From an uncultured Candidatus Saccharibacteria bacterium (lineage in GTDB: Bacteria; Patescibacteriota; WWE3; UBA101185; UBA10185), in NCBI GenBank assembly GCA_964530415.1, contig CAZHAM010000002.1, forward strand, positions 1,649 to 33,816: a DNA stretch of 32,168 nt. Direction: 5' to 3'. Under the pieces are notes generated by a model, which saw nothing but the letters and a program-made list of their open reading frames with translations, searched no databases and was not told where the DNA came from. A program made the translations under genes and the position numbers. Below, piece by piece: positions 1 through 32,168 of this stretch. How positions within the stretch are numbered: the first letter of the stretch is position 1; every line of letters starts with the position of its first letter.

Positions 1-863
1 AGCTCAGTCTTCTCATCCTCAACCTCACGCTCGATATATTGAAGATATCTCTCGGTAGTAGAAACACGCTTGTGACCTGCAATCTTAGATAAATGCAAAA
101 GATTCACACCCATAGATAAGTGGTGAGCCACAAAAGTGTGTCTCAAGTCATTAACTTTGGCATTTTCTACACCGGCTAGGTTGAAATAGCGGTTTATGGT
201 CGATCTTATGTTTCTGACTAAAAGTGAGTTTCCTGTTTTGGTAATAAACAAATGGACAGCGTTTTCGATTTTTACTCTTTCTTCGTCAATGTATTTTCTT
301 ATTGAATCCACAACAGCTCTATTTAAAGGAATTACTCTGGTTTCTCTATTATTTTTCTTTTTTACAGTTAATTTCCCGGTTCCGTCTGTAAACTCAATAT
401 CTTCAAGTCTAATATCGGCAAGTTCTGAGATAGTAACACCTGTTTGAAGCAAGACCTCAATCATTGCGTATGATCTCAAATCATCTTTTGCAGCGTCTCT
501 GAGAGCTCTGTATTCAAGTTTTGAGAGGATTCTAGGCTCTTTTGTTGCTATTTTGGGGTGTTTTAAGAACTCAGCTGTATTTAGAGCTATGATCTCGGTA
601 TTGTGTAAAAACTTAAAAAATGTCTTTGTGGCATTTGTTTTTCTTGAGATAGATTTGGGAGTGTACTCTTCTTTAGCGAGTTTTTTCATAAAGTTTTCAA
701 GATGAGTAAGTTCTACATCTGAAACACCGGAAACACCCTCTTTTTCAAGGAAATTAATTAACTGTTCTATATCTTTACTGTAAGCAATAAGAGTAGAGGA
801 CGACTTTCCCTCACTACCTAAGTGCTTAATAAACTTAGTATGAGCTTCATTTAGTTTTATCAT
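1..863 (-). CDS. Tyrosine recombinase, XerC/XerD-like (C-terminus runs off the window edge)
   Basis: Absent from the ORF track because it is open at the edge. My reverse-strand translation from ATG (863..861) gives MIKLNEAHTKFIKHLGSEGKSSSTLIAYSKDIEQL... (SAM-like N-domain) and ...VNDLRHTFVAHHLSMGVNLLHLSKIAGHKRVSTTERYLQY (HxxR box plus GH..STT..Y catalytic Tyr box). Confidence 0.85.
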   Translation of the reverse strand, partial: MIKLNEAHTKFIKHLGSEGKSSSTLIAYSKDIEQLINFLEKEGVSGVSDVELTHLENFMKKLAKEEYTPKSISRKTNATKTFFKFLHNTEIIALNTAEFLKHPKIATKEPRILSKLEYRALRDAAKDDLRSYAMIEVLLQTGVTISELADIRLEDIEFTDGTGKLTVKKKNNRETRVIPLNRAVVDSIRKYIDEERVKIENAVHLFITKTGNSLLVRNIRSTINRYFNLAGVENAKVNDLRHTFVAHHLSMGVNLLHLSKIAGHKRVSTTERYLQYIEREVEDEKTE

Positions 864-964
864 ATGTTTTTTGTTGCAATGAAAGGGCAAAAGGGTGTTT
901 ACTTAAATTTCTAATACGGTTAATATACCACCCAATAATTCTATAGGCCATAATACCATTGGGC

Positions 965-993
965 TTGATTGATGTCAATTATTTAACTATGAT
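965..993 (+). promoter_or_regulatory. Candidate sigma70-type promoter (TTGATT-17 nt-TATGAT) directly in front of the 1000 ATG
   Basis: TTGATT at 965..970, a 17-nt spacer, TATGAT at 988..993. The ATG at 1000 lies 7 nt after the -10, which implies a leaderless or near-leaderless mRNA. Confidence 0.3.
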
Positions 994-999
994 AGCTAT

Positions 1000-1401
1000 A
1001 TGCACGGCTCCTCCCACGTAAAATATCTTATATTATCGGCACTTTTTATCTTTGCTTCGGTCAATTTTACTAGGACAACGCTTGAGATTTTAAAAAGCAG
1101 CCAGCGACTGGATGACCTAAAAGATGAGGTAAACGAGCTTGGAATCCAAAAAAGCCAGTTAAATAACGAAATCGAGTATAAACAGACCGATGATTATATC
1201 GACGAAATAGCACGAAACGATCTCAATCTTGTTAAGCCTGGAGAAAAAGTATTTGTAATTCAAGGCGATAACCTCGAGGCCGATGACTCTGGGGTAAACT
1301 CTGGCTCATCGGTATTAAGTGAGTTTGCGGATAGGTCAAAAGAGAGTAGCGATATTGCCGATTCTAACGCCTATCAATGGTATAAACTATTTTTTGACTA
1401 A
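1000..1401 (+). CDS. Septum formation initiator family protein (FtsB/DivIC-like)
   Basis: 133 aa with an N-terminal TM helix (YLILSALFIFASV), then a coiled-coil (LDDLKDEVNELGIQKSQLNNEIEY) and the DDYIDEIARNDLNLVKPGEKVF motif typical of FtsB/DivIC. Confidence 0.6.
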   Translation: MHGSSHVKYLILSALFIFASVNFTRTTLEILKSSQRLDDLKDEVNELGIQKSQLNNEIEYKQTDDYIDEIARNDLNLVKPGEKVFVIQGDNLEADDSGVNSGSSVLSEFADRSKESSDIADSNAYQWYKLFFD

Positions 1402-1465
1402 ATTCCCGTATTTTGATAGAGTAAAGTCCGCAATAGATCGCGTTTATTGTTTAATTTGCAATCGG

Positions 1466-1539
1466 CGCGGGATGGAGGAATGGCACCTCGTCAGGCTCAT
1501 AATCTGAAGGTCCCGGTTCGAATCCGGGTCCCGCAACCA
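1466..1539 (+). tRNA. tRNA-Met (anticodon CAU), possibly the initiator
   Basis: Hand-folded cloverleaf: acceptor cgcggga/tcccgca with a C1.A72 mismatch, D stem gagg/cctc, anticodon stem tcagg/tctga, loop ctCATaa, T arm cccgg-ttcgaat-ccggg, encoded CCA. The C1.A72 mismatch is the bacterial initiator hallmark, but the usual three G:C pairs of the anticodon stem are absent. Confidence 0.9.
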
Positions 1540-1558
1540 AATAATCTTTTTAAAATGA

Positions 1559-1592
1559 AAAAGTCACCCCTTTTGTTAAAGTGATGACTTTT
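1559..1592. terminator. Weak bidirectional hairpin between tRNA(+) and small gene(-)
   Basis: aaaagtca (1559..1566) pairs with tgactttt (1585..1592). T-runs follow on both strands. The stem is AT-rich and the loop is large. Confidence 0.3.
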
Positions 1593-1622
1593 GTTGATTC
1601 TCGTTTCACCTGTTTATCTGAG

Positions 1623-1844
1623 TTAAATATAATACAAATGTGCAATTTCAGCGTAGTCAACTCCTGTGGCGAAAACCGCCATCGTGCACGCCGAGTTAGT
1701 GGTGAATGTTTGGGCTTCTTCGATTGTACTTGCGTCAAATTTCCCACTTTTGCCCAGGTACAGGTTGCTTTCAAGAGACTGCGCAATCCATCCTCGTCGT
1801 TTCGTGCTGAAACCAATTTTCACTCTGTGACACAGATTTCCCAT
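1623..1844 (-). CDS. Small hypothetical protein (73 aa) with a strong Shine-Dalgarno site
   Basis: The minus strand reads AAGGAGGctaaaATG (perfect SD, 5-nt spacer). It is the only one of three overlapping ORFs here with a ribosome-binding site. I recognise no family. Confidence 0.5.
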   Translation of the reverse strand: MGNLCHRVKIGFSTKRRGWIAQSLESNLYLGKSGKFDASTIEEAQTFTTNSACTMAVFATGVDYAEIAHLYYI

Positions 1845-1949
1845 TTTAGCCTCCTTTCTTGTAAAGCTTATTCCAATCAGAATATTTGGAGTATATCACG
1901 TCAAAATCTTTTGATATAATGCATAGTGCTTTAGAATAAGCCAAACTTT

Positions 1950-2019
1950 GTGCCAATAGTGCAACTAACGTTGCGCATTGTCACTTCGTGCCAATGTCGA
2001 TACTTCGTATCGCATTGTC
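1950..2019 (+). repeat. Two tandem stem-loop units mimicking the acceptor stem of the downstream tRNA
   Basis: Unit A is 1950..1982 (gtgccaatag-tgcaac-taac-gttgcg-cattgtc). Unit B is 1988..2019 (gtgccaatgt-cgatac-ttc-gtatcg-cattgtc). Both start with GCCAAT(G) and end with CATTG, the same sequence as the tRNA acceptor arms gccaatg/cattggc at 2031 and 2096. Confidence 0.55.
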
Positions 2020-2030
2020 TTGTTACACAA

Positions 2031-2106
2031 GCCAATGTAGCTCAGTGGTTAGAGCGGGCGTTTCATAAGCGCTAGGTCGGCGGTTCGACTCCGCCCATTG
2101 GCACCA
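2031..2106 (+). tRNA. tRNA with CAU anticodon (elongator Met, or Ile2 if lysidine-modified)
   Basis: Acceptor gccaatg/cattggc, D arm gctcagtggttagagc, anticodon loop ttCATaa, T arm ggcgg-ttcgact-ccgcc, encoded CCA. Confidence 0.9.
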
Positions 2107-2166
2107 AAAATAGCTAAATAATCATAAATACTCAGCTTTTTCGGCTATTTGTGCTAAATTAACTGT

Positions 2167-3183
2167 ATGACAGACAAAGTTTCAAAAAAACGAATATTAA
2201 CAGGCGACAACCCTACGGGTAAGCTTCATTTAGGCCACTATGTTGGTTCACTGGAGAATAGGGTAAAACTTCAAAACGAATACGAAACGTTTATTTTAGT
2301 CGCCGATATGCACGCGTTTGCTTATCCAAAATATGTTAACGATCCACAAGCTATTTCTGATTCAATTATCGAAGTTACGATAGATAATTTAGCAGTTGGA
2401 TTAGATCCTAAAAACGTCACTTTTTTTAACGAGTCGGCCATTCCTGAAATTTATGAATTGGGAATTATTTTTAGTATGTTAGTAAGCCATAATTTAGCAC
2501 TTCGAAATCCCACAATAAAAGAAGAAATAAGAGATAAAGGATTAGGCGATAATTACTCCTTAGGTTTTATAAATTATCCGATACTTCAGGCTGCAGATAT
2601 TTTATGTGTCAAAGCTGATGCTGTTCCCGTCGGAGAAGATCAGGAGCCCCATTTGGAATTAACCCGCGAAATAGTTCGAAAATTTAATTCATATTATGGA
2701 GAAGTTTTTGCCGAACCAAAATCAGTTGTAAGTAAAGTAAGACGATTGATTGGAACAGACGGCGGTTCGAAAATGACTAAATCATTGGGCAACACAATAT
2801 TTTTAGGCGAAAGCGAAGCTGAATTAAAATCTAAAGTTATGAAAATGTACACTGATCCAAGTAGAGTTCACGCAACAGATCCCGGAAAAGTTGAGGGCAA
2901 TCCTGTTTTTATTTACCACGATACTTTTAATCCTAACAAAGAGGAAGTCGAAGATTTGAAAGCAAGATACCTTGAAGGAAAAGTCGGAGATATTGAAGTG
3001 AAAGAGAAACTTTTTGTTTGCTTAAACAATTTTATAGAACCCATACGTGAAAAAAGAAATTACTACGAAAATAATAAAGACGAGGTTAAAAGCTTGTTGT
3101 CACAAGGAAACAAACGTGTTCGAGCAATCGCTTCTCAGGTTTTAGAAGAGGCAAAAGACAAGATGAAGCTCTCAGGTTTTTAA
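2167..3183 (+). CDS. trpS: Tryptophan--tRNA ligase
   Basis: 338 aa class I aaRS. It has GDNPTGKLHLGHYVGSL (HIGH-type motif in the TrpRS context) and a KMTKS (KMSKS) loop, and its size is typical of TrpRS. Confidence 0.9.
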   Translation: MTDKVSKKRILTGDNPTGKLHLGHYVGSLENRVKLQNEYETFILVADMHAFAYPKYVNDPQAISDSIIEVTIDNLAVGLDPKNVTFFNESAIPEIYELGIIFSMLVSHNLALRNPTIKEEIRDKGLGDNYSLGFINYPILQAADILCVKADAVPVGEDQEPHLELTREIVRKFNSYYGEVFAEPKSVVSKVRRLIGTDGGSKMTKSLGNTIFLGESEAELKSKVMKMYTDPSRVHATDPGKVEGNPVFIYHDTFNPNKEEVEDLKARYLEGKVGDIEVKEKLFVCLNNFIEPIREKRNYYENNKDEVKSLLSQGNKRVRAIASQVLEEAKDKMKLSGF

Positions 3184-3207
3184 TGTATAATTCACCGGTT
3201 ATAAGCT

Positions 3208-5100
3208 ATGGCAGAAAATAAACCTATAAAAAAGAATAATAAACCCAATTCTCGTGATGAGAACGAGGACAGATTAATTGACGAATTGGCTAGGTCAGTT
3301 AAGAAAATAAATAAACCGGCTAATCCTTTAAACAATATATTTTTTTACCTGATACTGTTTTTTACACTTTTCGTTTTGTACTCCTCATTTAGTGCAATTG
3401 ATCCGGGCAAAAAAGAAATTTCAATAAGTGAAGTCGTCAATTTAATTAATACCGAACAAGTTCAGGATATTGTTGTTGCCGGAGATAAAATTGAGGTTTT
3501 GTTAGTTGACGGCGCAAAAAACTTTTCTGAAAAAGAAACCGGAATAAGTTTTGACGAGATTTTATCAAATAACAATGTAGACCGTTCTAAGATTAAAGGT
3601 CAGGTTACAGTTGAGCATCGATTAACTTTTGATCAGATTATAATGCCGATTTTAATGTTTGGACTTCCGATACTTATTTTATTTGTAATCATGAGACAAA
3701 TGAGAGGCGCCGGGAGCGATATTTTATCTTTTGGAAGATCAAAAGCCAAACTTTTTATGAAAGGGACTCAAAAAATTACTTTCGATGATGTTGCCGGAAA
3801 CAATGAAGCAAAGACAGAAATGATGGAGATTGTAGATTTTTTGAAACATCCGCAAAAATATAGAAAACTTGGAGCGAGAATTCCTAAAGGTGTTTTGCTT
3901 GTAGGACCATCGGGTGTTGGTAAAACATTATTAGCTAAAGCAATTGCGGGCGAAGCTGGAGTTCCGTTTTTTAGTGCAGCCGGAAGCGAATTTATGGAGA
4001 TGCTTGTTGGTGTCGGTTCCTCAAGAGTGAGGGATTTATTTAGAATGGCAAGAGAAGGTCAGCCAAGCTTAATCTTTATAGACGAGATTGATGCAATCGG
4101 CAGGCAAAGAGGCATGGGCATAGGCGGAGGTCACGATGAAAGAGAGCAGACACTCAATCAAATATTAATTGAAATGGACGGTTTTGATGCCAGATCAAAT
4201 GTAATTGTATTGGCCGCTACCAATAGACCCGATATGTTGGATCCCGCGCTTATTAGGCCGGGAAGATTCGACAGAAGAATATCGATTCCTTTGCCGGATT
4301 TAAATGACCGCGAAGAAATAATAAAGATTCATATGAGGGGGAAAGTAGTTGATGAAGATATTAAACTCGACTCAATTGCCCGAAAATCGGTTGGCTTTAG
4401 TGGTGCTGATATTGAAAATATGTTAAACGAAGCAGCTATATTAGCAGCAAGATCAAATAAAGACAAAATTGACCAAAGAGATATTGAAGAAGCCTCGTTA
4501 AAAGTAACAATGGGATCAGAGAGAAAAACTTTACAGACCGAAGAAGAAAGAAGAATGACAGCTTATCACGAGGCCGGGCACGCTTTAGTTTCATCGAACG
4601 TTCCTGATATGGATCCGGTAAACCGAGTTTCTATTGTAGCTCGAGGCGCATCGTTAGGACATACATCTTTTCCACCTGAGCGAGACCGATATAACGAAAC
4701 AAAGACCCGACTAATTTCAATTATCACCACTATGCTCGGCGGACGTGCTGCCGAAGAAGTTGTATATAACGAATTAACAATTGGTGCTGCCGATGACATT
4801 GATAAAGCAACCAAGCTTGCCCGAAAAATGGTAACCGAGTTTGGAATGAGCGCATTAGGTCCAATTTCTTTTGAAGGTAACGAAGGCGGTTTTTGGCTTG
4901 CCCGGGAATTTAATGACGGTCCAAAATACAGCGAGGAAGTCGCAGCTAAAATTGATCAGGAAGTTAATTTATTAATGACAGCTGCATTTGCTGAAGCAAA
5001 AAAGATTTTGAGCGAGAAGCGCGCAACACTGGATGTAATTGCACAAAGATTACTCGAAAAAGAAACAATAGATAACGAAGAATACAAATCGTTGTTATAG
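3208..5100 (+). CDS. ftsH: ATP-dependent zinc metalloprotease FtsH
   Basis: Two TM helices, AAA+ Walker A GPSGVGKTLLAKA, Walker B IIFIDEIDA, second region of homology, and the HEAGHA zinc site. Confidence 0.95.
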   Translation: MAENKPIKKNNKPNSRDENEDRLIDELARSVKKINKPANPLNNIFFYLILFFTLFVLYSSFSAIDPGKKEISISEVVNLINTEQVQDIVVAGDKIEVLLVDGAKNFSEKETGISFDEILSNNNVDRSKIKGQVTVEHRLTFDQIIMPILMFGLPILILFVIMRQMRGAGSDILSFGRSKAKLFMKGTQKITFDDVAGNNEAKTEMMEIVDFLKHPQKYRKLGARIPKGVLLVGPSGVGKTLLAKAIAGEAGVPFFSAAGSEFMEMLVGVGSSRVRDLFRMAREGQPSLIFIDEIDAIGRQRGMGIGGGHDEREQTLNQILIEMDGFDARSNVIVLAATNRPDMLDPALIRPGRFDRRISIPLPDLNDREEIIKIHMRGKVVDEDIKLDSIARKSVGFSGADIENMLNEAAILAARSNKDKIDQRDIEEASLKVTMGSERKTLQTEEERRMTAYHEAGHALVSSNVPDMDPVNRVSIVARGASLGHTSFPPERDRYNETKTRLISIITTMLGGRAAEEVVYNELTIGAADDIDKATKLARKMVTEFGMSALGPISFEGNEGGFWLAREFNDGPKYSEEVAAKIDQEVNLLMTAAFAEAKKILSEKRATLDVIAQRLLEKETIDNEEYKSLL

Positions 5101-5160
5101 TTTTATTGCTGGTACTATTTGGGTATCTGTTCCGGCAATTAGTAGCATATAATGTAAACA

Positions 5161-6084
5161 ATGAAAAAACTCCTTTTAATCGACACATTTAATTTTTTGC
5201 ACCGAGCATATCACGCACTTCCCCTATCATTTAGAGATGAAAATGGCGAGCCCACAAACGCAGTTTACGGCGTGACTTCGATGTTGATAAATACTTTTGA
5301 TTTTATTAAACCGGATTATGTTCTGGCAGCTTTAGACGGAATGGAACCGACATTTAGATCAGAGGAATTTACAGGTTACAAGGCGCATAGAAAACCTATG
5401 GAAGATGACCTTTCGTCACAAATCCCAAAGGTTATAGAAATATTAGGGGCATTTGGAATTAAGACGGTTGTTGTGAACGGTTACGAAGCTGATGATATTA
5501 TCGGGACAATGGTTGCGCGGTTTTCTGATGAGTGTGAGGTTATTATCGTTTCTAACGACAGGGATATGTGGCAGTTGGTAAAGGATAACGTTATGTACAT
5601 GGTTCCCGCGAACGGCAAAAAAACTGCAGACTGGATGGGCAAGCGCGAAGTTGCCGCCCGACTTGGATTTGATCCGTCTCTACTTCCGGATTACAAAGGT
5701 TTAAGAGGCGATCCGAGTGATAATATTCCCGGCGTATACGGAATCGGAGAAAAAACTGCTAAAGACTTAATTGCCAAATTCGGGGCTATAGAAGACATAT
5801 ATAAAAATATTGATAAAGTAGAGCCGGCATCTCTTAAAGAAAAACTTTTAAACAATTACGAAATAGCACTTCAAAGTAAACAATTGGGAAAAATTATTAC
5901 TGAGGTTCCTTTTCAAGTAGAAATTTCCGAATGCAAGTATAATGTGATAAACAAAATTCAAGTTGGGGAAGTATTAAAAAAATATAATTTCAAATCTTTA
6001 ATAAGAAGACTTGGTCTGGAACCTGAAACCGGTGAAAAAAAGAAATCAAATGATGTTGCACCGGATCAGCTCGGATTATTTTAA
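5161..6084 (+). CDS. Stand-alone 5'-3' exonuclease / flap endonuclease (Pol I N-terminal-domain family)
   Basis: LLIDTFNFLHRAYHA, YEADDIIGT and GDPSDNIPGVYGIGEKTA (H3TH) motifs. No polymerase domain is attached. Confidence 0.85.
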   Translation: MKKLLLIDTFNFLHRAYHALPLSFRDENGEPTNAVYGVTSMLINTFDFIKPDYVLAALDGMEPTFRSEEFTGYKAHRKPMEDDLSSQIPKVIEILGAFGIKTVVVNGYEADDIIGTMVARFSDECEVIIVSNDRDMWQLVKDNVMYMVPANGKKTADWMGKREVAARLGFDPSLLPDYKGLRGDPSDNIPGVYGIGEKTAKDLIAKFGAIEDIYKNIDKVEPASLKEKLLNNYEIALQSKQLGKIITEVPFQVEISECKYNVINKIQVGEVLKKYNFKSLIRRLGLEPETGEKKKSNDVAPDQLGLF

Positions 6085-6089
6085 AAAAT

Positions 6090-6722
6090 ATGACTAATTC
6101 ACATGCAGAACAAATAGCAGTTTTATTAAAACAAGAACATCCTTCGCCGAAAACTGAGTTAATTCACAAAAATGAATACGAGCTTGCAGTTGCAGTAATG
6201 CTGTCTGCTCAAACTACTGATAAAAAAGTTAATCAAATAACTGAAAACTTGTTTAAAAAATATAAAACTTGGGCGGATCTGGCAAACGCAAACTTAACCG
6301 AGCTGCAAAAAGATATTCACGGTGTAAATTTTCACTTAGGCAAAGCCGAGAGATTAATTAAAGCAGGAGAGTTAGTTACAGCAAAGTTTAACAGCCAACT
6401 TCCTTCCACTCTTATCGAATTAATTACAATTCCGGGAATTGCCCGCAAAACAGCAAATGTAATTTTGCAGGAAGTTTGGGATATTGCAGAGGGAATTGTG
6501 GTCGACACTCACGTTACTCGTGTTTCAAATAGACTTGGATTGACTAAAAATACAGACGCGGTAAAAATCGAAAAAGAGTTAATGGAACAGATTCCGCAAG
6601 AATACTGGCGCAACTTTTCGGGAGCGTTGGTTTTGCACGGAAGATATGTTTGTACTGCTAAAAAGCCAAAATGTGAGGAATGTATCTTAAATAAAATCTG
6701 CCCGAGTGCCTTTAAAGTTTAA
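6090..6722 (+). CDS. nth: Endonuclease III
   Basis: HhH-GPD fold (IPGIARKTANVIL, VDTHV) with a C-terminal 4Fe-4S cluster loop CTAKKPKCEECILNKIC. Confidence 0.9.
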   Translation: MTNSHAEQIAVLLKQEHPSPKTELIHKNEYELAVAVMLSAQTTDKKVNQITENLFKKYKTWADLANANLTELQKDIHGVNFHLGKAERLIKAGELVTAKFNSQLPSTLIELITIPGIARKTANVILQEVWDIAEGIVVDTHVTRVSNRLGLTKNTDAVKIEKELMEQIPQEYWRNFSGALVLHGRYVCTAKKPKCEECILNKICPSAFKV

Positions 6723-7789
6723 TTGTAATTATTTGGTGTGCTTTTTCGTTCCAGTACCATTATTTTTCCAAAATCAGCTGTAGTTTCTTCCTCATAAGTA
6801 AACAAATATGGTTTTGTCATCTTAAGTTCAAAAGCTGCCCCGACTTGTATTTCGACAGGATTTGTTAATTCGTCATAACTCTTTGACAGCTGTTTGATTT
6901 TTATAGCTCTTCCAGAACTATTTATAAATTTAACTATTGTATCCTGAGCAACTGTAGTTGAATCCGGTGAAAACCCTGTGTCGGTATAAGTGATTTCTTT
7001 TATTTGAGGAACTTCAGGTGTTACCGGTGCAGGAGGTGTTTCTATTGCTCCGGAATCATCGATTGGTTGAGGTTGTGTTTCTCCGACCTCCCCATTTATT
7101 CCCGATTCGTTAACATTTTTATTTGTGTACTTACCGATTTCATCTAAGATCAATGTTTCAAACTCGGCTAAATTTTGAAAGTTCATCAAAGTTCCGTTTA
7201 AAATAAAGCTTGGGGTAGAGTTAATCTTAAGTTCCAGTCCTAATTTTGTATCATCGTTGACTCTTTGTTTGAGATCATTGTTTTTAATATCTTTTTCAAA
7301 TTTTGCCATATCGAGCCCAAGTTCCTGCGCATATCTTATTAAATCTTCGTCAGAAAGTGCGGATTGATTTGCAAATAACTTATCGCCGTATTCAAAAAAC
7401 TTTCCCTGCTCTCCGGCAGCTACAGCCGCAACCGCCGAGCTAACCGAGTTTAAATGTTGTGGTAGAGGAAAGTGTCGGTAACCAAACTTTATATCATTTC
7501 TATTATCTTCAACTATTCTTTGTACGATTGGGCTAAACGAAGCACACGCTGGGCATTCAAAATCACTAAACTCAACAAGTGTTACTTTTGCATCGGGGTT
7601 TCCTAAAGTGGGTGTATAGTCTGAAAAAAGTTTAGTTTCGTCAACTTTAACAAGATAAGGTTTGTCAGGCTGACTTCGTGATGCCAAAACTATTATTCCA
7701 ATAAAGGTTACAAGCGTAATACCCCCTATAACAAAAATCGGTATGTTTCTTTTAACAAACTCTTTCATAGATATATGTGATGATACCAC
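6719..7789 (-). CDS. Membrane-anchored DsbA-family thiol:disulfide oxidoreductase with a C-terminal cupredoxin-like extension
   Basis: N-terminal TM helix and a thioredoxin-fold CxxC (FSDFECPACASF). After a Pro-rich linker comes a ~95-aa beta-rich domain (ITYTDTGFSPDSTTVAQDTIVKFINSS...). The true start may be the internal MKEF (7768). Confidence 0.75.
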   Translation of the reverse strand: MVSSHISMKEFVKRNIPIFVIGGITLVTFIGIIVLASRSQPDKPYLVKVDETKLFSDYTPTLGNPDAKVTLVEFSDFECPACASFSPIVQRIVEDNRNDIKFGYRHFPLPQHLNSVSSAVAAVAAGEQGKFFEYGDKLFANQSALSDEDLIRYAQELGLDMAKFEKDIKNNDLKQRVNDDTKLGLELKINSTPSFILNGTLMNFQNLAEFETLILDEIGKYTNKNVNESGINGEVGETQPQPIDDSGAIETPPAPVTPEVPQIKEITYTDTGFSPDSTTVAQDTIVKFINSSGRAIKIKQLSKSYDELTNPVEIQVGAAFELKMTKPYLFTYEEETTADFGKIMVLERKSTPNNYN

Positions 7790-7793
7790 AGTA

Positions 7794-8789
7794 TTATACG
7801 ATCGAGGAGACTTTATTGTCAGTGAGTTCTTTGTTTACAAGATACCTTGGTGGCTTCTTATTTATTAAAACGTCAACAACATTTTCGGCTACCATGCGTG
7901 ACATTTGTATTCTAGCTTCAAAAGTTGCGCTTGCAGTGTGGGGAGTTAAAACAACATTATTTAGTTTTTTCAACCCTACGTTAATTTCGGGTTCGTTTTC
8001 AAAAACATCAAGCCCTGCTCCTGCAATCCAACCCTCTTTTAAACCCGTTGCCAAAGCCGCCTCATTTATTATCGGGCCTCTGGATGTGTTAATTAAAATT
8101 GCGAAAGGTTTCATCTTTTTTAATTCATCTTCGCCGATTAAATGGTGCGTAGCGTCAGTCAAGTTGCAGTTTAAAGAAACCACATCGCTGTTTTCGAGCA
8201 AATTGTCCATATCAACTTTCTCTGCATCTAAAAGACCTTCTGCCTCAGCGTGTTTCATAACGTCGTTGTAAATAACATTCATATTAAATCCGTATTTTGC
8301 AATTTTCCCGACCATTTGACCGATTCTTCCAAATCCAACTATTCCGATTGTTTTGCCTACAAGTTTTGGTCCCATATAAAGCATCGGATCCCAGTACTGA
8401 AATTTTCCGCTTCTGCAAAATTTGTCCCCCTCGGCAATATGTTTTGCTACACCAAGCATTAAAGCAATGGCGTGCTCGGCTACCGATTCGGTTAAATCTC
8501 CGGGAGTGTTTCCTACATAAATCCCCTTACTTGTTGCGGTCCCCAGGTCAATGTGATCGTATCCAACCGAGTAAGTTGCTACAACTTTTAACTGTTTGCC
8601 CGCGGTTAAGATACTTTTATTTACTTGGTCCGGAATTACAGGAATGTACGCATCAGCGTCTTTTACGGCTTTTTTTAATTCTTCTTCTGACAACGGCGGT
8701 CCTTGTCGATAATCGAGTTCAAGCTGAGGATACTGGCGGAGAATATTGATTCCCACTTGGGGGATTTCTCTTGTTATTAATACTTTCAT
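7794..8789 (-). CDS. D-isomer-specific 2-hydroxyacid dehydrogenase (glyoxylate/hydroxypyruvate reductase-like)
   Basis: NAD-binding GIVGFGRIGQMVG, catalytic-region NTSRGPIIN, and LDVFENEP...TPH. Confidence 0.85.
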   Translation of the reverse strand: MKVLITREIPQVGINILRQYPQLELDYRQGPPLSEEELKKAVKDADAYIPVIPDQVNKSILTAGKQLKVVATYSVGYDHIDLGTATSKGIYVGNTPGDLTESVAEHAIALMLGVAKHIAEGDKFCRSGKFQYWDPMLYMGPKLVGKTIGIVGFGRIGQMVGKIAKYGFNMNVIYNDVMKHAEAEGLLDAEKVDMDNLLENSDVVSLNCNLTDATHHLIGEDELKKMKPFAILINTSRGPIINEAALATGLKEGWIAGAGLDVFENEPEINVGLKKLNNVVLTPHTASATFEARIQMSRMVAENVVDVLINKKPPRYLVNKELTDNKVSSIV

Positions 8790-8822
8790 ATGGGCAGTGT
8801 TCTTGTCTTAGTTTATATCAAA

Positions 8823-9785
8823 TTATTTTATTGATCCAGCGAGTTTTTCAATAGTTTTTTTATCTGTAAGTCCTTTTAATGCTCCCATTTCTTTTATTGA
8901 GTTTCCCGAGTTAATTACTCCCCATTTGAGAGCTTCTTTTAGACTTTTTCCGTAAATTATCGCCGACATAAATCCTGATGAAAATGCATCTCCTGCTCCG
9001 GTTGTATCGATAATTGTTTTATCGTCACTGTAAGATGCCTGTGAAACAAGAACAGACCCATCGTATGCAGTAGCACCTTTGCTGCCGTTTGTTATAACTG
9101 TAAGTTTTGGCCCCATTTTGTGTAGTGCTTTGTGGAGTGTTAGTTCGTCGGTCGATTTAGTTTTGTCGGTACCGCAAAAAAGCTCGGCTTCTTCTTTGTT
9201 TAAAAATAAAATGTCGCAAACAGTTAATACGTTTTTAATACTTTCAACACCGATTTTAATATGCATTGTTCCCGGGTTAAACGCGAGACCTACTCTTGTT
9301 GTTTTTACATAATCGATCAATTCTTTTTGAAAATTTTCAAAGCCTTTTGCCATAGAAGAGTAGTAGATCCATTTTGGAGTATCCCAATCTTTAATATCGT
9401 AAACTCTTGGTCCGTGGTAAGAAAAAATTGTTCTTTCGCCTTCGTAAACTATAACTGTGTGCGCGTCTGTTAAGGTGCCTTTATTTTTGCTGACCAAATC
9501 CGTTTCAACACCGTAACCACCTAATTCCTCTACCAGTTTGTCGGCATTTTGATCGTCTCCGATTTCAGTATACAAAGCTGTTTTAATGCCAAGTTTTGTA
9601 CAACCGACAGCAACGTTTAAAGCGTTTCCTGCTACCGATGTTTCAAATTGTTCAACAGGAATTTTAGTTCCGTGATAAAAACATATTTTAGGCCGATTTT
9701 CTGAATCGTCCTCAACTAAAGTGTCGTTTGCAACTTTCATGAATAAATCGATATCAGAATCTCCGATTGTAATTAAGTCAGCCAC
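8823..9785 (-). CDS. PfkB-family carbohydrate kinase
   Basis: Ribokinase-fold signature DTTGAGDAFSSGF and an N-terminal GDSDIDLF region. The substrate cannot be assigned from sequence alone. Confidence 0.8.
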   Translation of the reverse strand: MADLITIGDSDIDLFMKVANDTLVEDDSENRPKICFYHGTKIPVEQFETSVAGNALNVAVGCTKLGIKTALYTEIGDDQNADKLVEELGGYGVETDLVSKNKGTLTDAHTVIVYEGERTIFSYHGPRVYDIKDWDTPKWIYYSSMAKGFENFQKELIDYVKTTRVGLAFNPGTMHIKIGVESIKNVLTVCDILFLNKEEAELFCGTDKTKSTDELTLHKALHKMGPKLTVITNGSKGATAYDGSVLVSQASYSDDKTIIDTTGAGDAFSSGFMSAIIYGKSLKEALKWGVINSGNSIKEMGALKGLTDKKTIEKLAGSIK

Positions 9786-10781
9786 CTAAAATCCTTTTAA
9801 GAATTTAATAATCTTTTCTTCGATGCGGTGAGAGGCGAGTCCGTATTTATTTATTAAGTCTGAGTAAGACCCGGATTCACAAAAAGTATCTTCGACACCA
9901 ATGATAAGCATTTTCGTCGGAAGATTTTGTGATAAAACTTCGGCGACCGCACTTCCTAATCCATTGTATATTTGATGTTCTTCAATTGTAACTACTTTTT
10001 TAGTTTTTTTTGCGGATTCAATTAATGCTTTTGCTTTTAGAGGTTTGATAGTTGGAATTGCAATTACGTCAGAGCAGATATTAAATTTTACTTTTAAGTT
10101 TCTCGCTGCAATTAGTGCCTGTTCTGTTATAGGACCTGTCACAAAAATCGATAAGTCATCGCCTTCGGAAAGAGTATATGTGTCGCCGATTTCAAATTCA
10201 GTTTTGATGGTTGTAATTGATTTTGTTTCTTCACGTGAAAGTCTTAAGTAAACAGGTCCTTTATGTTCCGCTGCCGCAGTCGTTGCTTTAACGGCTTGAT
10301 TGTAATCTATTGGACTGATTAGTGTTAGATTGGGGAGCACGCGCATTGTAGCTAGATCTTCGAGTGCCTGAGCTGTTGGGCCGTCTGTTGCTGCCGATAA
10401 ACCTGAGTGTGTTCCTACGATTTTCACATTTGCCTCGGATAAACAAATAGATACGCGTATTTGTTCCCAGTTACGCCCCGGGCTAAATGATGCAAAAGAC
10501 GAAACAAATGGGATTTTTCCGTTTAATGCAAGACCGGCAGCAATGCCCGCCATGTTTTGTTCAGCAATTCCAACCTCAATAAATCTCTCAGGATATTTTT
10601 TTGCGAAGTTATCAACTTTTGTTGATTCTGTTAAATCGCCCGTTAGTACAACTATATCTTTATTTAGTTCAGCAGCTTCTAAAAGTCCATCGCCATATCC
10701 CGATCTAGTTGATTTTTTTTCAACCTCTCCAGAGAAAAACCGAGAATTTAAATGCAGTTCTTTATTGAGCATGGGCAGCAT
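9786..10781 (-). CDS. Transketolase, C-terminal subunit (pyrimidine-binding plus C-terminal domains)
   Basis: RSGYGDGLLE, ERFIEVGIAEQNMAGIAAG and GTHSGLSAATDGPTAQALEDLA match the Pyr/C-terminal half of split transketolases. Confidence 0.9.
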   Translation of the reverse strand: MLPMLNKELHLNSRFFSGEVEKKSTRSGYGDGLLEAAELNKDIVVLTGDLTESTKVDNFAKKYPERFIEVGIAEQNMAGIAAGLALNGKIPFVSSFASFSPGRNWEQIRVSICLSEANVKIVGTHSGLSAATDGPTAQALEDLATMRVLPNLTLISPIDYNQAVKATTAAAEHKGPVYLRLSREETKSITTIKTEFEIGDTYTLSEGDDLSIFVTGPITEQALIAARNLKVKFNICSDVIAIPTIKPLKAKALIESAKKTKKVVTIEEHQIYNGLGSAVAEVLSQNLPTKMLIIGVEDTFCESGSYSDLINKYGLASHRIEEKIIKFLKGF

Positions 10782-10794
10782 TTAGCGCGAGCAG

Positions 10795-11391
10795 CTAATT
10801 ATTTTGTTCGTCTGAGTTCGAAGTTTCGACTACTTCATCTTCGTTCTCTTCTGTATCAGGATCTTCACATTCGTCGATCTTTTTAATTCTATCGAAATCA
10901 ATACTGAACTCTGATTTTGAAATTGCCACTAAATCAACCGCGATGTGTTTATCAATTTCAGGGTTGCAGGATTCTCCCGGGAAAGTTTCTTCAATCGAAA
11001 CGATTAGAGTTTGTTTCTCTTTGTCCACAAAAAGTTTTTTGATTTTTACTTCGTGTCCAACCGGGTCCTCAGTTTCAGAAGAGACGCCGACCAGTACTTC
11101 TTTGTTAAAATCTATCGAATCTTTTAATGTAACCAAACCTGTTTTATCTATCAAATTCAGAAATTCGTTTAACTGATTTTGATCTGAAATTACTAATCTT
11201 TGTTTTTCAATATTGTCGTCAGTGTAAATAACAGTAGGGAATCCTTCCAATCTTCTTATCTCGGGACCTCTGTTAAAAATCTTTGAAAAGTCTAACTCAC
11301 CTTGAATCAAAAAGTACCCGGCGCCGATTATTATTGCCAATATAATAAATAAGGGTACGAGGCTCATATTTATTTGTGCTCTTTTAGTCAT
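10795..11391 (-). CDS. Membrane-anchored hypothetical protein with an acidic tail (possibly PrcB-C-like)
   Basis: 198 aa with a signal-anchor helix (LVPLFIILAIIIGAGYFLI), a beta-rich core (FNKEVLVGVSSETEDPVGHEVKIKKLFVDKEKQTLIVSIEE) and a D/E-rich C-terminus. The family assignment is a weak recollection. Confidence 0.6.
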   Translation of the reverse strand: MTKRAQINMSLVPLFIILAIIIGAGYFLIQGELDFSKIFNRGPEIRRLEGFPTVIYTDDNIEKQRLVISDQNQLNEFLNLIDKTGLVTLKDSIDFNKEVLVGVSSETEDPVGHEVKIKKLFVDKEKQTLIVSIEETFPGESCNPEIDKHIAVDLVAISKSEFSIDFDRIKKIDECEDPDTEENEDEVVETSNSDEQNN

Positions 11392-12265
11392 GATCGTATT
11401 TTATTTTTCCTTCAAAAGATCTCAGCTGCTTAAGTGCTTTAGTTGCTTGATCTTTATTAGGTGGCAATCCGTGCCATTCAAATTTGTACTCCATAAATTC
11501 TACACCCTTGCCGGGTATAGTGTACGCTATCACTGCTGTGGGTTTATGCCCTACAGCTTCCGCCATTGAAAAGGCGTTTAATATCTCTTCAATATTATGA
11601 CCGTCAACCCCGATCACATTCCAGTTAAATGCCTCAAGTTTTTTCCTCAAATTCTCCAAAGGCATTATCTGTTCAGTATATCCGTCGATCTGAATGTTGT
11701 TTCGGTCAATTATCCAGGTTAAGTTAGAAAGTCCGCGATTCGGTGCAAACATAGCTGCTTCCCAAATCTGACCCTCATTTAATTCTCCATCTCCGGTTAA
11801 ACAGTAAACTCTAAACTTCTTGTTATCCATTTTACCCGCGATTGCAGCTCCGATTGCCTGAGACAAACCTTGACCCAGTGATCCGCTCGAACTTTCTAGG
11901 CCGGGTAATTTTACATTTACGGGGTGTCCCAGTAGTCTAGAGTTTAATTTGCGAAGTGTCCACAGCTCTTTTCTGTCGAAATAACCGCGCTTTGCCAAAG
12001 ATGCATACAGAATCGGACAAATGTGGCCGTTTGATAAATAAAATCTATCGCGGTCTTTCCATTTAGGATTTTTAGGATCGATATTTAATTTGTTAAAGTA
12101 TAAAGCTGCAAAAATATCCGCTGTTCCTAAAGAGCCTGCGCTGTGACCAGATTCCGCTTCCAAAAGCATTTGAATAACATCTTGTCTCAATTCGTTAGCA
12201 ATCAGTTCTAAGTTCGTGATTTCATTGTTTCGCAAGTATGCGCGTTTAGAGCTTTTTGCAGGCAT
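11384..12265 (-). CDS. Transketolase, N-terminal (thiamine-diphosphate-binding) subunit
   Basis: SGHSAGSLGTADI, LSNGHICPILYA and CLTGDGELNEGQIWEA (TPP motif). The tracked ORF extends to 12328, but the first 21 codons (MYILALSSNLPHLHKPHILLL) do not look like protein, so I place the start at the MPAKSS Met (12265). Confidence 0.88.
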   Translation of the reverse strand: MPAKSSKRAYLRNNEITNLELIANELRQDVIQMLLEAESGHSAGSLGTADIFAALYFNKLNIDPKNPKWKDRDRFYLSNGHICPILYASLAKRGYFDRKELWTLRKLNSRLLGHPVNVKLPGLESSSGSLGQGLSQAIGAAIAGKMDNKKFRVYCLTGDGELNEGQIWEAAMFAPNRGLSNLTWIIDRNNIQIDGYTEQIMPLENLRKKLEAFNWNVIGVDGHNIEEILNAFSMAEAVGHKPTAVIAYTIPGKGVEFMEYKFEWHGLPPNKDQATKALKQLRSFEGKIKYDHD

Positions 12266-12335
12266 TAAAAGTAGTATATGGGGTTTATGAAGATGTGGCA
12301 AATTTGACGAAAGTGCTAAAATATACATATCTAAC

Positions 12336-12720
12336 CGCTTGGAAAGGAGGGCAGAAACAGTGAAGCGGATTGCCGGATTGGGTTAAGGGGGAATGAAAGT
12401 AGGCGAAGGCTGGTTTGTGTTTGGTCACGTTGCTGGTTGCAAAGGTCGAAAAGGTCGAAAATATGGAGGTCCGAATGAATATTGCCATGTTAAGCCCGCC
12501 TTTAGGTACTTTTCTGTAACATCTTGGCGCCCTGCTTCGAATTCGCGTCTTAACTCAGCTCTGTTAAGCTGGGGACGCCTTTTGGTTATGGAGATAAGAT
12601 CGTGCTCGCCGGATCATACATTTTTGGATCATTGCGGAGCGATATCCTCTCCACATATTGCCACGTCTGTCGAATCGTCTTATCCCGGTGGGATCTGGCT
12701 GATGGACGTGGCTTCTCTTT
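12336..12720. ncRNA. Unclassified GC-rich structured-RNA candidate (tmRNA-like 5' motif on the minus strand; family and strand unresolved)
   Basis: My hand count of line 12361..12420 gives 31/60 G+C, against 20/60 for a neighbouring coding line (13381..13440). Only junk-like ORFs are present. There are multiple local hairpins and one long-range helix. The minus strand reads GGGAUAAGACGAUUCGACAG (12685..12666). Details are in the findings. Confidence 0.4.
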
Positions 12721-12728
12721 TGAGAATT

Positions 12729-13343
12729 TCAGTTAAAACTTTGAGTGTACTCAAGCACTTCCTCAGGAGTAGTGCAGACTTTTAATAGTTCCCGTTCACC
12801 CGGTCTTATTCCCATACTTTTGCAAATGCAGTCCAATATTTCGTTCCAAAACTCTCCGTACAAAATAATCGGTTTATTATTGCCCTCGTGAATTCGTGAA
12901 CTTGCCCAAGTCATACCAAATTCGCTTATTGTTCCGGATGCACCCTTAAAGACAATATGCAAATTTGTGTTTTGAAGAAGAACTTTTGTTCTGTCAAAAT
13001 AATCAAGCGTGATAACTTCTTCGTCAAAGTGATTTAAAGGATCTGTGCCTTCGTAATTTAATTTTGGTTTATTGGGGTGGTAGGTGACTGACAGTACGCG
13101 CGCTCCGCCTGCTTTGGCACCTTCCGTTGATGCGCGCATAACGCCGGGTCCGCCGCCGTTAACAATTTCATATCCGTTTTCAGCCAAGAGTTTTGCCACA
13201 TTATATGCATCGATGTAAGGTTGATCGTCTTTTTCCCAACTCGCACCTCCTAAAATGCCTATCTTTCTTATTTTTTTAACCGCGTTTGCAATGGAAGATA
13301 CGGCCGCCGATCCATCAGTAATTTTCTGAGCAGGTTTATGCAT
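12729..13343 (-). CDS. LOG / TIGR00730-family Rossmann-fold nucleotide-binding protein (nucleoside 5'-monophosphate phosphoribohydrolase-like)
   Basis: GILGGASW...VNGGGPGVMRASTEGA and GASGTISEF correspond to the GGGxGxM and PGGxGTxxE motifs of LOG proteins. Confidence 0.8.
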   Translation of the reverse strand: MHKPAQKITDGSAAVSSIANAVKKIRKIGILGGASWEKDDQPYIDAYNVAKLLAENGYEIVNGGGPGVMRASTEGAKAGGARVLSVTYHPNKPKLNYEGTDPLNHFDEEVITLDYFDRTKVLLQNTNLHIVFKGASGTISEFGMTWASSRIHEGNNKPIILYGEFWNEILDCICKSMGIRPGERELLKVCTTPEEVLEYTQSFN

Positions 13344-13968
13344 AATCTCTAAGTTCCTTCTGAAATTTTTTAAATTGATCTAACGGATTTTCCGCTTTAA
13401 AAATTGCAGATCCTATTACCAGATCTCTAATACCTAAGTTTAACAGATCTCTCAAAGTTGTTTCATTAACACCGCCGTCAACTTGTATCGGAATATCGGG
13501 AAAAGAAAATCTGAATGTTTTAATTTTTTCTAAAGAATTGGCATCAAAACCTCTTCCCTGTCCGCCGGGTTCGACAGTTATAAACTCAACATAATCTACA
13601 GTTTCGATATAAGGCAAAAGTTCTTTCACCTCGTCATGCGGTCCAATTGAGATTCCCGACAGATATTCGTTTTTATTGCATTTATCTAAAAATCGATCGA
13701 TGTAATTTCCTTTAATGTGACTGCATACCTTTTTAACTTTTTCGTATTTTTTCTCAACAAATCTTTGAGGGTCAAAAACCATAAGGTCAATTTCAAAATC
13801 GCAATAGGATTCAAAGTTATCTAAGTAATCAATATCAAAATACGTTTCTCCGTCGACAAAACCATTTTCAACAACATCCAACTGAATTAAAACAGCGTCA
13901 TTTTTTAAAAGATTAATTTTATTTGTAATTTCGCCTAAATCTTTTTCTAAAATAGTCGGGATGATCAT
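13336..13968 (-). CDS. rpe: Ribulose-phosphate 3-epimerase-like TIM-barrel protein (divergent)
   Basis: MIIPTIL, IQLDVVENGFVDGET, DLMVFDP, VEPGGQGRGF and IQVDGGVN...VIGSAIF follow the Rpe motif order (PSIL, H.DVMDG.FVPN, H.M, PGFGGQ, VDGG...GSAIF), with several substitutions. Confidence 0.7.
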   Translation of the reverse strand: MIIPTILEKDLGEITNKINLLKNDAVLIQLDVVENGFVDGETYFDIDYLDNFESYCDFEIDLMVFDPQRFVEKKYEKVKKVCSHIKGNYIDRFLDKCNKNEYLSGISIGPHDEVKELLPYIETVDYVEFITVEPGGQGRGFDANSLEKIKTFRFSFPDIPIQVDGGVNETTLRDLLNLGIRDLVIGSAIFKAENPLDQFKKFQKELRDYA

Positions 13969-14414
13969 TCGTTTTCTTCAAAATTTTTAATTTTTTGCAT
14001 TCTTCTAACATGCCTTTCCGCGCCGGAGAATTCGGTGTTTAACCACACACCCACAATCTTTAATGCTTCTTCCACTGATAAATAGTCAGAAGGGAGGCAT
14101 AAAATATTTGTGTTATCGTCTTTTCTAATACTTTCTGCGTGCTTAACACTAAAAGACAAAGACGCTCTTATTCCGGAAACTTTGTTAGCGGCAATATTTA
14201 CGCCGGCTCCGTTTCTGCACATCAAAATCCCAAAAGAGTTTACATCAGCCGCAACCTTAGCCGCTAAAGGAAAAGTATAATCGGGGTAATCGTCGCCGGT
14301 TATTAACTCATTTGGCCCCATATCTTCAACATCAATACGAAAAGATTCGAGATACTCTCTTAATTTTTCCTTGAGTTTAAAGCCACCGTGGTCTGATGCG
14401 ATATATACTTTCAT
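13965..14414 (-). CDS. rpiB: Ribose-5-phosphate isomerase B
   Basis: MKVYIASDHGGFKLKEKL and GILMCRNGAGVNIAANKVSGIRA are classic RpiB/LacAB motifs. Length is 149 aa. Confidence 0.9.
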   Translation of the reverse strand: MKVYIASDHGGFKLKEKLREYLESFRIDVEDMGPNELITGDDYPDYTFPLAAKVAADVNSFGILMCRNGAGVNIAANKVSGIRASLSFSVKHAESIRKDDNTNILCLPSDYLSVEEALKIVGVWLNTEFSGAERHVRRMQKIKNFEENE

Positions 14415-15145
14415 CTTTTTTTATACCTAAAATTTGCTATTAGTACAGAAAGATTCGGTATGATAATTAGTATAGATATCATTTGGGCTATGTTCAACCC
14501 AAGCATTTTCCACGGATTTAATCTAAAGAATTCCAGCACAAATCTAATACTAAAGTATCCCGTTAAATATATAGAAGTGATTACTCCGCTTCCTAATTTT
14601 ATTTTTTTGGTTTTATACAAATAGCCTAATATCAAAAATAACAAAAGATCTAAAATCGATTCGTACAGGTAAATGGGGTGGTACCTTTCAACATTTTCTA
14701 AACCCTTATATCTAAATTCCGTCGGTATATACTGTCCCCAAGGAACGTTTGTCGGCAGACCGTAATTTTCGTGATTAATAAAATTTCCCCATCTGGCTAT
14801 GCTCTGCGAAAGAGGTAGAACCAAAAATCCCAGATCAAACCAAAACGTTTTGTTTTGTTTTTTTATTTTTAAATAAAGATAAGCCCCCAACGCGCCACCA
14901 AAAATCGCTCCAATAATTCCTAACCCGCCATGCCATATTTGAAAGATTTTCAGAGGTTCGTATAGATAAAATGGCAAATAATCCAAAACGTGATAAATCC
15001 TTGCGCCGATAATTCCAAAAACAATGACCCAGATGGACATACCCCACAATAAATCAGGATCTTTGCCCTCTTTTTTAACAATCTTTTCGCAAAGCAACAA
15101 CGCAACAAGTATAGAAAAGGAAATTATGATTCCGTATGGTGACAT
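14411..15145 (-). CDS. lgt: Prolipoprotein diacylglyceryl transferase
   Basis: Polytopic membrane protein with HGGLGIIGAIFGGALG and ARWGNFINHENYG (Lgt signature). Confidence 0.85.
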   Translation of the reverse strand: MSPYGIIISFSILVALLLCEKIVKKEGKDPDLLWGMSIWVIVFGIIGARIYHVLDYLPFYLYEPLKIFQIWHGGLGIIGAIFGGALGAYLYLKIKKQNKTFWFDLGFLVLPLSQSIARWGNFINHENYGLPTNVPWGQYIPTEFRYKGLENVERYHPIYLYESILDLLLFLILGYLYKTKKIKLGSGVITSIYLTGYFSIRFVLEFFRLNPWKMLGLNIAQMISILIIIPNLSVLIANFRYKKR

Positions 15146-15690
15146 TAATAAATATACAGGCAGTAAACAAAAACCAGACAGACTACTGTAATATAAAGCA
15201 TCGCCCCGCTTTTATTAGGTTTTTCTTTTAAAGCCCAAAACCATTCGTTCAATTTATCGTTAAAATAATATTCCGAAAACTTGTAAATGGAATTGGCAAA
15301 AACCGATAATACTAAAGCTTTCGCCAATATAAATGTATCCGAAGAGATCACAAAAACCGAAAGTGCAGCTACAGCGATTTGAAAAAGAGCGCTATTCAAA
15401 GTTTTTTCTTGAATCTCGCCGCTATTAAAATTCATAAAGCTAAGCGCGTTTTTATAGTCGTGGTGTTTAAGGAATGTTGCTAATGTTCTTGAAAAATCCC
15501 TTTGGGGCTCGAGAAAATACGCGTAAATGATAAATTCTAAATCGAACACAAAAATTCCTATAAACGCGCCCAAGATTATCGCGGCGATTTGAAGTGGTTC
15601 TCTTACGGTATTTAGAGCCGTCATCACTACAATAAGCGTAATGGCTATCAAAATAGGCATCCGATAATACTTTGTTATAACGCTGAACAT
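15145..15690 (-). CDS. Hypothetical polytopic membrane protein
   Basis: 181 aa with 4-5 predicted hydrophobic helices. It shares a TAATG stop/start overlap with lgt. No family recognised. Confidence 0.6.
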   Translation of the reverse strand: MFSVITKYYRMPILIAITLIVVMTALNTVREPLQIAAIILGAFIGIFVFDLEFIIYAYFLEPQRDFSRTLATFLKHHDYKNALSFMNFNSGEIQEKTLNSALFQIAVAALSVFVISSDTFILAKALVLSVFANSIYKFSEYYFNDKLNEWFWALKEKPNKSGAMLYITVVCLVFVYCLYIY

Positions 15691-15722
15691 TACTTAAATC
15701 TTATTTTATTTAGTGTTCTAAT

Positions 15723-15995
15723 TCAACTCTTTGTTTTTAACTCTTTTTTTAACTCGTTTAATTTCCACATAAAAAGCCGGCCTTTTGTGGTAGCGTTTTC
15801 TGATTTTAGGACGAATTCTCTCGCACGTTCCAACAAAGTCCTGTCTGTTGACTTTGCCAATTTGATGTAAAGGGATCTATGAGCTATGTCACCGAATTCA
15901 TCAGCTAGCCTGTTACCATAGGCCTGATACTCGTATTTGTTTCGGTAATCTTTTTTTAGAGTTTTGTTTTTTAAGATGTCCGCTAACTTGTCCAC
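15723..15995 (-). CDS. Small basic helical hypothetical protein (90 aa)
   Basis: Clean ORF in operon context with Lys/Arg-rich helices. No family recognised. Confidence 0.5.
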   Translation of the reverse strand: MDKLADILKNKTLKKDYRNKYEYQAYGNRLADEFGDIAHRSLYIKLAKSTDRTLLERAREFVLKSENATTKGRLFMWKLNELKKELKTKS

Positions 15996-15999
15996 GGTT

Positions 16000-16398
16000 T
16001 TACTGCTGTTTTGCTACTTGGTCTTTTGCCATCTTTCCCAAATAAGGGAGCATGTACTCTTCTTTGTTGTAAGCTTTCCACATTAGTAAGAACCATAATA
16101 CTATTGAGGCTACATATACTAATGGTGCGAGAACAAAGCCAATTAGCACAACAAATAGCATGTTAGCAATTGACGTAGCAATAAATGTTGCTATTCCAAA
16201 CAAAATTGATTGAAACGCATGAAATCTTACAAATTTATCCTCTTTTTCTATTAAGTAAAAAATAATACCGGTAATTGGGGGAATTAAATAAGATAAAGCT
16301 GCTGCTACGTTTGGTTCCAATCCTTCGAGAGGATTTGAGTTACTCTGCGAACTATCTGACTGAGGCATATTGTTATTAGTTTGTGTATTTTCTTCCAT
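16000..16398 (-). CDS. DUF4870-like small membrane protein
   Basis: AALSYLIPPITGIIFYLIEKEDKFVRFHAFQSILFG matches my recollection of the DUF4870 signature. It has three TM helices. Confidence 0.6.
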   Translation of the reverse strand: MEENTQTNNNMPQSDSSQSNSNPLEGLEPNVAAALSYLIPPITGIIFYLIEKEDKFVRFHAFQSILFGIATFIATSIANMLFVVLIGFVLAPLVYVASIVLWFLLMWKAYNKEEYMLPYLGKMAKDQVAKQQ

Positions 16399-16432
16399 AA
16401 TCAGTTGATTTTGACATAAATTTATTGCAGAA

Positions 16433-18226
16433 TCAACCTTTTTTAACTTTTTGAGCTTTAAACATGCCCGATAACTCTTTAATTGTTGTCGCTTCTTCAG
16501 CTCTTTTGTCTTCTCTAAAATTTATTAATCTCGGAAACCTTAGAGCGTAGCCTGTCGAGTGTGTAGGCGAGACCGAAATTTCGTCAGCGCCGATTTCTAC
16601 AACTATTTTTGGGGCCAATATTACGTCTGGTTTAAATATTTTATGAATCTCAACATTTGCGGGTATTTTGGTCACAACATACTTATCCGCCATAGATTTA
16701 AGTTTGACCCAATCCTCGTCTTTTAAACCGGTTCCGACCTTTGTGACGGTTTTAAATGTTTCGTTCTTTTCATCGTAAATTCCAACTAAGAATCCTCCGA
16801 TGCCAAACTTCGATCTCACGCCCTTGCCGTAGTAATACCCAAGCACTACGCAGTCCATACTGTCTTGTATGAGAGTTTGGTCGGCTCTTTTAAGTTTCAC
16901 CCACGAATGAGTTCTTGCCCCTGCCTGATAAGAGTCGCCGGGCTTTTTAACAATAAGTCCTTCAAGGTTTTTGGCTACAGCCACGTCATAGTATTCTTTG
17001 AGTTTTTCAAATTCGTCTGTTTCAAGATAATCGTCAACAACGATAGTTTCACCTTTGCCGACTATTTTGGTTAAAATTGCTTTTCTTTCCCTTAAGGTTT
17101 TGTCTATCATGCTTTTACCGTTTAAGTACAAGATATCAAAAACAAAGTATTTTAAAGGAATCGTTTTTGCGAGTTCCTCGACATTGTGTTTGCGTTTTCT
17201 TTGAATAGTTTCCTGAAAGGGTAAAAAAGCCCCTGTTTCTTTGTTATAGCCGATTGCCTCGCCGTCCAAGATCACCGAATCCGCCTTTATCTGTTTTTTA
17301 GCTGCTTCGACTAAATCGGGGTATTGATGGGTAGTTTCCTCAAGATTTCTGGTGAACGTTTTTAAGAGTATCTTGCTTTTGTCGCCGCCAAAAAGGCTTG
17401 TCTGCTCACTTTCTTTGTTCTTTACCTGCTTATTCTTATCCATATGAAGTTGTACGCGTGTTCCGTCAAATTTAAACTCTGCCCACACCACGCCCATTTT
17501 TCCGATAACCTCATCCATACCGCCTTCGAGCCTTTGGGCCTTTTGCGAGAGTACGGGAACCCCCGTTTCGATAGTTATGTCCTTTAGTCCTTTAATTCCT
17601 TTTGTTTTAATTAATTTCGCAATCAATCCGATATCAGGATGGATGCTATATACCCCCTCAATTTCTTCACGGAGGGACTTATCCTTTTTAAGTAGGTTAG
17701 AGAGGGCGTCCAAAACCGTTAGTTCTGTAAAACCAAGTCTTGTTGTTCCCAGAATTATTCTGATGGCAAATTTAGCCGATAATTTGTCGAGTTCTTTTAA
17801 AAGTTTTGCTGTTTTGGCGACTTTAAGTTCCTGAGAACCGGAGCCTTCTGATTGGGCAATTTCTACAAAGCGTGCGTGTATCTCAGAAATTGTTATATTA
17901 GAAGCTTTGTGGACGGGAGTTAACTCATACGCGACACTGCCTAGATCGCCGTTTTCGCTGTACAACTTTTGTATTTTTTCCAGGATATCGCTGTTTTCTT
18001 TTGTTGCATAAGCACTTGCAAATATTCTAATCACCATTTTTTCGGCGATGTTAAACTTTTCGCTTTCAAATGGCGCTCTTAGGTATCCCGAGGAGAGGTA
18101 CAGTGCTATGTCGGTTTCCTCTGGTTCGAGCTCGGCGATTAATTCGGCTAAAATAGAGGTAATCTCGAGTCTTTTTGGCGTGTCTTCCAACCTTTGTAAA
18201 AACTCGCATAATCTTGAAAATTTCAT
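16433..18226 (-). CDS. ATP-dependent DNA ligase, three-domain archaeal/eukaryotic Lig1-like type
   Basis: 597 aa with an N-terminal DNA-binding domain, adenylation motif I AEFKFDGTRVQLH (KxDG), motif EGLIVKK, motif V/VI region WVKLK, and a C-terminal OB domain. Confidence 0.9.
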   Translation of the reverse strand: MKFSRLCEFLQRLEDTPKRLEITSILAELIAELEPEETDIALYLSSGYLRAPFESEKFNIAEKMVIRIFASAYATKENSDILEKIQKLYSENGDLGSVAYELTPVHKASNITISEIHARFVEIAQSEGSGSQELKVAKTAKLLKELDKLSAKFAIRIILGTTRLGFTELTVLDALSNLLKKDKSLREEIEGVYSIHPDIGLIAKLIKTKGIKGLKDITIETGVPVLSQKAQRLEGGMDEVIGKMGVVWAEFKFDGTRVQLHMDKNKQVKNKESEQTSLFGGDKSKILLKTFTRNLEETTHQYPDLVEAAKKQIKADSVILDGEAIGYNKETGAFLPFQETIQRKRKHNVEELAKTIPLKYFVFDILYLNGKSMIDKTLRERKAILTKIVGKGETIVVDDYLETDEFEKLKEYYDVAVAKNLEGLIVKKPGDSYQAGARTHSWVKLKRADQTLIQDSMDCVVLGYYYGKGVRSKFGIGGFLVGIYDEKNETFKTVTKVGTGLKDEDWVKLKSMADKYVVTKIPANVEIHKIFKPDVILAPKIVVEIGADEISVSPTHSTGYALRFPRLINFREDKRAEEATTIKELSGMFKAQKVKKG

Positions 18227-18249
18227 AAAGCTATTATACAGCTCCAGGT

Positions 18250-19242
18250 TTATTTAAGCTCGTATCGGGAGGATTTGGTGCTACCGCGTTTAACTACAAT
18301 TCCCATATCTATTAACACCTTTAGATCCCTTAGAACAGTGTCTTCTGAGATTGAGGGGAATACTCTTTCGAAATCCTTGTTTTGAAGCATAACGTAGTCC
18401 TGGAGATATTCGACAATTTTCTCCTGTCTCTGTGAAAGCTTTGCTCTTCCGGATGCTTTGGCGATTTTCGTATCTTTTTCGATAAGCTTTACCTTTTCTT
18501 TTATTGAAAGCGTTTCGTAAGCTACGGCTTCGGTGAAAAACTCCATCCATCTAGTGAAATCGGGGTATTTTCCAGTTAATGAACTAATATTATGTTCGTA
18601 TTCGTTTTGGAGCCTCAGATAGTAGCTTGGAAGTGAAATAAACCCCCTGAAGTCATAATTTGAAATCTCAAGGTAAGTGGCGCACGCAATTTCGGCTACG
18701 GCGTCGTTGTAGTGTTCAAAAGGCTCTATTAGTTCAAATACCCCTTTTAAAATGGCAGCAATGATTAAAGGGTGGTTCTCCTTCGCGTCTAAGGAGTTGA
18801 TCCAGTCAAAAGCTTCGGTAATATAAGCTAAAACCTCGTCTGCGTCGATCTTGTTTAATATATTTTTGTTACGATAAACACCTCTTTTGCCTTTAGGTAT
18901 AAGGTTATCCGTAATGTTCTGGTGTATAAATTTGATTGAAAGTTCTTCGAGCTCCTTGTTTTTTGATATCTCTTTTGTTGAGTTGTAAGCCTCTTTTAGG
19001 TTCACTACTTCTTGTGGAACGTTTGCAGAAAGGCCGTCAACATACCTTTTTACCGTTTCATAATTTGTACTCAAACCTGTCAATTGAACGTTAGCGTAGA
19101 TGTTTTTAGACAAAACCTCTTTTTTAAATTGAGCTTCCCAGGCCGGCAGTATTGTTGTGGTTTCAATAATGGCCTTGCAATACTCAGCAGAGCCGATATT
19201 TTTTAATATTTTTGGTGTTATTGTAAATTCAGGGATAAACAT
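18250..19242 (-). CDS. Fic-fold protein with a degenerate active-site motif and a C-terminal winged-helix domain
   Basis: Fic-family architecture and length. EPFEHYNDAVAEIA sits where HPFxxGNGRxxR is expected. The C-terminus QEKIVEYLQDY...VLRDLKVLIDMGIVVKRGSTKSSRYEL looks like a wHTH. Confidence 0.65.
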   Translation of the reverse strand: MFIPEFTITPKILKNIGSAEYCKAIIETTTILPAWEAQFKKEVLSKNIYANVQLTGLSTNYETVKRYVDGLSANVPQEVVNLKEAYNSTKEISKNKELEELSIKFIHQNITDNLIPKGKRGVYRNKNILNKIDADEVLAYITEAFDWINSLDAKENHPLIIAAILKGVFELIEPFEHYNDAVAEIACATYLEISNYDFRGFISLPSYYLRLQNEYEHNISSLTGKYPDFTRWMEFFTEAVAYETLSIKEKVKLIEKDTKIAKASGRAKLSQRQEKIVEYLQDYVMLQNKDFERVFPSISEDTVLRDLKVLIDMGIVVKRGSTKSSRYELK

Positions 19243-19358
19243 ATATTTAACTCTTTAATAATAATTCTCGCATATTTACCGCAAGAGACAAACACCTGTT
19301 TTAACAAGAAGAAAGCCCGGATTTGTTCATGAAAACGATCTAAATTATCTACGTGGTA

Positions 19359-20402
19359 CTACAAATTAACTAATTTACAGCTTTTGCCCAGGTTAAGCTT
19401 TTCGGCACTTGTAATTATTGTTTGTTGAAAATCGATTAGCCGAATAACTTCTTTTCTGTGTTCGTCATCCAGTTCGGAGAATATGTCGTCTAAAAGCAAA
19501 ACCGGCTTTTCACCGACTTTTTTCTCGATAAAGTTTATCTCAGCGATTTTTAGTGATAGTATCGCGCTTCTTTGTTGACCTCTGGAACCAAACTCAGAGA
19601 TGTCGTAACCGTCCATTAAAATCTCGAAATCGTCTCGGTGGGGGCCTACAAGTGTTGTTTTTGCCATAATTTCTTTATCTCTGTGGCTCTCAATTCTTTC
19701 GGGGCTTATTTTATTTATTTTGTAGACTATTTCTAGGTCCTTTTTAATTGAACTGCCGTTGTTTGCAAGGTCGTCTTGGTAGAAATTGAGTAGTTCAGTT
19801 CGCTTTTGTTGTATGAACTCGCCTGATTCGATTATTTTTTCTTCCCAAAAGCCTAATTGTCCGCGGCCCCGTCCTTCTTCGTTAATCATCTCTAACAATT
19901 TGTTGCGTTGTCTCAAAGACTTTGTAAATGTTGTCAGCGCGCGTTTATACTCGTAGTCAATTTGAGAAAGAACTAAATCCATGTGTTTTCTACGTTCTGA
20001 GGGCGAGCCCGTGATAATTTCAATGTCTTCTGGCGCAAAAATTACGGTGTTAAACACTTTATTAAACAATTTCTGGCTTTTAGCTACTTTATTTACCTTT
20101 TCCTTTTTTGTAGAAGCATTTTCATACACCTCGCTTTTAATTATTTGCACTTCTAATAGATATTCTTGGTCGTCTGACAGCACATTTCCTACTACTGAAC
20201 AAAAGTTTTTATCATGTTCAATCATATCCCTGTCATAGCGGGCTTTATTAGATTTTGAGGCCGAAAGCAGATAAATTGATTCAAGTATGTTTGTTTTACC
20301 CGACCCGTTTGCTCCCTGAATTAAAGTAAGCTTGTTATCAAACTCGAGCTCCAGAGTTTTATGGTTCCTAAAATGTTTTAATTTTATTTTGTTAAGCTCC
20401 AT
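19359..20402 (-). CDS. recF: DNA replication and repair protein RecF
   Basis: Walker A GANGSGKTNILESI, signature-like SRGQQRS, and Walker B PVLLLDDIFSELD. Length is 347 aa. Confidence 0.85.
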   Translation of the reverse strand: MELNKIKLKHFRNHKTLELEFDNKLTLIQGANGSGKTNILESIYLLSASKSNKARYDRDMIEHDKNFCSVVGNVLSDDQEYLLEVQIIKSEVYENASTKKEKVNKVAKSQKLFNKVFNTVIFAPEDIEIITGSPSERRKHMDLVLSQIDYEYKRALTTFTKSLRQRNKLLEMINEEGRGRGQLGFWEEKIIESGEFIQQKRTELLNFYQDDLANNGSSIKKDLEIVYKINKISPERIESHRDKEIMAKTTLVGPHRDDFEILMDGYDISEFGSRGQQRSAILSLKIAEINFIEKKVGEKPVLLLDDIFSELDDEHRKEVIRLIDFQQTIITSAEKLNLGKSCKLVNL

Positions 20403-20411
20403 TTTTCTCCA

Positions 20412-21260
20412 TTATTCGAACAATCCTTTAGAAGTGTCTTTTTGGCAATCCGGGCAAAAGTAGGTACCTCTACCCGCGACTTTTATATACTCAACTTTGG
20501 ATCCGCATTTGGGACAAAAGTTTCTTAAATAAATTTTAAAATGTTCTTGATGACTTCCTTCGTTTCCAAAAATATCTACGTACATTCTATCCGGTAGGGT
20601 AGATCCTCTATCCACAATACTTTCATTTACAATTTCTCTTGCGCTTTCAAGAATATTTTCGGCGTCTTGAAGTGTCAATAAACTCGTCGGTGTTTCTGGG
20701 TGGATTTTTGATAAAAACAGCGTGTCGGTAGCATAAATATTTCCCAGTCCGGAGATATACTCTTGATCCAATAATATATTTTTTACCGAAGTTCTTTTTG
20801 ATTTTAATATTTCATACAATTTATCGGGTGTAAGTGCAGTGTCTAAAACATCCGGGCCGTATCGCGACTTCAATTTTTGAATTTCTTCTTGGGTGTAAAG
20901 TGCTGCTTTTCCAAACATTCTCATATCAGTAAATCTCAAATATTTTATTTCGGAGTTTTTCTTAAGTTTAAAAATTATCTTTGTCCACCTGTCGTTTGTA
21001 TGTTCCTCGTCTCGTAGCAAAATTCTTCCGGTCATAGCCAGATGAATGCCAATAAATGTATCTGAATCCAGTTTTATTATTATGTTTTTTGCAACACGCT
21101 CAATCTCATCTATATATTTTCCGATTGCTTCGCTTTTAAACACTGCATTATTTGGGTAAACGGAGTAGTTTTCGGCAATGCCGATGTTAATTATTTGATA
21201 GCCTTTTATGTTGTTGTTAAGGTCACTGGATATAGTGTGAACCTCAGGTAGTTCCGGCAT
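20412..21260 (-). CDS. mutM: Formamidopyrimidine-DNA glycosylase (Fpg/Nei family)
   Basis: N-terminal MPELPEV, an H2TH region, and a C-terminal zinc finger CPKCGSKVEYIKVAGRGTYFCPDCQ. Confidence 0.9.
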   Translation of the reverse strand: MPELPEVHTISSDLNNNIKGYQIINIGIAENYSVYPNNAVFKSEAIGKYIDEIERVAKNIIIKLDSDTFIGIHLAMTGRILLRDEEHTNDRWTKIIFKLKKNSEIKYLRFTDMRMFGKAALYTQEEIQKLKSRYGPDVLDTALTPDKLYEILKSKRTSVKNILLDQEYISGLGNIYATDTLFLSKIHPETPTSLLTLQDAENILESAREIVNESIVDRGSTLPDRMYVDIFGNEGSHQEHFKIYLRNFCPKCGSKVEYIKVAGRGTYFCPDCQKDTSKGLFE

Positions 21261-21275
21261 TTTTTATATTTAAAT

Positions 21276-22412
21276 TTATTCTTGTGTGGCAGAATTTTTT
21301 TGAACTAAGCTTTCCCATTTTTCGTCGACAAATTCTTTTATTTCGGTCTTAAACTTTTGTGTAGAGAATTTTTGAGAGTGTATGATTATAGTTTCAGGAT
21401 CAAATTCCTTGTTTCTTATTTTTGTGTCAAATTCTTTAATTCTTTCAATTAAGTTCTCAATCGAGAGTTCTTCAAAAAACTGACCTGTTACCCCATCAAT
21501 TATTGTTTCAAGATGTCCGCCCGACTTGTGCGCAAGAACAGGTTTGCCGTGAGACATAGCTTCGACGGGTACAATTCCTAAATCCTCATCTTTAACCGGA
21601 TTTATAACTCCCAAACAGTTTGCTAACAAATTATGTTTAGTTAAATCGTCAACCTGCCCAACAAACTTAACATTTTTGTTTGCGATTCTTTTTAGTTTTT
21701 TTTCTTCGTTGCCTGTGCCGATTACAACAAGATCCAGCTCCATCATATTAAATGCTTCAACTACCAGGTCAAAATTTTTGTAAGCAACAAGTCTACCTAA
21801 TGCAACGTAGTAAGGTTTTTCAAAATTATTTTTTACTGTTGGTGTTTCGTGAATTACGTCCATCGGAGGATATATAACTGTAGAGGCTCTTTTGTAAAAT
21901 TTTTTAATTCTTTTTTGTGTCTCGATTGAATTTGCGAGTAGATAATCGGGACGTTGTGCGGCACCGAAGTCCCATGTTCTTAAAAGAGCGTCAATGACCA
22001 TAACGAAAGGTTTAAAGTACCAGGCGTTTCTTTTTGCGCTTTCAAACGAGTAGCCGTATAAAAACCTTGGAGGAGTGTGGATGTAGCTTATATGTAATTG
22101 GTCGGGATTGGTTAAAACCCCTTTTGCATATGACGCGCTGTCCGAAATAATAATGTCGTACTCGTTTAGATCGAACGATTCGAATATTATCGGTATTAAA
22201 AAGGTTAAATATTTGCTAAAACTCGAGAGTAAAAAATTTGATCTATGCATGATTTTTTTGCTGTTTATCAACTCGCTCATGTTTTTCGGTTTATATATTG
22301 ACGTAACAATGGGCGCTTCGGGATACAGCTGTATCAAGGCTTCCAGTGTTTTTTCGCCGCCGCCGTATTGAATTAAGTAGTCGTGGACCAATGCCACTTT
22401 TGGTTTATACAT
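21276..22412 (-). CDS. Glycosyltransferase family 4 (GT-B fold)
   Basis: KVALVHDYL near the N-terminus and EDLGIVPVEAMSHGKPVLA (EX7E region). The tracked ORF starts at a GTG (22451). I prefer the ATG at 22412 (MYKPKVALVHDY). Confidence 0.85.
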   Translation of the reverse strand: MYKPKVALVHDYLIQYGGGEKTLEALIQLYPEAPIVTSIYKPKNMSELINSKKIMHRSNFLLSSFSKYLTFLIPIIFESFDLNEYDIIISDSASYAKGVLTNPDQLHISYIHTPPRFLYGYSFESAKRNAWYFKPFVMVIDALLRTWDFGAAQRPDYLLANSIETQKRIKKFYKRASTVIYPPMDVIHETPTVKNNFEKPYYVALGRLVAYKNFDLVVEAFNMMELDLVVIGTGNEEKKLKRIANKNVKFVGQVDDLTKHNLLANCLGVINPVKDEDLGIVPVEAMSHGKPVLAHKSGGHLETIIDGVTGQFFEELSIENLIERIKEFDTKIRNKEFDPETIIIHSQKFSTQKFKTEIKEFVDEKWESLVQKNSATQE

Positions 22413-22630
22413 AGGGCGATTATACGAGCTTGCTCGCTCGTTGTCACTCACTGCGCTTCCTCGTGAAACTCCGAAGAGTTTTACGACCTCATCTGCTCGT
22501 TGTCACTCGCAATGCTCAATTTATATTTTCAAAATTTATATAACCCAATTTTTGCTTTAAAGACGTTTAAAAATCTTGACAACACACTCTATAAATGAGT
22601 TCATAACTTAGTAATTATTTTAGTTTTTTT

Positions 22631-23152
22631 ATGCGCAGTAGAGGATTTAGTGTACCCATAGTCATAATTTTCGTTGCAATATTTTTGGCGGTTCCTGTCG
22701 TCTATTTACTTTTTTCAAAAAATTCATCAAACAATGTCAACGTAAAAGGCGCGTCCGCACAGATTGAAGTCTCAAAATCCGGTTTAGGAATATACGTTAG
22801 CTCACAAGGGACATGGGATTTATTTGAATACCTCTGCAAAGATTTAGACGAGTGCGCAAATGATTTGATGACCGGAAATCGTTGGGGAACTGTTAGTGGT
22901 GGCGCGGTTAAGGATTTTAGAGTGAGCGTTCCAACTGATTCGGATTGGGGTTCAAGCAAATACCTAAAAATATTTGTACGTGAAGGTTGGGGATCGATGC
23001 AAAGATCTTTTAATTTAAAATTAATAAACTCTGAAGAAGGAATTTCAGAAAAGTCTTTTACACATGGAAGATCGGAATTCAGGGTAATTTTAATTGAAAT
23101 TGAAAAAATTAAGAATAAAGCTATTGATATAGCAACATACTCAGATCTTTAA
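22631..23152 (+). CDS. Hypothetical secreted/membrane-anchored protein (173 aa)
   Basis: N-terminal signal-anchor helix (VPIVIIFVAIFLAVPVVYLLF). Its stop overlaps the ATPase start (TAATG). No family recognised. Confidence 0.55.
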   Translation: MRSRGFSVPIVIIFVAIFLAVPVVYLLFSKNSSNNVNVKGASAQIEVSKSGLGIYVSSQGTWDLFEYLCKDLDECANDLMTGNRWGTVSGGAVKDFRVSVPTDSDWGSSKYLKIFVREGWGSMQRSFNLKLINSEEGISEKSFTHGRSEFRVILIEIEKIKNKAIDIATYSDL

Positions 23153-25656
23153 TGGCTTTTAACCTGCTCCAAAAAAGAGGACTAAGTTCTCAAGAAGCCG
23201 CATCCAGGCTTTTGCAAGACGGAAAAAATATTTTACCTGAAAAGGCTCCGCCAAGCGATCTTTCAATTTTTATTTCTCAGCTAAAAAATCCTTTGGTTTA
23301 CATATTGCTAATTTCAGCAATCATAACTTTTCTTATCGGAGAGTATGCCGACACGTCCATAATTGTTTTGGCGGTATTTATCAACACTATTTTAGGATTT
23401 ATTCAGGAAAGAAAAGCAAACAGATCTTTAGACGCGCTCAAAAAAATGATCCATCCTGTAGCGAAAGTGTATAGAGACGGGCAGTTAGTGAGCATAGACA
23501 CATCCGAGATTGTTGTTGAGGATTTAGTTTTACTTCATCAGGGCGATAGAGTTCCCGCCGACGGAGTTGTGGATGATAGTACACGCTTTTTTGTTAATGA
23601 GGCAATGCTGACCGGAGAATCTGTTCCGGTTACAAAAAGTTCGGGGGCTGAAATATATATGGGTACTGTTGTAGTTGGAGGAAACGCATTAATGAAAGTG
23701 ATTCGGGTAGGAGCGGCTACTGAGATGGGAAAGATAGCAACAAGCGTTATGAATTACAGCCAGGATACGCCTCTTAGACGCCAACTCGCTAAATTTAGTA
23801 AATCCTTAACGGTTTTAGTATCCATTTTGGTAGCTGTAGTGTTTTTAATCGGTTTAGTAAAAGGAAAAGAACCTTTTGAAATTTTTACAACCTCCGTTGC
23901 TTTGGCAGTTTCGGCAATTCCCGAGGGATTACTTGTGGGACTCACGGTTGTACTTGCAATAGGTATGCAAAAGATTTTAAAGCGTAAGGGGTTAGTGAGA
24001 AATTTGGTTTCGGCAGAGACTTTGGGTGGCGTGACGACCATTTGTATGGATAAAACAGGCACATTAACTTTCGGAACCATGTCGGTAGCAGAAACCATTG
24101 GCTCGAATGATGAGATAGCTCTGCAGGCGATACTGGCCAATGATATGGACGATCCTATGGTTTTGGGAGCTTTTGAGTGGGCAAAGGGCATAAAACACAA
24201 TCCCAACGCTCTTTTAGAAGAATTTACGAGAATAGATAGTATCCCGTTTACTTCCAGAGAGATGTATTTCGCCAGTTTGAACAAGCTTAATGATCAGGAA
24301 TCAACTTTGTACCTTAACGGCGCGCCCGAAGTTCTTTTGAAAAAATGCACTATTGAAAATCAAACGCGCGAAAGAATATTAGCTGAAATCGACCGTCTTT
24401 CGGGAGAAGGCAAAAGATTACTGGGCTACATTCGCAAGAAAGTCCCAGCTGATATTAAAGAGATTAAAGACGAACATGTGGAAGGTGGTTTTGAATGGAT
24501 AGGACTTTTAGGATTTTCGGATCCGGTAAGGCCCGATGTCAAAGTATCTTTGCAGGATGCAGAACGTGCCGGAATAAAATTAATAATAATAACCGGAGAC
24601 TATGCAAAAACATCTCTTTCGGTCTTAAAACAACTGGATCTTCATATATCGGATCAAAATTTAATATTGGGTGATCAGGTTGCTCAAATGTCTGACGAGG
24701 AGTTAAAAAATAGACTCACTTCCAATACAGACATAAAACTATTTGCCCGAACCAAGCCCGATCAAAAACTTAAAATTGTCGAGGCATTAAAAAGTTCAGG
24801 AGAAGTAGTAGCTATGATGGGAGATGGAGTAAACGATGCGCCCGCGTTATCAAGATCTGATATAGGAATTGTAGTAGGTGACGCCACTGAGGTTGCAAAA
24901 GAAACATCTGATTTAGTTTTACTCGATTCAAGTTTTTCTACTATCATCGCGGCTGTCGAAGAGGGAAGAGGCATTTTTGATAATTTAAGAAAAATAATTT
25001 TATATTTATTAAGCGATGGTTTTGAAGAAATAATCTTAGTTATTGCCACACTGATATTTGGTTTACCACTACCCATTTCTGCGGCGCAAATACTTTGGGT
25101 AAATTTAATTTCCGACGGTTTTCCTCACTTAGCGCTAACGATGGACCCAAAAGTCAAAGGCATTATGAGTAGACCTCCGCGGTCGCCCAAAGAGCCTTTG
25201 GTAGCCAATTGGATGCTTTTAATTATTGGAATAGTCTCAGTGATTGGTGGTTTTTTCGCGTTTGCACTTTATTCGTTTGTGTTGAATACTTCCGGAAATG
25301 AAAACCTTGCAAGATCGGTAACCTTTGCAACAGTAGGCATAAACTCCCTCGTATATGTTTTTTCGATCCGCACATTGCGCCAATCCTTTTGGGAAGAAAA
25401 CATGTTTGAAAATAAATGGTTAGTAGTAGCCGTAATCGGGGGCATATTTTTACAAGTGTTGCCTTTTATAGTTCCGGTGTTTGGTAAATTTTTGGAGCTC
25501 GAAGATTTAGGTTTGTATTGGATTCCTGTAATAATCGGCTCACTTTTAATGTTCATATCAATAGAAGTGAGCAAAGAAATTTTTGATAGACTTGAGGCAA
25601 GTCACAAAGAGTTAGTTAAAAAGAGCAAAAATAGTAAATTTGATTTAAAATTTTAA
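23152..25656 (+). CDS. P-type ATPase, type II (Ca2+/cation-transporting, SERCA/PMCA-like)
   Basis: TGES, phosphorylation site CMDKTGTLT, hinge GDGVNDAPAL, TM4 IPEGL, and TM6 NLISDGFPHLAL. Confidence 0.9.
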   Translation: MAFNLLQKRGLSSQEAASRLLQDGKNILPEKAPPSDLSIFISQLKNPLVYILLISAIITFLIGEYADTSIIVLAVFINTILGFIQERKANRSLDALKKMIHPVAKVYRDGQLVSIDTSEIVVEDLVLLHQGDRVPADGVVDDSTRFFVNEAMLTGESVPVTKSSGAEIYMGTVVVGGNALMKVIRVGAATEMGKIATSVMNYSQDTPLRRQLAKFSKSLTVLVSILVAVVFLIGLVKGKEPFEIFTTSVALAVSAIPEGLLVGLTVVLAIGMQKILKRKGLVRNLVSAETLGGVTTICMDKTGTLTFGTMSVAETIGSNDEIALQAILANDMDDPMVLGAFEWAKGIKHNPNALLEEFTRIDSIPFTSREMYFASLNKLNDQESTLYLNGAPEVLLKKCTIENQTRERILAEIDRLSGEGKRLLGYIRKKVPADIKEIKDEHVEGGFEWIGLLGFSDPVRPDVKVSLQDAERAGIKLIIITGDYAKTSLSVLKQLDLHISDQNLILGDQVAQMSDEELKNRLTSNTDIKLFARTKPDQKLKIVEALKSSGEVVAMMGDGVNDAPALSRSDIGIVVGDATEVAKETSDLVLLDSSFSTIIAAVEEGRGIFDNLRKIILYLLSDGFEEIILVIATLIFGLPLPISAAQILWVNLISDGFPHLALTMDPKVKGIMSRPPRSPKEPLVANWMLLIIGIVSVIGGFFAFALYSFVLNTSGNENLARSVTFATVGINSLVYVFSIRTLRQSFWEENMFENKWLVVAVIGGIFLQVLPFIVPVFGKFLELEDLGLYWIPVIIGSLLMFISIEVSKEIFDRLEASHKELVKKSKNSKFDLKF

Positions 25657-25657
25657 T

Positions 25658-26179
25658 ATGGACTTAGTTAAAAGAGAATCAGCGCTTTGGTCATATTTAA
25701 CGTCTGACTTGCGAGAACTAATAGAAGACGGAGAAAGACTTGTTGTATATATAACCAGAGAAGATCAAAAAGGAGATATCAGTGACTTTTCGTTTGCAGT
25801 TTTTCCGTTTGCCAAAGCATACGAAGGTTTTTTAAAAAAACTTTTCTTTGATTTAGGGATGATATCTCACGAAGATTATTATGGAGACGAAATAAGAATC
25901 GGGAGAATTTTAAATCCAAGATATATAAAAGAGCACAGCAGCGTAGCAAAAAGAATGTTTGGTCACTCTCAAGCCCGCAAAGCACTATCTGAAGAGCTCT
26001 GGGAGACCTGGAGAATAGGTCGAAATCGAGTATTCCATTACTTCCCCCATAACTTTAGAAAACTCAGCTACGAAGAAGCTATGGACATTGTATACGAGAT
26101 TGTAAGGTCTATGACTAAGGCCGTTGATATGTGCGATATAGAGGTTACCAGTTTAGCCGATATTAAGAAGGTCAAATAA
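25658..26179 (+). CDS. HEPN-like hypothetical protein (Rx4H motif)
   Basis: 173 aa, all-helical in appearance. AKAYEGFLKKL is followed late by WRIGRNRVFHYF, which resembles the RNxxxH(x)Y core of HEPN/DUF86-type domains. It starts 1 nt after the ATPase stop. Confidence 0.45.
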   Translation: MDLVKRESALWSYLTSDLRELIEDGERLVVYITREDQKGDISDFSFAVFPFAKAYEGFLKKLFFDLGMISHEDYYGDEIRIGRILNPRYIKEHSSVAKRMFGHSQARKALSEELWETWRIGRNRVFHYFPHNFRKLSYEEAMDIVYEIVRSMTKAVDMCDIEVTSLADIKKVK

Positions 26180-26280
26180 GCAGAAAAAACAAAGGGAAGT
26201 TGTCCAGCGTTTTTTTTCGCACTAAAATCCCATTTTGCTTTCATCTCAAGCCTCCTTTAGATTGTTGGTATAATCATCCA

Positions 26281-27357
26281 ATGCACAGCATTGTATCAGA
26301 TCAAAAAAGAGTTGCAGTAGGGTTAAGTGGTGGCGTTGACTCGTCTGTTGCAGCTTATCTTTTAAAAGAACAGGGTTATGATGTTGTAGGCGTTCATTTA
26401 CAGTGTTGGGATGCTAGGGCGGATGGTTGTAAAGCAGAGGAAGATAGAGCTTATGCTGTAAGAACAGCCGCGCATCTGGGTATTAAATTTGAACATATTG
26501 ACTACCAAGCCCAATACAAAGACAAAGTCATAGAATATTTTTATAAAGAATATGCATCAGGTAGAACTCCAAATCCCGATGTTATGTGCAACAAAGAGAT
26601 AAAGTTCGGTTTGTTTTTTGATTGGGCGGTAGAAAATGGATTTGATTACGTTGCAACCGGTCATTACGCAAGAATCTTACACTGCCACGATCAAATCAGT
26701 TTGTTAAAAGGGTCAGACCCATCAAAAGACCAGTCGTATTTTTTATATTTACTGGATCAAGAACATCTCGCTAAGACTCTTTTTCCGATTGGAGATATGT
26801 ACAAAAAAGACGTAAGAGAAATCGCCAAAAACGAGAATTTGCCGGCATTTAACCGCCCGGACAGTACAGGTATCTGTTTTATCGGGGAAGTGGACATCAA
26901 AGAGTTTTTAAAACAGAAGTTAAAAGTCGAAAAGGGCAATGTTATAGATATTAACGGCAATGTAATAGGCGAGCACGATGGGGCTTGGTTTTACACAATA
27001 GGACAAAGACATGGATTTAAAATTAATAAGTATCAGGGAGTCCCGGTTTACATTATTGATAAGAACAAAGACAAGAATGAGCTAATTGTTGGTTCAGAGA
27101 AAGATGCCGAAAAATCAAGCTTTAAAGCCTCTAACTTACACTGGATAAGTGGCACCAAGCCTGCCAACACGAGCGATTTATTTGATTGTGATGTAAGAAT
27201 TAGGCATTTGGGAAAAATACAACCGGCTAAAGTTAAGATTAATAAATCTAACACGGCTAACATCGATTTATCTGAAAGTATGTTTGCAGTTGCCCCGGGT
27301 CAAAGTGTAGTTTTTTACCGTGGTGACGAGGTTTTAGGCGGAGGAATAATTAATTAA
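26281..27357 (+). CDS. mnmA: tRNA-specific 2-thiouridylase MnmA
   Basis: PP-loop VAVGLSGGVDSSVAAYLL, catalytic Cys regions (NPDVMCNKEIKF, TGICFIG), and KDQSYFL. The tracked ORF starts at 26200, but homologues begin near the MHSIV Met at 26281. Confidence 0.9.
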   Translation: MHSIVSDQKRVAVGLSGGVDSSVAAYLLKEQGYDVVGVHLQCWDARADGCKAEEDRAYAVRTAAHLGIKFEHIDYQAQYKDKVIEYFYKEYASGRTPNPDVMCNKEIKFGLFFDWAVENGFDYVATGHYARILHCHDQISLLKGSDPSKDQSYFLYLLDQEHLAKTLFPIGDMYKKDVREIAKNENLPAFNRPDSTGICFIGEVDIKEFLKQKLKVEKGNVIDINGNVIGEHDGAWFYTIGQRHGFKINKYQGVPVYIIDKNKDKNELIVGSEKDAEKSSFKASNLHWISGTKPANTSDLFDCDVRIRHLGKIQPAKVKINKSNTANIDLSESMFAVAPGQSVVFYRGDEVLGGGIIN

Positions 27358-29683
27358 GCTCAAATCCCGTCTTTTGAATAACTACCAAGTCTTTAATTAT
27401 TCCCTTAGTGTCGATCTTAATCATTTGTGTTTGTGTTTCCTCGATGTCTCCGTTTGAAGCCATAGAGCGGAAGTACACAAAATTTACCCCGTCTTTTTCA
27501 AGTTTTACTGGTTGTATGTACCTCTCAAGATCGCTTGGTTCGTTTACACTATAGAAAACTTGCACACCCATGTTGTTTTCAAAAGAAATTGTCGGATATG
27601 CGCTTAACCAACCGTCATAAATATCAATATCTGACTCCAACGTGGTAACAGGAGCTCCCGAGCTAATTCTTGTTCCAAACATTGCAAACTCGCTCAAATG
27701 AGGTATTTGAGAAGTAATTTTGTTTTCAATCAGATCAACAATTGTCGGAAGTAATTGCCATTCGTTTTCAGTTGAGTCGAAATAGTACATACCGAGAGAA
27801 TCTAATGCTATCTCATCCAAATCTAAGCTATTTAAGTCAAATACAATCTCAAGATCAAAAGGCAGCTTACTTAAGCTTTCGTTTAAATAGTCATACGCTG
27901 AAATATAAAGAGAAGTTTGGGGGATATATCTCAAGGTCTGCGGTACAAACTCTTTGTAAGGTATCCCGTTCTTTTCAAAATTGAAAGTGACGTTTTGTTC
28001 CGAGTTGTTAGAGATATTTGCGGTCACATTATCAAAAGTCAAAGTTTCGGAGCTGGTTTTTATAGTTTTAGACAGTTTATCGTAAGGGATTTCCCACAAA
28101 TAAGTGCTTTGTGTACCGTTTAAATTAGCTTGATTTCGTTCCAACGCATATTTAGGCCACGGATCCTGTGTGAAAACTGTTTGCCAGCCAAACGGATCTA
28201 CATTTCCGTTAGGAAAATCGTCGGAGAAACTCCCGTTAGCGTTAACGTCTTTTGTTACAGAAAGATGTAGATGCGGTCCACTACTTTTACCCGTCATGCC
28301 CACTTTTCCAATACTTTGTCCCTTAGAAACTGCTACATTCCCATTGGAATTAGTAGTAATTAAGTCGTTTTTCATCAAGTGCATATAAGTTGATTGAAAG
28401 CCATTATCATGCGCAACTTTTATTGAATTTCCGCAGTCTGTGCAGTAATAATAGTTCGCTATACCCGATTCAACTGCGTAAACATTATCTTCATAGTTCA
28501 TTTTAAAATCCGTGCCGTTGTGTGACGAGTAATATAGCTTAGGGGCTTTTCCGCGAATACCTTTGAAATTTATAATCGTACTGATTGTTGATGGCGGTTC
28601 CATAAGATATGAGCCCAAAGTAGGGTATTCGTGATCAAAGTAAGCGGTAATGTTTTCAAAGAGTTCGTTGTTTCTAAAAATGTTCCAGGGAGGCCTGAAT
28701 GTTCCGATAGTGAGATTCGGGGCAATATTCGAAGTAAACACACCTCTATTATTAAGTAGCGCGAAAATTGAGTTTTGGTCTTTTGTTACAAAACCGAGTT
28801 CTAAAATTACACCAATATTTTGTAAACCCGTGCGATCTAAAGTAGGCGAGCCTACAGCAAACTCCACAATGTCTCTTTCGCCGTTTTCAAATAGAACGCC
28901 TGCATAGTAAAGATTCCCGAATTTGCTGACGGCTTCGATAGTAGTTCCTTCAAAAATATTTAAACTCTGCCACGTAATTCCCAAATCTTTAGAAAGATAC
29001 AATCCGTTTCCGCTTATTGAGCCAGCTAAAATAGCCTCCTCATCAACATAAAATTTCCGAATTCCTTTTTCGGCTAATTCCGATACCTCAATCCAAGCGT
29101 TGCCACGATCTTTTGTTATATAAACTTTATTTTCGCTTGCCGCTAAGGTAATCTCATCGCTAGAAAAAACCGCGTCAATTTTTGGACCAAACCAGCCGTT
29201 TCCTATTTTTTGAACCCAATTGTCCCCTTTGTCGTCTGATACCCACAGACCGTGCACGAAACTTCCAAGGTACAGCGACTCATTGTCTGCAGAGATGGTG
29301 TTTACCGAAAATCCCATTCCTTTGTACTCCCATGTTTGACCGTAATCGTTAGAGACGTAAAGCCCGGTTTCATTGTTTATTTTGTAATAGGCAGACGCAT
29401 AAAGTGTTCCGTTTTTAAATTTTAGGTCAGTTATACCTTTGCTCGGAAGCCCTCCTTTTACCCAATTTTCACCGCCATCCCACGATATAAAAATACCGTT
29501 ATGTGTCTCAGAGGTGATATTGGAGGTATATTCACCTGCAACCATATTCTTATTTGTTGTTTCGATGGACTTTATGTAATTTGGCAAGACGACTATTTTA
29601 TTCCAGGAAAAGGCTTGAGCAGAACAATAAACGCCATTAAAAAAAACAAAAGCACAAAAAACAAAAATCCTAACCAGTTTCAT
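27350..29683 (-). CDS. Secreted Asp-box (BNR) beta-propeller fused to an M23 metallopeptidase domain, plus a C-terminal beta-rich region
   Basis: Signal peptide (VFCAFVFFNGVYCSAQA). Five SxDxGxxW-type Asp-boxes (SWDGGENW, SNDYGQTW, SDDKGDNW, TKDRGNAW, SKDLGITW). M23 motifs HNGTD ... YMHL ... GMTGKSSGPHLHLSV. Confidence 0.8.
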   Translation of the reverse strand: MKLVRIFVFCAFVFFNGVYCSAQAFSWNKIVVLPNYIKSIETTNKNMVAGEYTSNITSETHNGIFISWDGGENWVKGGLPSKGITDLKFKNGTLYASAYYKINNETGLYVSNDYGQTWEYKGMGFSVNTISADNESLYLGSFVHGLWVSDDKGDNWVQKIGNGWFGPKIDAVFSSDEITLAASENKVYITKDRGNAWIEVSELAEKGIRKFYVDEEAILAGSISGNGLYLSKDLGITWQSLNIFEGTTIEAVSKFGNLYYAGVLFENGERDIVEFAVGSPTLDRTGLQNIGVILELGFVTKDQNSIFALLNNRGVFTSNIAPNLTIGTFRPPWNIFRNNELFENITAYFDHEYPTLGSYLMEPPSTISTIINFKGIRGKAPKLYYSSHNGTDFKMNYEDNVYAVESGIANYYYCTDCGNSIKVAHDNGFQSTYMHLMKNDLITTNSNGNVAVSKGQSIGKVGMTGKSSGPHLHLSVTKDVNANGSFSDDFPNGNVDPFGWQTVFTQDPWPKYALERNQANLNGTQSTYLWEIPYDKLSKTIKTSSETLTFDNVTANISNNSEQNVTFNFEKNGIPYKEFVPQTLRYIPQTSLYISAYDYLNESLSKLPFDLEIVFDLNSLDLDEIALDSLGMYYFDSTENEWQLLPTIVDLIENKITSQIPHLSEFAMFGTRISSGAPVTTLESDIDIYDGWLSAYPTISFENNMGVQVFYSVNEPSDLERYIQPVKLEKDGVNFVYFRSMASNGDIEETQTQMIKIDTKGIIKDLVVIQKTGFELN

Positions 29684-29757
29684 AGCACAGTTATATAAAA
29701 AACAGACTCGAGTACAACCGCCTAAGCTCTACCTAAAATAGATAATTTCTCTCCACA

Positions 29758-29766
29758 TGATAGAAT
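29758..29766 (+). promoter_or_regulatory. Candidate extended -10 promoter element (TGaTAGAAT)
   Basis: TG at 29758..29759 and TAGAAT at 29761..29766, 16 nt upstream of the ATG at 29782. No clear -35 or SD. Confidence 0.3.
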
Positions 29767-29781
29767 CAGTAAGAAAAAACT

Positions 29782-31101
29782 ATGATCCAAGAACTAAAAA
29801 AATCACTACCGGACCTTAAAGAAGCAGAAATTGAAGGCATTTTGCATATTCTATATTCGGTAGAAAATCTAACAAACTCCGAGCTTATAACCTTAACAGG
29901 ACTTCCTAAAGAGGTTTTGCGACAGTTTAAATCAAGAATCTCTACTTTACTTAAGGATTCTCAGTCTGAAGAAATCGAGCTAAATACTGATGGGGCCGAG
30001 AAATTAAAGAATCTAAACCCACAACCTTATAAATGGACGCTGTTATCGTATGAAACCGATGATGCTAAAAATCTAGTAGAAAAGTTAGACGATGTTAGAA
30101 ATACATACAAAATTTCGCCCAAAAGAGAACTAGACCAGTTTTTTGCTACAACCGAAACATCCGTGAACAAGGCAATGATTTTAAAAGATAAAGGCGTGGT
30201 TACAGGAAAAAGAATCGGGTTAATAGGCGACGATGATCTGGTATCGATCGTTTTAGGTTTAGCCGGTGAAAATTACCAAAATGTGACGGTTGCTGATGTA
30301 GACACCGATCTCCTCAAATCAATTTCTAAGATCTCAGGCGACATGGGTATAAGGAATGTTCAAACTATCGAATACAACTGTAAAAACAACGTTCCCAACA
30401 CTCTGTTTGAAAAATTTGACGTAATTATGACAGATCCGCCCTATACAAAAGCTGGGATCGAATTATTTTTAAACAGAGCCGTCCAGATGCTATCTAAAAG
30501 CCCGTCATACGAAGGAAAATACATTCTTCTGTTTTTTGGCAATAGTTTTAAGAGTCCCGAGAAGTATTTGAAAGTTCAGGAGGTGATAAATAAGTTTAAC
30601 CTGGTAATTGAGGACAGAATTGACAAGTTTTCCAGATATTATGGCGCAGAATCTATCGGAAACGCATCAGCTTTGTATATTTTAAAAACTACAGCATCCA
30701 CAGAGCCGCTTGCCGAAGAATTACTCTCCAGCACAATTTACACGTATGAAAATCAAAAAGAAGAGAAATTCCCGTTTGTAGACCACGTTGTTATCAAAGT
30801 ATTTGACGTTCCGGATCAAATTGTTAAATCAAAAGCGCAAATCACAAAGGCAATGGGGGATTTTTGCAACGAGCATAAGCTAAAAGTGGTAGACAACAAG
30901 ATAACTGAGTTTAAAAACGGCGGTTTGACGCTCACTTTTATATTGGCCAACTCAAATTTAGTGGTTCATACCTGGCCCGAATTTAACGCTGTGCACTTAG
31001 ATTTGATTACTTGTGCGCCAATTCATAAAAAGTCCTCGATACCTTATAGTATTGAGAAATTCCTAAAATCAGGTAAAATAGAGGCTACCTTTGTCAATTG
31101 A
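29782..31101 (+). CDS. Fusion protein: DUF43/BpsA-like aminopropyltransferase domain plus SpeH-type S-adenosylmethionine decarboxylase domain
   Basis: N-terminal wHTH-like region, then a Rossmann domain with LIGDDDLVSI and IMTDPPYT (as I recall the DUF43/branched-polyamine-synthase motifs). The C-terminal ~120 aa align by eye to small pyruvoyl AdoMetDC (GLTLTFILANSNLVVHTWPEFNAVHLDLITCA versus [32 protein letters not shown]). Confidence 0.7.
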   Translation: MIQELKKSLPDLKEAEIEGILHILYSVENLTNSELITLTGLPKEVLRQFKSRISTLLKDSQSEEIELNTDGAEKLKNLNPQPYKWTLLSYETDDAKNLVEKLDDVRNTYKISPKRELDQFFATTETSVNKAMILKDKGVVTGKRIGLIGDDDLVSIVLGLAGENYQNVTVADVDTDLLKSISKISGDMGIRNVQTIEYNCKNNVPNTLFEKFDVIMTDPPYTKAGIELFLNRAVQMLSKSPSYEGKYILLFFGNSFKSPEKYLKVQEVINKFNLVIEDRIDKFSRYYGAESIGNASALYILKTTASTEPLAEELLSSTIYTYENQKEEKFPFVDHVVIKVFDVPDQIVKSKAQITKAMGDFCNEHKLKVVDNKITEFKNGGLTLTFILANSNLVVHTWPEFNAVHLDLITCAPIHKKSSIPYSIEKFLKSGKIEATFVN

Positions 31102-31138
31102 CGAAGAGAATCTTTGAACGAGTGAAAAGGAGTAAGCT

Positions 31139-31348
31139 ATGAGAACCCAAGATCTGAAGGTTGGGCAAGAAGTAGGCCACATCAAGAACAACCAAGTTCG
31201 GCCTGCAAGGTTTAAAATGAAAGACAAGAATGGTAAGTTTTTGTTTGATGTTACAACCAAACTTGGTCCCTTGACCATTACCATTACTGCCACACTTGAC
31301 GAAGACGCTGTATTGCGGGAAATTGAGCCGATTGCCTGCTGTAGCTAG
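31139..31348 (+). CDS. Small hypothetical protein, 69 aa (paralogue 1)
   Basis: AAAGGAG SD 7 nt upstream of the ATG. It is followed by a strong hairpin and a T8 tract. Confidence 0.5.
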   Translation: MRTQDLKVGQEVGHIKNNQVRPARFKMKDKNGKFLFDVTTKLGPLTITITATLDEDAVLREIEPIACCS

Positions 31349-31364
31349 GTTAGACCCGATCCAA

Positions 31365-31428
31365 AGCTGCCTGGGGTGTTTTTTTACATATATTTTTTTG
31401 TAAACCCTAGGCAGCTCAACTTTTTTTT
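31365..31428 (+). terminator. Rho-independent terminator-like hairpin
   Basis: agctgcctgggg (31365..31376) pairs with ccctaggcagct (31405..31416): 12 bp including one G.U. The 28-nt loop has an inner stem. TTTTTTTT follows at 31421..31428. Confidence 0.6.
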
Positions 31429-31444
31429 GAGAAGGAGCAGCATT

Positions 31445-31654
31445 GTGGATCCAGCAAAGTTAGTCCTTGGAAACGAGTACGAGTATCATGATGGGTCCGG
31501 GAAAGTTATCCGAGTACGTTTTACGGACTCAAGTACAGGTTCCCTGACATTTTACGTTTTCGAGACCGTCGGAGTCGATGATGGAAAGCAGATCGTGTTA
31601 GCGCCCAGCGATGTTAGGAGTATGATATTTTCTTTGATAGACAGCAACTCCTAG
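31445..31654 (+). CDS. Small hypothetical protein, 69 aa (paralogue 2; GTG start)
   Basis: GAAGGAG SD (31431..31437) lies 7 nt before the GTG at 31445. The tracked ATG at 31376 lies inside the terminator hairpin and gives a nonsense N-terminus. Weak but collinear similarity to the 31139 product. Confidence 0.45.
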   Translation: MDPAKLVLGNEYEYHDGSGKVIRVRFTDSSTGSLTFYVFETVGVDDGKQIVLAPSDVRSMIFSLIDSNS

Positions 31655-31754
31655 CCTATCTCTTTTAACTACAACCTCGCTGGGAAGTCAACAAAGCAAA
31701 AATATACAGCTTTTTATTGACTTCCCGGCACAACCATTTATCCCATTTTTATAA

Positions 31755-31783
31755 TTGACACCCCCATTTTAAATTGATATCTT
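31755..31783 (+). promoter_or_regulatory. Candidate rRNA operon promoter (TTGACA-17 nt-TATCTT)
   Basis: Consensus -35 TTGACA at 31755..31760, a 17-nt spacer, and TATCTT at 31778..31783, about 230 nt upstream of the 16S 5' end. An AT-rich UP-like sequence lies upstream. Confidence 0.4.
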
Positions 31784-32013
31784 GCTAATGAAATACATTT
31801 AGTGTATACATATATTCTGTTCCGAGTTATTTAGATGATGTAAACATCACGGTATCTTTTGAAATTAAGCGATACCATTTAAAGTGAACAAACTTTCACT
31901 TACGCTCTTTGAAATTGAAATATCTGAGCCAAGAAACTTTAAGCACATGTTTTTGTTAATTACTTTGATATTTTGTTTGTCACTTTGTGGCTTTCAAAAT
32001 AGAAAGAATGTTT

Positions 32014-32168
32014 TAGTTGAGAATTTGATCCTAGTTCAGGGTGAATGCTAGCGGTGTGCCTAAGATATGCAAGTTGAGCGGTGTTTGCAGCAATGCAAAC
32101 ACAGCGGCGAACGGCTGAGTAACACGGAGGACCCCACCTGTAATTCAGGGATCGCCCCGGGACACTGG
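32014..32168 (+). rRNA. rrs: 16S ribosomal RNA, 5' end (partial, continues past the window)
   Basis: gagaatttgatcctagttcagggtgaatgctagcggtgtgcctaagatatgcaagttgagcgg aligns with the universal 16S 5' region (AGAGTTTGATCMTGGCTCAG...GCCTAAYACATGCAAGTCGARCG), with several divergent positions. Confidence 0.9.

Follow-up and report, generated by a model that had tools for sequence, protein, structure and literature searches.

The window, that is, the whole stretch of 32,168 nucleotides that was analysed, contains an uninterrupted open reading frame with an ATG start, which encodes a BpsA-type aminopropyltransferase and a class 1b S-adenosylmethionine decarboxylase (AdoMetDC) proenzyme in one chain of 439 amino acids (49.6 kDa). 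Its neighbours in the window have housekeeping roles unrelated to polyamines. A promoter-like site precedes the frame; the promoter scan of the region was not above chance, with six such sites against 4.5 ± 2.3 in shuffled sequences. The features of the locus are as follows.

29739..29766, + strand: promoter-like site, TAGATA, 16 nt, TAGAAT with TG before it (9 of 12 matches), 16 nt upstream of the ATG
29782..31101, + strand: whole open reading frame, 439 codons plus stop
29782..30117, + strand: N-terminal helical domain, residues 1–112, equivalent to the BpsA N-terminal domain (AlphaFold2 model against 5xnc_A from residue 1)
30118..30759, + strand: BpsA_C (PF01861) Rossmann-fold catalytic domain, residues 113–326 (Pfam and PDB matches)
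30226..30237, + strand: GDDD motif, residues 149–152 (GDDDL 149–153), aligned to the GDDD of Tk-BpsA
30430..30447, + strand: TDPPYT, residues 217–222, with Asp218 aligned to Tk-BpsA Asp225
30736..30780, + strand: acidic inter-domain linker IYTYENQKEEKFPFV, residues 319–333, recognised by low pLDDT and sequence conservation
30784..31089, + strand: AdoMet_dc (PF02675) class 1b pyruvoyl decarboxylase domain, residues 335–436 (Pfam; 1tlu, 1vr7)
30949..30954, + strand: predicted self-cleavage site Asn390/Ser391 (ANSN 389–392), aligned to E62/S63 of 1tlu
30967..30981, + strand: HTWPE, residues 396–400; His396 corresponds to T. maritima His68 and Pro399 to the AdoMetDC-diagnostic Pro
31012..31014, + strand: Cys411 (TCA 410–412), corresponding to T. 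maritima Cys83, a catalytic and processing residue

Both halves of the protein were recognised by profile searches, PF01861 at residues 113–326 with an E-value of 8.1e-37 (127.2 bits against a Pfam gathering cut-off of 27) and PF02675 at residues 335–436 with an E-value of 1.3e-17 (64.5 bits, cut-off 25). The initial annotation, made from the letters alone, had proposed a single-polypeptide fusion of a DUF43/BpsA-like protein with an AdoMetDC; the profile, structural and comparative evidence bears this out, and the motifs it named (GDDDL, TDPPYT, ANSN, HTWPE and TCA) all lie where it had placed them. With the NCBIfam equivalog model TIGR03330, the decarboxylase domain reaches 54.3 bits and misses the cut-off of 75.65 bits. 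The transferase domain matched 2qm3 (E 4e-24) and 5xnc (E 6e-24) in the PDB. The AlphaFold2 model of the fusion protein has a mean pLDDT of 90.3 and a pTM of 0.75, with helices spanning residues 2–109. Model residues 1–327 superpose on chain residues 0–346 of Tk-BpsA (5xnc_A) with a Z-score of 28.4 for 311 aligned residues; the Z-score with BpsA 6j27_C is 27.3, and the Foldseek E-value for the match to the BpsA fold is 5.9e-24. Residues 329–439 match T. maritima AdoMetDC (1vr7_B) with a Z-score of 15.3 and an rmsd of 2.6 over 110 aligned residues. The lowest-confidence part of the model is the linker (residues 321–330, pLDDT 61), whose acidic residues are E323, E327 and E328. Its motif [ED][ED][KN]FP is found in 94 of the 121 fusion rows, a set in which the window's own protein is counted twice, as P0001 and P0002.

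The fusion is real and conserved in its lineage. Both Pfam domains are present in all 120 homologous clusters listed in the database survey (419–473 aa, from independent assemblies, on contigs of up to 903 kb), and among the 41 genomes sampled from its family, 27 carry a frame of 429–481 aa around the AdoMet_dc match, long enough for the fusion. Within a sample of 401 genomes of the phylum, the full fusion was found in 11, and a separate BpsA-like gene of about 310–330 aa in 10. The initial annotation had allowed that the junction might be an assembly or frameshift artefact joining two genes; although the halves are indeed separate, overlapping genes in sister lineages, this is refuted by the listed clusters, the 11 fusion genomes and the family genomes, as well as by the conservation of the linker across fusion rows, and its probability is negligible. 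Of 11 loci retrieved from the 10 split-gene genomes, eight have a SpeD homolog next to the BpsA-like gene, and in four of these eight the pair is co-directional and overlapping. The split BpsA-like genes stop at '...IYT(xx)', where the fusion linker has IYT. The catalytic Cys is missing from two of the eight split-form SpeD partners; some of the relatives may therefore have a partner without catalytic activity. One clade with an SH-like support of 100 holds 23 of the 26 fused decarboxylase domains; the decarboxylase-domain tree has little resolution, with 88 of its 150 inner branches open, and only the clade with support 100 was used. The origin of the fusion would lie in Patescibacteria, in a bpsA-like/speD-like pair of neighbouring and often overlapping genes, which sister lineages still have unfused.

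In Tk-BpsA, the available text of a BpsA review (PMC12979288) assigns to Asp159 and Asp160 of the GDDD motif (Gly157–Asp160) the positioning of the aminopropyl amine of decarboxylated S-adenosylmethionine (dcSAM), and to Asp225, Glu259, Tyr290 and Tyr316 the site for the acceptor amine. All 121 fusion rows have both GDDD and DPPY, and Asp218 and Tyr286 of the fusion align with Asp225 and Tyr290. Glu259 is paired with Phe256 in a gapped stretch, and Tyr316 lies beyond the sequence alignment. As for the acidic carrier cluster of Tk-BpsA (residues 339–345), with which the fusion linker was compared, the structural alignment extends as far as model residue 327 and chain residue 346.

The HMMER alignment of the fused decarboxylase to T. 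maritima AdoMetDC (1tlu) covers '...filaNSNlvvHTWPEf...TC'. It agrees with the initial annotation that the Ser is kept and its flanking Glu and His are replaced: Glu62 is Asn390, Ser63 is Ser391 and His64 is Asn392. In the AlphaFold2 model, the predicted cleavage site falls in a two-residue turn between strands 381–388 and 391–398. Gly381, Ser391, His396 and Cys411, together with W398 and E400, are invariant in a 44-row alignment made of 43 of the 120 listed database matches and the window's protein. In the larger set, all 121 rows have the Ser at the pyruvoyl position and the Cys, and 113 have HTWPE; Glu precedes the Ser in none, N, S, T, Q or A standing there instead, and TSN is found at the site in 18. 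Asn directly follows the Ser in 120 of the 121 rows, and for this +1 Asn no characterised precedent was found.

How much weight should be given to the absent Glu? The initial annotation took E-S-H to be the norm for processing, a premise which turned out to be too strong. Of the short SpeD homologs (<200 aa), the 116 closest to the fused domain include only 59 with Glu before the Ser; in 53, this position is taken by Q, S, T, A, N or K. In D. phosphitoxidans SpeD2, the validated pyruvoyl residue, Ser229, follows a Thr, with S229A data, as described in the accessible part of PMC10407285. According to the same source, functional SpeD homologs all conserve S63, H68, C83 and Gly, and a Pro, whose place in HTWPE we infer from its Fig. 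S5, is fully conserved in bona fide AdoMetDC. Given the 53 short relatives without Glu and the validated Thr-Ser site, Glu before the Ser is, as far as sequence comparison goes, not a defining feature of class 1b AdoMetDC, and the predicted Asn-Ser site seems to fall within the normal variation of the clade. On whether the domain processes itself or is a non-catalytic module, which the initial annotation had left as a question, the invariance of Ser391, His396, Cys411 and Gly381 leans clearly to predicted self-processing and away from the module.

We propose, with a probability of roughly 0.7, that the protein is a self-cleaving proenzyme that would make dcSAM and transfer its aminopropyl group to an amine, that is, a bifunctional polyamine-type enzyme. 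The C-terminal class 1b pyruvoyl AdoMetDC would cut itself between Asn390 and Ser391, aided by His396 and Cys411, to give a 5.5-kDa α chain (residues 391–439) with an N-terminal pyruvoyl group formed from Ser391, and a 44.1-kDa β chain (residues 1–390) comprising the whole BpsA module and the first half of the decarboxylase, with both chains interleaved in one β-sheet. The pyruvoyl group would then decarboxylate S-adenosylmethionine (SAM) to dcSAM, which the BpsA-type Rossmann domain would bind via GDDD, and the aminopropyl group would be transferred to an amine acceptor placed by Asp218 and Tyr286, with release of methylthioadenosine. A polyamine is the probable acceptor, be it spermidine, putrescine or agmatine. 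The domain and fold matches, the kept SpeD residues, GDDD and the linkage of the split pair all support the bifunctional enzyme, and a functional AdoMetDC-aminopropyltransferase fusion is described for Pelagibacter in the available part of PMC11107197. Counting against it are the score under the TIGR03330 cut-off, the two Ser-flanking residues unlike canonical E-S-H, Phe256 at the position of Glu259, DPPY for DPPE, and the two split-form SpeD partners that have no catalytic Cys.

The supply of SAM and the disposal of methylthioadenosine count against the bifunctional enzyme as well, since neither a SAM synthetase (PF02773, PF00438 and PF01941) was found in the 93%-complete source genome, nor any match to the PNP/MTA-nucleosidase family PF01048. 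The family genomes gave a similar picture, no SAM synthetase being detected in 40 of the 41 (bacterial MetK in 1 of 41, archaeal MetK in 0 of 41). Because no SAM synthetase is detectable in the lineage, SAM is probably scavenged.

The source genome also contains a second, stand-alone SpeD homolog (L001, 1398–1820), which passes TIGR03330 with 90 bits. It has an E-S-H site and 'HTFAKRG..IYSC', without the AdoMetDC-diagnostic Pro and the Glu of HTWPE. Its assignment as an ornithine decarboxylase (SpeDC) from Q, T, F and Y was considered and found unsupported against Fig. S5 of PMC10407285, as far as that source was available; its residues would rather suggest an arginine decarboxylase (SpeDA). 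Of the 27 family genomes whose frame is long enough for the fusion, 20 lack a strong stand-alone SpeD homolog. As a separate observation, full-length MFS_SpdSyn occurs in 4 of the 41 family genomes, two of which have a stand-alone SpeD, a loose co-occurrence.

A tentative and rather unlikely elaboration is that ultra-small Patescibacteria without SAM synthesis make branched or long-chain polyamines with this one enzyme from SAM and an amine, both scavenged, with the linker as a covalent swinging arm. The linker with E323, E327 and E328, positionally equivalent to the aminopropyl-carrying tail of BpsA, would here bridge both active sites. Branched polyamines are predominantly thermophilic according to the accessible text of PMC12979288; if the elaboration is true, they would here be made at moderate temperature, and BpsA-type chemistry would be no speciality of thermophiles.

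It may be argued that the C-terminal domain does not process at all and is instead a module without catalytic activity, which binds SAM/dcSAM or regulates the BpsA domain in the way of a 'prozyme', while dcSAM is supplied by another source. The replacement of E-S-H by N-S-N, the TIGR03330 score, the two Cys-less split-form partners and the second SpeD homolog in the same genome would all fit, as would the degraded, non-cleaving SpeD domains of Lentisphaerota fusions described in the available part of PMC10407285. However, the Ser, His, Cys and Gly are invariant or nearly so in the fusion rows, a conservation for which a dead domain would have no use, and the degraded V. vadensis domain in the same source has lost such residues. 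Moreover, the 20 family genomes without a strong stand-alone SpeD would have no other source of dcSAM, and the stand-alone SpeD of the source genome is without the Pro and Glu of HTWPE. A non-catalytic module is thus improbable.

A second alternative, which we consider unlikely, retains an active decarboxylase and supposes that the N-terminal domain aminopropylates an amine of a protein, lipid or nucleic acid, or that it is a methyltransferase. DPPY is the motif of amino-group methyltransferases, there are weak Pfam matches to the N6-adenineMlase and RsmD-like families, METTL5 and Trm11-type enzymes are the next structural matches after BpsA (Z 15–21), and Glu259 of Tk-BpsA is not conserved. 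Fused MFS/SpdSyn proteins are reportedly discussed in a Biochem J 2019 paper as polyamine-independent users of dcSAM, which would favour a non-polyamine target. Against this, the BpsA matches have Z-scores of 27–28, compared with at most 21 for the methyltransferases, and are aligned over all 327 residues; GDDD, which holds the dcSAM amine in BpsA, is present in every fusion row; and the linkage to a SAM decarboxylase, by fusion or operon, argues for dcSAM rather than SAM as the co-substrate.

Finally, the decarboxylase may have been neofunctionalised to act on arginine or ornithine, like SpeDA or SpeDC, and would then supply the amine acceptor, not the donor. SpeD homologs with ornithine or arginine decarboxylase activity are widespread, the candidate phyla radiation (CPR) included, and in a validated SpeDC the pyruvoyl Ser is preceded by Thr (PMC10407285, from its accessible part), which resembles the TSN of 18 fusion rows. 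Yet the fused domain keeps H-T-W-P-E with the Pro of bona fide AdoMetDC, and the Gln, Thr, Phe and Tyr diagnostic of SpeDC around the site in that source are not found in it. The Fig. S5 pattern 'Q..ETS/LISGHFAN...Y.D.FSC', with the diagnostic positions as we infer them, is absent: the SpeDC site reads 'TQLIETS/LISGHFAN...VFSC' and that of the fusion 'FILANS/NLVVHTWPE...LITC'. An aminopropyltransferase would also be useless without a source of dcSAM in the 20 of 27 genomes that have no other SpeD. Such a change of substrate is therefore very unlikely, and the bifunctional AdoMetDC-aminopropyltransferase is preferred.

Neither a BpsA-AdoMet decarboxylase fusion nor a branched-chain polyamine in Patescibacteria was found in the literature searched. 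The available text of PMC12979288 does not mention fusion, fused or Patescibacteria, that of PMC10407285 does not mention BpsA, and a search for DUF43/PF01861 gave only unrelated DUF43xx families among the matches listed. Within the literature searched, only PMC10407285 ties CPR bacteria to polyamine enzymes, and polyamine metabolism in this radiation is almost unstudied. The fusion is a strong 'Rosetta stone' link of the BpsA/DUF43 family to dcSAM in bacteria beyond the known thermophiles. The predicted enzyme would spend SAM irreversibly in a lineage that seems to have no means of making it, an indication that SAM is scavenged. With N, S, T, Q or A ahead of the Ser, the fusions also offer a natural series of non-canonical sites for the study of pyruvoyl formation.

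Compared with BpsA, the fusion has the same two-domain fold over residues 1–327, PF01861, GDDD, residues that align with Asp225 and Tyr290, and, after the Rossmann domain, an acidic segment that is probably flexible and may correspond to that of BpsA. Different from BpsA, it has only 21–23% identity, DPPY instead of DPPE and no conserved Glu259 equivalent; its counterpart of the C-terminal tail would be the linker to the decarboxylase, and its host belongs to a small-genome Patescibacteria lineage. The fold, Ser63, His68, Cys83 and HTWPE of class 1b AdoMetDC (1tlu, 1vr7) are kept, whereas Asn replaces both Glu62 and His64, the TIGR03330 cut-off is missed, and the predicted β chain would carry a 326-residue transferase. 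The SpeD1-SpeD2 fusions and the SpeDA/SpeDC homologs of PMC10407285, in its accessible part, share the domain family, and SpeD fusions process correctly there, with Thr possible before the pyruvoyl Ser; SpeD1-SpeD2 fusions join two decarboxylases and SpeDA/SpeDC use arginine or ornithine, whereas the Patescibacteria fusion keeps the AdoMetDC-type HTWPE. The Ca. Pelagibacter fusion (PMC11107197, as available) likewise combines a class 1b AdoMetDC and an aminopropyltransferase in one polypeptide, both activities having been shown in E. coli ΔspeD and ΔspeE strains; in contrast to the fusion described here, its AdoMetDC is N-terminal and its transferase is SpeE-type (PF01564) rather than BpsA-type.

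The unbroken reading frame on the + strand encodes a BpsA-type aminopropyltransferase fused to an AdoMet decarboxylase (AdoMetDC), and the fusion is real. In Pfam, BpsA_C (PF01861) covers residues 113-326 (E = 8.1e-37) and AdoMet_dc (PF02675) covers residues 335-436 (E = 1.3e-17), both far over their gathering scores. Among solved structures, the nearest in sequence to the transferase half are P. furiosus 2qm3 and T. kodakarensis BpsA 5xnc (E ~5e-24), and to the decarboxylase half T. maritima AdoMetDC 1tlu/1vr7 (E ~4e-5). These matches and the fold superpositions described below support the two domains (DUF43/BpsA and AdoMetDC) named in the initial annotation, whose observation was correctly read and whose motif positions are all exact on the ORF.

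Fusion ORF and its motifs
Window 29782-31101, + strand: fusion ORF, 439 aa
Residues 149-153: GDDDL
Residues 217-222: TDPPYT
Residues 389-392: ANSN
Residues 396-400: HTWPE
Residues 410-412: TCA

An AlphaFold2 model of the fusion was built on 44 homologs (mean pLDDT 90.3, pTM 0.75). Residues 1-327 of the model superpose on T. kodakarensis BpsA with a Z score of 28.4 over 311 residues (27.3 for the model against Thermus BpsA), and its C-terminal part, 329-439, on T. maritima AdoMetDC with a Z score of 15.3 and an rmsd of 2.6 over 110 residues. The linker, residues 321-330, has the lowest confidence of the model (pLDDT 61). The predicted cleavage site falls within a two-residue turn, with strands 381-388 and 391-398 on either side.

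Searched by word index, 5.8 billion proteins yielded 257 matches at E ≤ 1e-3, and all of the 120 listed contain both Pfam domains. These proteins are 419-473 aa long and, the window protein's own database twin excepted, 47-56% identical to it; the source names among the matches listed include candidate division WWE3, Saccharimonadales and 'Patescibacteria group', and the proteins are named 'bis-aminopropyl spermidine synthase family protein' or 'predicted methyltransferase'. Of 401 genomes sampled evenly across the phylum, 28 have any match and 11 a full-length one; ten of these 11, this genome included, belong to the window's own family, and the remaining one (41% identity) comes from another family of the same class. 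In a sample of 41 genomes of the family, an AdoMet_dc match is found in 33, in 27 of them within an open frame of 429-481 aa. These 27 long frames were taken as fusions, six of which, this genome included, were confirmed as full-length through the phylum sample. The single polypeptide initially proposed is thus borne out among its relatives.

Both GDDD and DPPY are present in all 121 fusion rows aligned. According to a 2026 review (PMC12979288), Asp159 and Asp160 of GDDD in BpsA position the aminopropyl amine of decarboxylated SAM (dcSAM), the acceptor amine is activated by Asp225, Glu259, Tyr290 and Tyr316, and the reaction is of the ping-pong type, with an acidic, flexible C-terminal cluster (339-345) as the aminopropyl carrier. 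Asp218 and Tyr286 of the fusion align with Asp225 and Tyr290, Glu259 pairs with Phe256 where the alignment is gapped, and the sequence alignment does not reach Tyr316. The linker is acidic (E323, E327 and E328), with the pattern [ED][ED][KN]FP in 94 of 121 rows. Since residue 327 of the model and residue 346 of the chain are the last in the structural alignment to 5xnc_A, the model would place the linker roughly at the position of the BpsA carrier tail, which is a positional hint only.

At the processing site, Glu62-Ser63-His64 of 1tlu pairs with Asn390-Ser391-Asn392, and the flanking Glu and His are indeed replaced, as the initial annotation stated. The oddness that it saw in this site did not stand, for the N-S-N site is ordinary variation within a conserved clade. 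Among the 121 fusion rows, in which the window's protein appears twice (itself and its twin), the site reads NSN in 76, SSN in 18, TSN in 18, QSN in seven, and NSS and ASN in one each; Ser is thus present in 121, a following Asn in 120 and a preceding Glu in none. HTWPE is kept in 113 rows and the Cys in all, and G381, S391, H396, W398, E400, H405 and C411 are invariant in the 44-row alignment. With the 115-residue domain as query, an exhaustive HMMER search returned 679 relatives at E ≤ 1e-3; 116 of the best 150 are shorter than 200 aa, with Glu before the Ser in 59 and Q, S, T, A, N or K in 53. In E. coli SpeD, cleavage falls between Lys and Ser, and the pyruvoyl cleavage chemistry uses the carbonyl of the preceding residue rather than its side chain. 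Judging from these sequences, a residue other than Glu ahead of the Ser is not exotic.

PMC10407285 likewise reports a Thr before the pyruvoyl-forming Ser of the SpeD2 domain of D. phosphitoxidans, Ser229 (its Fig. S5), and a loss of activity in the S229A mutant. There, S63, H68 and C83 of T. maritima AdoMetDC are given as essential for processing and catalysis, and all residues so named are kept in the fusion's decarboxylase domain. The same paper describes one Pro that every bona fide AdoMetDC keeps and that arginine decarboxylase derivatives have lost. We infer that this is the Pro of HTWPE, kept in the fusion, because the region holds no other.

The proenzyme would self-cleave at Asn390|Ser391 into a beta chain of 44.1 kDa, comprising the BpsA module and half of the decarboxylase, and an alpha chain of 5.5 kDa that begins with the pyruvoyl group (computed masses). 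SAM would then be decarboxylated, and the tethered BpsA-type domain would use the dcSAM to aminopropylate an amine.

The history of the protein is that of a classical gene pair turned into a fusion. In ten genomes of the phylum sample, a BpsA-like gene of ~310-330 aa stands on its own instead, and 11 such loci of 4-5 kb each were fetched from them. The BpsA-like ORF was found in all 11, and a SpeD homolog within the same 4-5 kb in eight: downstream, co-directional and overlapping the end of the BpsA-like gene in L016, L017, L020 and L021, convergent and tail to tail in L018 and L019, and 0.8-1 kb apart in L022 and L023. The separate BpsA-like genes stop just past a conserved 'IYT', the counterpart of which in the fusion, Ile319-Tyr320-Thr321, is immediately N-terminal of the linker. 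The site tripeptides of the SpeD partners are QSH (three), TSH, ASH, SSH, ESS and ESH. Two of the eight lack the catalytic Cys ('DLLTGN' and 'DILSSR') and may be inactive partners.

SpeD partners lacking the catalytic Cys
L017:1317-1769, - strand
L023:1268-1618, + strand

In a FastTree phylogeny of 154 decarboxylase domains (six of 160 rows were dropped for a missing motif or for length), 23 of the 26 BpsA-fused domains form one clade with an SH-like support of 100, apart from which the tree is poorly resolved. The other three, P0200 (ESH), P0222 (QSH) and P0250 (TSH), may be independent fusions, as they fall outside the supported clade.

The genome (575 kb in 44 contigs, estimated 93% complete) carries other genes related to polyamine enzymes, and the window neighbours of the fusion are of the housekeeping kind (mnmA, genes for an M23 peptidase and a P-type ATPase, and pentose-phosphate and DNA repair genes).

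Other polyamine-related genes of the genome
Contig 23, L001:1398-1820, + strand: second, stand-alone SpeD homolog, 140 aa (TIGR03330 passed, 90 bits)
Contig 38, L003:839-2344, - strand: fused MFS/spermidine-synthase protein, 501 aa (NF037959, 263 bits)
Contig 21, L004:1450-2178, - strand: SpeE-like protein, 242 aa

The stand-alone SpeD homolog has the canonical E-S-H site ('IIQES|HVSIHTFAKRG..IYSC'), with HTFAK in place of HTWPE. Without the AdoMetDC-diagnostic Pro and the Glu of that motif, it is less a candidate AdoMetDC than a candidate decarboxylase of arginine or another amino acid. Directly ahead of it lies the gene for a multi-pass membrane protein of 305 aa, whose similarity to amine/amino-acid transporters is weak. 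In the family sample, the full-length MFS fusion is found in only four of 41 genomes, a SpeE-like frame of ~230 aa is matched in 39, and a strong stand-alone SpeD homolog is found in only 12. The last is missing in 20 of the 27 genomes with a fusion-length frame, leaving the fused domain as the sole candidate source of dcSAM in most relatives.

No SAM synthetase (PF02773, PF00438 or PF01941) was found in the draft genome, nor were PF01048 (MTA nucleosidase/phosphorylase family) and PF00491 (agmatinase); among the 41 draft genomes of the family, bacterial MetK (C-domain) is found in one and archaeal MetK in none. Absences from draft genomes are no proof of true absence. Taken together, they point to scavenging of SAM and probably of the acceptor amine as well. 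SAM-using enzymes are encoded in the lineage despite the lack of a detected SAM synthetase, which suggests import of SAM.

The window has several other features. Transketolase is encoded by two genes, one for the N-terminal and one for the C-terminal part, between which lies an ORF of 198 aa without Pfam family, and a 112-aa ORF without family match lies between the two tRNA genes.

Other features of the window
3-890, - strand: tyrosine recombinase gene at the window start
1466-1539 and 2031-2106, + strand: two tRNA-Met (CAT) genes
9786-10781, 10795-11391 and 11384-12328, all - strand: three ORFs of the split transketolase region
16433-18226, - strand: ATP-dependent (archaeal/eukaryotic-type) DNA ligase, 597 aa, in a bacterial genome
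25658-26179, + strand: 173-aa ORF with weak RNase LS/RnlA-like HEPN toxin matches (E ~4e-4, under cut-offs)

Among the 32 longer relatives of the decarboxylase domain that were scanned, two, P0163 and P0248, are other AdoMetDC fusions: one joins a PP-loop ATPase (QueC/ThiI-like) to AdoMet_dc (400 aa, N-S-H site), and the other joins SpeE (Spermine_synth) to a C-terminal AdoMet_dc (498 aa, K-S-S site). No description of a BpsA-AdoMetDC fusion was found in the literature searched. SpeD-SpeD fusions are described in PMC10407285, and PMC11107197 reports functional AdoMetDC-aminopropyltransferase fusions in Ca. Pelagibacter. The latter represent the same kind of pairing as the window's protein, whereas their domain order is reversed and their transferase is SpeE-type.
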